NCBI GenBank assembly: GCA_963726265.1
Contig: CAVSBQ010000002.1
Location: 640,001 to 704,000 of the forward strand
Length of the DNA stretch: 64,000 nt
Source: Candidatus Aenigmatarchaeota archaeon
GTDB lineage: Archaea > Aenigmatarchaeota > Aenigmatarchaeia > QMZP01 > QMZT01
Reading direction: 5' to 3'
Shown one piece after another: positions 1 through 64,000 of the stretch. Numbering within the stretch: position 1 is the first letter of the stretch; every line of letters begins with the position of its first letter. The notes below the pieces were generated by a model that was not told the DNA's origin, searched no databases, and saw only the letters and a list, made by a program, of their open reading frames with translations. The position numbers were made by a program, and so were the translations under genes.

Positions 1-227
1 CCAAGTTGTCAATCGCTATTCACGAAGGACAGCTTCTTTAAGAATGCCAAGCCGTCGTTATATTCAACTATATTGAGATAGCCGTTTAAATTGCTTGCAT
101 GCCCAATATAGCTGCAGAATGTTGAGAATAAAATTTATAAATAACCCATATATAATCTCTATATCTCTGGTTTCATTATAAACCGATATACGTAATGATT
201 AAAGGAGAATAAAAAAGAGGTGATGAT

Positions 228-1868
228 ATGAATGGAGCACAGTCGGTTCAGCCGATTTTTATACTACCCGAAGGAACAATGAGGACGAAGGGCAGGGAGG
301 CGCACAAGAACAACATCACAGCGGCAAAGCTCGTTGCGGATGCCGTGCGCACCACGCTTGGCCCCAAGGGAATGGACAAGATGCTTGTCGATTCGCTGGG
401 AGACATTACGATAACGAATGACGGAGCGACTATCCTGAAGGAGATGCAGATAGAGCATCCAGCGGCGAAAATGATGGTCGAGGTCGCCAAGACGCAGGAC
501 GAGGCGGTCGGCGACGGCACGACAACGGCGGTCATAATTGCGGGTGAGCTTCTTGCGGAGGCCGAAAAGCTTCTGGAGCAGCAGATACATCCGACGGTCG
601 TCACCAAAGGCTTCAGGCTTGCAAAAATAAAAGCGCTGGAAGTGGTGGAAAAGCTGGCGAAGAAGGTCACGATAGAGAACGAGGATACGCTCAAGAAACT
701 GGCGAACACCGCCATGACAGGCAAGTCTGCTGAAAGGGCGTCGGAAAGGCTTTCAGACCTTGCTGTCAAAGCTGTCAAAAGGATAGCAGAGGTCAAGGAA
801 GGAAAAGTCTACATCGACACGGACAATATTAAAATAGAGAAGAAGCAGGGCGGCTCTATGGCAGACACGGAACTCATAGACGGCATAGTCCTGGACAAGG
901 AGATTGTCCATTCGGCCATGCCGAAGAGGCTCGAAAAGGCCAAGATAGCGCTTCTGGATTCCGCGCTCGAAATCAAGGAGCTTGAAGGCGACGCCAAGAT
1001 AAGCATAGATTCGCCCGAGAAGCTCCAGGCATTCCTGGACGACGAGGAGCGGATGCTGAAGTCCATGGCCGACATAGTGATCAGATCAGGCGCCAATGTA
1101 GTTTTCTGTCAGAAAGGCATAGACGACATGGCGCAGCACTACCTCGCGAAGGCAGGCATAATGGCTGCAAGAAGGGTCAAAAAATCAGACATGGACAAGC
1201 TGGCAAGAGCGACTGGCGCGAAGGTCGTTACGAGCATAAAGGACCTGGGCAAGAGCGACCTTGGCTACGCCGGCTTGGTGGAAGAAAAGAAAATCGCCGG
1301 AGAAGAGATGACTTTCGTCGAGAAATGCAAGGAGCCGAAGGCTGTGACCATCCTCATCCGCGGCGGCAGCGAGCACGTGATTGACGAGGTTGAGCGCGCC
1401 GTGGAAGACGCCGTCAAAGGCGTCGCATCGGCGCTTGAACTTGGGAAAATAGTTGCCGGCGGCGGAGCAGTCGAGATCGAGCTCGCGAGGCAGCTGAGAA
1501 AATACGCGGATACTTTCAAGGGCAGGGAGCAGCTCGCCATAAACGCCTTTGCCAATGCACTGGAGGTTGTCCCGAAAAGCCTAGCCGAAAACGCAGGCCT
1601 TGACCCGATAGACAAGCTTGCGTTGCTGAGATCCGAGCACGACAAAAACAGGTTGTCAGCAGGCCTTGACGTCTTCACGGGCAACGTGCAGGACATGGCC
1701 GCGCTTGGCGTGATAGAACCGCTTAAAATAAAGGTACAGGCCATAAAGAGCGCCAGCGAGGTAGCGGAGATGATACTCAGGATTGACGACATAATCACCT
1801 CGAGCGGCCATGGCGACAGGAAAATGCCGCAGATGCCGGGCGCTGGCGAGATGGGCGGGGAATACTAA
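228..1868 (+). CDS. ths: Thermosome subunit (group II chaperonin)
   Basis: [18 protein letters not shown] and GDGTTT motifs; GGTGA RBS upstream. Confidence 0.98.
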
Positions 1869-1940
1869 AAAGACTGCCGGGTGCAGTCTGCCCCTTTATT
1901 TTTTAAGATATTTATATTAGGATAGAGCCAAATATTTACT

Positions 1941-2453
1941 ATGACACCAGATATCGCCAGTTCGGATGAGGAATTTGAGATAATACCGACATCGCCTATC
2001 AGAAGGCTTGAAAAAAGAATGGAGAAGGTTGAGGGCGGAACGTATTCTTCAGAGGTCCGCAGGCTCGTGGAACAGGTTGTAGACCTCATAAAGGCGAACC
2101 AGAAAATCATCGACAGCACTATAAGGGCGAACAACGACCTCATAACAGAGGTATCCAAGCTTCCGAAGAAGATGGACGACCTTATTCTGGAGATGAGGGA
2201 GTTCATGAAGCTCCTTAAGGTATCCGCCGAGGAAGAGGAAGTATCGAACGTTTCGAAGGAGGTCATGACGCCGCTTGTCGACAAGCTCTCTGAACTCATA
2301 GATCAGAACAAGAAAAATTTCGAGACAAACCAGGCCGTTTTGACGACGCTGGGCATCATAGAAAAAAGACTGAAAAGATTCTATGCCCCGGCAGGACCAC
2401 CGCCAATGGCACCGGTAAGGCCGTCAACCGACTACAGGTCAGAGCTAAGATAA
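1941..2453 (+). CDS. Hypothetical coiled-coil protein
   Basis: 170 aa ORF, helical heptad pattern, Pro-rich tail. Confidence 0.75.
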   Translation: MTPDIASSDEEFEIIPTSPIRRLEKRMEKVEGGTYSSEVRRLVEQVVDLIKANQKIIDSTIRANNDLITEVSKLPKKMDDLILEMREFMKLLKVSAEEEEVSNVSKEVMTPLVDKLSELIDQNKKNFETNQAVLTTLGIIEKRLKRFYAPAGPPPMAPVRPSTDYRSELR

Positions 2454-2499
2454 GGCGCCTAAACACATCACGTTCATCATAAAATTGGGAGGTTAAAAA

Positions 2500-2928
2500 A
2501 TGAAGGGAATAACGCCAATAATATCGGTAATAATCCTTTTGCTGATAACAATAGGCCTTGCGTCAGCAGCATGGACATACATGAGCGGCTACATGAACAG
2601 CCTTACTTCAAGGGTTCTGGAGATATCGCCGGCAAGCTGCATAGGCGGAACGCAGGTCACGTTCCTTGTAAGAAATGCAGGCACCAACAACATAGGCGGC
2701 GACAGCATAAAAGCCATGAACCTCAACAGCGGCGCGGCAGAAGCTCTCACATGGCAATACCTGAATGGCACCGATGTCACGTCGCCCATAATCGAATCAG
2801 GTTCAACTATCAGGGCAAAAATAACCAACCCATGCACAACCGCTGGCGTAGCCAAAACATGCGAATATGAATTAACGCTTATCGGTTCGACATGGAAACA
2901 GGAGATACCGGTAGCCTGCACGGGTTAA
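2500..2928 (+). CDS. Archaeal type IV pilin-like protein
   Basis: Class III signal peptide MKG|ITPIISVIILLLITIGLA; GGAGG RBS. Confidence 0.88.
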   Translation: MKGITPIISVIILLLITIGLASAAWTYMSGYMNSLTSRVLEISPASCIGGTQVTFLVRNAGTNNIGGDSIKAMNLNSGAAEALTWQYLNGTDVTSPIIESGSTIRAKITNPCTTAGVAKTCEYELTLIGSTWKQEIPVACTG

Positions 2929-2948
2929 TTTTTTCCGCTTATTTTATC

Positions 2949-5783
2949 TTATTTTTCACTTTTAAACTTATCTATATCGAGCTTACCCTGAGCTAGCCTT
3001 CCCCTTCCGCCGCCCGAGCCGCAGCACTTTTTGCAGAGGGTTTTCACTTTTTCGGATATGTCTGTGCGTTCGCTCATGCCGACCACGTCGCCGTTTTTAT
3101 TTATCAGGATTACTGTCAGCTCAGGGTGCCCAGAAACAATGGAATCGGAAAGCTTTATCATCTCATTCCTGTCCATGTCGACAATTTCGAATATCTCGTT
3201 ATTTCTCGCCCTTTTCAAGAAATTTTCCAATTCAGAGCCAGCCTTCTCACTTGACAATTTTTCCAACTCCTTTTTCAGGTTTTTCCACAGCTCAAAGACA
3301 ACATTGCATGCTTCCTTCATGCTTTTGGCGCTTCTTTTTTTTGGTACCATTCTCAATTTTTTATTGCAGGCATCTATTTCACCCGTGAATTTTTTCACGG
3401 TTTTGCCGACCTGTTCCACCGGCACAGAGAAGCACTCCGCACATTCCCTCAGCTGCCTGGACGTATTGTTGTCCGGCCTGAAGGCAGCAAACCTTCCCAA
3501 CTCTCTGGCAATATCATCAAGCATGACACTTTCCTTGTCTGATATCTTGTTGGCTTCCTCGCCGGCAGTGAATTCTATCCTGTCGATGCCGTCCTGGATT
3601 CTGGTCGTTTTCAGTATCTTTATCCTTCCGACTTCTCTGGTGCTGTTCAGATGCGTTCCGCCGCATGCTTCGACATCAATGCCATGGATATTGACTATCC
3701 TCAGAAGCCTGCCCGGGACCGCCCCGCCCTGATAAATTCTCATGCCGAACCTTTTTTCAGCCTCGTTTCTCGGAATAAGAAGCTTTTCGACTTTAATGCC
3801 GCTTTCGACCATTTTGTTGGCCGTCTCCTCTATCTTCTTTACGTCCTCGGCTGTCAGGGGCTGATAGTGAGTTATGTCAAGGTGCGACTTCTCCTCGGTT
3901 TTCTTGGCCCCGGCCTGGTTTATGTGGTTGCCGAGGATTTTTTTCGCGGCTGCGTTCAGTATGTGTGTTGCCGTGTGCTGCTGGGAGAGCTTGAATCTTC
4001 TTGCCTGGTTTATTTTGCACGCCACTTCGTCACCTGCTTTAAGGCCGTGTTTTTTGTCAAGTTTGTGCACGATTATGCCTCCCTGTTTCAGGACTGCCGT
4101 AACGTCATGGCCATTTATAGTGCCAATGTCATGCAGCTGCCCCCCAGATGTGGGGTAGAATGCTGTCCGGTCAAGAATGGCATACTCGCCCAGCACCCTG
4201 AGGATTTTCGCGTGGAAATCGGCAACCCTGTAGTCATCGTAATACAGAATCTCCGTATCTGGAACTCCGTCAAGCGGCAGTCTTTTGCCAGCGCCGGTTT
4301 CGGCAACCTGCGTCGTTTTTTCATGCAGCTCCGATACCCTGGAGTAAAAATCATCAGGTATCTTTATTTTCTTGCCGCGCCTTTGGAGTTCGTCCCTTAT
4401 CATTTCCGGAGGGATGCCGTGGCTGTCATAAAGTTTAAGGAGTCTTTTTTCATCGATGCCTTCCTTCATCAGCTTGCCCACAATCCTTGCCGAATTCGTC
4501 CGCGTGGTTTCATATTTCCTTTCCTCAACGCCGATTATTTTCATGACGTCTTCAAGATTTTCTGTCAGTTCCGGGAAAATGGGCCTGAGATGGGCGGCAT
4601 GCAGTTCACATATCTTCGGCAGTTCTATGCTCCATCCGTATTTGTCTTTGAACATCATGGCCCTTCTTGCCAGCATCCTGAGGTTGTAGCCGCCGCCCAC
4701 GTTGCTCGGCAGGCCGCCGTCGGCCAAAGCAAAAAGCAGGCTCCTCATGTGCTCCGCTATCGAATAAATGCCGGAAAGCGGCATTATGAAATTTTTGAGT
4801 TCGTTAACGTCGGTGCCAACCCTTGCCGCGACAAGCCTCCAGGCTTTCTCCACGTTTTCAATCTCATCCAAATTCAGCAGCCCGGCATGGGGTATGTATT
4901 TTTTCATCAGCTGCCGGTCTATCTTGATGCCGGTTTTCGACAGGAGTTTTTCGATTACGGCCGGGAAGGTCGCATCGTAGATGGTTTCGCATCCCTGGGA
5001 GAACCACGCATTTCTTTCCTGCCCCATGCCCATGTCGAGCACCTTTATGTCAAGTTCCTTGTTGCCGGAAGGCGTTTGCTCATAAAGCATGTAAACCTGG
5101 TTTCCGAGCTCGCAGCCGCGCGAAAAGAATTCCATACACGGCCCGAAATTCCCTCCGCCTGCCCAGGCATCCTCGTGGAATATTATGTCATCCCTCGCAA
5201 GGCCAAGGCCCTTGCTGAGCCAAACGTAAATATCCCTGAATATCCTGTTCTGGTCCCAGGCTTCAGGCTTTACGAACATGTGCTGGCCTATCATGACGAA
5301 ACCCGTGTTGTGCGACTGCGTGATGCCAACGTTGTCTATGTCATTGAACCTCAGGCAAAACTGCGGGATGACTAGGGGATTTGCGGGCGGTTCGACCTCG
5401 CCTGATATCACATATGGCTGGAATGCCGCTATTGACGCATTTGTATATTCCACCGTTGGATTCCACCTCGCGACTACAGGATAGCGTTTTATCGGTGTGT
5501 AACCAAGGCCTTTGAACATCCTAGAAAATTCCTGCCATACCTCGACATAACCAAGTTTTCTTTTGGCAGGAGTGTTGCCGATGAATGAGAAGCCTTCACC
5601 GCTGCATATGGGATCGCCGCATACCTTTCTTTCGGCGTCCGTTGACCAGAAGGGTTTTTTGCATCTGGCGCATATCTTTCTGGCAAAACCCTCTTCTATA
5701 AGAACTGAGGTTGCATAATATTTTTCAGGCTTCGACCAGAACTTCGGCTTGAACTCCTTTTTGATTTCCTTATCCGGCTTCAT
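2949..5783 (-). CDS. alaS: Alanyl-tRNA synthetase
   Basis: Archaeal AlaRS N-terminal Zn ribbon, LDMGMGQER, editing motifs HTATH and CGGTH, C-terminal GGG motif. Confidence 0.97.
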   Translation of the reverse strand: MKPDKEIKKEFKPKFWSKPEKYYATSVLIEEGFARKICARCKKPFWSTDAERKVCGDPICSGEGFSFIGNTPAKRKLGYVEVWQEFSRMFKGLGYTPIKRYPVVARWNPTVEYTNASIAAFQPYVISGEVEPPANPLVIPQFCLRFNDIDNVGITQSHNTGFVMIGQHMFVKPEAWDQNRIFRDIYVWLSKGLGLARDDIIFHEDAWAGGGNFGPCMEFFSRGCELGNQVYMLYEQTPSGNKELDIKVLDMGMGQERNAWFSQGCETIYDATFPAVIEKLLSKTGIKIDRQLMKKYIPHAGLLNLDEIENVEKAWRLVAARVGTDVNELKNFIMPLSGIYSIAEHMRSLLFALADGGLPSNVGGGYNLRMLARRAMMFKDKYGWSIELPKICELHAAHLRPIFPELTENLEDVMKIIGVEERKYETTRTNSARIVGKLMKEGIDEKRLLKLYDSHGIPPEMIRDELQRRGKKIKIPDDFYSRVSELHEKTTQVAETGAGKRLPLDGVPDTEILYYDDYRVADFHAKILRVLGEYAILDRTAFYPTSGGQLHDIGTINGHDVTAVLKQGGIIVHKLDKKHGLKAGDEVACKINQARRFKLSQQHTATHILNAAAKKILGNHINQAGAKKTEEKSHLDITHYQPLTAEDVKKIEETANKMVESGIKVEKLLIPRNEAEKRFGMRIYQGGAVPGRLLRIVNIHGIDVEACGGTHLNSTREVGRIKILKTTRIQDGIDRIEFTAGEEANKISDKESVMLDDIARELGRFAAFRPDNNTSRQLRECAECFSVPVEQVGKTVKKFTGEIDACNKKLRMVPKKRSAKSMKEACNVVFELWKNLKKELEKLSSEKAGSELENFLKRARNNEIFEIVDMDRNEMIKLSDSIVSGHPELTVILINKNGDVVGMSERTDISEKVKTLCKKCCGSGGGRGRLAQGKLDIDKFKSEK

Positions 5784-5814
5784 AATTTATTATTTCTCTG
5801 TTAACTGCTTTAAA

Positions 5815-6504
5815 TTAGGAATGGCCAGTCACGCTGAATCGAAAACTCATATATTTTCTCCCAGAATTAGGCATTTCATAAAGGCCGCCGCTCACAACGG
5901 CATTAAAACCTTTGATGGAGAGATTATAATTAAAGTCCAGCTCTGCCGGATCTGAAAGATCGCGCAAATTAACTGCCAGTTTTTTATATATTATCGTTGC
6001 TGATGAGTTTGCCTTTATCTTGCCGAAATCATATGCTGGACGTATCCCGATAGCCGCTTCTCCCAGCTTGATTTCCGGCACATAGCCGTTGAACCTGCTG
6101 CTCATTGTAAAATCGCTGTCTATGAAACAGCGCAGCAAATTTTCATAATTATGTCCGATTGCATCATGCAATAATTCACCGGTATATTTGGGCGCCAGGA
6201 CTTTTTTAAGAATATCGCCTGCAACAGCTTTCGGGCTGTTTAATTTCATGTTGCCATGGCCGTCTATAACCACGCCGATTTCAAGAAGGCGCTTCAGCAA
6301 ACCCTCCGCAATGCCGCTCTTGCCTATCTTTATTTTTTCGCCGGCTATCATCTTTGCATGCACAAACGTTTTTTGGCGTTCTTCAGCGGCAGCAGCCCTT
6401 GTTTCATGTCTGTTTACCTGCCTGTATGGAAATTCACCGGAACCGTGCAGGTTTGGGACAAGGGTTGTAAAAAGCAGAACAAACGGCATCCATTTCCGTT
6501 TCAT
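5815..6504 (-). CDS. Hypothetical secreted protein
   Basis: 229 aa ORF with basic/hydrophobic N-terminus resembling a signal peptide. Confidence 0.6.
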   Translation of the reverse strand: MKRKWMPFVLLFTTLVPNLHGSGEFPYRQVNRHETRAAAAEERQKTFVHAKMIAGEKIKIGKSGIAEGLLKRLLEIGVVIDGHGNMKLNSPKAVAGDILKKVLAPKYTGELLHDAIGHNYENLLRCFIDSDFTMSSRFNGYVPEIKLGEAAIGIRPAYDFGKIKANSSATIIYKKLAVNLRDLSDPAELDFNYNLSIKGFNAVVSGGLYEMPNSGRKYMSFRFSVTGHS

Positions 6505-6595
6505 TATTAATTATTTATGGATTTACAATTTTAAAGATGCATGAATTTTCAAAACTAGAAAAGTGGCCCGCGGCTTTTCGGAAATAAAATAAAGT

Positions 6596-6889
6596 TTAAC
6601 CGAAAAGCGCGCTAAGACCCGCTGCTGCCTCTTCTGCCTTTTCCTCAGTTTTCTCTTCTTTCTTGGCTTCTGCCTTCTCTTCCTTCGGTTTCTCTGAAGG
6701 GGCCGCCTGGGCAAACGATGCGCCCTTTATGGCTTCGTTTATATTGACTTTCTTCAGGTTCGCTACAAGGGCCTTTATCTGTGCATGCTCTGCATGAGCG
6801 CCTGCAGCTTCCATGATTTTTTTTATGTGTTCTTCGTCAACGTCCTTTCCCAGAGAGTGTAGGAGCAAGGCTGCGTATATCATTTCCAT
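6596..6889 (-). CDS. rpl12: Ribosomal stalk protein P1 (aL12)
   Basis: MEMIYAALLLH start and GLSALFG C-terminus. Confidence 0.96.
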   Translation of the reverse strand: MEMIYAALLLHSLGKDVDEEHIKKIMEAAGAHAEHAQIKALVANLKKVNINEAIKGASFAQAAPSEKPKEEKAEAKKEEKTEEKAEEAAAGLSALFG

Positions 6890-6890
6890 T

Positions 6891-7772
6891 TTATCCCTCC
6901 TCTTTTTTATCAGCATTTTCGGCGCCTGGTATATTCATGCTATCCAAATCAGTTTTGACCGCTTCCATCTGGGCCCGCGCCTCGGCCAGAAGGGTTCCTA
7001 TAGTATCCTTCGTCGGTATCTTGGCTTCGATCGCCAGACTGACCGCTTCCTTGTATGCCTTCACGCATAGCAGCGGAAGCGTTTGCGGAGTCGCGTGGCC
7101 TATGTTAAGTGCAAGACTGAACGCGCATCTGTAAGCATTGATGATGTCGCTTTCGTATTTTTCGGTTGGTATGAACAGCAAAGCCTTTCCGTATATTTCG
7201 CCTTTGTCATAGGCCGCTATAAGGTTGAGCGATATTTCAACGGGTTCTATGCCGAGTTTCATCAGAATATCGGCAAGCGGTTTTGTTATAGGTTCGCCAC
7301 TCTTTACGACCACGGTATCTTTTTTCACGACTATCTTATCCCCCTCGACGCCGGCGGGTATCTTGACCCTCTGCAGTTCTCCTATCACGGGACCGGGCTT
7401 AAGGCTTGTCGGTCCCTCCTTGATGACGATTTCCTTGGCTGCGATATCGCCCGCTTTGGCGGCTGCGGATGACTTGGATGCCTCTATTATTTTTGCCAGT
7501 TCGAAGGGGTTTACGTCGCTCAGCAACAGTGCAGGCTGGTTTTTTATCAACGCCTCGAGTTTTTCAAGGCCGCTCACGCCCGCCTTTTCTATGGCCAACT
7601 TTATGACGTTTTTCTTAGTCATTTTTATTGTGGCCTTGCCCCTGAGCCCGTCCCTTATTTCCTGCAGCTGTTTTGCCGGGAGCTTATGCATGTCAAGCAG
7701 CCCTATCACTGAATATTTTTTCAGTTCCTTGCTCAGTTGCTCGACTTCCAGTTTTTTCCTTTCTGATACCAT
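6891..7772 (-). CDS. rpl10: Ribosomal protein uL10 (P0)
   Basis: P0 motifs (AKAGDIA, GPTSLKPGP, KLGIEP); position in operon. Confidence 0.96.
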   Translation of the reverse strand: MVSERKKLEVEQLSKELKKYSVIGLLDMHKLPAKQLQEIRDGLRGKATIKMTKKNVIKLAIEKAGVSGLEKLEALIKNQPALLLSDVNPFELAKIIEASKSSAAAKAGDIAAKEIVIKEGPTSLKPGPVIGELQRVKIPAGVEGDKIVVKKDTVVVKSGEPITKPLADILMKLGIEPVEISLNLIAAYDKGEIYGKALLFIPTEKYESDIINAYRCAFSLALNIGHATPQTLPLLCVKAYKEAVSLAIEAKIPTKDTIGTLLAEARAQMEAVKTDLDSMNIPGAENADKKEEG

Positions 7773-7774
7773 CT

Positions 7775-8410
7775 TTACACCTTGAGTTTGATGGGCGGAC
7801 CCATCGTAAGTTTGACATATGCGTCTTTTATGTTCATCTTGCCTTTCGGCAGCTTTTCCTTCACGAAGTTCATCACGGCAATCACGTTTTTCATTATTTG
7901 TTCTTCCTTCATGTCTTCCTTGCCAACAGCCAGATGTATGACAGGCGAATCCTTCAGTCTTATCTTGACCATCCTTTTAGACATCTCGACGAATGGCAGA
8001 ATGCTTCCCTTTGGCGGTATCGGCCTTGGCATCTTGCCCCTCGGGCCAAGGACAGTTCCAAGGGTTTTACCCACAAGAGGCATGAGCGGCGCTTCGCAGA
8101 ACCACCATTCATATTCCTCGGCATATTTCTTGAGCTTCTTTTTGTCTTTGCCAAGGGCTTCCAGATCGCCCCTGACGATAACCAAACCATCCGTTTTTTT
8201 GGCTTCCGGGAGAAGCATGTCAACAATAAAAATGTATTTGCTTTCCCTGCCCCTGCCTTCCGGCAGGGCCAATTCGAGGTTAAGCTTGTTTTCCGGTTTC
8301 TTGAGGTCAAGGTTCTTGAGATTGATTAACAGATCCCAGGTTTGCAGAAATTTCCTTTGCTTGGCCTTTTCCTTCGCTTCCCTTATTTCCTTCAAAAACT
8401 CTTCTTCCAT
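7775..8410 (-). CDS. rpl1: Ribosomal protein uL1
   Basis: RKFLQTWDL, LGPRGKMP, KLTMGP; GGAGG RBS before ATG at 8410. Confidence 0.96.
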   Translation of the reverse strand: MEEEFLKEIREAKEKAKQRKFLQTWDLLINLKNLDLKKPENKLNLELALPEGRGRESKYIFIVDMLLPEAKKTDGLVIVRGDLEALGKDKKKLKKYAEEYEWWFCEAPLMPLVGKTLGTVLGPRGKMPRPIPPKGSILPFVEMSKRMVKIRLKDSPVIHLAVGKEDMKEEQIMKNVIAVMNFVKEKLPKGKMNIKDAYVKLTMGPPIKLKV

Positions 8411-8480
8411 CGTCTTAACCTCCTGCTTACGCAGTAAACGGCTAGGATTCTTTATTCTTGTCAATGTGGGTATTTAAATA

Positions 8481-8900
8481 TTATGCCATACCCATGGCCA
8501 TTAGAATCATGTAAAAAACCAGAAAAACGTGCCTGAGCGGCAGTATCAGATGCCTTCTGCGCGCGACGGACCACAGCGACAAAAGGCAGTTAAGCGTGAA
8601 AAGGCAGAACCACGGGAAGAATACCACAAACACGATGCCTTCCGAAAGCCTGTCGCTTGCAATGTCCACAAGATGACCTTCCTCGGACGTCCTGCTGAAT
8701 TTTCTGGCCACGATGCCGTCAAACCAGTCAAGCAGCAGCGTGCAAAAAAGCAGCGTCAGCGCCAGGGGCATGGAATATTTAACAGACAGAAGAAAGAGCA
8801 TGGATGTTATTATGGACATGCCTGAAAGTGCATTGGGATTAATGTCAGGCAGCGGCAGCCTCATGCCTATTGCATCCATTCCATTCCTCAGTTTTTTCAC
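8481..8900 (-). CDS. CDP-alcohol phosphatidyltransferase family protein (short)
   Basis: DWFDGIVAR...GHLVDIASD signature. Confidence 0.85.
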   Translation of the reverse strand: MKKLRNGMDAIGMRLPLPDINPNALSGMSIITSMLFLLSVKYSMPLALTLLFCTLLLDWFDGIVARKFSRTSEEGHLVDIASDRLSEGIVFVVFFPWFCLFTLNCLLSLWSVARRRHLILPLRHVFLVFYMILMAMGMA

Positions 8901-9361
8901 AAAAGCAGGCTTGCTGTATCCAACCAGAATAACACCCCCGTCAAAAGAGTCAATACAATTTCGAATAAAATTTTGTTCCTGTAGCCGTAAGGGAATATGT
9001 GCAGAAAAACCTCGGTTTTAGAATATGGATAAAAAGGCATGGACTTGCCGGCAAGGAAATCAAGCGCAAAATGGAGGACCATGCAAAGCGCCGCTATCAT
9101 GGTCGCGTGGGGAAAAAACAGGTAACAGATGCAAACAAGGGCGGACAGCAGCGTCAGGCCGTATATTTCATGAAATCTAGTTCTGGATGCCGAGCCGAAC
9201 CTTCTTTTGATGACTCCGCTTCCCGTCTTCAACAGATAAGGGACATGCGTCAGGTCGATAGCAACCGAAAAAATAAGAATGAATATAACATAACTCCACG
9301 CATTGCCTATCACGAAATCAACAAAAAGGTAATTGAATAAAAAATGAAAAGCCACATTCAT
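8897..9361 (-). CDS. Membrane-bound metal-dependent hydrolase (YdjM-like)
   Basis: HFLF, DLTH, RTRFH and LHFALD motifs within TM helices. Confidence 0.7.
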   Translation of the reverse strand: MNVAFHFLFNYLFVDFVIGNAWSYVIFILIFSVAIDLTHVPYLLKTGSGVIKRRFGSASRTRFHEIYGLTLLSALVCICYLFFPHATMIAALCMVLHFALDFLAGKSMPFYPYSKTEVFLHIFPYGYRNKILFEIVLTLLTGVLFWLDTASLLL

Positions 9362-10740
9362 ATTTTCCTCTCGAAATATTTTCTGAGAAAGACGGAAAAT
9401 CCCATGTTTTTTTCAACAAGCTTCCCGGCGTCCTTTGATTTTAAAAGCATGAAGCCTCTCGAAATGCCTTTCGCTATATGCGACCTTATCCCATCGCGAG
9501 TCAGCTGCCTCTCTGATTTTCTAAGGAAGCCTTTCAGGAGAAGTTCAAGCTTTCTGCATTTCCTTTTAGCCTCGACACAAAGCTTGCCATTTTCAACATA
9601 AACGTTGTATTTGCCGTATTTTTTCCTGAATTCAGCGGCATGCCTTTCGGAACTGGCAGGGGGACCAGATACCTTGGTCATTTCAGACAGAAGCCAAGTC
9701 TTCATTTCAAATATCATGTAGGCTTTCTTTTCATCACCCCATACATCCTGATGAAAAACATCAAAGTCATTTTCCTCCATTAGATGCGCAAGCCTCAAAG
9801 ACGTTTTTCTCATCTGGGACCAGAGTATGTCATCCACAACTTTGGGCCTGTTAAATTTCAGAACGAAAAGTTCCGTGCCTCTTTTTTTAAGGTGATTTTT
9901 GACGTCATTTTTTTTCAGATAACCTTTATCTATCTCGAAAAACCTCAAAGAAGGTTTTCTGGAGAATTTCTTGCACACATCAACGAATTTCACGAAGTTT
10001 TCCTTCGACAGCGACGCTGCAACATTCCTTTTCGGATCAGTCGGGTCTATAACTATCAATGGTTGGTCCCTGAAATTTTCAGTAGGGTATTCAAACTTGC
10101 AATGATTTTTAAGGTCAATGAATACGCCGAATTTCCATTTTTTCGCGGCATTCAGAAGCCTCCTGAAATCTTTGTATTTTATTATCAGAAGCTCGCACAG
10201 ATAACCGGAAAAACCCAGCGTGCGTATATCGGAGCCGTATATATCAATCGCTTTGCAGAACTGCTTCAAAAGCCTGACGTCATTCGCCATTTTAGGCCTC
10301 AGGTTTTCAAGTATATACTTGTTGTGGAAGGGCGTGCGGTCAACTGCTGACATTATTTTGGCTGCCGATGCAACCTTATAGCAAGGCACGATATCCACAG
10401 AAAACTCGCCAATTTTTCCCTTCACATAGGGGTGCTCAGCATACGCTATTTCGTATTTGCCTTTCATTTTTTTCACGATTTGTCTGCCGATTTCGAGGCC
10501 GGTTTTTTCAAGCCTTTCTCTCGTGTATGTGACCGGGAACAGTATGAAAAGGTCCAGCTCCCTTTTATCAGCGAGCCACGTGTCGCGTATAAACGAACCG
10601 GCTATCGTTTTTTCAAGTTTGAGCGGCCTTATGACGCTGTCGGTGGCAGCCAAAACTTTTTGCAGGACCTCGGAAAATTCCCTCATTTCGCTTTCCTTCG
10701 GCACTATTTTTTCCAGCGCCCTTTTCAGAACGGCATCCAT
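9358..10740 (-). CDS. cca: CCA-adding enzyme (archaeal class I)
   Basis: GSFIRDTWL...ELDLF, YAEHPY, SAVDRTPFH, GFSGYLCELL. Confidence 0.96.
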   Translation of the reverse strand: MDAVLKRALEKIVPKESEMREFSEVLQKVLAATDSVIRPLKLEKTIAGSFIRDTWLADKRELDLFILFPVTYTRERLEKTGLEIGRQIVKKMKGKYEIAYAEHPYVKGKIGEFSVDIVPCYKVASAAKIMSAVDRTPFHNKYILENLRPKMANDVRLLKQFCKAIDIYGSDIRTLGFSGYLCELLIIKYKDFRRLLNAAKKWKFGVFIDLKNHCKFEYPTENFRDQPLIVIDPTDPKRNVAASLSKENFVKFVDVCKKFSRKPSLRFFEIDKGYLKKNDVKNHLKKRGTELFVLKFNRPKVVDDILWSQMRKTSLRLAHLMEENDFDVFHQDVWGDEKKAYMIFEMKTWLLSEMTKVSGPPASSERHAAEFRKKYGKYNVYVENGKLCVEAKRKCRKLELLLKGFLRKSERQLTRDGIRSHIAKGISRGFMLLKSKDAGKLVEKNMGFSVFLRKYFERKI

Positions 10741-10776
10741 AGTTATTCTATTTGCTCGGTATTTTATTAAACATCA

Positions 10777-11874
10777 TCAGCGCACGTCAAACCTGATGTT
10801 GCCAGTGTTGCCCAATACGTGCCACCAGCTCAGATAAGGCTGCATGGCAAGCATAAACAATATTATCAATAAAAGGAGGCCGAATTTCTTCCCGTGCGCA
10901 GATGACATCCTGAACAAAAACCCGGAAGAAATCATGCACATGGGAACAACAGCATATGTGCAGAATCTGTCCGGATAAAAAGGTATCAGGACAAGCAAAA
11001 CAAAAAACCATAAAAACAGCATCACATTAAACCTGTCCAGGTCCCTTCTTTTTAAAAAAATACAGATGGACGACACTGAAAACAATGAAACCGGAACCCA
11101 TCCAAGATACTCAAAAAAATACAGCGGGTTCTGCCAAACCAAATTCTCCTGCGGGTTTTGTATTCTCATTGCAGCCGAGCCGAAATATGAAGGCAAAAAA
11201 ACCAGAGTCAGCATGATCAGTGGGATTGAAGCAACCAGAACCTGAATGATAAATTTCGAGCCGGTTTTGAATCTCCATGAATAAATCACCAATGATCCCA
11301 GAATAAGCAAGCCGAAAACGCCATGTGAATATATCGTGATAAGCATCGAAATGATGAATGGCACACGTCTTTTCTGCATGAAAAAATAGATTGCCAGCGG
11401 AAAAAATATCATATCCAGTGCCTGTGGTGTTACCTGCACAGACCTGTCGAAAAAGGCAATAGATGATAGAAGCATGACCGAGACGAAAGCCGCCGGGGCA
11501 ATGCCAGCCTTTTTGTATACAATAAAAACTGAGGCAAATAATGCCAGTGGATAGAATATCATCTGCAGAAGAAGAGCGAACTGAGCAGCGATGCCTAATC
11601 TGATGAACGGCACAAAAATAAGATGAAACAGCGGGGGATACGGACCCATGTTGGGGTTCATAAATTCCTCCTTGAACATGGCATTTTCTCCCCGTGCATA
11701 AGACTCTGCAATTTCAATATGATACCAAAAATCCCCGCCTATCGGTTTCCCGATCGTCATGGATATTGCTGTAGAAAGGAGAAATGACAGGAAGATTGCC
11801 ACGATTGCAAAAAGCAGATAAATTTTATTCTCCGTTCCCTTTGGCAGGATTTTTGCCAGCATGGTATTTTTCAT
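10777..11874 (-). CDS. Polytopic membrane protein, GT-C glycosyltransferase-like
   Basis: About 10 TM segments; GGDFWYH after TM1 and YPPLFH loop. Confidence 0.6.
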   Translation of the reverse strand: MKNTMLAKILPKGTENKIYLLFAIVAIFLSFLLSTAISMTIGKPIGGDFWYHIEIAESYARGENAMFKEEFMNPNMGPYPPLFHLIFVPFIRLGIAAQFALLLQMIFYPLALFASVFIVYKKAGIAPAAFVSVMLLSSIAFFDRSVQVTPQALDMIFFPLAIYFFMQKRRVPFIISMLITIYSHGVFGLLILGSLVIYSWRFKTGSKFIIQVLVASIPLIMLTLVFLPSYFGSAAMRIQNPQENLVWQNPLYFFEYLGWVPVSLFSVSSICIFLKRRDLDRFNVMLFLWFFVLLVLIPFYPDRFCTYAVVPMCMISSGFLFRMSSAHGKKFGLLLLIILFMLAMQPYLSWWHVLGNTGNIRFDVR

Positions 11875-11938
11875 AGAGATCTTCAATTAAGTTTTTATTG
11901 CGTTTAAATTAAAATAAAGCGTCAGGCAGGTGATTCTT

Positions 11939-12769
11939 GTGGCATTTATAAAAGTAAGCCTTGGCTCCTTTGTCGACACGCAACGACAGGTAACCGACAT
12001 ATCATCAAAGAGGCTCGTTACCATTGAAGAAAATTCAAGGCTTCTGGATGTTTTAAGCCTCCTTTTTTCAGAAGGGGTCAGAAAAATCCCGATAATTGAT
12101 AAGGCGGGCAACCTTAAAGGCATCGTGTCATCCATAGACATACTCAGCCTGCTTGGCGGCGGCGACAAACATGAAATTTTCAGGAAAAACATGGGGAGCA
12201 TGGAACTAAAGACGGACAAATTCGCCACAAGACAAGTAAAGACGATACATTTCAGAACGAGCATAAAGAAGGCGCTGGAAACATTCAAGACGGAAAGGAG
12301 CGGCATGTATCCCTTGACTGATTCGAGGAAGCTGATATCCGTAGTCTCTGAATGGGATTTCGTAAAACTGATCGACAGGCCGGTGGGGATAAAGATAGGT
12401 GAAATCATGGTCGAACGGCCGCTTTTCGTTCAAAAGAAGCACACTACGTATGAAGCTGCAAAAATGATGTGCAGGGGCGGCTTCAGGCGCCTGCCTGTAG
12501 TGGAGGAGAACATACTGCTGGGAGTGATAACACCTACCGACATACTTTCCCACGTCAAAAACAGCAGAATCTGGGGCAGCCTTGTTGCGGACAAAACGCG
12601 CGTGGAGCATGTTATGAAAAAGGAAGTGGTCACAGTCAGCGCGGATGATGATTTGTTTACTGCGGCCAGCATCATGAAAGGCAGGCACATTGGCGGCTTG
12701 CCCGTGGTGGATGATGAAGAGCTTGTCGGCATAGTGACCGAAAGGGATATAGTGGATGTATTAGCATGA
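11939..12769 (+). CDS. CBS-domain protein (4 CBS)
   Basis: Repeated RRLPVV/GIVT-type CBS motifs; GGTGA RBS before GTG. Confidence 0.9.
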   Translation: MAFIKVSLGSFVDTQRQVTDISSKRLVTIEENSRLLDVLSLLFSEGVRKIPIIDKAGNLKGIVSSIDILSLLGGGDKHEIFRKNMGSMELKTDKFATRQVKTIHFRTSIKKALETFKTERSGMYPLTDSRKLISVVSEWDFVKLIDRPVGIKIGEIMVERPLFVQKKHTTYEAAKMMCRGGFRRLPVVEENILLGVITPTDILSHVKNSRIWGSLVADKTRVEHVMKKEVVTVSADDDLFTAASIMKGRHIGGLPVVDDEELVGIVTERDIVDVLA

Positions 12770-13227
12770 AAAACAGCAGAATAGATGAAGAGCAGCTCCA
12801 GAACATCATAAAAGAGCTGGCCGAGGCCCTGGTCATAGTCGAAGGCAAAAACGACGAAAAAGCTTTAAAAAGCCTCGGCCTGAAAGATATTATTGCGATC
12901 AAGGGGACGCCGCTCTATAAGGTGGCCGAGGTCGCATTGAGAACAAAAAAAGAAGTCGTGATATTGACTGATTTCGATAAAAAAGGCAGGGAGATGGAAA
13001 AAAAGCTGAGAACCCTGCTTCAAAGGCACGGGAAAATCCCGAATTCGAAATTAAGGTGTAAGGTAATGTCACTGGAAAAAAACAGGATAGAGGATCTGTG
13101 GGGCATTGATACCCACGGGACCATTTCATTCAGGGAGGATGATTTTTATGTCAAAACTAGCACCGACTTCGATAAAATACGTGGTAAAAGCAGAGATAGA
13201 TGCCCAAGGGGTAATAGAAAAACCTGA
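12766..13227 (+). CDS. Small TOPRIM-domain protein (RNase M5-like)
   Basis: IVEGKND and LTDFDKKG motifs. Confidence 0.88.
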   Translation: MKNSRIDEEQLQNIIKELAEALVIVEGKNDEKALKSLGLKDIIAIKGTPLYKVAEVALRTKKEVVILTDFDKKGREMEKKLRTLLQRHGKIPNSKLRCKVMSLEKNRIEDLWGIDTHGTISFREDDFYVKTSTDFDKIRGKSRDRCPRGNRKT

Positions 13228-14428
13228 TGTCATAGGCGCAATATTCGGACAGACAGAAGGCTTGCTTGGTTCTGATCTTGACCTGAGAGAGCTTCAGAGA
13301 ACAGGTAGAATAGGCAGGATAGAAGTCAACATAAATTCTGAAAGGGGCAAATCGCACGGAGAGGTTATAATACCATCGTCGCTTGATTCCGCCGAGACTG
13401 CCCTAATAGCAGCTACGCTGGAGACGATAGAGAGAGTAGGACCATGCATAGCAAAAATAATCCTCAAGTCCGTCGAGGACACGCGTGAACTGAAGAGAAA
13501 GTTCGTCATAGACAAGGCCAAAATCATCCTGAGAGAACTTCTTGAAAAAGGCATACCGGACACGTCAAAAATAGCAGAGGAAATAAAACAAGAAATAAAG
13601 ACCTACGAAATAACCACATATCAAGGCCTCCCATGCGGTCCGGGCATACTGGAATCCGAAGAAACAATCATAGTGGAGGGAAGGGCAGATGTCATAAACC
13701 TCGTGAGATACGGCATAAAGAATGTCATTGCCATTGAAGGCAGTTCCATACCGCAGCAGATAATAAACCTGTCAAGGCAGAAAACAACGACCGCCTTCTT
13801 TGACGGCGACAGGGGAGGAACCCTCAACCTGAAAAGCCTCATGGAAACAACGGACCTGGATTTCGTCGCGATCGCGCCCGAAGGCAAAGAAGTCGAGGAG
13901 CTTTCGAAAAAAGAAGTGTTCAAGGCGCTCAGGGACAAGGTAGCAGCTTCCCAGTTCAGGACGGAAGCCAGGGGAGACAGGCAGAATAACAATGACAGAA
14001 GGGAAAGGCCGGTCGAAAGGCCAGTAGAAAGGCCCGTCGAAAAGCTAAATGAGAGACCCCCGGAAAGGCTAGGCGCCGAACAGCCTAGAGATGTCGAATT
14101 CAGACAGCAGCAGCAAATGCCGCCCAGAAAAATACCAATAACAGATGAGCAGAAAAGGATATTCAAAAAAACACTGGAAGAACTGATAGGCACAAGGGCG
14201 GCATGCATATTCGATTCGTCTTTCAACATACTGGGCAAAGTCCCGACCAAGGAGCTGCATAACACTCTCAAAACTCTGGATAACCCGTATGCAGTCATCT
14301 TTGACGGGCGGGTTGACTACAAACTGGACATAATAGCGAGAAGAAAATCGGTCAAATTTTTGATAGGCATGGAGAAAGATAACATAAAGTCACCCGTCAA
14401 CATCCTGTCAAAAGAGGACATAGAATAA
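13148..14428 (+). CDS. dnaG: Archaeal DnaG (primase-like, exosome-associated)
   Basis: GAIFGQTEGLLG, VEGRADV, DGDRGG; GGAGG RBS. Confidence 0.96.
   Translation: MSKLAPTSIKYVVKAEIDAQGVIEKPDVIGAIFGQTEGLLGSDLDLRELQRTGRIGRIEVNINSERGKSHGEVIIPSSLDSAETALIAATLETIERVGPCIAKIILKSVEDTRELKRKFVIDKAKIILRELLEKGIPDTSKIAEEIKQEIKTYEITTYQGLPCGPGILESEETIIVEGRADVINLVRYGIKNVIAIEGSSIPQQIINLSRQKTTTAFFDGDRGGTLNLKSLMETTDLDFVAIAPEGKEVEELSKKEVFKALRDKVAASQFRTEARGDRQNNNDRRERPVERPVERPVEKLNERPPERLGAEQPRDVEFRQQQQMPPRKIPITDEQKRIFKKTLEELIGTRAACIFDSSFNILGKVPTKELHNTLKTLDNPYAVIFDGRVDYKLDIIARRKSVKFLIGMEKDNIKSPVNILSKEDIE
14003..14043 (+). repeat. 12-bp tandem repeat encoding (ERPV)x3 in the DnaG linker
   Basis: gaaaggccggtc gaaaggccagta gaaaggcccgtc. 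Confidence 0.8.
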
Positions 14429-14486
14429 ATTTATAGGCCGAAAGCCCAATATTCTATATATTCGGTTTAAAAATTCAGGTGAGAGA

Positions 14487-15518
14487 ATGGAAGATTTATT
14501 GAAAAAGCTCGTAATGTCTCCTTCAATTTCAGGCTATGAAAAAAACATAAGAGACACCATGGCTAAGGAATTGAAGCCGTATGTTGATGAAATAAGAATC
14601 GACAAAATAGGCAACCTTATATGCAGGAAGGGTTCCGGTTCCCCTAAAATAATGCTTACCGCACATATGGATGAGCTTGGCCTGATGGTAAAATACATAG
14701 ATGACAGCGGTTTCATAAGATTCGAGACCATAGGAGGCTGGGATCCGAAAATTTTGCTCGCGCAAAAATTCAAAATACATGGCTCAAGCGGCCCTGTCGT
14801 AGGAGTGGTCGGCGCCAAGCCGATCCACCTTCAGGAAAAGGAAGATGTTAAGAATCCCGTTAAGCTGACGGAGATGTTCATTGACATAGGGGCGAAAGAC
14901 AGAAAAGAAGCTGAGAAGATGGGAATAAGGATAGGAGATTATATAACAAATTACGGCGAATTCGACAAACTGGGGCCATCGAAGGTAACAGCTTACGGCT
15001 TTGACGACAGAATAGGATGCCTGGTGATGATAGAAGCCATGAAAAACCTCAAGAAGGTCAAGGGAACTGTATATGCCATCGGGACCGTGAAGGAGGAAAT
15101 AGGCCTAATAGGAATACGGGGGCCGGTTTTCAGCATAAACCCGGACATTGTAATATCACTTGATGTCACAACGTCTGGTGATACCCCTGAACTGAAACCG
15201 TATGATGCCACTTCAAAATTAGGCGGAGGACCAGTTCTTATGATAAAGGATGCAATAAGTATAATACAAACTGAAATGAAGGACTGGGTCGAGGATGTTT
15301 CCAGAAAAAACAAGATAAAATTACAGTTTGACGTAGTTTCCGGTGGCGCTACGGATGCATCGGTGACACCCATGATAAGGGAAGGAGTGCCGTCAATCTC
15401 GATATTGACACCTTCACGTTATCTACACACGCCGGTTGAAGTTGCGGATATGAATGACGTGAAAGAGTCCGTGAAGCTTATAATAGAACTTATTAAGTCG
15501 GCGCATGAACGTTTCTGA
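14487..15518 (+). CDS. M42 family aminopeptidase (TET-like)
   Basis: AHMDE, DDRIG, KEEIG, GGATD, RYLHTP. Confidence 0.94.
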   Translation: MEDLLKKLVMSPSISGYEKNIRDTMAKELKPYVDEIRIDKIGNLICRKGSGSPKIMLTAHMDELGLMVKYIDDSGFIRFETIGGWDPKILLAQKFKIHGSSGPVVGVVGAKPIHLQEKEDVKNPVKLTEMFIDIGAKDRKEAEKMGIRIGDYITNYGEFDKLGPSKVTAYGFDDRIGCLVMIEAMKNLKKVKGTVYAIGTVKEEIGLIGIRGPVFSINPDIVISLDVTTSGDTPELKPYDATSKLGGGPVLMIKDAISIIQTEMKDWVEDVSRKNKIKLQFDVVSGGATDASVTPMIREGVPSISILTPSRYLHTPVEVADMNDVKESVKLIIELIKSAHERF

Positions 15519-15524
15519 TAGTAT

Positions 15525-15917
15525 TCATGAATTTTCTATCAGTCTAACATTTCCACGCATAGGTATAACTTCCAGTTCACCCATATATATCTGCACATCT
15601 CCAACCACATTAATTGATTCTCCTATTTTTATAGCATTTGCATCAATATTTTTTGTTTCCAGCAGCCTTATGGTGTCTTCCCATAAAACAATTTTTATCT
15701 CTCCCGTGGCATCTTGAAGATTCATGAAAATATTACCATCATTTTCACGGATACTCTTCACGAACCCAGTTATATTCACGACCTTTCCAGCGAACGATTT
15801 GTCAATTTCACCTATGTTCACGTGAAGTGAAGATAGGTTGTATGTGACCAAATACAGCAGTATGAAACATACAAAAATACCCGCTACTGATAGTCTGGCC
15901 AGCTTTTTCTCATTCAT
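15525..15917 (-). CDS. Membrane-anchored OB-fold protein
   Basis: N-terminal TM helix; OB-fold pattern (LQDATGEIKIV, VVGDVQIYMGELE). Confidence 0.75.
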   Translation of the reverse strand: MNEKKLARLSVAGIFVCFILLYLVTYNLSSLHVNIGEIDKSFAGKVVNITGFVKSIRENDGNIFMNLQDATGEIKIVLWEDTIRLLETKNIDANAIKIGESINVVGDVQIYMGELEVIPMRGNVRLIENS

Positions 15918-15918
15918 A

Positions 15919-16461
15919 TTATCGCCCCATTTTCCAAACTGCTATATCGCTGTGAATCGGACCTCCGGGTGTCAGGATGCTTGATTTCAGTTTCACCTCG
16001 TTCACGTTCATTTCACCAAAGTTCACGTTTTCGCGATTCTTTATCAGCATTGACAGTGAATCCAGATTCTTTCCTGATTTAACCCTCGCTATGGTCATGT
16101 GGGATGATGTGCTATTTTCGCCAAACTTCACGTTTTCATTCACTTTATTCATGAGAATCTTCATTTTGGCTTCACCGTCTTTGATGCCAACCCAAAGCGT
16201 CCTTATAAAATGAGATTTACCGAAATAGCCGATACCGTACATGGCTATGTTAAAGGGACATTCATTTTCAATGAATGCAAGCGATTTTTTAATAATCTCC
16301 ACTTCACATTCCTTCACTTCGCCGATGAATTTAAGTGTGAAGTGCATTTGTGCCGGTTCCACCAGTTTTAAATCCGACTCTGTCGATACAAGTTCTCTCT
16401 GTAACCTGACAATGGCATCTTTAAGGCCTTCGTCAACATCTACGCATATGAAACATCTCAT
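15919..16461 (-). CDS. thpR: RNA 2',3'-cyclic phosphodiesterase (2H family)
   Basis: HFTLKF and HMTIAR motifs; SSILTPGGPIH. Confidence 0.92.
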   Translation of the reverse strand: MRCFICVDVDEGLKDAIVRLQRELVSTESDLKLVEPAQMHFTLKFIGEVKECEVEIIKKSLAFIENECPFNIAMYGIGYFGKSHFIRTLWVGIKDGEAKMKILMNKVNENVKFGENSTSSHMTIARVKSGKNLDSLSMLIKNRENVNFGEMNVNEVKLKSSILTPGGPIHSDIAVWKMGR

Positions 16462-16607
16462 ATGAAATATAAACAATTTCTATATAAATTGATTTCACAC
16501 CACTCATTTGAATCATATTCTTTCACATAACTTCACGAAAAGCATTTAAATATAATTATGAATTATATGAAAATATGAACAAGAATATGAACTTTGGTGA
16601 AGGATAC

Positions 16608-17672
16608 ATGAAGTTGTTTAACTGGAAGGACAATCCCTTCAACTTCAAGATAATGCCGAACCTTTTCGTCGGTTACCCCAGAGAGACAGAAAAACTGGCA
16701 AACAGCATACACAGCAACCACAAAATCTCCATCCTCATAGGCCCCACCGGCTCGGGAAAAACAACCTTTCTCAGATTCCTTGCAAAAACATTTGAAAAAA
16801 ACAGGAAAATTTTTTACCTATCCAAGCCACCGAACAACCCGGATGACTGGGTAAAAATATTCACGAACTTCATAGGCCCCGGAACGATTGGAAGATTGTT
16901 TTCACGCACGAAAAACGTGAACATATACAATCTGAGCGAATGGACAAACAGCAGGATGAAAAACAAAAAAATGATATTATTTGTCGATGAAAGCCATGAA
17001 GCAAGCACGGAAACGTTGGAATGGCTGAGAACTCTCGCAGACCAGATAGATAATCTTTCGGTGGTAATTGCGGGCCTGCCTGTTCTGGAGACAATGCTCG
17101 TGGACAAGCTTGAAACCTTCATGAGAAGATCGAACCTGAAAATCGAGCTCACAAGCCTGACAAAATCGGAGACAAGAGAACTTATCAAAAAGAGGATAGA
17201 ATGGGCAGGCGGCGAGGACATAAAACCCTTCACTTCGGAAACCGTGGAGCGCATATATGAAAAAACAGGCGGCTTCCCCAGGGAAGTCATAAGAATGTGC
17301 AACGACCTTGTGCAAAAGGCCATAGAAGAAAACATAACATCGATAGACATGGATTTCCTCGGCGATTCTGATTTTCTCATGCATGCTGCGCACAGGCACC
17401 ACCACAGGATCCCGCTCAGTTCGCTGGACTCCATGCCGTCGAAACAAAAAAATATTATTGAGATATTGTGGAAATACGGAGAACTTACTCCGGCCGAGAT
17501 AGTCGATAAAATGGACATGGATGATTACAAAAACAAGGATAATGCCATACGCTCCATAAATAACATCGTTAAAAGACTCGTTAAAGACGGCACCATCATA
17601 AGAAAGCGCAGAGGGAAAAGCTATCAGTATCTGCTTTCTGACAAAATGAGAACTTTAATGGTGCACGCATAA
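16608..17672 (+). CDS. AAA+ ATPase with C-terminal winged helix (ExeA/Cdc6-like architecture)
   Basis: GPTGSGKT, LFVDE, GGFPRE lid motif, C-terminal wHTH; GGTGA RBS favours start 16608 (alternative 16575). Confidence 0.85.
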   Translation: MKLFNWKDNPFNFKIMPNLFVGYPRETEKLANSIHSNHKISILIGPTGSGKTTFLRFLAKTFEKNRKIFYLSKPPNNPDDWVKIFTNFIGPGTIGRLFSRTKNVNIYNLSEWTNSRMKNKKMILFVDESHEASTETLEWLRTLADQIDNLSVVIAGLPVLETMLVDKLETFMRRSNLKIELTSLTKSETRELIKKRIEWAGGEDIKPFTSETVERIYEKTGGFPREVIRMCNDLVQKAIEENITSIDMDFLGDSDFLMHAAHRHHHRIPLSSLDSMPSKQKNIIEILWKYGELTPAEIVDKMDMDDYKNKDNAIRSINNIVKRLVKDGTIIRKRRGKSYQYLLSDKMRTLMVHA

Positions 17673-17724
17673 ATTTAAATAAGCTGCCCATATTATAAAT
17701 ATCATTATCGGGGGAGGGTTTTTT

Positions 17725-17988
17725 ATGGCGGAAGAAAGAGTGCGAAGCAGGGACCTTGTAGGCAAGATTCTGATTTCAGAGGAAAGCGGGAAGAAATTCG
17801 GCGTTGTTGGCGACCTTGATTACATAGTTGAATCCGGCGAGCTGATAAACCTGGTTCTCGTTCAGCCGACGAAACACGCAAGCGAACTTAACCTGCAGGA
17901 AGATGACAAAGGCAGGACGCTTGTCCCGTTCTCTGCAGTCAAGTCGGTCGGGGATTTCGTCATCGTATCCGAAAAGGATATAATCTAA
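17725..17988 (+). CDS. PRC-barrel protein (CdpB-like)
   Basis: 87 aa; GKKFGVVGDL and VPFSAVKSVGDFVIV. Confidence 0.88.
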   Translation: MAEERVRSRDLVGKILISEESGKKFGVVGDLDYIVESGELINLVLVQPTKHASELNLQEDDKGRTLVPFSAVKSVGDFVIVSEKDII

Positions 17989-18059
17989 AATACGCCCTTC
18001 CGATATTTTCTATATTTTTAGATATAGATTTAAATTTTGACCCAGTCAAATATATAATC

Positions 18060-18362
18060 ATGGCCGGCAAAGACTACTATAAGAAAACCATAAAAAACGT
18101 TATGCAGATATTCAGTCTGCTCAAAGAAGCCAATGCAAGAAACGAGCTTCTTACCGTATCAAAAATTTCAAAGCTTACGGGTCTGCACAAATGGACCGTA
18201 TCCCGGACTTTGGATTTGTATATGTCGCCTTATGTCGAAATAACAATTCCAGAAGGCTTCGATGACGTAGGACTCAGGATTAAATTCGTGCGCCTGAAAA
18301 ACAAAAACATGACAAGGGAGCAAGTGCTGAGGTTTCTGAATATCAGAAGTCTCACTTTTTAG
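18060..18362 (+). CDS. Small HTH protein
   Basis: [20 protein letters not shown] helix-turn-helix. Confidence 0.7.
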
Positions 18363-19326
18363 AGCCTTCTTCTACATCCCTCACGCCCTCGCCTAGGACC
18401 CTGAAAACTATTTCGCCCTCAGGCAGGTTTGGCGAGTCTATGAGCTTCGCTATCCTTTTGTCTTCCTTGGATTTCCTCAGATAAACTCTGTAGGTAGCTT
18501 GGTGGCCGACTATATGACCTCCTATGGGAGTGGTCGGGTCGCCGAATAGGACGTCGGGCCTTGACATGACCTGATTGGTCACGTAGATGGCAAGATTGTA
18601 GACGTCAGCAAGCCTCTGCAGCTTGTGCATGTGCCTGTTAAGCTTCTGCTGGCGGTCAGCAAGCGTTCCACGACCGGTGTAATCGGACCTGAAGGCCGAT
18701 GTGAGCGAATCGACCACTATAAGCTTGACGTTTTCCTTCTTGATGAGCTCTTCGGCCTTCTCGATGAGAATCACCTGATGGTCAGAGTTGTAAGCCCTCC
18801 CCACGAATATGTTTTCCATCACTTTATCCGGGTCAAGATCAAGACCTTCTGCCATCTGCTTTATCCTTTCAGGCCTGAATGTCTGCTCGGTATCTATGAA
18901 TATGACCTTTCCGTCCAGCCCGCCCCTTTCCCGTGGAAGCTGCACGGTGACCGAAAGCTGGTGGGCAAGCTGGGACTTGCCCGAGCCGTATGCGCCATGC
19001 ATTTCTGTTATTGCCTGAGTCTCGACGCCACCGCCAAGCAGTTTGTCCAGCTCTTTTGAGCACGTGGTTATTTTTCCCAGGCTTTCTCTTTTGATCATGA
19101 CGTCCTTCGCTGTTTCGAAACCCATCTTGAGCTTCTGTCTAGCTCCGGCTATTATTTTGTTTGCAGTATCAACGCCTATGCCCGTTGCCGCGACAAGCTC
19201 GCCGGCCGAAGCGGCAGCTATACCCATTAGATTATCATAACCGGCTTCTATGAATTTTTCAAGGGTTTTTTCACCGACTCCGGGAAGACTCTCTATATCC
19301 TTATTGACGTCCGTTTCTTTTGCCAT
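18352..19326 (-). CDS. radA: Recombinase RadA
   Basis: N-terminal Hh[24 protein letters not shown]. Confidence 0.98.
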
Positions 19327-19355
19327 ACCAACACCTCACACCAGGGGTTTATATT

Positions 19356-20381
19356 TCATTTGGGTATTTTAATTTTCAATGCGTCTATTTTTGCGAGCAG
19401 GCTCTCGGATTCCTCCCTCGGTTTTATCTCTTCAGCGTCGTTTGCAACAATTTCCAGTTTTTCCGAGAACTGGTTTTTCTTCACTCTGCCTTTTATCATG
19501 AATTCCCTGCCAAGTTGTATATTTTCATAAATTTCCGTAAGCTTTCCGGTCTTGGCATTTTTCAGGTCCTTTGCGGCATCGCCGACAATCTTTTCGGCCA
19601 GCTCCCTGAAGAAAACGACGCGTATATTGCCGGTTCCGTCATCAAGAACACCGGAAACAACAAGATTGCGCTTCGGCTCGACCTGGCCGTGCTCCTTGCA
19701 TTTCCATACATTCCCATCATTCTCCAGCCGCGCCTCGCATTTGGGACACACGTCGTAGAAGGGAGTCCTTTCAAACACCTGAACAAGCGAGGCCCTGACC
19801 TCGCAGTATTCCTCCTCTTTCAGTTCGGAGATGTTTTTTGTCTTGAGTGAATCGAAACTGTCCTCCATCTCGCTTATTGCCGGCATTTCCTCATCCGATT
19901 TAGCCATCCTGCCGAACCTGCCAAGGTGTATTTCGATCTCGCCTCTCCCGTTCTCCTTGATATAGCCGTTCCTTATGCTTATCACGTCGCCGCTGTTTAC
20001 ATCCAGCTTGCTGATCCAGTCTATTTCGCTGTCCCAGAGCGGAAGCCTTAGCATCCCCGTTTCGTCGCCAAGCATGACATTAACAACACCTCTCGTTTTA
20101 CCGTCCCTTTCGAAATCCCTCCGGTTCGATATCCTGACAACCCTTCCCATGACATCAACCGATCGCATGCCTACGGTGACGTTTTTTATTTTCAGCCGGC
20201 GGTTGGGCACGTCTTTCACGAGGTTCACTCCGAGTTCCTTGCCGACAATGTAGGCAGCCCCTTCGGGCGAAACAAGGCCAGAGAGTTCCAGCAGCTTATC
20301 CTCTATTTTTTCATTTACTTCATGCTCGGCCAGGCCGGATGCCCTTGATATTTCCTTTACCATATCCTTGAATGAGAACAT
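19356..20381 (-). CDS. rpa: Replication protein A subunit (OB folds plus Zn finger)
   Basis: GDETG and DDGTG OB-fold motifs; CPKC...CKEH. Confidence 0.88.
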   Translation of the reverse strand: MFSFKDMVKEISRASGLAEHEVNEKIEDKLLELSGLVSPEGAAYIVGKELGVNLVKDVPNRRLKIKNVTVGMRSVDVMGRVVRISNRRDFERDGKTRGVVNVMLGDETGMLRLPLWDSEIDWISKLDVNSGDVISIRNGYIKENGRGEIEIHLGRFGRMAKSDEEMPAISEMEDSFDSLKTKNISELKEEEYCEVRASLVQVFERTPFYDVCPKCEARLENDGNVWKCKEHGQVEPKRNLVVSGVLDDGTGNIRVVFFRELAEKIVGDAAKDLKNAKTGKLTEIYENIQLGREFMIKGRVKKNQFSEKLEIVANDAEEIKPREESESLLAKIDALKIKIPK

Positions 20382-20457
20382 ACTAAACCCTGAGTAAAGA
20401 TTGAGAATTAAGTATAAAAGTTTATGTTTAAACGCCATTCTGCAGGTTTCTCGGATT

Positions 20458-22137
20458 TCAGTCAATGACCCTGAGACCAGTGTAGGATTGCAGGATTTTG
20501 GTCGCTTCCTTCGCCCTGGTCTTGAAAGGCGGGACGTCTTTCGTCACCCATTCGGTGATTATGGAAGGTTCCTTGTAGTAAAGGTTGATCAGCTTTGCAA
20601 CATCCTCGAAATTCGTCACCCCGAATTTCCTCATCCACTCGAGGATTTTCTCTCTGCTTCTCAGCTCCCTGAGCATTTCCTCATGCGTGACGCCCTTTTC
20701 AAAGGCCATTTTTTTCAGGACATATGACTCTTCTATGTTGGCCGAATAAGTGTCCGTCGAGGGGTTCCATGTAAAAACCTTTATGATATGCGCCGTCCCG
20801 GTCTTCGGATCCAGCGATTCTACCTCATCCAGTTCCTTTAGCCTCCTCGCAGACTTGCCCCTTTCCTTGGCGTGTATCATGACCACCACAAGGTCAAGCG
20901 TTTCAATAAGGGTCGGTGACAGTTCAATCGGCGGCATTTCCAGGCGCTTTATCACGTCCTCAACAGAGCCGGCGTGTATCGTCCCCATGGACGAGTGGCC
21001 GCTCGCCATGCCCTGGAACATAACATACGCTTCCTTCCCCCTCACCTCGCCGACTATGACGTAATCGGGATTCTGCCTGAATGACTCCTTCAGCAGCTCG
21101 AAGAGTGTGACCTCGCCATAGCGTCTCCCCCCGATTTCAGGCACGCCAAAGCCAACCCTCGAAACGCTCGGTATCCAGTTCTCATGCTGCAGGTTCAGCT
21201 CACGGGTGTCCTCTATGGAGACGATTTTGTCCTCCGGAGGGATGAACATGCTCATGACATTGAGGAATGTCGTCTTGCCGGTTGAAACGCCACCGCATAT
21301 GAGCGTCGATGCGCGCGATTCTACCATCAGCCAGAGGTATGCCATGATTTCGGACGATGCGGTGTTGAAGTTTATCACGTCTATCGGAGAAAACGGCTCG
21401 ACCCTGAACTTGCGTATCGAGAAGGTCGGGCCTTTCGTCGTCACGTCCTTTGCGAGCGTGGCCTGCACCCTCGAGCCGTCCGGCAGCGAGCCGTCGAGCA
21501 GGGGTTTCGCATAGGATATGTATCTGCCGCAGCGTTCAGACAGCTTTATCACGAAATTGTTAAGGTAGTCGCTGTCCTTGAATGATATGTTCGTTTCGAT
21601 GGAGCCGAATTTCCTGTGAACCACGAAAACCGGTATATCAAGGCCCGTGCAACCTATATCCTCGATATACGGGTCGTGCAGAAGGCCTTCTATATCGTTG
21701 AAGCCGACAAAATCCCTGTATATGAAATAGATCACCTTGATATACGTTTCATTCGGCAGCTTCATGTTTTCTTCCTCCAGGATTTTTTTGAGCTTCGCTT
21801 CAACGTATTCCATGACCCTGCCGCCGGCCTTTATCACAGAAAGCTCCACGTCAATCGTCTCAAGCAGGTCTTTCTTTATCACTTCAAGTATTTCATTTTC
21901 GCTTCTGGAAAGCACGGGCTCTATGACATCGTAAACGAGACCTTTCTTTTGCTGGTCCCATCTTATGTGTGCATAAACAAACGGCTCGATAAGAGGGTAT
22001 TTTATGTCCGTTTCAGTGGTTCTCTGAGATGAAGGGAAAACAACAAGGTTTTTGGGCTCTTTAATTTCGACATGGGGGTATTCCGTCTTCTTCCCCGCAT
22101 TTTCTATTCTTTTCCTCAAGGCTCCCCTAAAACCCAT
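20458..22137 (-). CDS. Type II/IV secretion ATPase (PilB/ArlI-like)
   Basis: GGVSTGKT, SIEDTRE, RQNPDYVIVGEVRG, GTIHA. Confidence 0.94.
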   Translation of the reverse strand: MGFRGALRKRIENAGKKTEYPHVEIKEPKNLVVFPSSQRTTETDIKYPLIEPFVYAHIRWDQQKKGLVYDVIEPVLSRSENEILEVIKKDLLETIDVELSVIKAGGRVMEYVEAKLKKILEEENMKLPNETYIKVIYFIYRDFVGFNDIEGLLHDPYIEDIGCTGLDIPVFVVHRKFGSIETNISFKDSDYLNNFVIKLSERCGRYISYAKPLLDGSLPDGSRVQATLAKDVTTKGPTFSIRKFRVEPFSPIDVINFNTASSEIMAYLWLMVESRASTLICGGVSTGKTTFLNVMSMFIPPEDKIVSIEDTRELNLQHENWIPSVSRVGFGVPEIGGRRYGEVTLFELLKESFRQNPDYVIVGEVRGKEAYVMFQGMASGHSSMGTIHAGSVEDVIKRLEMPPIELSPTLIETLDLVVVMIHAKERGKSARRLKELDEVESLDPKTGTAHIIKVFTWNPSTDTYSANIEESYVLKKMAFEKGVTHEEMLRELRSREKILEWMRKFGVTNFEDVAKLINLYYKEPSIITEWVTKDVPPFKTRAKEATKILQSYTGLRVID

Positions 22138-22147
22138 CAAAACACCG

Positions 22148-22402
22148 CTATCGCCTTTTCTTTATTATCCTTCTGTGCCTTGCGCATGATGGACATGCAT
22201 AAATCTTGGTGGAGAACAGCGAAAGGTTTCTCCCGCCCAGATCCTTTCTGAGCGATGGATCGGTGATTGAAAACCCCCTGTAAACAGGGAAGGTCTTGTA
22301 TTTAGGGACCATCCTACCGCAAAAACCACACGTGACGTTGGTTTCCTGTCCCCTGTTTTTGGTGTGGTGCCACCCTCTTTTGTAAAACTGCTTTCTCGAC
22401 AT
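22148..22402 (-). CDS. rps26e: Ribosomal protein eS26-like
   Basis: RG..xxCGFCGRMVPKYK...YACPSCARH matches the eS26 Zn-finger layout; very basic; GGTGA RBS. Confidence 0.75.
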   Translation of the reverse strand: MSRKQFYKRGWHHTKNRGQETNVTCGFCGRMVPKYKTFPVYRGFSITDPSLRKDLGGRNLSLFSTKIYACPSCARHRRIIKKRR

Positions 22403-22511
22403 TAGTTTCACCTGCCGAATATTTTGCTATCCCGCCGAATAATAATATATTAATTGTTCCTATATAAGAAAAATTTAAATATAAAACATCATAGTTTCCT
22501 GGAGGGGTTTA

Positions 22512-23918
22512 ATGAAGCAAAAGATGAAGCAGCTTTCTGCTTACGAGTGGGAGCTTGACAAAAGCGTCAGGCCAAGGATGAACGTGAAGGCCAAGATAAT
22601 AGGCAACAGGAAGGTCATAGACGGCCTCGAGGCGGCTGCCATAGAGCAGCTGACGAACGTTGCCTGCCTGCCGGGCGTGATAGAGCCGGTCATAGGCCTT
22701 CCCGACATGCACTGGGGCTACGGCCTGCCCATGGGCGCGGTAAGCGCGTTTGATTTCGAGAACGGCATAATCTCTGCCGGCCTGTGCGGCTTCGACATAA
22801 ACTGCGGCGTGAATTCGATAAGAACGAACCTGACTTATGAGGAGGTCAAGCCAAGGCTGAGCGAGCTCATAGCCTCGCTTTTCAAGACGATTCCCTGCGG
22901 CGTTGGAGCTAAAGGCAAATTGAAACTGACGCACGCTCAGCTTGAGCAAGTTCTTACCAGAGGAATAGACTGGGCGATAGAAAACGGCTATGGCGTAGCG
23001 CAGGACAAGGAACACATGGAAGAAAAGGGATGCATGGAAGGCGGAGACCCGGGGAAGGTTTCGGACCTCGCGAGGCGACGTGGTCTCGAGCAACTGGGAA
23101 CGCTGGGCGCAGGCAATCATTTTTTGGAAATACAGAAGGTTTCTGACATATATGACAGTCACGTCGCCGGCAAGTGGGGCATTGAAAAACCGGACCAGGT
23201 TCTGATAATGCTGCACTGCGGCTCCCGCGGCTTGGGCCACCAGGTTGCGACCGATTACCTCAAGATACAGGAAAAAGCCGCCGATAAATACAAGATATGG
23301 CTTCCGGACAGGCAGCTGGCATGCGCTCCGGCGAAGACGCCTGAGGCGCAGGACTATTTTGCCGCCATGAAATGCGCCGTGAATTATTCGTTCACGAACC
23401 GCCTCGTCATGACGCAGTGGATACGCGAGACTTTCGAAAAGGTCTTCGCCCGCGATTGGGAAGCCATGGGCATGCACACGGTTTACGGCCTCTGCCACAA
23501 CGTCGTGAAAATAGAGGAGCATACAATAGAAGGAAAAAAACGGAAAGTTTATGTGCACAGGAAGGGCTCGACGAGGAGCTTCCCCGGCGATCCGGTTCTC
23601 ATTGCAGGCACGATGGGCACATCGAGCTACATCCTGAAAGGAACGGAAAAGGCGATGGAAAAGACGTTCGGCTCGACCGTCCACGGCGCAGGCAGGGCGA
23701 TGTCGAGGAACGATGCGATAAGAAAATTCTGGGGCGGCAAGGTGAAGGAAGACCTCGCGAAAAGAGGCATCATCGCGCAGGCGACGCATCCGACCGTCCT
23801 TTCCGAAGAGGCGCCGGATGCATACAAGAACGTCGATGACGTGATAGAGAGTGTGCACGGCATCGGCATCTCGCTAAAGGTCGCGAAGGCGCTCCCGATC
23901 GGCGTGTGCAAGGGATAG
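22512..23918 (+). CDS. rtcB: tRNA-splicing ligase RtcB
   Basis: PDMHWGYG, DINCG, GNHF, HRKG, HGAGR. Confidence 0.97.
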   Translation: MKQKMKQLSAYEWELDKSVRPRMNVKAKIIGNRKVIDGLEAAAIEQLTNVACLPGVIEPVIGLPDMHWGYGLPMGAVSAFDFENGIISAGLCGFDINCGVNSIRTNLTYEEVKPRLSELIASLFKTIPCGVGAKGKLKLTHAQLEQVLTRGIDWAIENGYGVAQDKEHMEEKGCMEGGDPGKVSDLARRRGLEQLGTLGAGNHFLEIQKVSDIYDSHVAGKWGIEKPDQVLIMLHCGSRGLGHQVATDYLKIQEKAADKYKIWLPDRQLACAPAKTPEAQDYFAAMKCAVNYSFTNRLVMTQWIRETFEKVFARDWEAMGMHTVYGLCHNVVKIEEHTIEGKKRKVYVHRKGSTRSFPGDPVLIAGTMGTSSYILKGTEKAMEKTFGSTVHGAGRAMSRNDAIRKFWGGKVKEDLAKRGIIAQATHPTVLSEEAPDAYKNVDDVIESVHGIGISLKVAKALPIGVCKG

Positions 23919-23938
23919 AAAACACGTAAAAACGCGGA

Positions 23939-24349
23939 TTAAATATCAAGACTCACAGTCGCCTTTAAGCCGTCTTTCGTCTTTTCGATGTTGAACTTGT
24001 AATAGGTCACGGCCTTGACCAGCGTGCCCCCTTTTCGCGGATCGGAAGCCTCGCCGTAGCATTTCGCTATCAGACGCTTGCCATCGATTTTATTGATTTC
24101 GAACTTGGAAAAGAACAGGTTCTCGATGTCAACCATTTCTATGATTTTCTGCAGCCAGTTGAACAGCAGGTCCCTTTCGTCCTCGCCGCTGACCTCGACG
24201 CTCTTGGACAGCAGCGGCGCCACCGTGTCCATCTGGCATATGACGCTCATGAGGGCGAGACCCGCGTTTTCGAACAGCTCTTTTTTGCCTTCGCCGTATG
24301 CTTCAAACACGACGTCCGAAGTCATATCCTTGAGAAACCTGAATTTCAT
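23939..24349 (-). CDS. Archease
   Basis: TSDVVFEAYG, VKAVTYY, C-terminal LDI. Confidence 0.92.
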   Translation of the reverse strand: MKFRFLKDMTSDVVFEAYGEGKKELFENAGLALMSVICQMDTVAPLLSKSVEVSGEDERDLLFNWLQKIIEMVDIENLFFSKFEINKIDGKRLIAKCYGEASDPRKGGTLVKAVTYYKFNIEKTKDGLKATVSLDI

Positions 24350-24403
24350 AAAGACAATTACAGTTAAGGTAAATAAAAACAAGGCAGGCGATGAACAGCT
24401 GTT

Positions 24404-24844
24404 CTAACCCGGCCTGAAGCCAATACCCTGTATGTCGTATTTGCCTACCTGGTCCTGTGCGCCTTTGCATTCCATAGACTGGACCAAGACCTGCTTCAGG
24501 GTATCGTCTGAAAGGACTGATATGGTTTTTATGTCCTGATACGAGATGTTCAGCGTCTCGAACTTTTCAGCGGTCACGGTCTCATTGTTGTATATCAGTC
24601 TCACTGAAAAGCCATGCAGAGGCACGTCGCCGGTATTGAACATGGCAAGTGCAAGGGTCTGCGTAGCGTTGTCGTAATACGCCCGTTGTATCAGCAGCTG
24701 CGCCCTCGAGCAGAACTGCAGCTCCGAGCGGCTCTGCGTGACAAACTGGGTCGCCCATCCGGCGAGAATCCCAGCGACTATCATCGTGAACGCTATCAGC
24801 ATTATAACCGATATCAATGGCGAAATACCCTTTTTCATCTTCAT
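24404..24844 (-). CDS. Type IV pilin-like protein
   Basis: KKG|ISPLISVIMLIAFT class III signal; TGATG coupling to the upstream pilin. Confidence 0.88.
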   Translation of the reverse strand: MKMKKGISPLISVIMLIAFTMIVAGILAGWATQFVTQSRSELQFCSRAQLLIQRAYYDNATQTLALAMFNTGDVPLHGFSVRLIYNNETVTAEKFETLNISYQDIKTISVLSDDTLKQVLVQSMECKGAQDQVGKYDIQGIGFRPG

Positions 24845-25323
24845 CACTCCCTTGTTATAGTCGAAGTTTCGGCCGGAAATGCCGGACATGCCGCATTAAG
24901 GACCTTTATCCTGTCGGCCGTTCGTCCAAGATTCGAGCCGTAATCCCCGCTCATGCTTATTATTACCACGGCGGAACGCTGTTGTTTCAACGGGTTGGAC
25001 TGCGTTATGTTCGGACTTATCCTGTATCTGGCGTCGCTGTAATTGTAAACCACCACGTCGGTCAGGTTCATTATCTGGACGCTGAGGCCGTATATTTCCA
25101 CGGTTCCGTAGTTCGTCAGTATTATAGTCATGTTGCTGCTGGCCGACGAAAACGTCGCCGAATCGATTTTGTAATTGGTGCTGGTCGCGCAGGCGCTGCT
25201 TACTTCCTGCGTTCTCGTTCCTATGAAGTGCGTTATCCACGAGGACAGCATCACCCCAATCGCAACGGTTATCCCTATCAGCAGGACGCTCGCTATTATC
25301 GGGGATACACCTTTCATGCCCAT
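24844..25323 (-). CDS. Type IV pilin-like protein
   Basis: MKG|VSPIIASVLLIGIT class III signal; several NxS/T sequons. Confidence 0.88.
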   Translation of the reverse strand: MGMKGVSPIIASVLLIGITVAIGVMLSSWITHFIGTRTQEVSSACATSTNYKIDSATFSSASSNMTIILTNYGTVEIYGLSVQIMNLTDVVVYNYSDARYRISPNITQSNPLKQQRSAVVIISMSGDYGSNLGRTADRIKVLNAACPAFPAETSTITRE

Positions 25324-25409
25324 ATATATAAGTTTGAGACGGCTTTAATATATATTTTAAATAAAAAGCCATAAAGATTAATCCTTATTGGCAACGGCAG
25401 GGTGTTGGC

Positions 25410-28142
25410 ATGAAAAAGATGATTTATTTTTTCGGAGGCGGAAAAGCCGACGGGAACGAGAAGATGAAGGAGCTTCTTGGAGGCAAGGGAGCGAATCTCG
25501 CCGAGATGGCCGGCCACAGAGATTTGCGCCTTCCAGTACCGCCGGGCTTCACCATCACGACAGAGGTCTGCACCTATTATTACAGAAGTAAGGGGAAATA
25601 TCCCGCTGGCCTGAAAGAAGACGTCGAAAAGTCGATCAGGAGAATCGAGGGGCTAATGGGCAAGAAGTTCGGCGATGCTCATAATCCGCTGCTCGTTTCA
25701 GTCCGTTCCGGCGCACGCAGATCAATGCCGGGCATGATGGAAACCGTGCTTAACGTCGGCCTTACCGAGAAAACCATTCCCGGCCTGATAAGACAGAGCG
25801 GAGGCAACGAGCGCTTCGTTTACGATGCGTATCGCAGGCTCATAATGATGTATTCCGACGTCGTCATGGAGAAGGCGGCAGGCGTTGAGACAGCCGACGA
25901 TAATGGCATACGCAAGCAACTGGACAGGCTTATGGACAGGATGAAAAAAGAGAAAGGCTATAGCAGCGACACGGACATGACGGCAGATGATCTCAAGAGG
26001 CTCTGTGCGGTGTTCAAGGCAAAGGTCAGGGAGGTCCTCAAAAAGACATTCCCTGACGACCCGAAGGAGCAGCTGTGGGGCGGCATAGGAGCAGTCTTCG
26101 CATCCTGGAACGGCAAGCGCGCCGTAAGCTACCGCCGCATAGAGAACATACCGGACGACTGGGGAACCGCTGTCAATGTGCAGGCAATGGTCTTCGGCAA
26201 CATGGGCAATGATTCCGCGACCGGCGTGGCTTTCACGCGCAACCCCGGCAACGGCGAAAATGGTTTCTATGGCGAATACCTCGCCAACGCGCAGGGTGAG
26301 GACGTCGTCGCAGGCATTCGCACGCCCGCGCCCATAAACGGCTACTCGAAGTCGGAACACAACAGAACGCTGGTCACGCTTGAAAAATACATGCCGAAAC
26401 TTTACAGGGAACTTTTTGATTATCAAAAGAGGCTTGAGAAGCATTACCGCGACATGCAGGACATAGAGTTCACGATAGAGCGCGGCAAGCTGTACATGCT
26501 CCAGTGCCGCATCGGCAAGCGCAACGGCACGGCAGCGGTGCGCATGGCGCTTGAAATGCACAGGGAAAAGCTCATAACAAAGGAGGAGGCCATAATGCGC
26601 GTGACACCTTCGCAGCTTGACGAGCTGCTGCACCCGGTTATAGACCCGAAGGTGGAGGCATCATCAAAGCCAATTGCCAAAGGCCTTCCTGCCGGCCCTG
26701 GCAGCGCGAGCGGGCAGGTCGTATTTTCTGCGAAAGATGCCGTGGCATGGGCGGGCCTGGGCAAGAAAGTCATACTTGTGCGCGAAGAGACTAACCCGGA
26801 AGACGTCGAAGGCATGCGCGCTGCGCAGGCGATACTCACAGCACGCGGCGGCATGACATCGCATGCCGCGCTAGTGGCGAGAGGCTGGGGCAAGTGCTGC
26901 ATAGTCGGGGCAGGCAGCCTGCACGTCAGCGCCAGCAAAAGGGAAATCAGTGTCGATGGAAAAACAATAAAAGAGGGCGCGTGGATAACGCTCAACGGCA
27001 CAAAGGGCGTGTTTTACGAGGGCAGGCTTCCCATGATGGAAGCGCTTGAAGCGAATAAAAACCTCACCGACTTTTTGAAGCTTTGCGATTCTGTCAGGCG
27101 ACTCGGCGTCCGCACAAATGCAGATACGCCCGAAGACGCGGCGAAAGCAAGGCAGTTCGGCGCAGAGGGTATAGGCCTGTTCAGAACAGAGCACATGTTT
27201 TACGGCAAGGGTTCTGACAAGCCGCTTTTCATGCTGAGAAAGATGATAGTGTCCAAAACCGAAGAGGAAAGGCGCAAGGCGCTGAATGAGCTTTTCCCGT
27301 ATATCAAGAAAGATATCAAGGGCGCGCTTGCGGCCATGGACGGCTTCCCGGTTGTTATACGCCTACTGGACCCGCCGCTGCACGAATTCGTGCCGCGCGA
27401 CGAGGCAAAGCTGGCGCAGCTGGCAAAGGAACTCGGCATAACCATTCAGGAGCTGAAAGGCAGGGCCGAAGATCTCCACGAATCGAATCCCATGATGGGC
27501 CACCGCGGCGTGCGCCTGGGAATAACGTACCCCGAAGTTTCCGAAACCCAGATACGAGCCATATTCGAGGCAGCCGCGGAACTTATAATGGAAGGCAGGA
27601 AGCCGCATCCGGAAATAATGATACCTGTCGTTTCCGACGTCAGGGAGCTCAGCAACCAGATGGCCATCTGTAAAAAAGTCTACCACGAAGTTCTGGCTAA
27701 ATACAGGCTTAAAGGCATAACGCACGCGTTCGGCACGATGATTGAAATCCCGCGCGCATGCATAGTTGCCGACAAAATTGCCGAAGCAGCGGAATTTTTT
27801 TCGTTCGGGACCAACGACCTGACGCAGATGGGCTTCGGCTTCTCGCGCGACGACATAGGCAGCTTCCTGCCGGATTACATCAGGAAGGAAATCCTGAAGG
27901 AAGACCCGTTCCAGAGCATCGACCAGCAGGGCATCGGCGACCTTATAAAGATTGGCATCGAGCGCGGGCGCAAGACGCGGAGGAATCTCGAGATCGGCAT
28001 ATGCGGCGAGCACGGAGGAGAGCCGCGCTCGATCGAATTCTGCCACGCCGTCGGGATGGACTACGTCAGCTGCTCACCATTCAGGGTGCCTATCGCTAGG
28101 CTTGCGGCAGCGCAGGCGAAAATAAAAGAAAAACAAAAATAG
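25410..28142 (+). CDS. ppdK: Pyruvate, phosphate dikinase
   Basis: GGKGANLAEM, GGMTSHAA, SFGTNDLTQ, ICGEHGG. Confidence 0.97.
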   Translation: MKKMIYFFGGGKADGNEKMKELLGGKGANLAEMAGHRDLRLPVPPGFTITTEVCTYYYRSKGKYPAGLKEDVEKSIRRIEGLMGKKFGDAHNPLLVSVRSGARRSMPGMMETVLNVGLTEKTIPGLIRQSGGNERFVYDAYRRLIMMYSDVVMEKAAGVETADDNGIRKQLDRLMDRMKKEKGYSSDTDMTADDLKRLCAVFKAKVREVLKKTFPDDPKEQLWGGIGAVFASWNGKRAVSYRRIENIPDDWGTAVNVQAMVFGNMGNDSATGVAFTRNPGNGENGFYGEYLANAQGEDVVAGIRTPAPINGYSKSEHNRTLVTLEKYMPKLYRELFDYQKRLEKHYRDMQDIEFTIERGKLYMLQCRIGKRNGTAAVRMALEMHREKLITKEEAIMRVTPSQLDELLHPVIDPKVEASSKPIAKGLPAGPGSASGQVVFSAKDAVAWAGLGKKVILVREETNPEDVEGMRAAQAILTARGGMTSHAALVARGWGKCCIVGAGSLHVSASKREISVDGKTIKEGAWITLNGTKGVFYEGRLPMMEALEANKNLTDFLKLCDSVRRLGVRTNADTPEDAAKARQFGAEGIGLFRTEHMFYGKGSDKPLFMLRKMIVSKTEEERRKALNELFPYIKKDIKGALAAMDGFPVVIRLLDPPLHEFVPRDEAKLAQLAKELGITIQELKGRAEDLHESNPMMGHRGVRLGITYPEVSETQIRAIFEAAAELIMEGRKPHPEIMIPVVSDVRELSNQMAICKKVYHEVLAKYRLKGITHAFGTMIEIPRACIVADKIAEAAEFFSFGTNDLTQMGFGFSRDDIGSFLPDYIRKEILKEDPFQSIDQQGIGDLIKIGIERGRKTRRNLEIGICGEHGGEPRSIEFCHAVGMDYVSCSPFRVPIARLAAAQAKIKEKQK

Positions 28143-28198
28143 CTTCAGCTCAGGATAAGACTTAAAAAACCCCTTGCGAATTATAATTGGGCGTTTGC

Positions 28199-28735
28199 AT
28201 GATAAGAGTAAAAGATGTGATGAAGAAGCACGTCGTAACAGTAGAGCCAAAGATGACAATGTCGGTGACTGCAAAAATACTGACCAACAACAAGATAGGA
28301 TGCGTTGTCATAGTCAGCAGCAATAAACCCGTTGGCATAATCACAACGAACGACATAGTGACGCTGGTTGCCAAGGAAAAGAACCTCAAGAAAGTCAGGG
28401 TCGGCGATTTCTGGAGCAGCATGAAAAGACCTTTCATCACGGTTTCCCCGGACGAGAGCATGATGAAGGTGGCGAAAAAAATGCTCAAGACGGGCTACAA
28501 GAGATTCCCCGTGATGGAAAACAACGAGCTGAAAGGCATAGTCTCCACGAAGGAAGTCCTGACGGTTTCACCGGAGCTGATAGAGATTCTTTCCGAAAGG
28601 CTGAAGGCGAAAGTCGAGGCGGTCGCAAGGCCCGACCAGACCATTTCCGGTCTGTGCGAGAGATGCGGGGAATATTCAGACGACCTGAGAAACGCCAACG
28701 GCAGATGGGTTTGCACCGACTGCAGGGATTCCTGA
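28199..28735 (+). CDS. CBS-pair protein with C-terminal Zn ribbon
   Basis: Two CBS domains plus CERC...CTDC. Confidence 0.88.
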   Translation: MIRVKDVMKKHVVTVEPKMTMSVTAKILTNNKIGCVVIVSSNKPVGIITTNDIVTLVAKEKNLKKVRVGDFWSSMKRPFITVSPDESMMKVAKKMLKTGYKRFPVMENNELKGIVSTKEVLTVSPELIEILSERLKAKVEAVARPDQTISGLCERCGEYSDDLRNANGRWVCTDCRDS

Positions 28736-28798
28736 AGCGAAAATGTTTAAACGTAAGTTTAAACATAGCTATTTTAATATATATTTCAAATTAGTTTC

Positions 28799-30283
28799 AT
28801 GAAATTTTGCGTATTTTTCATGCTTGTGCTCTTAGTCTCCGTTTCACGGACAGTTTCTGCCATGCAGATAAATGAATTTATGCCAGCTCCAAACGATACC
28901 TGCGCCCAATGTTCAGAATGGATAGAGATAACAAGCGACCAAAACGAATCCCTTGAAAATATCACGATAGACACGGGGGAATCGATGCTCACGAAGCTGA
29001 ATGGCACGATTTTTTGCGGTGACTTCATTATAGTCACCAAAAACGCGAGTGTTTTTTCCGAGATATGGAATCCTAAAGATGTTATAATTTTTGAGAACAG
29101 CAAAATGAGGCTCACCGATAGCAGAGATAATATTACAATTTATAATGGTTCTCATCCACTGCAGCGGATTGAGTATTTCAACGCCTCTAAAAATGTTTCA
29201 TACGGCTTGTGCGGCAATGTGACTGTCCAGCAAAACGTATCGACGCCAGGCCTGCCGAACATATGCGCTTCCCAGGCCGAGAATGAAAGCAATGCAACAG
29301 CCGGTAATTGCAACGTTTCGATATTCATATCATCAGGTGATATTTTTATTTCAGGGGGAAAACAAAGCTACTATTTGATCATCGACGACAGTAACTGTTC
29401 GGAAAAAGAAGTGAGAATAGAATACTGGATAGAGGACCTTTTCGGAAACATAATCAAACCTAAATACAATACGACGCAGAGCGTATCGTGTTCAAAGACT
29501 GTGTCAAGAGAGTGGACGCCAGACGAAATCAAAAGTTCAGAGGCCTATTACATAAAAGCGGCAATAGCAGATGCTTCCTGCAACGATTCCGACTTCTCCA
29601 ACAATTACGATGAAAAACTGATAGTGGTCAAAGGCACAGAACCTCCGCATGAATCCGGCATTAAAATAGAAGAAATCAGTTTGGGCTCGGACGGCAAGGC
29701 AAAATTCGGCGATGCCGTCGAGGTAAAGCTGAATGTTTACAGGGGAGACACGTCCAAAAGCGCCGTTGATGTCTGGCTGGAGAATGCGCAGGGCGACAAG
29801 GCAGGCAAAGCCAGTTTCAACGCCTACGGCAAGTTGATCAATTACAGCCTTTCCATACCGGTCAATATACATCCGAACTGTGACGGCAAACTGCCGAACG
29901 GCACTTATTTTCTGAAAGCCGAGGGCATAGATTGCTACGACGAAGCGGCGGTTACCATAGAGGGTTCGGCTTCTGTATGCAAAACAAAGGCATGCGATGC
30001 GTCGAAAGCCTGTTCATGCCCTTCATGCAGCTCGGAAAAAAAGAACTGCACGTGCAATAGTTCTGTGACAAAAATATCCGGGAAAACAGAAAATGCAGCA
30101 AAAAACACCACCAATAAAACAAGCGAAAAGGCCGGTGAAAAGCTTGGTGAAAACCAGACAAGCAATGAAACGAGAAAGGAAATCAAAATACCGACAGGGC
30201 GAATTACCGCAGGCGAAGACAACTGGTTCTCAGCTGCGCTGAAAAACGTCGCAGATTTCTTTAAAAACCTGTTCAAGCTATAA
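28799..30283 (+). CDS. Secreted lamin-tail-domain surface protein
   Basis: Signal peptide; INEFMPAP...EWIEI and TPGLPN motifs; Cys-rich segment; many sequons. Confidence 0.75.
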   Translation: MKFCVFFMLVLLVSVSRTVSAMQINEFMPAPNDTCAQCSEWIEITSDQNESLENITIDTGESMLTKLNGTIFCGDFIIVTKNASVFSEIWNPKDVIIFENSKMRLTDSRDNITIYNGSHPLQRIEYFNASKNVSYGLCGNVTVQQNVSTPGLPNICASQAENESNATAGNCNVSIFISSGDIFISGGKQSYYLIIDDSNCSEKEVRIEYWIEDLFGNIIKPKYNTTQSVSCSKTVSREWTPDEIKSSEAYYIKAAIADASCNDSDFSNNYDEKLIVVKGTEPPHESGIKIEEISLGSDGKAKFGDAVEVKLNVYRGDTSKSAVDVWLENAQGDKAGKASFNAYGKLINYSLSIPVNIHPNCDGKLPNGTYFLKAEGIDCYDEAAVTIEGSASVCKTKACDASKACSCPSCSSEKKNCTCNSSVTKISGKTENAAKNTTNKTSEKAGEKLGENQTSNETRKEIKIPTGRITAGEDNWFSAALKNVADFFKNLFKL

Positions 30284-30420
30284 GATTAAACAGCCAGACA
30301 GCTCGGAATTGCGCTGCAAGTTGCCTTTCGAACGAAGCGTATGACGCATACGCAGTATGCGTCTTTCGTGAATAGCGATTGACAGCTTGGGTTTATAATT
30401 CAGGCTGTCCTTCGATGTAT

Positions 30421-30494
30421 GGGCCTGTAGCTCAGTTGGACAGAGCAGTAGCCTCCTAAGCTAAAGGTCGGGGGTTCGAATCCCCCCAGGTCCG
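30421..30494 (+). tRNA. tRNA-Arg(CCT), intronless, CCA not encoded
   Basis: Cloverleaf with GGGCCTG/CAGGTCC acceptor stem, CT-CCT-AA anticodon loop and TTCGAAT T-loop; TATA at 30392. Confidence 0.95.
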
Positions 30495-30588
30495 TCCGGC
30501 GCAGGATGCAGGCGTTGCCCGCGTCTTTCACCGGTGTTTTTCTGGTGAAGTAATAGATTTATAACTTTTCAAAGACAAAATTATAAAC

Positions 30589-31353
30589 ATGACCAGGATA
30601 ATTGCGATTTCTTCGGGCAAGGGGGGCGTCGGCAAAACAACCCTCGTTTCTAACCTCGCCGCGGCGCTCGCCCAATACGGCAAGTCGGTGGTCGCAGTCG
30701 ACGCGAACCTTACGACATCGAATCTCGCGCTCCATCTCGGCATGCATCTTTACCCCAAAACGATACATGACGTTTTCGAGGGCAGGGCGAAAATAAAGGA
30801 TGTCATGTATGCCCACAAGTCCGGCTTCAAGGTAATTCCAGCGGACATTTCGCTGAGGCGGAACAGGAACCTGAAATCGCACGATTACATAGACGTCCTT
30901 TACAGATTGTTGGAAGGCCATGATTTCATCCTTATAGATTCGCCGGCCGGCCTTGGCAGGGATTCGCTCGCCGCGCTAGAGGCCGCCGACGAGCTGATAA
31001 CGATAACAAACCCCGAGCTGCCCGCAGTCACGGATGCGCTGAAGCTCACGCTGCTTGCGAAAAAATACTCCACGCACAACCTTGGCGTGGTCATCAACCG
31101 GATAAAGAGGGAAACGCATGAGATGCCAAGCGATCACATAGCGAGTATGCTTGGCCTTCCGGTCATAGGCAAGATACCAGAGGACAGGGAAGTGAGGAAA
31201 GCGATAGCGCTCAAGGAGCCTGTTGTAATTTACAACCCGAGATCGCCTGCCGCGCAGCACATAAGAGCGATAGCAGCAGGCCTCATAGGAGAAACATTCG
31301 AGCCGAAAATGCCGTGGAGCTACCGCCTTTCCAACTGGCTGGCTTCAAGATAG
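30589..31353 (+). CDS. minD: MinD/ParA family ATPase
   Basis: SGKGGVGKT, DSPAG, IPED. Confidence 0.9.
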   Translation: MTRIIAISSGKGGVGKTTLVSNLAAALAQYGKSVVAVDANLTTSNLALHLGMHLYPKTIHDVFEGRAKIKDVMYAHKSGFKVIPADISLRRNRNLKSHDYIDVLYRLLEGHDFILIDSPAGLGRDSLAALEAADELITITNPELPAVTDALKLTLLAKKYSTHNLGVVINRIKRETHEMPSDHIASMLGLPVIGKIPEDREVRKAIALKEPVVIYNPRSPAAQHIRAIAAGLIGETFEPKMPWSYRLSNWLASR

Positions 31354-31361
31354 CAATCGGC

Positions 31362-33035
31362 TCAACTTTTTATCAGGCGTGATATGGCGTCCAGGTCAAC
31401 CTCGAAGGCGCAAACAGGCTGTTCCACACCGAAGTTTTCGAGAACCTTTGGATGCACCTCACCGACGAGTGCTATGTCACTGCCGTCTGAAGCCACTATT
31501 TTCCCGACCCGCCCTTCAATGAAAGAGCTGTGCTCCATTTCAACGATCCCGTAATTTATGCCAAGGCCGTTCATCAGCGAGTCGAGGCCCTGCTTCGCTT
31601 TCGTGAAGTTCGCATCCGCGCCGGCGTATGCCCATGCCATCTTTGCAGGGCTTCTCGTCCGCGTTTCAGCCTTTGCGTCGAACAGCACGACTTCTCCTAT
31701 TTCAAATATGTTCTGCGGATATTCATTGCTCGTGTTGCTGGAAAGGAATTCCATGAGTGACGGCAGCAGCCATGTCCTGAAGACGCTCCAGGTCTTCGAT
31801 ACAGGTTTGTCTATTTCTATGAACTTTGTGCTTTCCGCGCCCATCTTTTCTATGAGGTTGCTTCTGTTCGTCAATATGTAAGAAAGGATTTCCTGTGAGC
31901 CAAGGCCGATCATTATGTCGGCAGCCACCCTTGACAGCACGTTTATCGGAGTCAGCTCCCCATTGCTTGCAAGCCTCGGTTTTATCGGCCCGATTCTGTT
32001 GTAGCCGTAAGAAATTAATATGTCTTCTATCACGTCGACGTCGTGCATTATGTCCTGCCTGTATGCCGGGCAGGCAACAATGAACTCCCTGCCCCCGGTC
32101 TCAATGCCATACCTTGATGCAAGGAGCAGCCTTTTTACGTCCGCCGTTTTCAGGTCCAGGCCGGAAAGGCTCTTTATGCGGTCAAGCCCGACCGCTATTT
32201 TTTTCGGCCTGAAATCCGGGGTTTCAATTTTGCCTTCGGGAAAAATCACGTCGACAGTTTCGATGCTCCCGCCCCTTTCCGCGAGGGCCGCAACCATGAC
32301 GTTCAGCGCGGGCATGAGGAATTTCATATCGAAGCCGGAGCATTCGATGAACACGTCCTTTGTGTTTTCCGTAACCTTCCCGCTGTAGTCTGAATTTATT
32401 ATCGGTGGCATGGAAAGCACGCTGCCCTTTGAATCCACGAACACCGGATACATGCGCAGGCCCGCCAGCAGGTGGCCGTATTCCCTGCCTTTCGGGTGCT
32501 GAGAGAGCACCTCATCGAGTTTCAGCTCCCTGTCAAAGTCGAGCGGAATGAAGCTTATTGCATCAGGCCTATAGGCTCGGAAATGTACCGGAGGAGCTAT
32601 GCTGCTGTAGTCATAAATGCCGAGCGCAACCTCCCTTCGGCCCCGTCCGAAATTTTCACATATCTTTTCCTGCAGCTGTATGATCTGGAAAAGGCTTTCA
32701 TCGTCAATATTGAGGCCCTTTACTACGGCGCAGGCGGTTTTTGGCCTTATGCCTTTCAGGTTCCTGTCCACTATCACCTTAAGCCCGGATTTTTTAGTCC
32801 TGAATTTGACCAGCCCCGTGTCTTTGGTGAACCTTGCCCGCAGTTCGCGTGCGATGCCTTCTGTCGACCACAGGTCAGGCCTGTTGGTGTCGGCTATCTC
32901 TATTTTTATGCGGTCGCCGTCAAGGCTTTCAATTTCGCCTTTTACATATCCAAGCGCTTCTTCCAGGCCCTTGGCTGTGAATTTCTTTCCAGTAAGCCTG
33001 TTCAGATCCTCAAGCGATATGTCAAGCGTCGGCAT
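31362..33035 (-). CDS. pheT: Phenylalanyl-tRNA synthetase beta subunit
   Basis: NRPDLWS, PPIINS, YRQDIMH.VDVIED. Confidence 0.96.
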   Translation of the reverse strand: MPTLDISLEDLNRLTGKKFTAKGLEEALGYVKGEIESLDGDRIKIEIADTNRPDLWSTEGIARELRARFTKDTGLVKFRTKKSGLKVIVDRNLKGIRPKTACAVVKGLNIDDESLFQIIQLQEKICENFGRGRREVALGIYDYSSIAPPVHFRAYRPDAISFIPLDFDRELKLDEVLSQHPKGREYGHLLAGLRMYPVFVDSKGSVLSMPPIINSDYSGKVTENTKDVFIECSGFDMKFLMPALNVMVAALAERGGSIETVDVIFPEGKIETPDFRPKKIAVGLDRIKSLSGLDLKTADVKRLLLASRYGIETGGREFIVACPAYRQDIMHDVDVIEDILISYGYNRIGPIKPRLASNGELTPINVLSRVAADIMIGLGSQEILSYILTNRSNLIEKMGAESTKFIEIDKPVSKTWSVFRTWLLPSLMEFLSSNTSNEYPQNIFEIGEVVLFDAKAETRTRSPAKMAWAYAGADANFTKAKQGLDSLMNGLGINYGIVEMEHSSFIEGRVGKIVASDGSDIALVGEVHPKVLENFGVEQPVCAFEVDLDAISRLIKS

Positions 33036-34543
33036 CAAAGCACCTTCCTCGCCTTTCTGAGAAAATCGATATCATTTGAAAAAAGATCCCTTATATCGTT
33101 TACCCCGAGCTTAATCATGGCAAGCCTGTCAAGGCCGAAACCCCAGGCAATCACAGGCTCCTTCACTCCTAACGGAAGGGTCAGCTCCGGCCTGAAGATG
33201 CCTGCGCCGGCAAGTTCCATCCAGCCGAATTCAGGATGTTTTGCGGACACCTGCACCGATGGCTCCGTGAACGGAAAGTAATCCGGAAGAAATTTGACCT
33301 CGCTGATCCCGGTTATTTCGAATATGAACTGCTCAAGGAGGCCGAGAAGGTGCCTGAATGACAAATCCTTGCCGATGACAAAGCCGCCGAGCTGGTTGAA
33401 TTCGACGCCGTGCTTTGCGTCTATCACATCCGGCCTGAAGCAGCGGACCAGGCTGAAATATTTGCCGGGGATTTCAACTCCCCTTGCCAGAAAGCGCGGC
33501 GATATCGCGGTGTCATGCGCCCTGGGCACGAGCTGCGACGCAGTTTTTTCATCCCACGCGTATCTCCAGCCAAGCGAACCACCGATGCCTCGTTCATGCG
33601 CTTTTTTCACGGCAGACACCAGTTTTTTGTCCGGAAGCGTTCCGTATTTCGGCTCCTTTATCCTGTAGGTCGCGCTCCAGCTCCTGGCCGGATGGTTTTG
33701 CGGCTGGAAAAGCGCATCAAAGTTGAAGAATTCCGTTTCTATTATGGGCCCGTTCATTTCCCTGAAGCCGAGCGAAACCAGCTTCTCCCTGACGTTCTGC
33801 AGGAACTCGCTGTAGGGCTGCCTCTTGCCGTAGTTTATCCTGGGCACACCAGTCCTTATGTCATACCTTCTGAACCGTTTGCCTTTCCACGACTTTTCCC
33901 TGAGCATGCCGGGCGTCAGGTTTTCCAGGAGGTTCATGTGTGCGGCTTTCGGCATCCTCGCCAGCTTCCTCCCCACGTCTGTCAGTTCAACATATTTCAG
34001 CCTTACGACGTCCTTCCTTATTATGTCCCTTCTCCTGAGGAGCCTGCTGACCACGCTCTTTTCGTTTTCGTCCATTTCCTCGAAAACCTTCGGCAGCTTT
34101 TTGAGCAGTTCATCCTCCGGGAAGCCCTCCCTGACAAGCCTTTCCCTTTCGCTCGTGGGCTCTATTGCATCCCCCGCGATTGTTATTGCGTATTTCGCTT
34201 TGAGAAGGCCCAGGCATATCCTTATTTCATCATCATCGAGCTTTGTAACTTTCTTCAGCTCTCCCACAGTCATTTTATTTTTTAGCGCATCGAGAAATCT
34301 TTTTTCGGGAAGGCCGTGCTTCAGGTAAGCCCTGCCGTTCTCTCCCAGTTCCACGATTTCCTTCGGTGTTGTACTTACCTTGACCGCTCCCTTGTTTTCC
34401 AGCCACTGGAGGGCGCGCATGACCTCTATTTCCATCAGGCCGGAAGTTTTCGAAATATCACGCAGCTCGGCGCCGTCCCTGATGAAGGGCAGTACGCCCC
34501 TTTCCACCGGGCTGAGCGTTTCGAGAATTTTCTGCAAATCCAT
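33035..34543 (-). CDS. pheS: Phenylalanyl-tRNA synthetase alpha subunit
   Basis: NFDALFQPQNHPAR, YFPFTEPS, GIFRPE. Confidence 0.96.
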   Translation of the reverse strand: MDLQKILETLSPVERGVLPFIRDGAELRDISKTSGLMEIEVMRALQWLENKGAVKVSTTPKEIVELGENGRAYLKHGLPEKRFLDALKNKMTVGELKKVTKLDDDEIRICLGLLKAKYAITIAGDAIEPTSERERLVREGFPEDELLKKLPKVFEEMDENEKSVVSRLLRRRDIIRKDVVRLKYVELTDVGRKLARMPKAAHMNLLENLTPGMLREKSWKGKRFRRYDIRTGVPRINYGKRQPYSEFLQNVREKLVSLGFREMNGPIIETEFFNFDALFQPQNHPARSWSATYRIKEPKYGTLPDKKLVSAVKKAHERGIGGSLGWRYAWDEKTASQLVPRAHDTAISPRFLARGVEIPGKYFSLVRCFRPDVIDAKHGVEFNQLGGFVIGKDLSFRHLLGLLEQFIFEITGISEVKFLPDYFPFTEPSVQVSAKHPEFGWMELAGAGIFRPELTLPLGVKEPVIAWGFGLDRLAMIKLGVNDIRDLFSNDIDFLRKARKVL

Positions 34544-34594
34544 AGATTAATAATGATATTCCTTTTTTATAATTGTTAGACCACAAATCTTTAC

Positions 34595-35357
34595 ATGGAC
34601 ACGAACGAATACAACAGGAATTTCTATTCAGACCTGTTCGAAAAGGAGCCGGAAAGGTATTACAGAATACAGCAAAAGAAGATGAAAATAGTGGCCTCTT
34701 TGTTTGAAAAGCATGCTGAAGGCCGCATCCTGGACGTCGGCTGTGGCGACGGCCTGATAGCAACTTTCATCGCGGACAAGACCGGGGCCACGCTTTTCGG
34801 GGTTGACATAAGCCACAGCTCCGTATCCAAGGCCGCGAAAAAGAGGAATAGTGGCAAAGGTAATCAACATCGATACCGACGAATTCCCGTTCGAGAAGGA
34901 GAGCTTTGACGCCGTTTTCTGCGGCGACGTGCTGGAGCACATTTATGATACTGAGAACCTTCTCATGAAGATAAATGCCTTGCTGAAAAACGGCGGCTAT
35001 CTGATAATATCGGTCCCGAACATAGCTTCATGGTATAACCGGGGTTTTCTCCTGCTTGGCTTCATGCCTACGTGGATCGAGTCATCAGTAAGGACATATA
35101 CGGGAAACCCGTTCATAAAGGAGGGCGTTGGCCACATACACGCGTTCACCAGGCGCTCGCTTTCCGAGCTTCTCGACATAAACGGTTTTGCCGTGGAAAA
35201 GGCGGCGGGAAGCCCGGTGCTTGCGGACGGGACGCGCAAGAAATGGAAGGAAAAAATATGGGATGGCGTCGACTCGGTATTTGCCAGAAAGGTCACGCTT
35301 GCGTCAACGATAATTATAAAGGCAAGAAAATGCAAACATCTTGAAAAGAGGGATTAG
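34595..35357 (+). pseudogene. Class I SAM methyltransferase split by a +1 frameshift (possible sequencing error)
   Basis: LDVGCGDG in the first frame; FDAVFCGDVLEH in the second; extra A in the run at about 34838-34842. Confidence 0.8.
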
Positions 35358-35359
35358 GC

Positions 35360-36379
35360 ATGCTCAGCGCAAAAAAAATTCTGTTCAACAGCGTGACGAT
35401 AAGTCTACCGAAGAATATAGTCCAGTTCTCCCTGGGCATCATTTTGTACATATTCGTCATAGGCATGCCCGATGCATACATTGTGCTGCTTTCGCTGGCA
35501 GGCTTCCTTATCGCCTACTCGTCAGTTTATCTCTACAACGACCTCGTGGACTTTGAGGAGGATAAAAAGGACACGGAGAAGATGAAATGGAAGCTGGTGG
35601 CAGGAGGCATGATAAGCGCGGGGGTCGCCAAGATGCTGACCATCCTTTTTGTGGCCGCAGGTCTGGGAATATCGTTCGCCGTTAACAGATGGTTTTTCCT
35701 GATGGTTCTCGCCATGCTTTTCCTGAATTTTTTGCACTCCTCTCCGTATACGAGGTTCAAAAAAGGCCTTTACAGAACATCAGTGAACATGAGCGCCATA
35801 GAGCTTTTGAAATTTTCATGCGGCTGGTTCGCGCTCACCTCCGACATAGTCAAGTTCCCCTTCTGGCTCATGCTGGCCTTCTCGGTGGTTTATACCACCA
35901 GTTACATAGTCTACAAATTCAAGTTCAGGGGCAGCACTATCAAAAACAGGAAAGAACTTTTCATCGCACTCGGTGCCGTCGGATTTTTATCATACGGCAT
36001 GTCCTTCATCCAATACGGGTTCCCCGTGAGCATGACGCTGCTTGTGATAATACCCATGTTCATCATTCTGCTGTTCAAAAAAATGGACATCGATTTCCAC
36101 AGGATAAGCAACATGATAGTCATAGAATACCTCCTGTTGCCGATAGTCATAATATCATTCGCCGTGCTTATGATACCTTTTGTCAGCCAGGCGAACCAGC
36201 ATATTGCAAGCACGCTCGACACATACAAGGAAAACGTGATGAAAGACGTCCCCGACAACATAATGAAGCCGGTCGACAACCTGACCGATGAGCTTAAAAA
36301 ATACCAGACGCTCGAGGACCTGGAAAAGGAAGTCAAAACCAACATCGAGAACATGACCCAGAACATTACCGGCGGATAA
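35360..36379 (+). CDS. UbiA prenyltransferase-like membrane protein
   Basis: [10 protein letters not shown] motif, multiple TM segments. Confidence 0.75.
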
Positions 36380-36381
36380 AA

Positions 36382-37044
36382 TCAGATTTTCCTGCCAATC
36401 TTAGCTACAAAAGTCTTCCAGTGCGGCCCGATTCCGGTCTTTGAGCCGGCGGTTTCAATCCTGCCCCTTTTTATCGCTTCCAATATTCCCTGCTTCGTTC
36501 TGCCGGCTTCCACTATCGCATAAGCAGAGCCTATCTCTGCCGTGAAATGCGCGTCCGAGCCGCAGGTTGCCGCCAGCTTATGTTTCGCCGCGAATTCGAG
36601 CGCCTGCCTGTTGAACCTGCTGACGAGCGTCCTGGCATTGAATACCTCGACGGCGTCTATATAGCCTATTATTTTTTTCATCTCGTTGCCGACGCCTTCC
36701 CTGAACCTGTCGAAAGGATGGGGTATTATTATGAAGCCGCCCTGCTCCTTCACCAGTTTGCATGTTCGCAGCAGCGAAAGCCCGGGAGGGACGTCCTTTT
36801 TCAGGTTAAGGCCTATGATTTCACCGCTGCCGGTTTTTATTTCCGAACCTACGAAAACCAGCATGCCGCCGGCGATTTTCTCCGTTTCAAAACCACCTTT
36901 CACGCTGTTGTGGTCGGTTACGGCTACGGCATCGAGACCAGCGCTCTTAGCTGCTTTTATTATTTCAAGCGGGGACATGTCGCCATCCGCTGAGAAATGC
37001 GAATGGACGTGAAAATCGACTTTCAGGCTGCGCTTCGTCGGCAT
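36382..37044 (-). CDS. PHP-domain phosphoesterase
   Basis: DFHVHS, TDHN, HPF, GSDAH. Confidence 0.92.
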   Translation of the reverse strand: MPTKRSLKVDFHVHSHFSADGDMSPLEIIKAAKSAGLDAVAVTDHNSVKGGFETEKIAGGMLVFVGSEIKTGSGEIIGLNLKKDVPPGLSLLRTCKLVKEQGGFIIIPHPFDRFREGVGNEMKKIIGYIDAVEVFNARTLVSRFNRQALEFAAKHKLAATCGSDAHFTAEIGSAYAIVEAGRTKQGILEAIKRGRIETAGSKTGIGPHWKTFVAKIGRKI

Positions 37045-37088
37045 AGTATCTTATTAAAACGGACACAATAAATTTATATGTGATTGCG

Positions 37089-38561
37089 ATGGACAAGGCA
37101 CTCCACATACAGCAGGTTGCCGATCAACGGGGCATATACTTCCCTTCAGCAGAAATACATTCGCCCTTGGCCGGTTTCCTGGATTTCGGCCACATCGGGA
37201 CTGTGCTCAGGAGAAAGCTGATAGAGCTGTGGCGGATGGAAGTCGTCAGGAAAACGGATTCGCTTGAAATCGACGGCTGCGTCATACTGCCAAAAAAGAA
37301 CTTCGAGGCCTCTGGCCATCTCAAGAATTTTGTCGACCCCCTGGTGCAGTGCAAAAAATGCCACAAGATATTCCGAGCCGACAAGCTGATAGAAGAGGCG
37401 ACTGGGAAAGCGGTCCCGGAGGCGATGGCATCCGAGGAGTTCAACGGCCTCATAGAAAAGCATGCGGTGAAATGCCCCGAATGCAAGGGTGCGCTGGCGA
37501 AAGTCCAGAAATTCAACATGATGATAGGCGTTTCGATAGGGCCGCTCACGGACGAGAAAAACGCGTATCTCAGGCCTGAAACGTGCCAGAACATATTCAC
37601 GGACTTCCTGAAGCTGTACAAGACTGCGAGGGTCTCGCTTCCCCTGGGCATATCCCAGGTCGGCAGGTCCTTCAGGAACGAGATTTCGCCTCGTCAAGGC
37701 CCGATGAGGACAAGGGAGTTCACGCAGATGGAAACCGAGGTCTTCTTCAACCCGAAAAAAATAAACGAGTTTCCCGGGTTCGATAAATACAGGCATTACG
37801 AGCTACGCCTCAGACTCGCCGGCAAGGAGACGCAGGCCATCACGCTCGAAAAGGCCGTGGAGAAAAAAATCATATCGGGCAAGCTTATCGGCTATTATCT
37901 TGCTATAACCCAGCAGTTTTTCGAGAAGTGCGGCTTCGCCGCCAAAGACATGCGCTTCCGCGAACTCGAAGAGAACGCTAGGGCATTCTATTCAAAAGAG
38001 ACATGGGACTTCGAGATAAAGACGGATATCGGATGGATAGAGATGGTCGCGTGCAATTACAGGACGGATTTCGACCTTTCCTCGCACACGAAAGTTTCGG
38101 GTGCGGACCTTTCCGTTGTCGAGGACGAGGAGAAATTCGTGCCGCACGTTTTCGAGCTTTCCATGGGCCTGGACAGGATATTCTACGCGGTCCTCGAGAA
38201 TTCGCTCGTTGAGAGAGCGGGTAAACCGGTCCTGCAGTTCCCGCGTTCGCTGACGCCCCTCGATGCGGTAATACTGCCCCTCGTCAAGAAGGATGGCATC
38301 GATGCGAAAGCGAAGGCGATACACGATGCGCTCAAAACGAGATTCGAGACCAAATACGACGAGAAGCAGTCGATAGGCAAGCGCTATGTCATATACGACC
38401 AGCTCGGCGTTCCGCTGGCAATAACAGTCGACTATGATTCGCTGAAAAACGACGACGTCACGCTCCGCGACCGCGACTCCATGAAGCAGATACGCATTAA
38501 GATAAAAGACCTGCCGCAAAAACTCGGGGAATTTTTCGAAGGCAGGAATATTTTTCAGTAG
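37089..38561 (+). CDS. glyS: Glycyl-tRNA synthetase (alpha2 type)
   Basis: YLRPETCQ, FRNEISPRQG, REFTQME, anticodon-binding domain. Confidence 0.96.
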   Translation: MDKALHIQQVADQRGIYFPSAEIHSPLAGFLDFGHIGTVLRRKLIELWRMEVVRKTDSLEIDGCVILPKKNFEASGHLKNFVDPLVQCKKCHKIFRADKLIEEATGKAVPEAMASEEFNGLIEKHAVKCPECKGALAKVQKFNMMIGVSIGPLTDEKNAYLRPETCQNIFTDFLKLYKTARVSLPLGISQVGRSFRNEISPRQGPMRTREFTQMETEVFFNPKKINEFPGFDKYRHYELRLRLAGKETQAITLEKAVEKKIISGKLIGYYLAITQQFFEKCGFAAKDMRFRELEENARAFYSKETWDFEIKTDIGWIEMVACNYRTDFDLSSHTKVSGADLSVVEDEEKFVPHVFELSMGLDRIFYAVLENSLVERAGKPVLQFPRSLTPLDAVILPLVKKDGIDAKAKAIHDALKTRFETKYDEKQSIGKRYVIYDQLGVPLAITVDYDSLKNDDVTLRDRDSMKQIRIKIKDLPQKLGEFFEGRNIFQ

Positions 38562-39649
38562 CCCCTGTTTTTGTCTTTCTGCTTGTATATCTCGCCTTCC
38601 ATCCTTTCCAGGAAGATTTTCATGGCCTTTATGGGCTCCCATTCATAATCGTTTGCGTAGAAATTGCCCCCGTCCGTCACGAACCTGCCCTGGACAGAGT
38701 ATTTCATCCTCTCGTTCCTGTTCTCCTTCCTCTTGTGAACGCTGACGTGTATCACGACGTAGGACAGCTTCACGACCTTGAGGACCTTCTGGACGGCCTT
38801 TTCTATCATCTCGTCTATCCTTTTCCTGACGAACTCGTCCTCGTCATGCAGGCCGCTCACCCTTATGTAAACCGTTTCAAGCGACTTGCCTATCATCTTG
38901 AATATGTCCTTTATCGTTATGATGCCCATGAACTTGCCGTCGTCCTCGACGATGGCCGTGCAGGTCTCTTCCTTGGATATTTTTTTCACCACCTGCTCCA
39001 TCCCTTCCTCCGGGCCGATTCTCATCACCGCCGCATTCAGAAACCTGCTTATTGTTATGTCGCCTATTCTCGCCTTTTCGCCAACCCTTTCACCGAAGCT
39101 GGACCTCTCCCTGTCGGTAAGCATCTTTGCAAGGCTCATGCTGTCGGCAAGGCCTGCGAACTTTCCCCTACCATCGATTATGGGTATTCTGCTGGCGCCG
39201 GTGTCCCTCATGACGGACGTGATCGTCAGGAGCGTGTCATTGATGCTGGCGCAATAAGGCATCTGCATGATGTCCTTCGCTTTTTTGCCTGCAAAAACCT
39301 CTTTCTTGACGAAGCCGAGCAGCTTGGGTTTCGTGATGACGTATATTTTGCCCTCCTTTTCGACAGGCACGGACCTGAACTCGCTGACCAGCATGTAATT
39401 CATTATGTCCTCGACTGGCGTTTCAACGGAAAACATGCTCACGGGCTTCATGAAGTATGCTATCTTCATTTTCTGCGGCTCGCTCACCCTCCTTTTGAGC
39501 ATGTCGTCCAGCGTTACTATACCCTTCAGCTCGCCGTCGAAAATGAAGGCTTCATATTTTTTGTCCTCGGTCATCCGTGACGTGACGTGAGAAAGGGTGT
39601 CATCTGGCTTGACTAAGAACGCGCTTTCAAGAACGTCTTCGAGTTTCAT
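38555..39649 (-). CDS. 4xCBS protein with C-terminal HPF/RaiA-like domain (candidate hibernation factor)
   Basis: Four CBS repeats followed by about 100 aa with a beta-alpha-beta-beta-beta-alpha pattern. Confidence 0.75.
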   Translation of the reverse strand: MKLEDVLESAFLVKPDDTLSHVTSRMTEDKKYEAFIFDGELKGIVTLDDMLKRRVSEPQKMKIAYFMKPVSMFSVETPVEDIMNYMLVSEFRSVPVEKEGKIYVITKPKLLGFVKKEVFAGKKAKDIMQMPYCASINDTLLTITSVMRDTGASRIPIIDGRGKFAGLADSMSLAKMLTDRERSSFGERVGEKARIGDITISRFLNAAVMRIGPEEGMEQVVKKISKEETCTAIVEDDGKFMGIITIKDIFKMIGKSLETVYIRVSGLHDEDEFVRKRIDEMIEKAVQKVLKVVKLSYVVIHVSVHKRKENRNERMKYSVQGRFVTDGGNFYANDYEWEPIKAMKIFLERMEGEIYKQKDKNRGY

Positions 39650-39653
39650 GAGA

Positions 39654-39854
39654 TCACAAGCCGCTTTTGCCGATCCTTTGCATTTCCTTCGTTATGTAGC
39701 CAGCGACTATGTTCCTTATTTTCTTCGATTTTATGTCCTTCAGCTTTCCCAGAGCTTCCTTGTTCTTCTCGAAATCAGTCGTGAACTTGTCGCTGTGGTC
39801 GCGTATCAGCTGGTCTCCGAGCGCCTTGACGGGGATGTTTTTTATCCTTCCCAT
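39654..39854 (-). CDS. rps17e: Ribosomal protein eS17
   Basis: MGRIK...FTTDFEKNK...SKKIRNIVAGYIT. Confidence 0.96.
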   Translation of the reverse strand: MGRIKNIPVKALGDQLIRDHSDKFTTDFEKNKEALGKLKDIKSKKIRNIVAGYITKEMQRIGKSGL

Positions 39855-39896
39855 ATTTCCACCTTCGCAATATTACTTATTCCCACCAATGTATAT

Positions 39897-40751
39897 TTAA
39901 AACATTGTTAACTGGAACTGGCCCAGGACAGAGAATATGGTGTAGCCTATAACTATCAACACTATGCTGTGCTTGAAGCCGGCAATAAGCGAGCCTTCTG
40001 CCATTTTCCCCGTGGCCAGGCCGGCAAAAAGGCCCTGGACGAGGATGAAGTTCACGAAGGTCTGGTTGTATATCTCGACCGGAGCCGTCTGGGTTACGGC
40101 CTCCTCCATGAGGCTGGGCGACATCTGCATGCTGCCAAGCGTCGGGATAAGGAAGGATTTCAGGATAAGCAGGATGAAGATGAAAACGAAGAATATCATG
40201 TATGACGTGACAAGCTGGGACTGGACCGACGCCGAGCGCTCCTGCCGTATTTTGTTTATCTCCACAAGCGACTGGCCTATGGCCTTGAGCGTTTCCGATA
40301 TCTTGCCACCGACCTTGTAGGTTTCTATTATCGTGCTCACGGACCTTTTTATCGGCGTGGACCTTACCTTATCCGAAAATATGTTCAGCGCCTTCTCGAA
40401 GGGTATGCCCCACTCCACCTTGCTTTCCAGCTCCCTTATGTATCCGGACATGGACCTGTAATCCCTCCTGGAAACGTGTTTCAGCGCGATGGGCAGGGTC
40501 ATGCCTGAGTCGATCGCCTCTGTCAAGTCGGTTATGAATATGATGAACTGCTCTTCTACTTCCTTGCTTACCCTGTATTTGCCGTAAAAAAGCAGGAACG
40601 GCGGGACAATCGCTATCATCGCACCGAGCACGTTCAGCAGCGGCACCACAAAAGGCAAGAAGGCCGAAACCACGAAGAAGTTGATGAGCAGTATCACTAT
40701 CCCTATAAACACGAAAAATATTTCGAATAACAGGACCTTGTTTATTTCCAT
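39897..40751 (-). CDS. T2SS-F/PilC-like pilus platform protein
   Basis: T2SSF domain between TM segments; GKMAEGS..AGFKH. Confidence 0.88.
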   Translation of the reverse strand: MEINKVLLFEIFFVFIGIVILLINFFVVSAFLPFVVPLLNVLGAMIAIVPPFLLFYGKYRVSKEVEEQFIIFITDLTEAIDSGMTLPIALKHVSRRDYRSMSGYIRELESKVEWGIPFEKALNIFSDKVRSTPIKRSVSTIIETYKVGGKISETLKAIGQSLVEINKIRQERSASVQSQLVTSYMIFFVFIFILLILKSFLIPTLGSMQMSPSLMEEAVTQTAPVEIYNQTFVNFILVQGLFAGLATGKMAEGSLIAGFKHSIVLIVIGYTIFSVLGQFQLTMF

Positions 40752-40752
40752 T

Positions 40753-41631
40753 CTACACACCGGGATACGTCACGTGGATGAACACCAGGAAGGCGGTGTT
40801 CATGAAGGGCAGCATGACCCATGTTATCAGCAGTATGACCTCGTCTATCGTAAGGCCCATCACGCTGCCGCCTATTATGCTCATCGTCGCCAGCATCGAC
40901 AGCATCATCAGCGGCGCTGCGACGAGCAGCGCCGTGTAAATGTCGGCGTATGTTGAAAGCGTCTTGAGGTATTTCTCCCTTTTTATTTTGTAATCGAAGA
41001 GCGCCCTTTCCGACATCTCGTGGAGGTATGCCGTCATGTCGCCTCCGGATTCTACGGCCGAGACCATGCCAAGCAGGAGCTCCCTGAAGCCTTTCGATGG
41101 CGTGCGCTCCGCGATGTCCCTTAACGCGTCGACAGAGCTCATGCCGAAGGTCTTTATGTTTCTCATTATGAGCCTGGAGTCCTCGGATATTTCGCCGTAT
41201 TCCTTGAAGCCCGTGAGCAGCTCGAACATGTATTCCGTCGGTATGCCCGACGAGGCGATGGCCGACATGTGGGTTATCGCGAAAGGAAGGTTGTTTTCTA
41301 TCGAGTTCTCCCTGGAGCGCTCCTTCTCGACCGGGTACAGGTAAAAAAATATGAAGACTATGGACGAGACGAAGACTGGAAAAAATATTATGCTGAATAT
41401 GTAGATGTAGAACTCGACTTTTATGAAATAGCTGAGCAGCACGTATGTGGCTGCGAACGCGGCTGCGAACGCGACGGCCGTCGAGAAAAAGAGCATGCTG
41501 ACCCATGTCTTGAGCAGGATTTTCATGTTGGCGTTCTTGATGTGCGGCTCGAGCGGCCTGAAGGAACCGATATACTTCTCCACCAAACCCCCGAACAGAA
41601 CCAGTGAAATTTTCCTGTAAAAGGACGGCAT
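40753..41631 (-). CDS. T2SS-F/PilC-like pilus platform protein
   Basis: IENNLPFAITHM, TPS..FRELL, SGGD. Confidence 0.88.
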   Translation of the reverse strand: MPSFYRKISLVLFGGLVEKYIGSFRPLEPHIKNANMKILLKTWVSMLFFSTAVAFAAAFAATYVLLSYFIKVEFYIYIFSIIFFPVFVSSIVFIFFYLYPVEKERSRENSIENNLPFAITHMSAIASSGIPTEYMFELLTGFKEYGEISEDSRLIMRNIKTFGMSSVDALRDIAERTPSKGFRELLLGMVSAVESGGDMTAYLHEMSERALFDYKIKREKYLKTLSTYADIYTALLVAAPLMMLSMLATMSIIGGSVMGLTIDEVILLITWVMLPFMNTAFLVFIHVTYPGV

Positions 41632-41681
41632 ATTAAAATATTGGCCTCGCATATAAAAAGCGACCGCCGCTTGAACAAAGA

Positions 41682-41964
41682 GCAGGGAGCACGCTTGCGG
41701 TAGACCTTGCAAAAAACCGAAAGTTATCCGTTCTGCCTTCTCCACCCTGCTACCCTGCAAGCACTATCATCATAGCTTAGGGCTGCTGTCTTCCGACCCT
41801 GACCCGGTTCACCCTGAGGACAATCCTGCAGGACAAGGCTTCGCAGTTGGCAGAAAGGGCTTTGCGGCATCTTGCCGGGCCATCCGCAAACTACAACCGG
41901 CCATGAAGACCGTCTGCCACCCGAAGGTACGGTAGGCCTAGCCCCGTGGTTGGAGGCCCCCTGC
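41682..41964 (-). ncRNA. ffs: SRP (7S) RNA, about 283 nt, lacking helix 6
   Basis: Helix 8 GAACC-GGGU-CAGG-GUC-GGAA-GAC-AGCA-GCCC; terminal helix GCAGGGGGC/GCUCCCUGC; TATA about 25 nt upstream. Confidence 0.92.
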
Positions 41965-42017
41965 ATTATTAATCCGAATGCGTGTATTTAAATATATAAC
42001 AGCTTGACGGTGACCCT

Positions 42018-42845
42018 ATGCATCATTATAGGAAGCGTGCATTCCGACCTGCGAAGGGCAGGAACACGAAGACGATGTTTTTAGGGCTTGCCGTGCTGCT
42101 TGCATGTCTGGCTGGCTACATGCTTGGCAGCATGAACGAGAAGGTCATAATATACTATAATGAAACCATAACAGAAGGCGCGGTAAATTACGTTCCCTAC
42201 AACCCGGTGAACGTTTCCTATTCTAACGTCTCATACGTTTCCGTAATCATACCTGCGGTCGACGAGGAAGGCAACGGCCTGACCACCGTGCTGACGGTCC
42301 AGATAATCCCCGGCGAAGGCCGCGTCCTCGCGAACATAGACAAGATGCTTTTCTGGACGGACACGCAGAACTCCATCCGCACTTCCAGCAGGGTCGCGTC
42401 CAACATAACCGGCATCAACCTGTCGCAATACGACATAATATACACCATCGCGACCAACGCGACCTCTGTCGAAGGCCCTTCCGCTGGGACTGCGCTGACA
42501 ATCGCCACCATCGCCGCCATACAGAAAAGGGGCATTGACACGAAGGTCATGATAACTGGCGCCATAAACCCCGATGGCACCATAGGCCCGGTTGGCCAGA
42601 TACTCACCAAGGCAAAGGTGGCGAAGGACGTCGGAGCAAGGCTGCTTCTTGTGCCCCCGATGCAGTCGCAGGCAATCACCTACGAGACCAGAAGATATTG
42701 CGAACAGATGGGCCCCTCGCAGGTATGCACGACCGAGAAGGTTCCCAAAACCGTGAACGTTTCGGAGGAGGCCGGGATAGAGGTCAGGGAAGTCGGCGAC
42801 GTGCGGGAAGCCCTGGAGTATTTCTTTGTTGAGGAGCAGCCATGA
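42018..42845 (+). CDS. Membrane-anchored Lon-type (S16) serine protease domain protein
   Basis: EGPSAG, TGAINPDGTIGPVG..LTK Ser-Lys dyad; no AAA domain. Confidence 0.88.
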   Translation: MHHYRKRAFRPAKGRNTKTMFLGLAVLLACLAGYMLGSMNEKVIIYYNETITEGAVNYVPYNPVNVSYSNVSYVSVIIPAVDEEGNGLTTVLTVQIIPGEGRVLANIDKMLFWTDTQNSIRTSSRVASNITGINLSQYDIIYTIATNATSVEGPSAGTALTIATIAAIQKRGIDTKVMITGAINPDGTIGPVGQILTKAKVAKDVGARLLLVPPMQSQAITYETRRYCEQMGPSQVCTTEKVPKTVNVSEEAGIEVREVGDVREALEYFFVEEQP

Positions 42846-43594
42846 TAGACATCCACGCGCACCTGTGCTTCGGCGACTATGACAGGGACATGGACCAGGT
42901 CATAGCAAAATGCAGGGAGGAGCTTGCTGCGGTCGTGGTGAGCTCTGCCAGATATGACGAGGGCCTGAAGGCGCTGGCCCTTGCAAAAAAGCATCCGCAT
43001 TTCATTTTTCCCACGCTCGGCTGCCACCCGACCGAAGGCGGCGACCCGGAAAAAATAATGCAGCTGATAAAGGCCAGCGCGGAAAAGATAGTCGGCATCG
43101 GAGAAGCAGGCCTCGACCACCACTGGGAAAAGGACAATGAAAAACAAAAGCGTCAGAAGGAGGTTTTCTCGCAGTTCATAGAGCTTGCCGGAAAGCTGAA
43201 GAAGCCGCTTGTGATACATTCGTGGGACGCGGAAAGCGAATGCTTCGAAATGGTGAAAGACGCTGGCATCGAAGCGATATTCCATTGTTTTTCAGGCCAG
43301 AGGGAGCTGGTGCAGGCAATCGCCGCGCGCGGGTTTTACATTTCCATATCGACCATGGTGCTTTTCTCGAAGAACGTAAGGAAAATCGCGAAGGACACGC
43401 CGCTCGACAGGCTGCTTCTCGAAACCGACTCGCCCTTCCTCTCGCCCAACAAGGAGCAGGACCCGAGGAACTATCCCTGGAACATAAAGATAGCCGCAGG
43501 CAAGATAGCGGAGCTCAAGGGCACGAACGCGCAGGAGATTCTCGGAAGGGCAAAGGAAAACGCCGTCCGCGTTTTCGGCCTCAAAATAACTTAA
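42842..43594 (+). CDS. tatD: TatD family nuclease
   Basis: DIHAH, GEAGLD, HCFS, ETDSP. Confidence 0.94.
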   Translation: MIDIHAHLCFGDYDRDMDQVIAKCREELAAVVVSSARYDEGLKALALAKKHPHFIFPTLGCHPTEGGDPEKIMQLIKASAEKIVGIGEAGLDHHWEKDNEKQKRQKEVFSQFIELAGKLKKPLVIHSWDAESECFEMVKDAGIEAIFHCFSGQRELVQAIAARGFYISISTMVLFSKNVRKIAKDTPLDRLLLETDSPFLSPNKEQDPRNYPWNIKIAAGKIAELKGTNAQEILGRAKENAVRVFGLKIT

Positions 43595-43618
43595 AAGCAC
43601 GCGCTCTTAATTGGTATT

Positions 43619-44773
43619 ATGAAATTGAATCCGGGTGCGAAGACCATAGCGGCAAAAATAACCGGTTCCGGCCAGATATGCGACGCATGCCTTGGCCGCC
43701 AGTTCGCCAGGCTCAGGGCGCTCAAAAACAGGACTAACCGCGAGCGCGGCAGCATAATCCGCAGCCTTGCCGCAAACGAATCCGGAATCGTTGCTGAAGG
43801 GGAATGCCGTGTATGCGGCGGTTTCTTTGACAGGCTTCCCGGCCTGGCGGATGACGTCCTGAAAAAGCTGAAGGGAACGGATTTCGCGACGTTCATGGTT
43901 GGTATAAGGATGAGCGACGCGCTGGTCATGAGCGAGGAAGCTTTGTGGGAAAAGGCCGGCGTGAAATACAGCGAGCCTATAAAGGCCCAGATAAGCAGGG
44001 AGCTGATGGGGGCGGTATCAAGACGCACACGCCGTAAGCCCGACCCGGACAGGCCAGACGTGCTGATAACGCTAGACCTCCAGAGAAACACGGTCGAGAT
44101 TTTCGCAAGCCCGCTGCTGTTCTACGGGGAATACAAGAAGTTTATGCGGGGTTTGCCGCAGACAAGCTCTCCCCGATACAAGCAGAGCGTCGAGGACATA
44201 ATAGCGAAGCCCTTCATGAAGCTTTCGAAGGGCAGGTCACACGTGCTCCACGCGCTCGGCAGGGAGGATAAGGAAGCGAGATGCCTTGCATGGAGGCCCT
44301 TCGTCCTGGAAATCAAGCAGCCGAAAAAACGGAGGCTGCGCCTGAAAAAGATAGCAGCCGAGATAAACAAGAGCGCGAAGGTGAAGGTGGCGAGGCTCAG
44401 GCCCTCGAAAAGGAAGGAAGTGGCGGTACTCAAGGCCAGAAACCCCTACAAAGTTTACAGGGTAATCATCGACTTTGAAAACCCGGTTGGCAACATCGGC
44501 GATGCAAAAAAAATCGCCGGCGGCATAAAGCAGCGCACGCCGGGCAGGCTTCTCGGCCGCAAAGAGGACAGGACAAAGCATAAAAAGGTTAAAAGTATTA
44601 AATGGAAAAGGATTAATAGTAAAAGATACCAATTTGATATAACCGCGGAGTCGGGTTTATACCTCAACGAACTCGTGACCGGCGATGGCGGAAGGACAAA
44701 ACCGTCGCTTTCGCAGGTGCTGGGCAACAGCGCGAAAATAAGGGAATTCGACCTCATAGGCCTAAAGGCATGA
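43619..44773 (+). CDS. pus10: tRNA pseudouridine synthase Pus10 (divergent)
   Basis: CDACLGRQF, GRED, QRTP, GDGGRTKPS; precedes rpl21e. Confidence 0.88.
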   Translation: MKLNPGAKTIAAKITGSGQICDACLGRQFARLRALKNRTNRERGSIIRSLAANESGIVAEGECRVCGGFFDRLPGLADDVLKKLKGTDFATFMVGIRMSDALVMSEEALWEKAGVKYSEPIKAQISRELMGAVSRRTRRKPDPDRPDVLITLDLQRNTVEIFASPLLFYGEYKKFMRGLPQTSSPRYKQSVEDIIAKPFMKLSKGRSHVLHALGREDKEARCLAWRPFVLEIKQPKKRRLRLKKIAAEINKSAKVKVARLRPSKRKEVAVLKARNPYKVYRVIIDFENPVGNIGDAKKIAGGIKQRTPGRLLGRKEDRTKHKKVKSIKWKRINSKRYQFDITAESGLYLNELVTGDGGRTKPSLSQVLGNSAKIREFDLIGLKA

Positions 44774-44786
44774 AAGAGGGAATGTC

Positions 44787-45077
44787 ATGGTAAGAGCGAC
44801 ACTGGGTTTCAGGAGATCGACAAGAAGGAAGCTTAGGAAGAAGCACGGTGTGAAATTCACGGTTACCCCGTATCTGATGGAATTCAAGCCGAAGGACAAA
44901 GTAGTCATAAAACTAGACCCGTCATCCCAGAAGGGGATGCCCTTTCCCAAGTTCAAGGGCAAGGTGGGCGAAATCAAGGCAAGGAGAGGCGACGCTTACA
45001 TCGTCACGATAAGGATAGGCAACTCGGTAAAGGAAGTCATATCCAGGCCTGAGCACCTGGTGTTGCTGAAGAAGTAA
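44787..45077 (+). CDS. rpl21e: Ribosomal protein eL21
   Basis: RRSTR, KGMPF.KFKGKVG, RPEHL. Confidence 0.96.
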   Translation: MVRATLGFRRSTRRKLRKKHGVKFTVTPYLMEFKPKDKVVIKLDPSSQKGMPFPKFKGKVGEIKARRGDAYIVTIRIGNSVKEVISRPEHLVLLKK

Positions 45078-45088
45078 AAGGTGGTTTC

Positions 45089-45415
45089 ATGAATATCAAG
45101 GATGAGAAGGTAGTTAGCTGGGCAGAATCGAAGAAGATACTGTCCGAAAAGGAGAAGAGCAGGGAGCTTGCTTATGAGCAGAAAAACGCGCTGGATCACC
45201 TGAGAAAATTCTGCAAACTGCCGGAGAAAAAGCAGGACAAAGTGATGGAAGAACTGAGAGGCATCGAGAAACTCAAGGAAAGGCACATAGTCAGCATCAT
45301 GAACTTCCTGCCGGAAAATCAAAACGAGCTGAGGACGCTTTTTGCGAACGACAGACTGGTTCTGACAGAGGACGACAAGAAGAAAATACTCAAGATAGTG
45401 AAGGACAACAAATAG
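45089..45415 (+). CDS. rpo4: RNA polymerase subunit Rpo4 (F)
   Basis: ELAYEQKNALDHL.KF; conserved gene order. Confidence 0.92.
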   Translation: MNIKDEKVVSWAESKKILSEKEKSRELAYEQKNALDHLRKFCKLPEKKQDKVMEELRGIEKLKERHIVSIMNFLPENQNELRTLFANDRLVLTEDDKKKILKIVKDNK

Positions 45416-45462
45416 CATTATAAATACGTATTCTAATCTTAAACAAGGCGAGGCTGGTCAGA

Positions 45463-46038
45463 ATGCAAAGGGAAATCAAAAAGGACGAATGGGCAATAGT
45501 GCTGGATTACCTGCCCCATGGCTATTACGGCATGCGCGTTTCGCAGCCGGTTTCGCAGGTCGTGGGCGAGGAGTATTTTTCCCTGCTCGAAGTCATAGTC
45601 AGGGAAGGCGTTTATCTCAAGGTCGGCACGCGCGTATACATAGGCGACGGGAAAAGGGACGAGGTCAAGTTCATAAAGAGGAGAATCGAGTTCAAGGACC
45701 TCACGACGGCTGCGAAGGAAGAGGTTTCTGATATTGTCGAAGACGTGGTCAAGGCCAGCCCCAAGAAGTTCCTGGAGTTTTTCAACCGCGCGGGCCCCAT
45801 AACCACGCGCCTGCACCAGCTCGAGTTACTGCCGGGCGTAGGCAAGAAGCATCTCTGGGAAATCCTTTCCGCGAGGAAAGAGAAGCCCTTCGAAAGCTTC
45901 GAGGAGCTGAAAAAGCGCGTGAGCATGCTGCCCGATCCCGAGAAGATGATAATCAAGAGGGTCCTCGAGGAAATGGAGGACAAGGACAAATACAGGATAT
46001 TCGTGCCCAAGTTCGAAAAAATGCAGATGCAGCGATGA
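45463..46038 (+). CDS. DUF655 family RNA-binding protein
   Basis: VLDYLPHG, RLHQLELLPGVGKK. Confidence 0.92.
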   Translation: MQREIKKDEWAIVLDYLPHGYYGMRVSQPVSQVVGEEYFSLLEVIVREGVYLKVGTRVYIGDGKRDEVKFIKRRIEFKDLTTAAKEEVSDIVEDVVKASPKKFLEFFNRAGPITTRLHQLELLPGVGKKHLWEILSARKEKPFESFEELKKRVSMLPDPEKMIIKRVLEEMEDKDKYRIFVPKFEKMQMQR

Positions 46039-46049
46039 CGACCGCAAGG

Positions 46050-47594
46050 TTATTTCTGGCTGATCATTTTCAGAACGCTTTCCGGATTCTTGTAATAATC
46101 CGATATTATCTTGCCCACCTTCTCTATCGTGTTCATCTTGTTTTTGACCATCCAGAGCAGGATGTTCTTTTTCTCCTCGAGGTTCCTTTTTATTTCGTTG
46201 TCGTCCATGCCGGAGAAAAGCTTTATGTCGTTCCAGACCCTGTTCGATTTGCCCCATTCGACTATCTGGTCCTTCGATGGTACCCATCTGAATATGTCGT
46301 TCATCTCGATTTTCATTTCGTCAAGCCCGCCCGATGGAATGAGCTCGGATACCTCGAGCACCCTTCTTATGCGCTTCCTTCTGTCCCTGTGCATGACCGC
46401 TATCAGCTGGAGCGAGGTCAGCAGCGAAATGGGAATGTTGATGGGCGGGTTTATCAGGCGTTTCAGCGTTTCTTCTGCGGTGTTGGCGTGAAGCGTCGAG
46501 TAAACCGAATGGCCGGTGTTTATCGCCTCGAACAGGACTTCCGCCTCCTTAGACCTGCGTATCTCGCCGACTATCATCCTGTCCGGTCGCATCCTGAGCG
46601 CGTTTATCATGAGCTGGAGCATCGTGACTTCCCCCTTCCCCTCGATGTTCGGCGGCCTGGTGGTGAGCGGGACCCAGTGGAGAAACGGGGGGAGCTGTAT
46701 CTCTCTCGTGTCCTCGATGGAAAGGATTCTCTCTGTTGGCGGGATAAACATGCACAGGACATTAAGGAACGACGTCTTGCCCGATGCCGTTCCGCCAGTG
46801 CAGACGATGTTCATTTCGAACTGTATTGCCAGCCAGAGGAACGCCGCGACCTCAGGCGATATGGTCTTCGTTTCTATGAAATCGGTTATGGTCCACGGCC
46901 TCCTGGCGAATTTCCTTATCGTCAGCGTGTTGCCCTTTGAGGATATCGGGAAGAGCGTGGAGTTCGCCCTGTCGCCCGTCGTCAGATACGCGTCCATGAG
47001 TGGATTGAGATTTGTTATCTGGGTGCCGACCTTCCTGCCTATCTGCGCGGCATAGTTGTAGACTTTCGTTTCATCGCCCAGCACAACGTTGGTTTTGAGC
47101 CAGCCATAGGTCCTGTGATAGACCCATATGGGCTCCTTGGCGTTGTTGATTACGATTTCCTCAAGGCCGTTGTCTTTCAGCATGAATTCAATCGGCCCGA
47201 GGCCCAGCGATTCCTGCGACAGGATTCCGACCAGTATGTCCACGTCCTTCCTGCTCAGGTTAGGCAGCTCGGCCCCGATAAGGTTAGTCGCCTTCTGCAC
47301 GAATTTCATCTTGACTTCGCTCGTATCTTCTGTGCTGAGAATGTCGTCCGTTACGAAGGCGAGCTCGGTGACTATCTTTTCCCTTATGGAGTCAAGGATG
47401 GCCCACGTCGCTTCCTCTATCTTCGGGTATTTTATGTTGTAAACGGGGACGTATTCCTTCTCGTCATGGTAGATGCTCACGGAAGCGGTCACGTTCTGGT
47501 ATTCTATGTTATAACTTTCCATCACCTTCATGGTGGGAGCGGGTTTTTCAGTTTTTGGGATCAATTTCGCCCTTTTCGGCTTTTTTGCCAGCAT
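46050..47594 (-). CDS. Type II/IV secretion ATPase (second paralogue)
   Basis: GGTASGKT, SIEDTRE, LRMRPDRMIVGEIR, STLHA. Confidence 0.94.
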   Translation of the reverse strand: MLAKKPKRAKLIPKTEKPAPTMKVMESYNIEYQNVTASVSIYHDEKEYVPVYNIKYPKIEEATWAILDSIREKIVTELAFVTDDILSTEDTSEVKMKFVQKATNLIGAELPNLSRKDVDILVGILSQESLGLGPIEFMLKDNGLEEIVINNAKEPIWVYHRTYGWLKTNVVLGDETKVYNYAAQIGRKVGTQITNLNPLMDAYLTTGDRANSTLFPISSKGNTLTIRKFARRPWTITDFIETKTISPEVAAFLWLAIQFEMNIVCTGGTASGKTSFLNVLCMFIPPTERILSIEDTREIQLPPFLHWVPLTTRPPNIEGKGEVTMLQLMINALRMRPDRMIVGEIRRSKEAEVLFEAINTGHSVYSTLHANTAEETLKRLINPPINIPISLLTSLQLIAVMHRDRRKRIRRVLEVSELIPSGGLDEMKIEMNDIFRWVPSKDQIVEWGKSNRVWNDIKLFSGMDDNEIKRNLEEKKNILLWMVKNKMNTIEKVGKIISDYYKNPESVLKMISQK

Positions 47595-48276
47595 CCTTTC
47601 TCCTCTTGACAAACTTCAAAACTAAAACAATGCCTATGATTATTATTGCCGCGACCGCTAAAAAAGCTTGGAAATATGAAATGCGGATTGCCGGAAGCCT
47701 TACCGTGTATATGGCTATGAATATGGCGAAACAGATGATGATGGCAAGGTTTATGATGAATACCTTCCTTGCCGGCTTCGCCTTGCGGCGGCCTTTCAGT
47801 TTCCCTATCTTTTCCTCGTCCGTCGTGAATCGTCTTAGAACGAGCACGGGCTCGCCCACCGGAGGATAGCGCAGGCGCACCAGCTTATGCTCCTCCAGGA
47901 TCCTGCCCCATTCCTCCACCTGTTCGGTGTCGATGCCCAGCAGCTTGGCCGCTTCCTTCACCTTTATTATGCCCTTCTCCCTTACGATTTCGTAGAGCTT
48001 GTCGACATCGGTTTCGACGTGTTCCCTGGCCTTTTCAACATTTTTCCGGGGCTTCGCTTTGTCATCATCGTCCACCCCGGCCTTTTCCGGCTTCGCTTCT
48101 TCAGGCGTTTCCTTTGCCGGTTCCTTGGCAGCTGCCTTCCCGGCTTCGGGTTTGGTAGGCGCCTCTTTTGGCGCGGCAGCCTTAGTCTCCTGCCCTTTCA
48201 GGGCTGCAGCCTTCCGGGGTTTCTTCCCGTCGCCCTTTCCGCCGTTCACTTCCAGATAATCATCTTCTTCGTACAT
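47548..48276 (-). CDS. Membrane protein with low-complexity linker, wHTH-like domain and 2 TM helices
   Basis: K/E/A/P-rich N-terminus; VKEAAKLLGIDTEQVEEWGRIL; C-terminal TM segments. Confidence 0.7.
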   Translation of the reverse strand: MYEEDDYLEVNGGKGDGKKPRKAAALKGQETKAAAPKEAPTKPEAGKAAAKEPAKETPEEAKPEKAGVDDDDKAKPRKNVEKAREHVETDVDKLYEIVREKGIIKVKEAAKLLGIDTEQVEEWGRILEEHKLVRLRYPPVGEPVLVLRRFTTDEEKIGKLKGRRKAKPARKVFIINLAIIICFAIFIAIYTVRLPAIRISYFQAFLAVAAIIIIGIVLVLKFVKRRKDAGKKAEKGEIDPKN

Positions 48277-48277
48277 A

Positions 48278-49471
48278 TCAACAACTGCCGCATAATTCAG
48301 TGATGCCGTATCTGTCGGCAAAGGTCCTGTTTAACCTGAACCAGCCCTGCAAACCCCTCACCGGATATCCAATATAGTCTTGGTCCCTGAAATATATATA
48401 ATCTACAGAGACGACGTTTTCCTTTAGCGGTAATTGGTAGCTCTGCAGTTCCGGAAGATTGGTTATGGACTCCATGCCTTCGGAAGTCGCGTTCAAATCG
48501 CCTTCCAGCCTTTTAAGGAAAGGTGGGCCGCTGCCGGCGAAATAATATTTGTTGTCTATCTCATCGCGCAGCGGCAAATGCCATACAGCCTTCGTGACGC
48601 TGTCTATGTAAACAGTCAGATAGCCGGTCTCTGACACGGCCTGCGAAACGGCTTCGAAAGCGCTGCCGTTGCCCGTGACGTAGCAGTCCGAGCTCGCGCT
48701 GAGGTTGACCGATTCCTCTATGACAAAGCCCGAAAAGCAGCCAAGCGACACGCCGGATATGTTCTCCGCGACGAGTATCCTGGAGGCGCATTCTGTTTTG
48801 TTGAAGGTCACGTTGCCGCTGCAGTTGCCTGTGGAATTCGCGCCGCCGGTCACGAGCTTCTTCCCGCGGTATGGATACGGCGAGAGCTTCACGCTCCTGG
48901 TTATCACGCCGTTCGTCTTGAGCGTGAAGAGCGGGTCCTCCGCGCCATCGACCGGTACCATGGCGTCGAACTGCATGTTTTTCTTCGTTATGTTCGCGAT
49001 GCCCAGTTCGTCGGCGACCGAGACGTTCAGCCTCCCGGAGGCGTTTATCTCAAAGGCGCCGTGACTGGAAATCTGCAGGCCCGAGAAGCTTATGTTGATG
49101 CGGAAGTTGACCGGCACGCTCAGGATTTTGGAGGTCCAGTTGGCCAGCGTGTTGTTGAACATGAGGATGCTCTCGTTGCCTTCAATCGACCCGTTCTCCA
49201 TGAGCTCCTTTATGCCGGCCGGCGCGTCGCTCATGGCCCTGCCGCTCATGACGACGTAATCGTCGCCTGCCAGCATGGCCCTCTTGCCCGACGTCACGAT
49301 AGCCTTGGCGAAGTCGTTTTCGATGCTCTTCTCGGCTTGGTGTATCTGGTCGGCGACTATGGTCTCGTATCTGCCGGTCTCGCCGCCCTGGGCCTCGATG
49401 TAGAGCGTTATAAACACGACTATAGTAATCGTGATGAATATCGCTATCACAGAATAAAACTGCCCCCTCAT
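48278..49471 (-). CDS. Large pilin-like or secreted protein
   Basis: MRG|QFYSVIAIFITITIVVF class III-like signal; many sequons. Confidence 0.72.
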   Translation of the reverse strand: MRGQFYSVIAIFITITIVVFITLYIEAQGGETGRYETIVADQIHQAEKSIENDFAKAIVTSGKRAMLAGDDYVVMSGRAMSDAPAGIKELMENGSIEGNESILMFNNTLANWTSKILSVPVNFRINISFSGLQISSHGAFEINASGRLNVSVADELGIANITKKNMQFDAMVPVDGAEDPLFTLKTNGVITRSVKLSPYPYRGKKLVTGGANSTGNCSGNVTFNKTECASRILVAENISGVSLGCFSGFVIEESVNLSASSDCYVTGNGSAFEAVSQAVSETGYLTVYIDSVTKAVWHLPLRDEIDNKYYFAGSGPPFLKRLEGDLNATSEGMESITNLPELQSYQLPLKENVVSVDYIYFRDQDYIGYPVRGLQGWFRLNRTFADRYGITELCGSC

Positions 49472-50003
49472 ATAAATAATAAGGGGGCTTTAATTAAATT
49501 GAGATACTATCATTCACTTACAATTTCCTATAATGCCCGAGACAGTTAATTGTCCCTGATATTAGCAGGTATCGCTGGTACTTTATCTCGATATTATAGA
49601 GACTAATTCCGTATTTTGGATAAACCATGCACATTTCAGCTACAAGTTTAGTGCGAACCCTGTTATTTACAAAAATATCTTTGCTTCATTTTTATATCTA
49701 AAGTTTCGAACTTCACTCAATAGAAAATCTCGCACCTGTCATTGACTTTATCGCATACCGTTGCAAAGATTTAAAGCTAATTCGTTCTTTGTTTTCAAAT
49801 CATCTTTGGTTGTGGCGCATACAAATTTACGACACTTGCACCAATTTTTGCATATTCACATCACCTTTAATTATTCAATAGTGACTATTTGGACATAAAA
49901 TTTATAAATGGTTACTGAACCAAGCGATTGCCGCCTTCATGGCTGGCTGGAAATTTTAAATTATTAAATTAAAGCCATGGATGCAATATTTTATCGTGAT
50001 GCG

Positions 50004-51724
50004 ATGAAATACTCCGAGCTTGTCGAGCTCTACGAATATCTCGAGCAGACGCCATCCCGCCTGAGCAAAACAGAGAAGATTGCCTCCTTCTTGAGGGAAG
50101 CGGATGCCAAGATACTTGACAAGGTCGTGCTGCTGATTCAGGGAAAAGTCTTCCCTGCTTATTCCGAAAAGGAAATGGGCGTCGCCGACAAGGTGATGGC
50201 AAAGGCCATAGCGTCGGCGACGGGTTTCTCGGAGAGCGACGTGAGCGGCGAGTTCAGGGATACCGGCGACCTCGGCCTCGCGGTCGAGAAACTGATGAGG
50301 ACCAGGAAGCAGAAGAACCTCGTGAGCCGCGAGCTGGAAGTGGACAAGGTCTTCGAGAACCTGCAGAAGCTCGCTTCTATCGAAGGTACGGGGCTCGCAG
50401 GACACGAAGATATCGCTCATCAAGGAACTGATATCGAGCTGCGAAGCCGAAGGAGGCGAAATACATCGTGCGCACGGTCCTTGAGCAGATGCGCATGGGC
50501 GTCGCTGAGGGCGTGCTGCGCGATTCGATTGCGGCTGCGTTTTTCGAGGCGAAGGATGCGGAAGACAAGAAGAAGATTGTCAGCGCCATCGAATGGGCAT
50601 GGTTCCTGCGGCCAGATTACGCTGAGATAGCAAAAATCGCGAAAGAGCGCGGGTTACGCGGGCTCGAAAAGGTAACCGTCGAAGTCGGCAAGCCCTACCA
50701 AGTCCTGCTCGCTGAGAAAGCGAAGGACCTGAAAGAGGCGCTGGAAACCTTCGAGAGGCCCATTGTCGAATTCAAATACGACGGCGCGCGCGTGTGCATA
50801 CACAAAAAAGGCGATAAATTATGGTTTTACACGAGGCGGCTCGAGGACGTGACGAAACAATTCCCGGACCTCGCAGAGCTCGTCATCAAGGGCGTAAAAG
50901 CGGACGCGTGCATAATAGAAGGCGAGATGCTTGGCATAGACAGGAAAAGCGGCTCGCCGCTGCCGTTCCAGCTGCTTTCCCAGAGGATAAAAAGGAAATA
51001 CGACATCGCGCAGATGGCCAAAGAGATTCCCATCCAGGTCAACCTTTTCGACATCGTTTACCTTGACGGGAAGGACCTGTTTTCCGAGCCGCTCGAAAGG
51101 CGCAAGAAAGCGCTCGAGAGCGTGGTGAAGGCCACGCCGGGCAAGTTCCAGCTCGCCGAGAGGCTCGTGACCAGAGACCTGAAAGAGGCCGAAAGGTTCT
51201 ATGAGCGCGCCCTGAAAGCGAAGCAGGAGGGCGTTATAGTCAAGAACCTCGACGCGACCTACCAGCCGGGCCGCAGGGTCGGCTACTGGCTCAAGGTCAA
51301 GCCGATAATGGAGACGCTGGACCTTGTGATTACAGGCGCGGAATGGGGCACGGGCAAGCGCACGAGCTGGCTTGGGACTTTCATACTCTCATGCAGGAAA
51401 GACGATGGATTCGCGGAATGCGGCATGATGGGCACGGGCATAAAGGAGAAGAAGGCAGTCGAAGAAGACGTTACATTCGAAGAGCTCACAAAACAGCTCA
51501 GGCCGCATATAATATCCGAGAAGGGCAATGAGGTCAGGATAGGGCCGAAAATCGTCGTGGAAGTCGCTTACGAAGAGATACAGAAGTCGCCAACCTATGC
51601 CTCTGGCTTTGCGCTGCGCTTCCCGCGGCTTGTGCGAATCAGGGTGGACAAGGCGGCTGAAGATGCGGATGACCTGGCAAGAATAGAGGAGCTTTACGCG
51701 GGCCAGAAAGGCAAGAAGACATAA
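50004..51724 (+). CDS. lig: ATP-dependent DNA ligase (two apparent +1 frameshifts near 50391 and 50440)
   Basis: KYDGAR, EGVIVK, WLKVK, LRFPR; N-terminal domain lies in another frame. Confidence 0.92.
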
Positions 51725-51885
51725 AAAACGCGCTTTTGCGCCGTTCTGGAACAAATGCCCTTTAAATATATTCACTGAGAAGTAATAAACATATATAAAG
51801 CTTTCGTTACCAATAAAAGTATAATAAAATGTTTATATAACCGAAGCTTATATTAACTATCAAGAAGGTAAAAAAGCAAGGTGAA

Positions 51886-52680
51886 ATGATGGTGGCGACG
51901 ACAAAAACTTTGGATGCTCTGAAGAGCATAGGGCTGAACCTCTACGAGAGGAAAATCTTCGTGGCTTTGTTAGCGAGAGGCGTAGCGACAGCGGGGGAGC
52001 TTTCGCAGATAGCGAACGTCCCGAGATCTAGATCGTATGACATTCTTGAATCGCTCGCGGAGAAAGGATTCGTCGTCGTCCAGCCCTCGAAGCCGATAAG
52101 ATACGTCGCTCTTGCACCGAAGGACGCGCTCGAAAGGACCAAGGACAACATGAAGAAAAGGCATGACGAAATGACCGAAAGGCTTGAAGACATGAAAGGT
52201 TCGCCAGTCATTACGGAGCTTGAGACGATATACAAAGATGGGCTCAACCTGGTGCAGCCGTTCGAGATGACGGGAACGCTCAAGGGAAGGCATTCTATAA
52301 ACCAGCACCTGAGCATGCTCATCAGGAAGGCAACCAAGGAGATAAGGATAATAACCACGGAAAGCGGCCTCAATGAGCTTTATTCGAACCACTACAACGC
52401 GCTCAAGAAGGTTTCGAAGAGAGGCGTCAAGGTCAGGATACTTGCACCAACCAGCGACACGGTGCCGGTCAAGGCCTTCGCGGAAATAGCAGAGATAAGG
52501 AACATCAAGAAGCCTCTCAACAGGGTCTTCACGTTCGACGACAAGCACGTGCTTTTCGCGCTCACGGACGACAAGAAAGTCCACCAGACACAGGACGTCG
52601 CGTTCTGGGCGCAGTCATCGCACGCGGTGAAGAGCTTCGCGGAGCCGTTCTTCAACAACGCATGGGTAGAATGCGATTAA
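51886..52680 (+). CDS. TrmB family transcriptional regulator
   Basis: GLNLYE, VPRSRSYDIL.SL..KG; PLD-like effector domain; GGTGA RBS. Confidence 0.92.
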   Translation: MMVATTKTLDALKSIGLNLYERKIFVALLARGVATAGELSQIANVPRSRSYDILESLAEKGFVVVQPSKPIRYVALAPKDALERTKDNMKKRHDEMTERLEDMKGSPVITELETIYKDGLNLVQPFEMTGTLKGRHSINQHLSMLIRKATKEIRIITTESGLNELYSNHYNALKKVSKRGVKVRILAPTSDTVPVKAFAEIAEIRNIKKPLNRVFTFDDKHVLFALTDDKKVHQTQDVAFWAQSSHAVKSFAEPFFNNAWVECD

Positions 52681-52732
52681 ACAAGAAATTAACCTTAACT
52701 TTTTTGTTTTAGCCATTATTATTTCTAAGTGT

Positions 52733-54526
52733 TTATCTCAGTTCCGCCTTCTTGAACTCCTTGGTCTTGCCTTTCCTCGTCGCCGCGCTTGAAAGCAGGC
52801 CCCATTCCTCTTCCGGCATTTCCATGAGGTCCTTGAGCGGCTCGAACCTGTGGTCCCTCATTATCGCTTCCTGGCGCCAGAAGTCCAGGCCGGTGAGCTT
52901 CAGGCCGAAATACTCTTCGGGCAGGTTCTCCGGAGGGACGTTCATTTCGAGGAATTTAGCGCACAGCTTTAGCGCGTCGACCGACTGGCGGAACGGGTCG
53001 TCGCCGCCTCCGCGCTCGAACCACAGGTAAACGTCGTAGCCCGGCTGCTTCCCGAAGCCCGTCGATCTGAGGAAATAGTTCAGCTTGTATATCTCCATGT
53101 CGCCCAGCTCTATGGGATAATGGGCATGCAGCGGATTCGGCGCATTGGAGTGGACGGAAAGCACGAACCTGCCGAAGTCGGGGGCGAGTTTCCCGAGCGT
53201 TTCTATCATTATTATGGGGTCGACGCCCTGGCCGGCGATGTGCTCCCAGTCTATGGTCATGAATATCCTGTCAGTCCTGATGGTTTTCCTGATGGTCTTT
53301 ATCGCGGCGTATATCTGCTTCGGATGCCACAGGATGTACTGGCCCGCGTATTTCGGATCTCTGGCATCGGGCATCTCTATGGTTATTTTCAGGTTCCTGG
53401 CGTTTTCCAGAAGCGTCCTCTTTTCCTCTTCCGAGCCCACTGGCAGCTGCCTGATTTCCTCGACCAGTTTACCGTTTATGAATTGCAGCGCGGCCTTCAT
53501 GTGGCCCTCGAGGAACTTCGCTCCGACTACGGCGTACCAGAATTCCTTGAACTGCCTGTCGTTCAGATCCTGCGCCTTTCTCCATGCCTCATCGAGCCAC
53601 CTGTCATCAGCATAGTTCATCTTGTATGGTGCAAGCACGTCCTTGTAGACCTCGCACATCGCAACCCATATCGGGTCCTTTGCATAAAACATGTGATGGG
53701 CCACTATGTCATACGCGTCAACATACTTGCCGTACGTGTCTATTTTCCATCTCCTGTCGTCTTGGTTGTCCTTGCCCATCTTTTCCTCGGCTGCCTTGCT
53801 AAGATATTCCCTATACAATCTTCCTTGGTCAGTTGCCACCTTGTAAGCAACTTCCTTTATTATTTGTTCTTCAACAGCCTTTGCCTTCTTTTCATTTTCC
53901 TTAAGACGCAGTTCAGGGTTTTTTTGGAGAGCTTCGTTCCATTTTTTGTCCTTCTCCCTGACTTCCATGAGGCGCACCTCGCTCATGGCCCTGCCCTCCG
54001 CCTCCTGTATTTCCTCCGCCCTCAGGATCTGGCCCACGTATTGCCTCTCGTATTCCCACATCTTCCACGCGAACCATTTTCTCAGCCTCGGATTATCATG
54101 AAGAACCTCGGAGACGAACCTGCCGTCGAAGTCGCACATGATGATTTCGAGCTTCGACGAGGTGTATGTTATCATCTCCAGCCAGAAGTGCAGGCACGCG
54201 TGGAACAGGACGTATTTGCAGCCCGAGAAAACCGCGGAGCGTATCGACTTCAGGACGTGCTCATGCGCATCTCGCCAGTCAGAGCGCTCGGGAATCTCGA
54301 AGGGCGTGGTCAGCGAGCCGTGGAAGCAGAGGTCGATGCCCTGCTTTTCCGCGAGGTCGCGTATCTCCTTGCCGATGGTGTAGTCGATTTCATGCGGCGT
54401 GTCGCCGGATATCTCAATGGAATTAGCACCTTTGGAAAGGGCATAGCCTATCTTCTTGAGCGACGTCGCCAGCTCCTCTGCCCTGGCAATATAATACAGA
54501 CCTGTGGTTACGCCAACTCTTATCAT
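52733..54526 (-). CDS. EndoIV/xylose-isomerase-like TIM barrel with a large helical insertion
   Basis: CFHGS, LFHA, TIEMP, IDWEH, SVHS, HAHYP, FERG ligand order. Confidence 0.7.
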   Translation of the reverse strand: MIRVGVTTGLYYIARAEELATSLKKIGYALSKGANSIEISGDTPHEIDYTIGKEIRDLAEKQGIDLCFHGSLTTPFEIPERSDWRDAHEHVLKSIRSAVFSGCKYVLFHACLHFWLEMITYTSSKLEIIMCDFDGRFVSEVLHDNPRLRKWFAWKMWEYERQYVGQILRAEEIQEAEGRAMSEVRLMEVREKDKKWNEALQKNPELRLKENEKKAKAVEEQIIKEVAYKVATDQGRLYREYLSKAAEEKMGKDNQDDRRWKIDTYGKYVDAYDIVAHHMFYAKDPIWVAMCEVYKDVLAPYKMNYADDRWLDEAWRKAQDLNDRQFKEFWYAVVGAKFLEGHMKAALQFINGKLVEEIRQLPVGSEEEKRTLLENARNLKITIEMPDARDPKYAGQYILWHPKQIYAAIKTIRKTIRTDRIFMTIDWEHIAGQGVDPIIMIETLGKLAPDFGRFVLSVHSNAPNPLHAHYPIELGDMEIYKLNYFLRSTGFGKQPGYDVYLWFERGGGDDPFRQSVDALKLCAKFLEMNVPPENLPEEYFGLKLTGLDFWRQEAIMRDHRFEPLKDLMEMPEEEWGLLSSAATRKGKTKEFKKAELR

Positions 54527-54547
54527 AAGTATATACCGCTTGACTTT

Positions 54548-56272
54548 TCACGGCCTCTGTCCGCTTATCCTGTAGGCGGTCTCCTTTATCAGCTCCCTGA
54601 GCTCCTCGATCTGGGCCCCGGAGTAGAGGCCGTATGTCTTCGAAATCCTTTCAGCAGAATTCAGCTCGTAAGGCCCTTCCTTCACGAAGAATCTGAGAAG
54701 CGGCTTCAGCACCTTCTTGAGACGCCTTCGCCTTTTCGTCCATCTGCCCTTCGACTCCTTCCAGGATTTTTTCCATCTCTCGGCAGCCTTTTTCTTCTCC
54801 GCCTTTTCATCATGCTTCCAGGGATAGCGCTCCTTCACCTTTTCCATCCACTTCTCTTCTTCCTTGCTCACGCCTATCAGCTTCTCGATCTCTTCCCTCA
54901 TCTTTATTCTCTTGCACTCGAGCTCAAGCAGTACGAAAAGCATGAAATTTTTAGAAACAAGGAACGGATGGAAGTGCCAGTACTGGTCCTCGACGACCAT
55001 GGGGCCGGTCGAGCCCTTCTTGTATTGGCACACGTAGTCGAGGTCGATGAAAAAATAATGCAGGAACCTTTCGTCGAGCTTCGGCGCGGGATACACCATC
55101 ATGATTTCGCTGCGTTTGCCGTAAAGGCGGCCGCCTTTCATGGAGCTTTCCATCACGCCTTTCACTTCCCTTTCCGTGAGTTCTATGTCGTATTTCGCCT
55201 CTAGCGCCACGATGTGCTCCTTCACCCAGTCGTCGAAGGTGGGTATCTCGCCCCAGCCCTGGAGTATGAGCGGCTTGCCCACTTCCTCCGGCCTTATGGG
55301 CTTCCAGAACCACAGCTTGGCGTTGACTTCCCCCTCGGGCGTGAACGACATTTTCAGGATGTCGGTCAGGTCGGAAGCGGCATCCTTTATTTCCGCCTCC
55401 TCCTTTATGCGCTTGAGCTTGTTGAGGTATGGCTTCAGCCATTCCCTGTATTCGTCGACCGACCTCCTCCTCGACTCGAGCAGGTTCTTTATCCTCGCAT
55501 AGCGCTCCCTCACGTCGGGGAAGAACAGCCTTTCCCATTCCTTGAACAGCTCGTTCTTCGTCTTCAGCACGTTCGCCTCGACGTTCGTGACACTCAGCTT
55601 TTCCCTTATGACCTTCGTGTCCGTCCATTCAGGCCTCATCTTAAGGAAATCGCCGATTATGGTGGGCCAGCGCTTCGTCATCGTGACCATCGAATAGCCC
55701 TCGCCCATGTACGCATCGACGCGGTCAATGAAAAGCGCGCGCAGGACGTGCTCGTCCTTCTTGCCCATCTCGAAATAATCAAGAATTTCGCGGTATTTCC
55801 TCTCGTCGTGCTTGAGCAGCTCGTAGTCCGCGACGGCCTGCGCCGCGGACGCGAGGCCCGCCTTCACGTGGCCTTCCAGGCGCTCTTTCTGAGCCAGCAT
55901 GGGAGCCAATGCAGGAGGAGCCACCGGCGTGACCAAGATGATCTCGTCCGCCTTCTCGACGTTATAATGCCATTTGGCCGTCCTGTATATGAAAACGTTG
56001 TATATTATTTCGGCCTGGCCTTCCAGAGCGACGTTGTTGAGGGAGACTGTCTGGTCTATGAGCGCGGGGTTGACGCAGACCTCGCCGTAAAGGCCTCCAT
56101 CCTTCCTCCCCTTATCCAGGAAATAGTCCACGACCGTGTCGTAGCCTTCGAGCTCCTTTTTCCAGCGGGCAAGCTCCCCTTTCCGTTTCTCCTCCGCTGC
56201 CATAGCCTTCGCCGCTTCCTTCTCTTCCCTTTCCATTTTTCTGAGCGGCTTTTCGAGTTCTGCTTCTGCCAT
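54548..56272 (-). CDS. Hypothetical helical/coiled-coil protein
   Basis: 574 aa ORF, K/E-rich, co-oriented with the TIM barrel gene. Confidence 0.8.
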   Translation of the reverse strand: MAEAELEKPLRKMEREEKEAAKAMAAEEKRKGELARWKKELEGYDTVVDYFLDKGRKDGGLYGEVCVNPALIDQTVSLNNVALEGQAEIIYNVFIYRTAKWHYNVEKADEIILVTPVAPPALAPMLAQKERLEGHVKAGLASAAQAVADYELLKHDERKYREILDYFEMGKKDEHVLRALFIDRVDAYMGEGYSMVTMTKRWPTIIGDFLKMRPEWTDTKVIREKLSVTNVEANVLKTKNELFKEWERLFFPDVRERYARIKNLLESRRRSVDEYREWLKPYLNKLKRIKEEAEIKDAASDLTDILKMSFTPEGEVNAKLWFWKPIRPEEVGKPLILQGWGEIPTFDDWVKEHIVALEAKYDIELTEREVKGVMESSMKGGRLYGKRSEIMMVYPAPKLDERFLHYFFIDLDYVCQYKKGSTGPMVVEDQYWHFHPFLVSKNFMLFVLLELECKRIKMREEIEKLIGVSKEEEKWMEKVKERYPWKHDEKAEKKKAAERWKKSWKESKGRWTKRRRRLKKVLKPLLRFFVKEGPYELNSAERISKTYGLYSGAQIEELRELIKETAYRISGQRP

Positions 56273-56311
56273 ACTATAATTATTTTGAACAGGAAAAGAT
56301 AAAAGTATTTT

Positions 56312-56512
56312 TCACGGGCTGAACAGCAAAAAGAAGCCCACTATGGCCGACACCAGCCCTATTACGATGCCGGCCAGGCCGAAGCTCGTCTTGGGCGCGC
56401 TCCTGTCTCCCGCCTCCTGGTGGCCAATTATGCCCGGGAAAAAAATGACCAGAAAAACGCCGGCGGCAATCAGCAGGCCACCGAAAATTTTGGAAACAAG
56501 CCACCATATCAT
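56312..56512 (-). CDS. Small 2-TM membrane protein
   Basis: Two hydrophobic helices. Confidence 0.65.
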   Translation of the reverse strand: MIWWLVSKIFGGLLIAAGVFLVIFFPGIIGHQEAGDRSAPKTSFGLAGIVIGLVSAIVGFFLLFSP

Positions 56513-56586
56513 GCAGAACACCGCCAAATGACAGGCATATCAATTTATAATTTTGTTCGCTGAAAATATAAATAGGAAGGTGCTTT

Positions 56587-57105
56587 ATGCCGCAGTTCGC
56601 TAGGACCAAGCTGCTCATACAGGAGGATTGCTACAGGGAGCGGCCGGAAAGGATAACCATAAACTACGTGGGACCGAACCCCATAAAATTATATTACAAA
56701 TTATACGAGCTGATGAAGGCTATTTTCAGGGCCGCGGACTCCGACATACAGGAGGAAAAATACAGCTGGGGAAAAGGAGAAAAGGAGAGATTCAAGGTGC
56801 GCTGGTACGTGCACAAGGACCTCGATGCTTACACGTATCTTTACATAAGGGTCGACGTAACCGGCTACGGCGACGAGAAGGCCGGCAATGCCGAAATCAG
56901 GGTAAAGCCCGTCATGAGGACCGAGTATCCGCAGGACACCATATGGCAGCGCTCGCTTTTCTACGAGATGCTCCGCGTTTTCTGGCACAGGTCTTTCTAC
57001 TACAGAAAGAGAGAGGATTACGCCGAAGACTGCAGGAACATGGTTTCTATATTCAACAGGAACGTGCACGAATTTCTGAGGCAGCTCAGGGAAGAGAGCG
57101 GGTAG
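56587..57105 (+). CDS. Hypothetical protein (paralogue A)
   Basis: 172 aa; similar to the next ORF. Confidence 0.8.
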   Translation: MPQFARTKLLIQEDCYRERPERITINYVGPNPIKLYYKLYELMKAIFRAADSDIQEEKYSWGKGEKERFKVRWYVHKDLDAYTYLYIRVDVTGYGDEKAGNAEIRVKPVMRTEYPQDTIWQRSLFYEMLRVFWHRSFYYRKREDYAEDCRNMVSIFNRNVHEFLRQLREESG

Positions 57106-57117
57106 CCCGGTGGTGTG

Positions 57118-57615
57118 ATGGGAAAGTTTGCAGTTGAGGACGATTGTTTTGCCCCAAGGCGCAACAGGTGGATAGACTACAGTGGATCCGATCCCCTGGC
57201 ATGGACCAGGGAGGCGACGGCGATATTGCGCTCCGTATGGGAGGTCACGACCACAGGCACAGGAGAACCGCGCTGGATGTGGGACTGGACGGGCGACCCG
57301 ATACAGATGTATTACAACAGGATTGCGGTCCACAACAGGACCACGGGAAGATTTTCGAAAATAATCCTCAGCGTGAAGATGGTCGGCTTCAAGGCCAAGG
57401 CGAAGAACGAGGGGACGTTCAAGATGGAGATAGAGCCGGTCGTCAGGCACGAGTTCAGGGGCAACAAGTTCGTGATGTTCATGTGGTGGATTTACTGGCA
57501 CGCTTTCTACAACACGATCAGACAGGGCATGATAGAGAGATGCAGGGCCATGGCAGAGAAGTTCATGGCCGTCATAAAGAACATATACAGCCTGGGATCG
57601 ATAGAGGAAGAATAG
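57118..57615 (+). CDS. Hypothetical protein (paralogue B)
   Basis: About 165 aa; shares EDxC, IxYxG, W and FY...C motifs with paralogue A. Confidence 0.8.
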   Translation: MGKFAVEDDCFAPRRNRWIDYSGSDPLAWTREATAILRSVWEVTTTGTGEPRWMWDWTGDPIQMYYNRIAVHNRTTGRFSKIILSVKMVGFKAKAKNEGTFKMEIEPVVRHEFRGNKFVMFMWWIYWHAFYNTIRQGMIERCRAMAEKFMAVIKNIYSLGSIEEE

Positions 57616-57670
57616 AATACCCATTTATGATAAGCATAACATTTTTAAGTAACGGTAAGAATAAGCTTAC

Positions 57671-58324
57671 ATGAAGGTCGCCTGGCTCGACGTGATGACG
57701 GAACTCGCCAGGCGCAGGACCCGCGTCACGACGCTTGAGCTTGCCAAAAGGCTCGACTCCTCCCAGCAGACTATTTCAAGGAAAATCAGGGAGCTCGAGA
57801 AGGCAGGCCTGATCGAGAGGACGCTTTCGAAGGGCCAGTTCATAACGTTCACGGACGAGGGAAGACAATTCATGAGAAAAAAATATCTCGAGCTCAAAGC
57901 CATAATGGAGCGGCCTGAAAGCGAGGCCGTCGCGTTCGCCGGCGCAGTCGTTTCCGGCTCAGGCGAAGGGAAATACTATATCGGCCAGGACGAATATTTT
58001 CTGCAGTTCCACGAGAGGCTCGGCTTCCGCCCGTTTCTGGGCACGCTCAACGTCCGCCTCAAGAGCGTGCATGACATCAGGGCAAAGAGCGAGATGGAGA
58101 AGATGAAACATATCATTGTCCACGGTTTCAGAAGGGAAAGCAGGGCTTTCGGGGACATACGATGCTATCCGTGCGTTGTAAACAGAAAGGTAAAGGGGGC
58201 CATAATAATACCGGTGAGGACGCACCACCCTTCGGACGTCGTCGAAGTCATAGCGCCCGTTGACCTGAGAAAGGCCCTGGCCCTCAGGGACAACGATCAC
58301 GTTCACCTGGAGATAAGGGTTTGA
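57671..58324 (+). CDS. ribK: CTP-dependent riboflavin kinase with N-terminal HTH (RbkR-type)
   Basis: SQQTISR HTH; SGSGEGKYY, PFLGTLN, RTHH, EVIAPVDLR. Confidence 0.93.
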   Translation: MKVAWLDVMTELARRRTRVTTLELAKRLDSSQQTISRKIRELEKAGLIERTLSKGQFITFTDEGRQFMRKKYLELKAIMERPESEAVAFAGAVVSGSGEGKYYIGQDEYFLQFHERLGFRPFLGTLNVRLKSVHDIRAKSEMEKMKHIIVHGFRRESRAFGDIRCYPCVVNRKVKGAIIIPVRTHHPSDVVEVIAPVDLRKALALRDNDHVHLEIRV

Positions 58325-58341
58325 AGCTTATCGGGATTTTT

Positions 58342-59289
58342 ATGTTCAAGCCAGACAAGAAAACATTTTCCATGCCCGTGCTCGGAGCGATAGCCATAGC
58401 CTTTGCGGCCGCGCTCTGGGGAGTTGACGGCGTGCTGCTGAGGCCGACGCTTTACCATCTCGACGTCGCGGTGGTCGTGTTCCTCGAGCATGCCATAGCG
58501 TTCTGCTACATGGCATTCCTGCTGGTCATTGAAAGAGATGAGCTCAGGAAGCTGAAGCCCAGGGACTGGGGCTCTTTCGCGTGGGTGGGCCTTTTCGGCG
58601 GCGCGATAGGGACGATGGCAATAACCTCGGCGCTCTTCTTCGTCGACTTCATCCAGCTCTCGGCCGTCATCATACTGCAGAAGATGCAGCCCGTTTTCGC
58701 GATAGCGCTTGCCGCGCTCGTGCTCAGGGAAAAGCCGAAAAAGAACTTTTTCCTATGGGCTGCCGTCGCGCTCATGGGCAGCTATTTCGTGACCTTCGGC
58801 TTTGAGCAGCCGGTTTTCAGCGCCGAGAACAAGATGCTCGTGGCAGCCGCGCTTTCGTTGCTGGCGGCGTTCGCCTTCGGCTCCTCGACGACCTTCAGCA
58901 AGAGAGCGATACAGAAGGTCAATTTCCGCGTGGGGACGTATCTCAGGTTCGGCATCACCACGCTGATAATGTTCCTGATAATAATTTCAACCGGCAGAAT
59001 ATCGAACATCACCGCCGTCGCGCCGGCCAATTATCTGACGCTCCTGCTCATCGCTTTCTCGACGGGCGGCGTCGCAATATTCATTTATTATTACGGCCTG
59101 AAGCGCGTGAGCGCCTCGAAATCGACGATATACGAGTTGACGTTCCCGGCGACCGCGATAGTCCTTGAATTTATCATCCGCGGCAAAACGCTCTCCATTG
59201 GGCAGTGGCTGGGAACAGCGATATTGCTTCTGGCAATCTACAGGATAGTCTCTGCCAAGGTCGAAAGCCAGCCCACCCAGTTCGAGTAA
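58342..59289 (+). CDS. DMT/EamA family transporter
   Basis: About 10 TM segments, two EamA repeats. Confidence 0.9.
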   Translation: MFKPDKKTFSMPVLGAIAIAFAAALWGVDGVLLRPTLYHLDVAVVVFLEHAIAFCYMAFLLVIERDELRKLKPRDWGSFAWVGLFGGAIGTMAITSALFFVDFIQLSAVIILQKMQPVFAIALAALVLREKPKKNFFLWAAVALMGSYFVTFGFEQPVFSAENKMLVAAALSLLAAFAFGSSTTFSKRAIQKVNFRVGTYLRFGITTLIMFLIIISTGRISNITAVAPANYLTLLLIAFSTGGVAIFIYYYGLKRVSASKSTIYELTFPATAIVLEFIIRGKTLSIGQWLGTAILLLAIYRIVSAKVESQPTQFE

Positions 59290-59319
59290 CGAGGCAGCAG
59301 GACCGGTCAGAATGAAAAC

Positions 59320-61089
59320 TTAATTCGAGTAGTAATACTGACCAGCATCCTTTTGTTCGCTGTCCTTCTGCGAATCCGGCTTGTTCGCCCTGGCGCGGCC
59401 GGTCTGCGGGTCGCGGCGGAAGGTCACGTCAAGCGTTTTAAGAAAAGCGTTCATGCCGTCCTTCAGCGACGACGGCGCTTTACCTGTGCCGCACACGCCG
59501 CGCTCGCCATCGAAAACCATTATTCTGTCTGCTACGGAGTCGATGAGCTGGAGGTCATGGTCGACGACGAACGCCGACGTTTCGCGACCTTCAACGTGCG
59601 CCCTTATGAGCTTCGCCACGCGCAGGCGCTGCTCGACGTCGAGGAAGGCGGACGGCTCGTCCAGAAGCAGGATGTCGTGCTCCCGTCCCAGCGCACAGAT
59701 GATGAACACCGCCTGCAATTCGCCGCCGGAAAGCATTTTCATGTTTTTCTCAAGGTTTTTTTCAAGCCCGAGCAGGCTTATGATTTTTTTGAATTCGCTG
59801 TCCTCGAGCTTCCCGCCGATCTCGGCTTTGATGTATGCGCGGACTTCGCTGTCGCTTCCGATCACGAGCCTTTGCGGCTTGTAGGAAAGCGCCATTTTCG
59901 CGGCCTCACCCCTGTCCGGCTTAAGCTCGCCGGCGAGCATGCGTATGAACGTCGTCTTGCCGATGCCGTTCGGCCCGAGGATGCCTATGACCTCGCCTTT
60001 GTTTATTTCGCCTGGCTCTGTTTCAAGCCTGAAATTTTCGAAGGCCTTCCTGAAGCCGCCGAATTTGAGGAACAGGCGGTCCTTGCTCGCCTGGCGCGCT
60101 GTCCTGGGGAAGATGAGCGGCTTGTCGCGGAAGCGGACGTTCTCCTCCCTTATGAAACCATCCAGATACGTGTTTATGCCCACGCGGACGCCGTAAGGAT
60201 TGGAAACGACGCCAAACACCCCTGGTCTGCCGTATAGTATGTGCACGTGGTCGCTCAGGTAATCGAGTATCGCCAGGTCGTGCTCGACGACCATGACTTC
60301 GCGCGTCTTGGACAGCTCGCGTATTGCCTTCGCGACCAGCAGGCGCTGCTTCACGTCGAGATAGCTGGACGGCTCGTCGAAAAAATAGAAGTCATGCTCC
60401 TTTGAGAGCACCGCAGCGACTGCAAGCAGCTGGAGTTCTCCGCCTGAAAGCGTTTTCACTTCCTTGTCAAGCATTTCCCGCATACCCAGCCTTTCGACGG
60501 TTTTTTCATAACCTCCATGTTTTTTCAGCAGATTCTTAACGTCGCCTTTCCACTTCTCCGGAATCAGGTCGACATGCTGCGGCTTGTAGCCGATGGACAT
60601 CCCCCCTTTTGACAGGCGCTCAAGGTAAGCCTGCAGCTCGGTCCCCTTGAATTTTTCTATTATATTTTCCCATGAGACACTCCCTCTGAAAATGCCGGTG
60701 TTGGGTCTTATGTTTCCTGAAAGGATGTTAAGCACGGTAGTCTTGCCCACGCCGTTCGGGCCGATAAGGCCGACGACCATGTTCCTTCGCGGTATCGGAA
60801 GCTTGTAGAGGGCGAACTGGTTTTTGCCGTAGCGGTGGATTGGGTCTTCCTCCAGTTCCTTGGGCAGGTTGACGACAGAAATCGCGTTGAACCCGGCCTT
60901 TTCGCAGGCCTTCACGCAGAGGCCGCAGCCGATGCAGAGCTCCTCGTTGAAGACCGGAAAGCCGCTCTCGTCCCTGACTATGCACTCCTCGCCTGACCTG
61001 TTTATGGGACACATCTTCATGCACTTGTAGCCGCAGTTCTGGAACCTGCACAGCTCCCTGTCATGCACGACTATCCTTTTTTTGCCCAT
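59320..61089 (-). CDS. Ribosome recycling ATPase ABCE1/Rli1
   Basis: N-terminal Fe-S cysteines, two ABC domains, TFRRD..TGR.RANK. Confidence 0.96.
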   Translation of the reverse strand: MGKKRIVVHDRELCRFQNCGYKCMKMCPINRSGEECIVRDESGFPVFNEELCIGCGLCVKACEKAGFNAISVVNLPKELEEDPIHRYGKNQFALYKLPIPRRNMVVGLIGPNGVGKTTVLNILSGNIRPNTGIFRGSVSWENIIEKFKGTELQAYLERLSKGGMSIGYKPQHVDLIPEKWKGDVKNLLKKHGGYEKTVERLGMREMLDKEVKTLSGGELQLLAVAAVLSKEHDFYFFDEPSSYLDVKQRLLVAKAIRELSKTREVMVVEHDLAILDYLSDHVHILYGRPGVFGVVSNPYGVRVGINTYLDGFIREENVRFRDKPLIFPRTARQASKDRLFLKFGGFRKAFENFRLETEPGEINKGEVIGILGPNGIGKTTFIRMLAGELKPDRGEAAKMALSYKPQRLVIGSDSEVRAYIKAEIGGKLEDSEFKKIISLLGLEKNLEKNMKMLSGGELQAVFIICALGREHDILLLDEPSAFLDVEQRLRVAKLIRAHVEGRETSAFVVDHDLQLIDSVADRIMVFDGERGVCGTGKAPSSLKDGMNAFLKTLDVTFRRDPQTGRARANKPDSQKDSEQKDAGQYYYSN

Positions 61090-61102
61090 CAGAACACCAT
61101 GT

Positions 61103-61600
61103 TTATTCTCTGGTCAGGACAGATGCCTTGCCGAACATCAGCCTTACGATTTCCGCGAAAGACGCCTCGGGAATCGGGGCGGCTCTGCCTGCGGGTATTA
61201 TGACTTTCAGGACCTCTTCGCCTTCCCTGTAGAGCACGTTGATGCCGATTACGGGAACTGGTTGCAGCAGGTTCTGCATGAATTCCTTCACATCGCCGGA
61301 TTCCTCAATTATCCTCACGTTCTTGCCGGTGAGCTTCGAAAGCTTTCTGGCGAGCATGCCTTCCCTGCCCATGAGCTTTGCGACGTCGCCTTTGCCGCAT
61401 ACGACCACTATCAGGGTTTTCCCTTCCACGACCCTCTTTATCGCGACGTCGTTGAGCGGCCCGAAGTCCCTGGCAGCCTCGCTTATGAGTCGCGATATTT
61501 TCACGTCGTTTTCGCTGATTTTGCCTTCGTCCAGCTTCCTCATGCATGCTATGCAGAGCATGTCGGAATTCAGGCAGATGCCGCAGATAGGAGCTTTCAT
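61103..61600 (-). CDS. NusA-like KH protein with N-terminal Zn finger
   Basis: PICGIC...LCIAC; MGREG KH loop. Confidence 0.8.
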   Translation of the reverse strand: MKAPICGICLNSDMLCIACMRKLDEGKISENDVKISRLISEAARDFGPLNDVAIKRVVEGKTLIVVVCGKGDVAKLMGREGMLARKLSKLTGKNVRIIEESGDVKEFMQNLLQPVPVIGINVLYREGEEVLKVIIPAGRAAPIPEASFAEIVRLMFGKASVLTRE

Positions 61601-61651
61601 CACATCACCATAAAACGTATTGAAGCAGATTCGCTTTGAGTTTATATTTTA

Positions 61652-62041
61652 TTAAAGGGCTTTAAATTTCGAAGCCAGCTTTGTCCCCAGGGCCGCCCCG
61701 CAAAAAGCGCCCAGCGCATCCATCGCCCAGTCGAGCGCATCCGCGGTCCGCGTCGGCACGAAAAGCTGTATGGTTTCGCATGTCAAGCCCACAAGCGACC
61801 CGACCGCGAGGGGCAAAATTAACGTGAATAAAAATTTCCTTCTCCCGGCGAAATGCCCGAAGAGCCGGCTGAGCAAAAAGCCGTAGACTCCATAAGCCAC
61901 GAAATGCTCAAGGTCCCCGGGCCGCAGCGGCGCGCCCGTCCTCGCGAATTCCATCGACGGCAGGAATGAGAACCAGACGAGGGCGATGGTTTCGGCTGCT
62001 GCCAGCAAAAGATAAAAATAAAATTTCCTGCCGTAAGACAT
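61652..62041 (-). CDS. VanZ-like membrane protein
   Basis: HFVAY, ETIQLFVPTR...DW. Confidence 0.82.
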   Translation of the reverse strand: MSYGRKFYFYLLLAAAETIALVWFSFLPSMEFARTGAPLRPGDLEHFVAYGVYGFLLSRLFGHFAGRRKFLFTLILPLAVGSLVGLTCETIQLFVPTRTADALDWAMDALGAFCGAALGTKLASKFKAL

Positions 62042-62125
62042 AGTTTCGTAATTGATTTTGCAATTTATAAAAATATAAAAGTTTACATGTCCGAAACGGG
62101 TTCGTATGCTTTAGCCATTATTTAG

Positions 62126-62806
62126 TTATTCAGCTTTGATTTCCTCCGCCCTGACCCAGAGGAAGAAAATGAAAATGCCTATCGCCACCATGGCAGCGAG
62201 TATGATGACCAGCGAGATGACGCTTTCGGTCTCGGCTTCGCCGAGGAGCACGAATGGGAATGGCGTCTCGCCATTGCCGCCGCTCACGTTGGCCTGCGGT
62301 TTTTGTCCGTTTCCATCGCCCTGCGAGGCATTGGCAGGCCCGCCCTGCCGTACATCCGGCTGGCCCGGCATGCTTGACGGTGTGAGGCGGCCCGGAGGCA
62401 CGTAGCCGACCTCGAGCGGGCAATTCGTCCCGTTCATCCTCATGTAACCCAGTATTTTCATCTCCGTGTTTTCATAAATGTCATCCCTGCCCTGCAGGTA
62501 GTCGTCCTTCCCGAAGAGCACGATCGGCACGTCTTGCGGCAGGTTGTAAGCCGTCCTGTATGCCTCGAAAACGTCCCTGCTTTCCTGGCTGACGTCGGTG
62601 TGGTATTTGATGGATGTGAGGTTCTCCGTGTATTCGTTCAGCAGGCCGTCCATGAAAACATCGGTGAGGCCGCAGTCATCCCCGCATTCATGGCTCGTGA
62701 AATAAACAAGGCACACGCCCCCGTTCTCCTGCGCCGTCGCAGGCGAGGCTAACAGCGCAAGGGCGAGCATGACAAAAACAGCAGGCACGACAAATATTTT
62801 TTTCAT
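62126..62806 (-). CDS. Secreted thioredoxin-like protein with C-terminal TM anchor
   Basis: Signal peptide; YFTSHECGDDC; VP motif; C-terminal TM helix. Confidence 0.65.
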   Translation of the reverse strand: MKKIFVVPAVFVMLALALLASPATAQENGGVCLVYFTSHECGDDCGLTDVFMDGLLNEYTENLTSIKYHTDVSQESRDVFEAYRTAYNLPQDVPIVLFGKDDYLQGRDDIYENTEMKILGYMRMNGTNCPLEVGYVPPGRLTPSSMPGQPDVRQGGPANASQGDGNGQKPQANVSGGNGETPFPFVLLGEAETESVISLVIILAAMVAIGIFIFFLWVRAEEIKAE

Positions 62807-62811
62807 GGCGA

Positions 62812-64000
62812 TTACCCCCATATCATCACTTCCATTATGGCAGGCCCCCACATCGACGGGATCTGCGACACGAAGTCCGAATTGAATTTCACGTCCTCTG
62901 TGATTTCGAGGTCGACTGGATTGCTGCTGGAGCCGTCGCCTGTCCCGCTCGGACCTGAAGTGGTATGGTTTATATCCGCAACCCCCGAATTGAGGTCGTT
63001 TATGAAATTCATGGTGTCCATGAGCTTCATGAAGGCGTTGTCCACGGAATCGTTCTGCGGGTCGAAAATATCATCCGGGTCGCTGCCCACCTCAACGACC
63101 TTTGAGCTTTCAGGGATGTTGTCGCCGTTCGAGTCATAATATATCGTCGGTCGCGAGCCCCTTGCCTTCGGGAAGACGTCGCTGTACTGGGAAAGGCCGA
63201 TGCCCCTTACGCCCAGCGTGTAAATGATCCTGTCGTCGGGCGAAGCGCCTTTGCCGTCGCTCAGCGGCGACGGGTGCGTGGCCGTCCCTATTTTGAACGA
63301 GTTGTTGCCGTTCGTTTTCAGCAGGCCGGGTGGTATTTGTATTATATAAGGGTCTCCAAGCTTCTCGTAGTCGCTGGAATAGTTTGCCAGCCAGTATACC
63401 ATGGTCCAGTTCTGGTTTGGTGTGTTTGATGAATTTACCCACAGGCGGTCGGTCCAGTAGTAAGATGAATAAGACGTTATTTTGGAATCCAGTATCTGGG
63501 TCGCGATTTCCGTGTCGCCCGGGATTATGAACCATCCCTGCTTCGTGCCGGTTTCATTGTCGGTTATCATGGCTTCGCCAGTCGAGTCCCTCAGCCTCGG
63601 CGACTCGAAAGATATAACTATCTCCCCGTATTCAGCGCTCCTGTAGAGCGGCGTGTAATTGAAGGTTATATACGAATCCCCGTAAAGCGCGTTGTCCAGC
63701 GAGATGTTGCCGGTGTAGTTGAAGGCCTGCGCGGCGTAGGAGGCGTTGGCTATGTCCTTGGCTATGTCCCTGTATATCTGCTCGAGATCGTCCGCGTTCG
63801 AGCTGTTGTAATACCTGCTGCAGCCGGCAATCCAGCCGTTTGCAGTGCAGTTCCAGCAGGCAACCCTGCTGAGGGTGTTCATATCCGCTCCCGATCCGAA
63901 GCCGACAGCATAAACGTTTATGCTGTAATTGTCCCTAGCCTCGCATGCCTTCCTGATGGCCTGGGCCTTTGCCACATCCAGGCAGTAGTCTCCGCCAGGG
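62812..64000 (-). CDS. vWA-domain surface protein, C-terminal part (runs off the window)
   Basis: VYAVGFG..AD..TL..VA vWA tail; WGPAIMEVMIW C-terminus. Confidence 0.7.
   Translation of the reverse strand, partial: PGGDYCLDVAKAQAIRKACEARDNYSINVYAVGFGSGADMNTLSRVACWNCTANGWIAGCSRYYNSSNADDLEQIYRDIAKDIANASYAAQAFNYTGNISLDNALYGDSYITFNYTPLYRSAEYGEIVISFESPRLRDSTGEAMITDNETGTKQGWFIIPGDTEIATQILDSKITSYSSYYWTDRLWVNSSNTPNQNWTMVYWLANYSSDYEKLGDPYIIQIPPGLLKTNGNNSFKIGTATHPSPLSDGKGASPDDRIIYTLGVRGIGLSQYSDVFPKARGSRPTIYYDSNGDNIPESSKVVEVGSDPDDIFDPQNDSVDNAFMKLMDTMNFINDLNSGVADINHTTSGPSGTGDGSSSNPVDLEITEDVKFNSDFVSQIPSMWGPAIMEVMIWG

Follow-up and report, generated by a model that had tools for sequence, protein, structure and literature searches.

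In the window, the 64,000-nucleotide stretch of Aenigmatarchaeota DNA analyzed here, we found that an array of the short word RTGAA (TTCAY on the opposite strand) beside an AAA+ ATPase gene forms a lattice with a 10.5-bp phase. The word is under selection, the lattice is linked to the ATPase gene across genomes, and the same word occurs at ORB-bearing gaps. We favor, with a little less than even confidence, the interpretation that the array is the ATPase's own operator and reservoir and that the ATPase also acts at the origin, in the manner of Sulfolobus Orc1-2 but outside the Orc1/Cdc6 family. For most of a DPANN phylum, this would put forward a candidate factor together with its likely site and a further target at the likely origin; the timing of archaeal initiation and the handling of newly copied origins are treated as largely open outside Sulfolobales, haloarchaea, and Thermococcales in PMC5333045. 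In titles and abstracts, mostly from outside the subscription literature, we found no description of the array or of the ATPase.

All motif positions given in a preliminary description of this DNA (18 TTCAC, eight TTCAT, six downstream RTGAA, and a core at 16538-16557) matched the sequence (Table 1). The array is the top 1-kb window of the genome for TTCAY, with 25 copies against 13 in the runner-up and a contig mean of 2.7 per kb, so that no similar density exists elsewhere in the genome; for TTCAC, the best window holds the array's 18 copies, the runner-up 7, and the mean is 1.0. The helical spacing suggested earlier was borne out, as 34 of 52 same-strand pairs within 45 bp fell in helical bins (p=1e-4). 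Pair distances peaked at 11, 22, 30-33, 41-43, 52-54, 63, 74, 84, and 95 bp with a best period of 10.5, and this phasing of RTGAA/TTCAY pairs was still present out to 100 bp. The strand flip stood as a bias of orientation but not as an exclusive one, since 12 RTGAA also lie on the + strand within 15524-16537, and the flip across the core is lineage-specific, not being kept in distant families. Similarly, the region is moderately AT-rich (GC 0.38 over 16001-17000) but falls outside the ten lowest-GC 200-bp or 1-kb windows. In distant relatives, the full palindrome TTCACGTGAA is present in both orientations and copies reach 46 per 500 bp in mostly non-coding DNA.

Table 1. Features at the array (positions within the window)
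Feature	Position	Strand	Remark
Small OB-fold protein gene, hydrophobic N-terminus	15525..15917	-	Array overprints gene
Lattice, upstream field	15524..16536	-	26 RTGAA (18 TTCAC + 8 TTCAT on +) in phased groups; 12 opposite-orientation copies; mostly within two genes
Full TTCACGTGAA palindrome	15817..15826	.	Sole copy in genome; form common in distant relatives
thpR (RNA 2',3'-cyclic phosphodiesterase, TIGR02258)	15919..16461	-	Dual-coded with array
TATA-like box, 20-27 bp before thpR start	16481..16488	-	Probable divergent promoter, from sequence
Purine-rich run and TTTAAATA, likely BRE and TATA box of ATPase gene	16536..16552	+	The "AT-rich core"
Six RTGAA, 8-12 bp apart	16558..16612	+	Span probable transcription start and first ATPase codons
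Single-copy AAA+ ATPase, C-terminal winged helix	16575..17672	+	Initiator-clade fold; ExeA-like sequence; candidate binder
Small YlmC/YmxH-like protein (PRC-barrel type)	17725..17988	+	Frequent downstream neighbor of ATPase
Small HTH protein	18060..18362	+	Neighbor within the source genome's family

The ATPase ORF begins at 16575 rather than at 16608, and a TATA-like box sits 30 bp ahead of this start. The supposed unwinding element is a TATA-like hexamer, and in 22 of 30 loci the distance from its first base to the ATPase start is 28-32 bp; the BRE and TATA labels at 16536..16552 are ones that we take from general knowledge of archaeal promoters. Non-coding DNA at the array amounts to only ∼110 bp, which holds two TATA-like boxes. 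The HTH protein at 18060, earlier put forward as a binder, is a poor candidate since its distribution does not track the array.

The earlier proposal that coding DNA here is overprinted by a protein-binding array is supported: codon bias, skewed amino-acid content, and protection at the strain level all point to selection on the word. Among 1,077 called ORFs, thpR and the OB gene rank first and second for sense RTGAA. The 14 copies in thpR exceed both the 5.8 ± 1.5 obtained with genome codon usage (p=0.0003) and the 10.4 ± 1.6 obtained when its own synonymous codons were permuted (p=0.027), and the eight copies in the OB gene compare with 3.2 (p=0.0003) and 5.4 (p=0.052), respectively; the array genes thus stand above codon-matched controls. 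No excess was found in the first 120 codons of the ATPase gene (5 versus 3.6 under the codon-usage null, p=0.11). ThpR is rich in Asn and in VN/VK/MN/MK, and Val before an AAN codon is GTG in 120 of 164 cases versus 809 of 2,238 genome-wide. In a related strain, compared over one contig, none of 40 listed differences fell in the 69 motif bases, where 6.6-7.2 were expected (P=2-4e-4). Judged from these sequence comparisons, the DNA word is under selection inside thpR. Sense copies number 6-18 in 24 thpR genes linked to the ATPase gene and 1-4 in five unlinked thpR genes; the array evidently tracks the ATPase gene and not thpR, which we rejected as the driver of the array given that its unlinked copies are effectively without the word. 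The locus is a clear natural case of dual coding, with neighboring genes whose codons and amino acids bear the imprint of a putative DNA-binding lattice.

The ATPase is present in 176 of 251 genomes of the phylum, nearly always once. Loci were scanned with a Walker-B-to-lid alignment as query because a full-alignment scan was swamped by P-loop matches (one true relative among 30). Of 78 loci fetched, 67 were testable; as anticipated for orthologues, the array was enriched relative to the locus's flanks in 60 of these 67 and, in other orders, at 19 of 20 chosen ATPase loci, leaving 7 and 1 without enrichment; these counts are not independent, as the loci are related. Three genomes (G024, G031, and G029) have only two or three copies left, at the promoter, and the Nanopusillus homologue has an altered helix, with the array missing in all four loci read. 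The ATPase has no carriers among 50 genomes of family f13 and 14 of f16, which are also largely devoid of main-clade Cdc6 (6/50 and 0/14 at E<=1e-80), and none of ten short cdc6 or polB loci from these families gave an ORB match. The ATPase and main-clade Cdc6 were evidently lost together in these two families, and for this reason distribution cannot separate them as binders. RTGAA clusters close to ORBs are also present in two genomes in which the ATPase was not found, G046 (95% complete, in 80 contigs) and G197 (85% complete). Among distant cdc6-polB regions, 5 of 20 were without a cluster of at least seven copies in 250 bp, a weak threshold given that clusters of 7-11 also occur in four of five 20-kb regions around Cdc6 in ATPase-less families.

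The fold of the ATPase is closest to Cdc6/Orc1 (Z 18.7, rmsd 3.1, 242 aligned), followed by MuB (16.7) and TnsC (16.6). Model and fold searches revealed an AAA+ domain with Walker A/B, arginine finger, sensor II, and a helical insert, then a winged helix. GPTGSGKTT, DE138-139, R185, and R236 are invariant in the alignment and presumably fill the Walker A/B, arginine finger, and sensor II roles, which we assigned from general knowledge; the nucleotide motifs and helix N323-R334 are likewise invariant. The ATPase gave no match to the Orc1/Cdc6 family model TIGR02928 at E<=0.001, and profile comparison with the local Cdc6 yielded a probability of 44.7% over 141 columns. When searched alone, the winged helix had numerous generic winged-helix matches that were nearly tied in Z (9.3-11.2), and it resembled MarR/ArsR/PadR/BlaI regulators (Z up to 11.2); Orc1/Cdc6 winged helices were outside the best 50 matches, which weighs against nothing. 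A predicted complex of the ATPase with the local Cdc6 scored 0.00, neither for nor against. The best sequence model was TIGR03015 (E 6.8e-23, under cut-off), and no sequence relative in the PDB extended past the P-loop. This model, the label "ExeA" that relatives bear in sources, and the fold matches to MuB and TnsC filaments are shared with the ExeA/TnsC/MuB ATPases, from which the protein differs in its single-copy, conserved chromosomal gene and its C-terminal winged helix; no transposase or secretion gene is among its recurring neighbors.

No ORB with a G-string lies in the array, in agreement with the reported lack of a canonical ORB box, and only four ORB-pattern matches were found in ±4 kb of the 78 ATPase loci. 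Two ORB-bearing gaps lie 28 and 33 kb from the array on the same contig (C2), and TIGR02928 has a single match over its cut-off, at C2:627804-628895, with none adjoining the array. With ORB boxes and cdc6 at a distance of 28-33 kb, the main origin is probably not at the array. A connection with replication nevertheless survives in another form, as the same word is found at ORB-bearing gaps. After ORBs were masked, the nine ATPase gaps had 44.8 RTGAA per kb and the 24 ORB-bearing gaps that lie behind polB had 32.9. The 41 ORB gaps found upstream of cdc6 had 9.3, and the 257 remaining gaps 6.1; the reversed control word gave 3.6-5.1 per kb across all four classes. The gap between convergent polB and a TctA-family gene (C2:623,619-623,867), which holds ORBs, contains the 250-bp cluster of highest density and the 1-kb TTCAY window ranked second, and in the source genome's order almost no extra RTGAA occurs in the ORB gap lying upstream of cdc6. 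Next to the ORB G-string, TTCAY prefers spacings of +20 to +22 and +28, and local ORBs frequently read TCCACRTGAAA. The ATPase and cdc6 genes are 1.6-58 kb apart (median 16 kb; 1.6-5.4 kb in nine) in 57 genomes with both on one contig, a set biased toward such cases, and at least 64-113 kb apart, up to contig ends, in five genomes of the source's order. The raw peak of cumulative GC skew, at 570 kb, is confounded by gene strand; four-fold sites peak at 614 kb (68% interval 593-614 kb, 95% interval 288-711 kb), so the array at 656 kb is inside the 95% interval and the extremum cannot separate 624 kb from 656 kb. Phased pairs lie upstream of mcm in 1 of 24 loci, of the best-scoring ftsZ in 0 of 26, and of radA in 8 of 45, and upstream of any gene in 19 of 1,077 regions in the source genome. 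A regulon at mcm and ftsZ is thus unsupported in the loci tested, with only best-scoring ftsZ copies read. Separately, one genome (G056) has a palindrome at its mcm promoter.

We propose that the ATPase polymerizes on the phased RTGAA lattice at its own promoter and beside the origin ORBs, repressing its gene, storing the protein, and modulating Cdc6, a scheme whose prospects we put just short of even. As the word occurs at both the ATPase promoter and the likely origin, the ATPase likely coats both. The winged helix would read RTGAA, one unit per helical turn, with the TTCACGTGAA palindrome as a two-fold site, and on binding ATP the protein would assemble cooperatively along a single DNA face. 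The copies to either side of the TATA box would block transcription of the ATPase gene, while the long field would titrate the protein as do datA or plasmid iteron arrays. Copies beside the ORB G-string may help or hinder Cdc6, with either sign of effect. E. coli datA and plasmid iteron arrays such as P1 incA are initiator-titration loci with many word copies off the origin, few beside it, and copies over their own promoter, as here; the array differs in its archaeal host, its strict 10.5-bp lattice, and a putative binder, the ATPase, that may not be the initiator. Orc1-2 of Sulfolobales, which likewise joins AAA+ and winged-helix domains, recognizes ANTTTC, a short asymmetric word, at its own promoter, with binding strengthened by ATP (PMC9738581), and is described at origins that it does not initiate, as a proposed negative regulator of initiation (PMC5333045). 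The array word is similarly at both the ATPase promoter and origin gaps, where we predict binding. Unlike this system, in which Orc1-2 belongs to the Orc1/Cdc6 family, the ATPase fails TIGR02928, its array is a 0.5-1 kb phased lattice, and a search at mcm, ftsZ, and radA revealed no conserved regulon.

In a bolder scheme, to which we give a modest chance, most Aenigmatarchaeota would have an undescribed origin-control system in which the ATPase, of the initiator clade yet outside the Orc1/Cdc6 family, forms an ATP-dependent filament on the 10.5-bp lattice at its own gene, nucleates beside the ORBs of a two-gap polB-cdc6 origin, and licenses, times, or tethers replication with Cdc6, possibly bridging the two loci, and was lost with main-clade Cdc6. 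We consider it unlikely that the lattice does nothing at the origin and serves purely in autoregulation, as an exceptionally long operator for the ATPase and the divergent thpR promoter. The lattice is centered on a TATA-like box with copies just upstream of the box and across the start, the weakest lineages retain just their two or three promoter copies, and the winged helix resembles repressors, all as an operator alone would have it; against this, the densest 250-bp cluster is in a convergent-gene gap with ORBs, the field extends 1 kb into two genes, beyond operator need, and the ATPase is lost together with main-clade Cdc6.

Somewhat less probable is a second, non-canonical origin with the ATPase as dedicated initiator, comparable to WhiP at Sulfolobus oriC3. 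Archaeal origins adjoin an initiator gene and oriC3 is described without an ORB (PMC4010727). As in such replicator-initiator pairs (oriC with ORB/mini-ORB by orc1/cdc6; oriC3 with WhiP), the repeats adjoin a winged-helix gene of initiator-clade fold and the palindrome resembles the ORB core; the 656-kb position is inside the skew interval, and roughly opposite it, at C2:110 kb, there is a gene for a small tyrosine recombinase. Unlike these pairs, however, the array is without ORB or G-string and without a conserved inverted pair around an unwinding element, its sites extend into genes, and ORB gaps of the canonical type are nearby. The ∼110 bp of non-coding DNA with its two TATA-like boxes, the unconserved flip, and the four-fold-site peak at 614 kb also argue against an origin, which would be redundant where it is 1.6-5.4 kb from cdc6.

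Marginally less probable again is an origin-proximal centromere on which the ATPase or a partner spreads to organize or segregate new origins, as for bacterial parS-ParB, Sulfolobus SegAB, or pNOB8 AspA. The array shares with these systems sites that are origin-proximal (28-33 kb from the ORB gaps here, clustered within ∼35 kb of the origin region), largely intragenic, and densest by the likely binder's gene; SegB sites are similarly described as near segAB and mostly intragenic (PMC12284271), and TTCACGTGAA is the core of bacterial parS (PMC7022226). However, only this 10-bp core of the 16-bp parS palindrome is common to both, with flanks not conserved in the logo and one core copy in the source genome, and the half-sites come one per turn rather than as isolated 13-16 bp palindromes. 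ParB (ParB_N) was found in none of five genomes, including the source (88% complete), with 10 of 14 controls positive, and is rejected as binder or driver. No ParA-type ATPase gene is at the locus; the nearest ParA/MinD-family gene is 14 kb away, and such genes also occur in the ATPase-less genome G075. AspA sequence matches were not significant (E 0.35-0.57), and the preferred spacing beside the ORB G-string points to an initiation complex. Among 80 matches listed in a scan for paired TTCACGTGAA, one was archaeal and nearly all others bacterial, which we take to be parS pairs. An XRE-type HTH beside cdc6 does not track the array (0/10 in f11, 0/7 in f14) and was rejected as a binder.

We also find it improbable that the word derives by decay from an ORB half-site and that main-clade Cdc6 itself reads it, with the array as a Cdc6 sink or Cdc6-controlled operator of the ATPase. 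TTCA-CGT-GAA aligns with TCCA-GTG-GAA, which forms the core of the ORB consensus in euryarchaea (PMC1868953), as the local TCCACRTGAAA form also suggests, Cdc6 is co-distributed with the array, and G046 and G197 pair clusters with Cdc6. The scarcity of ORB patterns around ATPase loci, half-sites without the TYCA half in the source's order, and the gap upstream of cdc6 there, nearly free of extra RTGAA, speak against it. Lastly, a by-product of composition or protein sequence (Met/Val-Asn/Lys codons, coding strand) has next to no chance of explaining the pattern: both sides of the flip have RTGAA on the coding strand, own-codon permutation accounts for most of the thpR count (10.4 of 14), and the ATPase N-terminus is within its null, but this reading is refuted by the word's absence from unlinked thpR genes, the copies in mostly non-coding DNA of distant relatives, the 10.5-bp phase lasting to 100 bp, and the protected motif bases of the related strain.

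Every motif position listed in the preliminary description matched the sequence. Across the whole source genome (G000; 1.13 Mb, four contigs, 88% complete), the 1-kb window richest in TTCAY, the reverse complement of RTGAA, was the array with 25 copies, against 13 in the runner-up, with 2.7 as the mean; TTCAC gave corresponding values of 18, 7, and 1.0. When the 1,077 called ORFs were ranked by sense-strand RTGAA, thpR came first and the OB-fold gene second. With codons resampled by genome usage, thpR carried 14 copies versus 5.8 expected and the OB gene 8 versus 3.2 (p=0.0003 for each). Permuting each gene's own synonymous codons gave higher expectations, 10.4 for thpR (p=0.027) and 5.4 for the OB gene (p=0.052), because the codon choice of these genes is itself skewed. 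The motifs had been described as pointing one way upstream and inverting to RTGAA beyond the core. The upstream bias is present, but 12 opposite-orientation copies also lie there, so it is not exclusive, and the RTGAA count in the ATPase N-terminus did not exceed the null (p=0.11).

Genes and sites around the array (window positions) and at the ORB gaps (positions on C2, the contig carrying the window)
Feature	Position	Strand	Remark
CCA-adding enzyme	9358-10740		left of array
Primase genes			left of array
M42 peptidase		+	left of array
OB-fold gene		-	overprinted by array
thpR		-	overprinted by array
Second TATA-like box	16481-16488		facing thpR
Gap between thpR and ATPase gene			~110 bp
AAA+ ATPase with winged helix	16575-17672	+
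YlmC-like small protein			right of ATPase gene
Small HTH			right of ATPase gene
radA and RPA		-	right of ATPase gene
ORB-like boxes, polB-3′ gap	C2:623689, 623776, 623822	-, -, +	three copies
ORB-like boxes, cdc6 start and upstream	C2:628953-629108		four copies

The copies are spaced in phase with the DNA helix. Of the same-strand pairs no more than 45 bp apart in the window, 34 of 52 were in helical phase (p=1e-4). When 20 distant loci were pooled, pair distances peaked at 11 (173 pairs), 22, 30-33, 41-43, 52-54, 63, 74, 84, and 95 bp, with a best period of 10.5 bp. Opposite-strand offsets in the same loci fell at +5 (the palindrome TTCAYRTGAA, 84 cases), +16, +24-27, +35-37, -6, -17, and -28, which implies that both orientations fit a single lattice. 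These distant arrays are compact, mostly noncoding, and mixed in orientation, with up to 46 copies per 500 bp. The G000 array is a strand-biased variant that spills into genes, likely because its gap is short. Since distant arrays are mixed and upstream copies in family f6 are often oriented like the downstream ones, the strand flip across the core is not a conserved feature.

The array is real and phylum-wide, and it follows the ATPase gene. Enrichment, taken as an excess over a locus's own flanks at Poisson p<0.001, was observed in 60 of the 67 testable loci (those with enough flank, from a set of 78 fetched) and, among 20 loci hand-picked from other orders, in 19; the mean excess over the 78 loci extended from ~-1200 to +800. 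Nearly always single, the ATPase gene occurs in 176 of 251 genomes across the phylum and in all but one of 41 close relatives, and records of related loci together with a protein atlas place its family in Aenigmatarchaeota. It was found in none of 50 f13 and none of 14 f16 genomes, and a lax search of five of these genomes returned P-loop matches only; the palindrome is present in 15 of the 50 and 1 of the 14, respectively. Genome G054 has four palindrome copies on four separate contigs. Palindromes lie upstream of the ATPase in G090 (6/6), G101 (5/5), G138 (4/4), G094 (4/5), and G056 (5/6), all three in G131 lie elsewhere, and G149 has none. Exceptions are G024, G031, and G029, which retain just 2-3 promoter copies, and the array was absent from the four loci read out of ten fetched for Nanopusillus-type homologues.

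The RTGAA word is under selection. Sense copies number 6-18 in 24 ATPase-linked thpR genes versus 1-4 in five unlinked ones, and Asn content is 6.9% in 21 of those 24 versus 2.6% in the five. GTG accounted for 120 of 164 Val codons preceding an AAN codon versus 809 of 2,238 genome-wide, and its share before other codons was ordinary (45/173 versus 4,792/17,894 genome-wide). For a strain comparison, we used one contig of run X2 spanning 15930-16620 and 40 of its 56 listed differences, reaching 16326. On this one contig, the 69 motif bases contained none of the 40, against an expectation of 7.2 (P=2e-4), or 6.6 when stratified by codon position (P=4e-4); five fell within the 17 bases of opposite-orientation copies.

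The AT-rich core at 16538-16557, earlier proposed as an unwinding element, is instead likely the promoter of the ATPase gene, judging from a TTTAAA/TATAAA-type hexamer that begins 28-32 bp ahead of the position equivalent to ATG 16575 in 22 of 30 loci. In archaea, such spacing suits a TATA box serving a leaderless start. RTGAA copies lie directly 5′ of a purine run, presumably the BRE, and span the inferred transcription start. With copies placed on the promoter in this way, the lattice could be a pure operator, which we consider unlikely; the word also occurs at a second site.

This second site is at the ORB gaps: the main origin is likely away from the array, with the same word marking its gaps. 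The sole Cdc6 over the cut-off in G000 is encoded at C2:627804-628895. It is flanked by ORB-like boxes that fit the consensus for euryarchaea (PMC1868953), and none were found in the array. The ORB-bearing gaps (C2:623619-623867 and 628959-629150; 16 and 11 kb before the window) bracket the cdc6 cluster and possibly form a two-part origin; both hold boxes in either orientation, and in this order only the polB gap is RTGAA-rich. The polB gap, whose flanking genes polB and a TctA-family gene are convergent, contains the genome's densest 250-bp RTGAA cluster, which recurs in relatives. After masking of ORBs in the regions compared, which came from 46 genomes, the gaps behind polB that hold ORBs (24 gaps, 22 genomes) had an RTGAA density of 32.9 per kb. 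The value was 9.3 for the 41 ORB gaps on the upstream side of cdc6, 44.8 for the 9 ATPase gaps, and 6.1 for 257 gaps free of ORBs. Some distant families have extra copies in the cdc6-upstream gap instead (8-10 each in G043, G094, G135, and G138), and copies favor fixed offsets past the ORB G-string. Counting against a link between word and origin, clusters of at least 7 were missing from 5 of 20 distant cdc6-polB regions and present in four of five 20-kb regions taken from genomes that lack the ATPase; in one of these genomes, G075, 11 copies lie behind Cdc6. The four-fold-site skew peaked at 614 kb (68% 593-614 kb, 95% 288-711 kb); G-C skew on C2 thus peaks rather than dips near cdc6, opposite to the usual bacterial sign if the origin is there. 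A small tyrosine recombinase, recognized by its motifs, lies at C2:110 kb; its distances of 513 kb to the polB gap and 546 kb to the array favor neither. The array had been proposed as an origin: with ORBs and cdc6 elsewhere it is probably not the main one, and that it is a second origin is quite improbable, but a replication link stands through the word shared with the ORB gaps.

The predicted structure of the ATPase (pLDDT 82.6) best matched Cdc6/Orc1/ORC, with a Foldseek E of 6.9e-12 to P. aerophilum Cdc6 and VIA Z scores of 18.7 to Drosophila Cdc6 (rmsd 3.1, 242 aligned), 16.7 to MuB, and 16.6 to TnsC. By sequence it is not Orc1/Cdc6, the nearest being ExeA-like models, and 103 proteins matched at E<=1e-30 among 1.84 billion representatives. 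The invariant positions include Walker A, D138-E139, R185, and R236, among which we assume an arginine finger and sensors, and also the helix pattern N323-A324-x-R326-x-x-N329-N330, which is changed in the array-less Nanopusillus homologue. The isolated winged helix is generic. A sister group (P0051-P0075; 430-540 aa) has the same ATPase core C-terminally, a long N-terminal part, which in P0056 contains a zinc ribbon, and no winged helix.

The ATPase and main-clade Cdc6 (E<=1e-80) are the remaining candidate binders. The small HTH protein encoded at 18060 is present in ATPase-less genomes (35/50 f13, 7/14 f16) and was not found in array-bearing f8 (0/8), f15 (0/7), or f20 (0/5); f11 and f14 yielded no XRE-type HTH. 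ParB was found in none of five genomes, and the centromere also suggested for this array is very unlikely. The ATPase and main-clade Cdc6 are lost jointly: f13 and f16 are without either, and without ORB matches at the loci read (none in any of the 10 short loci around cdc6 or polB). Main-clade Cdc6 was detected in 6 of 50 f13 genomes, as weak matches, and 0 of 14 f16, and a weaker-scoring Cdc6 was retained in all five f13/f16 genomes tested. In the 57 genomes listing both genes on one contig, the distance between ATPase and cdc6 ranges from 1.6 to 58 kb with a median of 16 kb; for five members of this order it is no less than 64-113 kb. Cdc6 as the binder of the array is the least probable of these readings, and it stays a candidate because clusters occur near ORBs in the fragmented genomes G046 and G197, where the ATPase was not found.

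Most likely, the array is the DNA lattice bound by a self-regulating ATPase associated with the origin. Its winged helix would read RTGAA, and ATP-bound protomers would line up one per turn on one DNA face. This assembly would shut the ATPase promoter and store protein, and next to ORBs it may modulate Cdc6. We hold this combined model of repression and storage at its own promoter and Cdc6 modulation beside ORBs tentatively, at somewhat less than an even chance. We presume a likeness of the lattice to datA and incA. Among known systems, the ATPase would work most like Sulfolobales Orc1-2 (PMC9738581, PMC5333045); unlike Orc1-2, the ATPase is outside that family and a conserved regulon was not found. 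The accessible parts of other sources treat replicator-initiator pairs and WhiP (PMC4010727), SegB sites (PMC12284271), and parS sequences (PMC7022226). The main text of PMC7544198, on Aenigmarchaeota PolB, is without "origin of replication" and "orc1", and no ORB or array passage was found in the available part of bioRxiv 10.64898/2026.05.13.725050. The array is without earlier description in the literature searched, and the supplements of the last two could show the neighborhood.

Several further features were observed. A conserved palindrome, ATAACA-N-TGTTAT, lies between ORBs in nearly all cdc6-upstream gaps shown (C2:629050 area in G000, and most relatives). Two phased GTGAA pairs, a stronger signal than at any other promoter beyond the array, lie in the promoter gap that separates the divergent TctA-family and XRE-type HTH genes (C2:625100-625290). 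At C2:639565-639815, 13 copies in both orientations cluster at the 5′ end of a gene that is conserved and precedes a tRNA and the thermosome gene, with no equivalent cluster in five relatives mapped. Several orthologues of the CCA-adding enzyme gene contain a phased GTGAA pair or triple in the region FVK..CE.FVK, which may be partly protein-driven; some phased pair occurs in 10 of 24, and none at that spot in the window. At the RPA 3′ end upstream of radA (window 19270-19530), a satellite phased run occurs in a few f1 loci and a phased pair in 8 of 45. A ParA/MinD-family ATPase gene lies at window 30592-31032, 14 kb off the array, and the 1.1-Mb genome has four FtsZ-family genes (C2:42771, 133572, 935702, and 957609), with two in most relatives.

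Follow-up and report, generated by a model that had tools for sequence, protein, structure and literature searches.

What is the function of an ATPase that is built like an archaeal initiator and is encoded between dnaG and radA in an aenigmarchaeal genome? The locus lies in a stretch of 64,000 nucleotides, hereafter the window (Candidatus Aenigmatarchaeota archaeon, assembly GCA_963726265.1, contig CAVSBQ010000002.1, positions 640,001 to 704,000). A sequence-only reading of this DNA had suggested a replication–division module made of the ATPase, a PRC-barrel gene and an orphan HTH gene, in which the ATPase, as an undescribed initiator or segregation protein, binds an adjacent pentamer array. 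Chromosome positioning and segregation are largely unknown outside a few model archaea, and the cell biology of DPANN has barely been studied. The features of the locus are as follows (window positions).

13106-14428: dnaG, 2.1 kb upstream of the ATPase gene
15525-15917, minus strand: OB-fold protein with a hydrophobic N-terminus (Pfam tRNA_anti-codon, E 8.4e-11); bears part of the array
15576-16612, no strand: GTGAA/TTCAC pentamer array, 18 TTCAC and 6 GTGAA up to 16597, plus five plus-strand ATGAA at 16558-16612
15919-16476, minus strand: LigT-type 2H phosphoesterase (Pfam LigT_PEase, E 1.5e-18); bears part of the array in its coding sequence
16545-16554, plus strand: TATA-like box tttaaatata, about 25 bp upstream of the ATG at 16575
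16575-17672, plus strand: AAA+ ATPase with ExeA/AAA_22-like core, lid and C-terminal winged helix; 365 aa, single copy in the genome
17725-17988, plus strand: PRC-barrel protein, CdpB/YlmC-like; 87 aa
18060-18362, plus strand: small winged-helix protein with an IclR-type HTH; 100 aa
18352-19326, minus strand: radA, convergent with the cassette
19356-20465, minus strand: rpa, convergent with the cassette
20458-22140: PilB-like (T2SSE/PilB3) ATPase, 2.8 kb from the ATPase gene

The gene order described earlier was found in the window: the PRC-barrel gene follows the ATPase gene, dnaG lies about 2 kb upstream, and the orphan HTH gene converges on radA and rpa, its end overlapping that of radA. 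The reading frame of the ATPase was also real, but its proposed start at 16608 is Met12 of a frame that begins at 16575. The 11 residues upstream of Met12 were conserved in close relatives, and distant relatives begin near Met12. The spacing of the TATA-like box to the ATG suggests a leaderless transcript. The Walker A motif (GPTGSGKTT), the Walker B motif (VDESHE), the GGFPRE lid (residues 233-238) and a C-terminal winged helix in the domain order of Orc1/Cdc6, all of which the sequence-only reading had claimed, were present in the motifs, the Pfam matches and the model. Pfam assigned AAA_22 (E 3.6e-13) to the core and a Penicillinase_R-type winged helix to residues 291-353 (E 2.9e-6). Among 50 sequences, K62, D138, R185 and P235 of the catalytic set were invariant, as were P21 and F22 of the N-terminal NPF motif, and E139 and R236 were at least 90% conserved. 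R185 is a probable arginine finger, and R236 of GGFPRE is a probable sensor 2. Judged by these domains, the ATPase represents an uncharacterized family of predicted DNA-binding proteins conserved in Aenigmatarchaeota, and the titles and abstracts found under Aenigmarchaeota/ExeA/winged helix/origin and COG3267/archaea contained nothing on it.

The family was placed by HMM scores and structural Z-scores instead of a tree against Cdc6, ExeA and TniB. The TIGR03015 (ExeA-like) profile matched residues 11-260 of the window ATPase with an E of 6.8e-23 (profile positions 2-257 of 269), and the alignment takes in both the PF motif near the N-terminus and the lid motif GGxPR, in line with the ExeA-like NPF N-terminus that had been noticed. 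The score was 81.4 bits against a cut-off of 324.5, which does not reach equivalog level. All 50 family members matched TIGR03015 (best 4.3e-27), and 14 of them also matched TIGR02928 (Orc1/Cdc6) weakly (best 2.2e-8). The window ATPase was absent among the seven matches of the genome to TIGR02928 at E <= 0.01 (cut-off 181.3 bits), Pfam found no Cdc6_C domain in it, and its ORC-CDC6-like match (22 bits) covered the P-loop only. A PDB sequence search gave only P-loop-level matches (best E 0.011). By sequence, the family is ExeA-like rather than Orc-like. The AlphaFold model of the ATPase (pLDDT 90.5), the structure prediction proposed as a check, showed the closest whole-chain similarity to Orc1/Cdc6 (Z 18.7-19.5): 7jgr_G, 2qby_A and 1w5s_A had Z-scores of 19.5 (322 residues aligned), 19.0 and 18.7, respectively, and the 10 best Foldseek matches were all ORC/Cdc6. 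The AAA+ module alone superposed closest on the ShCAST TnsC filament 7m99_A (Z 17.3, rmsd 3.7 A, 243 residues), and the MuB filament 8xvb_A and 7rzy reached Z-scores of 17.1 and 15.5, respectively.

The pentamer array that the ATPase was supposed to bind is real, though it lies outside the stretch that had been described. Its 24 GTGAA/TTCAC sites at 15576-16597 overlie the ATPase promoter and the reading frames of the OB-fold and LigT genes and form the densest kilobase of the 1.13-Mb genome, and the five ATGAA pentamers surround the ATPase start. The kilobase at C2:655751 contained 22 sites, the genome maximum, compared with a genome mean of 2.04 (sd 1.58). The window contained 10 matches to the pattern GTGAAN{4,7}GTGAA where 0.54 were expected, a count of at least 10 was reached by none of 100 shuffles, and eight of the 10 matches fell in 15459-16536. 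The pentamer array is far above chance. When the same-orientation spacings of 16 diverse loci were pooled, they peaked at 11 bp (111 pairs) and then at 21-22, 31, 41-42, 52 and 63 bp, a period of about 10.5 bp; the half-sites are direct and often paired as TTCACGTGAA. Phasing was clear only locally and in the pooled loci: local spacings of 9-13 bp were conserved in 15 loci of the window's family, and a long-range Fourier analysis gave a noisy signal for the 19 TTCAC sites of the window itself (best value 0.56, at 10.4 bp).

The two genes beneath the array have been recoded. In the OB-fold and LigT genes, Val-Lys/Asn was written with GTG in 9 of 10 cases, compared with 714 of 2040 genome-wide (P 5.6e-4), and [GSRC]-Glu was written as xGT-GAA in 6 of 12 cases, compared with 208 of 3960 genome-wide (P 1.6e-5). 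This indicates that their codon choice is bent towards the pentamer motif by selection at the DNA level. The window offers a rare case in which a long, putatively protein-bound array has been maintained through the recoding of two unrelated genes, and with it a system for the study of overlapping selection at the DNA and protein levels.

The array and the ATPase were followed through 201 sampled genomes of the phylum. The ATPase was found in 142 of them, mostly as a single copy that keeps its place on the chromosome from family to family while the proteins share about 40% identity, and the conserved neighborhood (LigT, PRC, radA and rpa) answers the earlier call for a synteny comparison; radA and rpa were conserved neighbors in 15 of 20 diverse loci. 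In 44 of 49 other loci, the DNA that precedes the ATPase gene (up to 1.35 kb) contained at least 12 sites. In four ATPase-bearing genomes, all 15 matches to GTGAAN{4,7}GTGAAN{4,7}GTGAA were at most about 1.5 kb away from the ATPase gene, whereas five genomes of an ATPase-lacking family had one match in total. In that family (f12), the ATPase occurred in 1 of 42 genomes, and the five loci examined read (dnaG-)LigT|PRC without the ATPase, the small winged-helix gene or the array; in family f15, it occurred in 0 of 9 genomes. The ATPase and the helically phased GTGAA array therefore travel together across the phylum and are jointly absent in the loci examined, which fits an array-binding protein. 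Some loci are poor in sites: L059 had 3 and L026 and L029 had 11 each, and in G003 (L041) the ATPase retained its conserved recognition helix without an array. No alternative phased motif was found in the GTGAA-poor loci L041, L059 and L054. The homologues of Nanopusillus, Nanobsidianus and YN1 had no GTGAA array and no PRC or winged-helix neighbor within 4 kb. A mild excess of AT-rich hexamers was seen at these nanoarchaeotal loci, whose genome is AT-rich.

Two winged helices could read the pentamers, that of the ATPase and that of the small protein. The model of the small protein (pLDDT 83.2) resembled only generic winged helices in the fold search (TFE-alpha, ArsR/SmtB, MarR and the Cdt1 C-terminal domain), none at E <= 0.001, and Pfam HTH_IclR was found in 8 of 19 members. 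In other families, the orthologous gene is on the opposite side of the array and immediately precedes the ATPase gene. The small winged-helix family is multi-copy, with three matches in this genome, matches in 184 of 201 genomes and, with weaker scores, in 40 of 42 f12 genomes, so the presence or absence of true orthologues is not cleanly readable from these counts. In G042 and G064, arrays persisted without a detectable small winged-helix orthologue, which points to the winged helix of the ATPase itself as the reader.

In this study, we believe with moderate confidence that the array and the ATPase, often with the small winged-helix protein, form an ATP-dependent, origin-proximal nucleoprotein complex that is partition-like and self-regulating and is not an initiator. 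The module would consist of two to three parts set between older neighbors, dnaG-OB-LigT on one side and PRC with radA-rpa on the other. The first part would be an array of GTGAA half-sites over 0.6-1 kb, and the second the AAA+ ATPase, which resembles ExeA, TnsC, MuB and Cdc6, ends in a winged helix of its own and has its promoter inside the array. In most families there would be a third part, the small IclR-type winged-helix protein, whose gene lies beyond the array. The winged helix of the ATPase would read the pentamers, and the ATP-bound protein would oligomerize along one face of the DNA through Walker A/B, R185 and R236. Each chromosome would thereby carry, about 20-30 kb from oriC, a single large nucleoprotein complex, which would repress the ATPase's own promoter and, chiefly, would mark or organize the origin-proximal region like a centromere or partition site. 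The module offers a testable DNA site and protein, namely a strictly phased array at one place in the genomes scanned and a near single-copy ATPase.

In plasmid partition loci (type II parC-ParR-ParM and type Ib), the centromere is built of iterons in helical phase that precede the par operon. Similarly, the short direct repeats studied here recur at about one helical turn and extend over the promoter of the neighboring NTPase gene, the locus also encodes a small DNA-binding protein, and the arrangement occurs once per replicon. Unlike par loci, however, the NTPase is an AAA+ protein and not ParA, ParM or TubZ, and the array is chromosomal and several times longer. TnsC, MuB and TniB share the AAA+ core fold with the model (7m99, 8xvb), which is a similarity of fold only; TnsC and MuB form ATP-dependent DNA filaments, a behavior that we propose for the ATPase of the module. 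Unlike them, the latter has its own winged helix, predicted to read sequence, and a dedicated array. If it polymerizes on the array, the repertoire of initiator-clade AAA+ proteins (Orc, DnaA, TnsC and MuB) would gain a new chromosomal task. We further speculated, as an unlikely extension, that the array and the ATPase constitute an AAA+-driven chromosomal centromere-like system, in which the ATPase polymerizes on about 30 phased GTGAA sites 20-30 kb from oriC, and thus a further class of partition or origin organizer beside ParA, ParM and TubZ; through the smaller GTGAA clusters in the ORB region, the ATPase could then couple origin firing or position to segregation and division in these very small cells.

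Another explanation, which we regard as possible but rather unlikely, is an ordinary transcription factor: the winged-helix ATPase or the small winged-helix protein would act as an ATP-sensing repressor or activator, and the array would be an oversized operator for the ATPase, LigT/OB and PRC genes. The C-terminal domain of the ATPase is similar to the BlaI/MecI/CopY repressors, and the TATA-like box is flanked by sites whose positions in the window's family, counted from the ATPase start, are about -20 to -53 and +22. Every locus has sites that overlap the ATPase promoter, so part of the pattern is explained by plain autoregulation. Elsewhere in this genome, chains of at least four sites were confined to two places, the intergenic region that bears the ORBs (C2:623697-623750) and a point 1.4 kb beyond it (C2:625166-625215); four chains were found in all, against 0.82 expected. 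We count these clusters for the partition-like complex, but the second, an intergenic, four-site phased mini-array, is also what a regulator might use. Such extra GTGAA clusters near cdc6 were present in this genus and in G064 and absent in G106 and G115. However, about 24-40 sites over 0.6-1 kb are far beyond the needs of a promoter, and in the window's family, which has no non-coding spacer, the sites have been preserved by recoding two genes up to 1 kb from the promoter. The AAA+ core with its intact, probably trans-acting arginine and its similarity to the filament-forming TnsC and MuB also argues against a simple regulator.

A second, non-canonical replication origin, with the array as an iteron field and the Orc-shaped ATPase as a dedicated initiator or helicase loader, appears improbable. 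Archaeal initiator genes typically adjoin their repeats, and the ATPase likewise has the AAA+ base, lid and C-terminal winged helix of Orc1/Cdc6 (Z 18-19.5), is encoded next to repeated sites at which it may bind, is origin-proximal, and lies between AT-rich flanks with dnaG, radA and rpa nearby. In contrast to Orc1/Cdc6, it falls outside TIGR02928 and lacks Cdc6_C, it is accompanied by phased 5-bp half-sites in numbers of about 24-40 instead of a few ORBs, and its repeats are GTGAA pentamers, not ORB or mini-ORB. The search for a canonical cdc6 with ORBs elsewhere in the genome, which the sequence-only reading had asked for, found a genuine Orc1/Cdc6 (TIGR02928, 431.5 bits) with ORB-like repeats 28-33 kb upstream of the module. 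These inverted repeats, called with the ORB consensus, lie at C2:623670-623842 (the arms are at 5670-5687 and 5825-5842 of L065), and cdc6 is preceded by another three ORB-like boxes. A role of the ATPase as main initiator is therefore unlikely. In addition, the ATPase was not found in 59 of 201 genomes, so it is dispensable in those lineages, whole families such as f12 and f15 among them, and the name initiator could not be kept. The array in the window also lies inside two expressed-looking genes, and the cumulative GC skew, with its maximum at 567 kb and a plateau to about 640 kb, is too coarse to separate oriC from the array. The distance between the ATPase and cdc6 was 19-26 kb in all four other genomes with both on one contig and is 28 kb here; this constancy favors an origin-proximal complex but may be inherited synteny without functional meaning.

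It is very improbable that the protein assembles a secretion or pilus machine in the manner of ExeA/GspA-type ATPases: ExeA/GspA and the XrtA/PEP-CTERM-associated ATPases (COG3267, TIGR03015, AAA_22) are the best sequence family, JGI names the protein 'type II secretory pathway predicted ATPase ExeA' and a T2SSE/PilB3 gene is near, but the score is far under the cut-off, a DNA-binding type of winged helix stands in place of the membrane/peptidoglycan-binding tail that ExeA carries, secretion partner genes are lacking, and the PilB gene as query was found in 0 of 20 diverse loci. Hardly more credible is a part or remnant of a mobile or defense element, such as a TnsC/TniB-like target selector or a BrxC/STAND-like defense ATPase, which the structural similarity to TnsC, MuB and BrxC (Z 15.5-17.3) and weak HMM matches to nSTAND and anti-phage families would favor, whereas the fixed, mostly single-copy position and the lack of a transposase, integrase or defense partner among the conserved neighbors (21 loci) oppose it.

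The PRC-barrel protein raises the question of division. Its closest solved relative was 8qzo_A (E 4.3e-6), whose C-terminal PRC domain the 87-aa protein matches, followed by 1pm3 (E 7e-4); the YlmC/YmxH family gave an E of 1.1e-5, below the cut-off. 8QZO is described as Archaeoglobus fulgidus CdpB2 (PMC13488343). The protein thus resembles the CdpB proteins (Haloferax CdpB1-3 and A. fulgidus CdpB2), and this genome encodes SepF and four FtsZ/tubulin-family proteins. PRC orthologues were near-universal and single copy (195 of 201 genomes), and the gene keeps its place beside LigT in a family without the ATPase and the array. It is therefore a conserved neighbor and not an obligate partner of the ATPase; their adjacency looks like an insertion into older synteny, and a replication–division module is not borne out. 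A complex prediction of the ATPase with the PRC protein, run without controls, gave a score of 0.00 (mark 0.32), which speaks neither for binding nor against it. The published neighborhoods of PRC genes include Cdc48, NrnA, Thg1, InfB, EngB and Pth2, and the passages that name these neighbors mention no ExeA-like ATPase (bioRxiv 10.1101/2023.03.28.534520). We believe that the PRC protein is probably a separate, CdpB-like core protein related to division, and the near-universal, single-copy gene lends itself well to tests of CdpB function beyond the haloarchaea. Sequencing runs that matched positions 15500-18400 of the window numbered 17, all of DNA type, and one of them contained at least half of the words.

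The elements named in the sequence-only reading (ATPase, PRC-barrel, HTH, radA, rpa, and dnaG) were all found in the window, and the genome holding it, assigned to the Aenigmatarchaeota through the names of homologues, is 1.13 Mb and 88% complete. The genes were arranged as follows.

Gene order around the ATPase (window positions)
Before the Toprim gene: CBS-domain gene
12766-13227: gene of a small stand-alone Toprim protein, overlapping the 5' end of dnaG by ~120 nt
13106-14428: dnaG
Between dnaG and the OB-fold gene: M42 peptidase
15525-15917, minus strand: OB-fold gene
15919-16476, minus strand: LigT
16575-17672, plus strand: ATPase
17725-17988, plus strand: PRC-barrel gene (PRC)
18060-18362, plus strand: small winged-helix (HTH) gene
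18352-19326, minus strand: radA
19356-20465, minus strand: rpa
20458-22140, minus strand: PilB-like ATPase

The ATPase gene stands, and the start previously placed at 16608 is Met12, not the first residue; the longer reading frame from 16575 is common to close relatives. The overlapping small Toprim/dnaG pair is kept in several other families, and within dnaG a 12-bp tandem repeat (14003-14042, 3.3 copies) gives rise to reiterated ERPV units that lie in a low-complexity insert of the protein. The OB-fold gene adjoins LigT throughout the phylum, and the hydrophobic N-terminus of its protein is probably membrane-anchoring.

The PRC gene lies directly 3' of the ATPase in 26/29 close loci. Of 20 loci from diverse families, 16 had PRC downstream on the same strand at up to 2.7 kb, 19 had it somewhere within 6 kb, and 15 had radA near the ATPase. 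PRC orthologues were present in 195 of the 201 sampled genomes of the phylum, including 42/42 of family f12 and 9/9 of family f15, and the ATPase was present in 142/201, being essentially absent from f12 (1/42) and f15 (0/9). Four of five f12 loci read dnaG, LigT (minus), PRC (plus), the fifth reads dnaG, PRC, and neither the ATPase, the small winged-helix gene, nor a motif cluster was found in any of them. A strict triple-site pattern of the pentamer matched 15 times in four ATPase-bearing genomes, always at the ATPase locus, did not match in a fifth (G106), and matched once across five f12 genomes. Because array and ATPase are both absent from the five f12 loci and the triple-site pattern is confined to the ATPase locus in those four genomes, the two come and go as a unit, inserted into an older dnaG-LigT-PRC neighbourhood; this clean joint absence with PRC kept is new here. 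PRC is a neighbour of the ATPase and not a dependent partner, so the replication-division cassette proposed earlier was rejected. A gene of ~185 aa resembling P-loop kinases lies between ATPase and PRC in several families (L040, L044, L049, and L056) and on the opposite strand in L050; it is not in that slot of the window. In the accessible part of the PRC-barrel paper, other neighbours are named for PRC genes (bioRxiv 10.1101/2023.03.28.534520).

The ATPase matched TIGR03015 (E 6.8e-23, residues 11-260, profile positions 2-257 of 269) with 81 bits, far under the 324.5 cut-off, and AAA_22 (E 3.6e-13), followed by a Penicillinase_R-type winged helix at residues 291-353. TIGR03015 was matched by 50/50 aligned relatives, and the Orc1/Cdc6 profile TIGR02928 by 14/50, weakly. 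The AlphaFold model (pLDDT 90.5) gave whole-chain matches to 7jgr_G, 2qby_A, and 1w5s_A with Z of 19.5, 19.0, and 18.7, respectively. Judged by sequence the protein is ExeA-like and by modelled shape Orc1/Cdc6-like; the sequence-only reading had noted the Orc1/Cdc6 domain order and an ExeA-like N-terminus. For the AAA+ module alone, the best superpositions were on two filament formers, TnsC (7m99, Z 17.3, 243 residues aligned at rmsd 3.7) and MuB (8xvb, Z 17.1). K62, D138, R185, and P235 were invariant across 50 sequences, and E139 and R236 were at least 90% conserved. These residues are compatible with an active AAA+ ATPase that would hydrolyse ATP as an oligomer, with R185 as the putative arginine finger and R236 as the putative sensor 2, judging by where they lie in the model. 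This large family, single-copy in this genome, had 611 matches at E <= 0.001, and 74 representative clusters were counted at E <= 1e-30; a branch at 34% identity is found in Nanopusillus and Nanobsidianus, and the next tier of relatives is TPR-zinc-ribbon-AAA_22 proteins. In three genomes (G113:C15, G150:C12, and G156:C3) the match was split, with AAA+ and winged-helix stretches ~150 nt apart though in a single long reading frame, so the linker may carry an insertion.

The pentamer array claimed near the ATPase is present, upstream of the coordinates given for the cassette. It comprises 18 TTCAC and 6 GTGAA at 15576-16597, with many spacings of 9-13 bp, besides five ATGAA at 16558-16612. Its kilobase is the densest of the genome (22 sites versus a mean of 2.04, sd 1.58). 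GTGAAN{4,7}GTGAA occurred 10 times in the window versus 0.54 expected, a count reached in 0/100 shuffles, and 8 of the 10 fall in 15459-16536. In the stretch preceding the ATPase, scanned for up to 1.35 kb, at least 12 sites were counted in 44/49 other loci; L026 and L029 had 11 each, L041 had 2, L059 had 3, and L048, also below 12, had only 144 nt of upstream sequence to scan. Same-orientation spacings in 16 diverse loci had their highest peak at 11 bp, with 111 pairs, and further peaks at 21-22, 31, 41-42, 52, and 63 bp, and palindromic TTCACGTGAA units were common there. This period of ~10.5 bp puts the sites on one helix face. No publication on the ATPase family or the array was found in literature listings and abstracts.

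A small winged-helix family member was present in 14/21 loci, with an IclR-type HTH in 8/19 members and a generic winged-helix fold in the model and fold search; the family is multi-copy, and its phyletic pattern is not clean. In several families its gene lies directly upstream of array and ATPase, and in the window's family its place is now on the far side of PRC. G042 and G064 keep their arrays although neither yielded an orthologue, which favours the winged helix of the ATPase itself as the predicted reader of the pentamers. The recognition-helix region of the ATPase is conserved throughout Aenigmatarchaeota and differs in the Nanopusillus branch, which lacks the array, but it is also conserved in G003, which lacks the array too.

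In most families the array occupies a gap of 0.5-0.75 kb without a conserved gene, from the small winged-helix gene to the ATPase gene. In the window's family the corresponding gap is just ~100 bp, and the sites sit within LigT and OB. For Val-Lys/Asn in these two genes, GTG was used in 9/10 versus 714/2040 genome-wide (P 5.6e-4), and for [GSRC]-Glu, xGT-GAA in 6/12 versus 208/3960 (P 1.6e-5); Val-Lys/Asn dipeptides were 4.4-fold enriched (P 1.5e-4). The coding sequence is thus bent towards the motif; an array laid over genes with measurable recoding is new here. Our preferred reading, at roughly even confidence, is that the ATPase would form an ATP-dependent, DNA-bound oligomer on this one long array, which is helically phased and lies near the origin. 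The arrangement compares best with a partition centromere that also serves as operator for the NTPase gene of its locus. The array's size and its upkeep through the recoding of two genes point to something beyond a promoter operator; pure autoregulation, with the array as operator only, is less likely. That array and ATPase truly serve segregation, as the analogy would have it, is unlikely.

The canonical cdc6 with ORBs that was to be sought elsewhere in the genome was found: Orc1/Cdc6 lies at C2:627804-628895 of the same contig (431.5 bits), and the ATPase is 28 kb away. Some 4 kb past the 3' end of cdc6, the intergenic region C2:623619-623868 (5619-5868 of L065, the region around cdc6) holds inverted repeats with arms at L065 5670-5687 and 5825-5842 flanking an AT-rich stretch, with another three boxes, related to these, upstream of cdc6 at C2:628959-629150 (L065 10959-11150); all are ORB-like by comparison with the ORB consensus. 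Both regions together are the probable canonical oriC, and a second origin at the array is improbable. The ATPase as initiator, as formerly suggested, is unlikely, since Orc1/Cdc6 and an origin are present, its sequence is ExeA-like, and whole families have no ATPase. The ATPase-cdc6 distance was 19-26 kb in 4/4 other genomes with both on one contig. Within C2:623619-623868, 5-7 GTGAA/TTCAC sites are packed into 100 bp. Chains of at least four sites numbered four genome-wide versus 0.82 expected: two are the array, one lies within the ORB-bearing region (623697-623750), and one is intergenic at C2:625166-625215, where four GTGAA sites form two pairs, each with a 10-bp spacing. A small GTGAA cluster beside cdc6 was absent from G106 and G115 and present in G064 and the same-genus G073, in the latter at the place matching C2:625166-625215. 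The conserved distance and the smaller clusters in the ORB region are new here. The 1.1-Mb genome also carries four FtsZ/tubulin-family genes (G000:C2:42813, 134085, 936218, and 957942) and one SepF gene (C2:352880).
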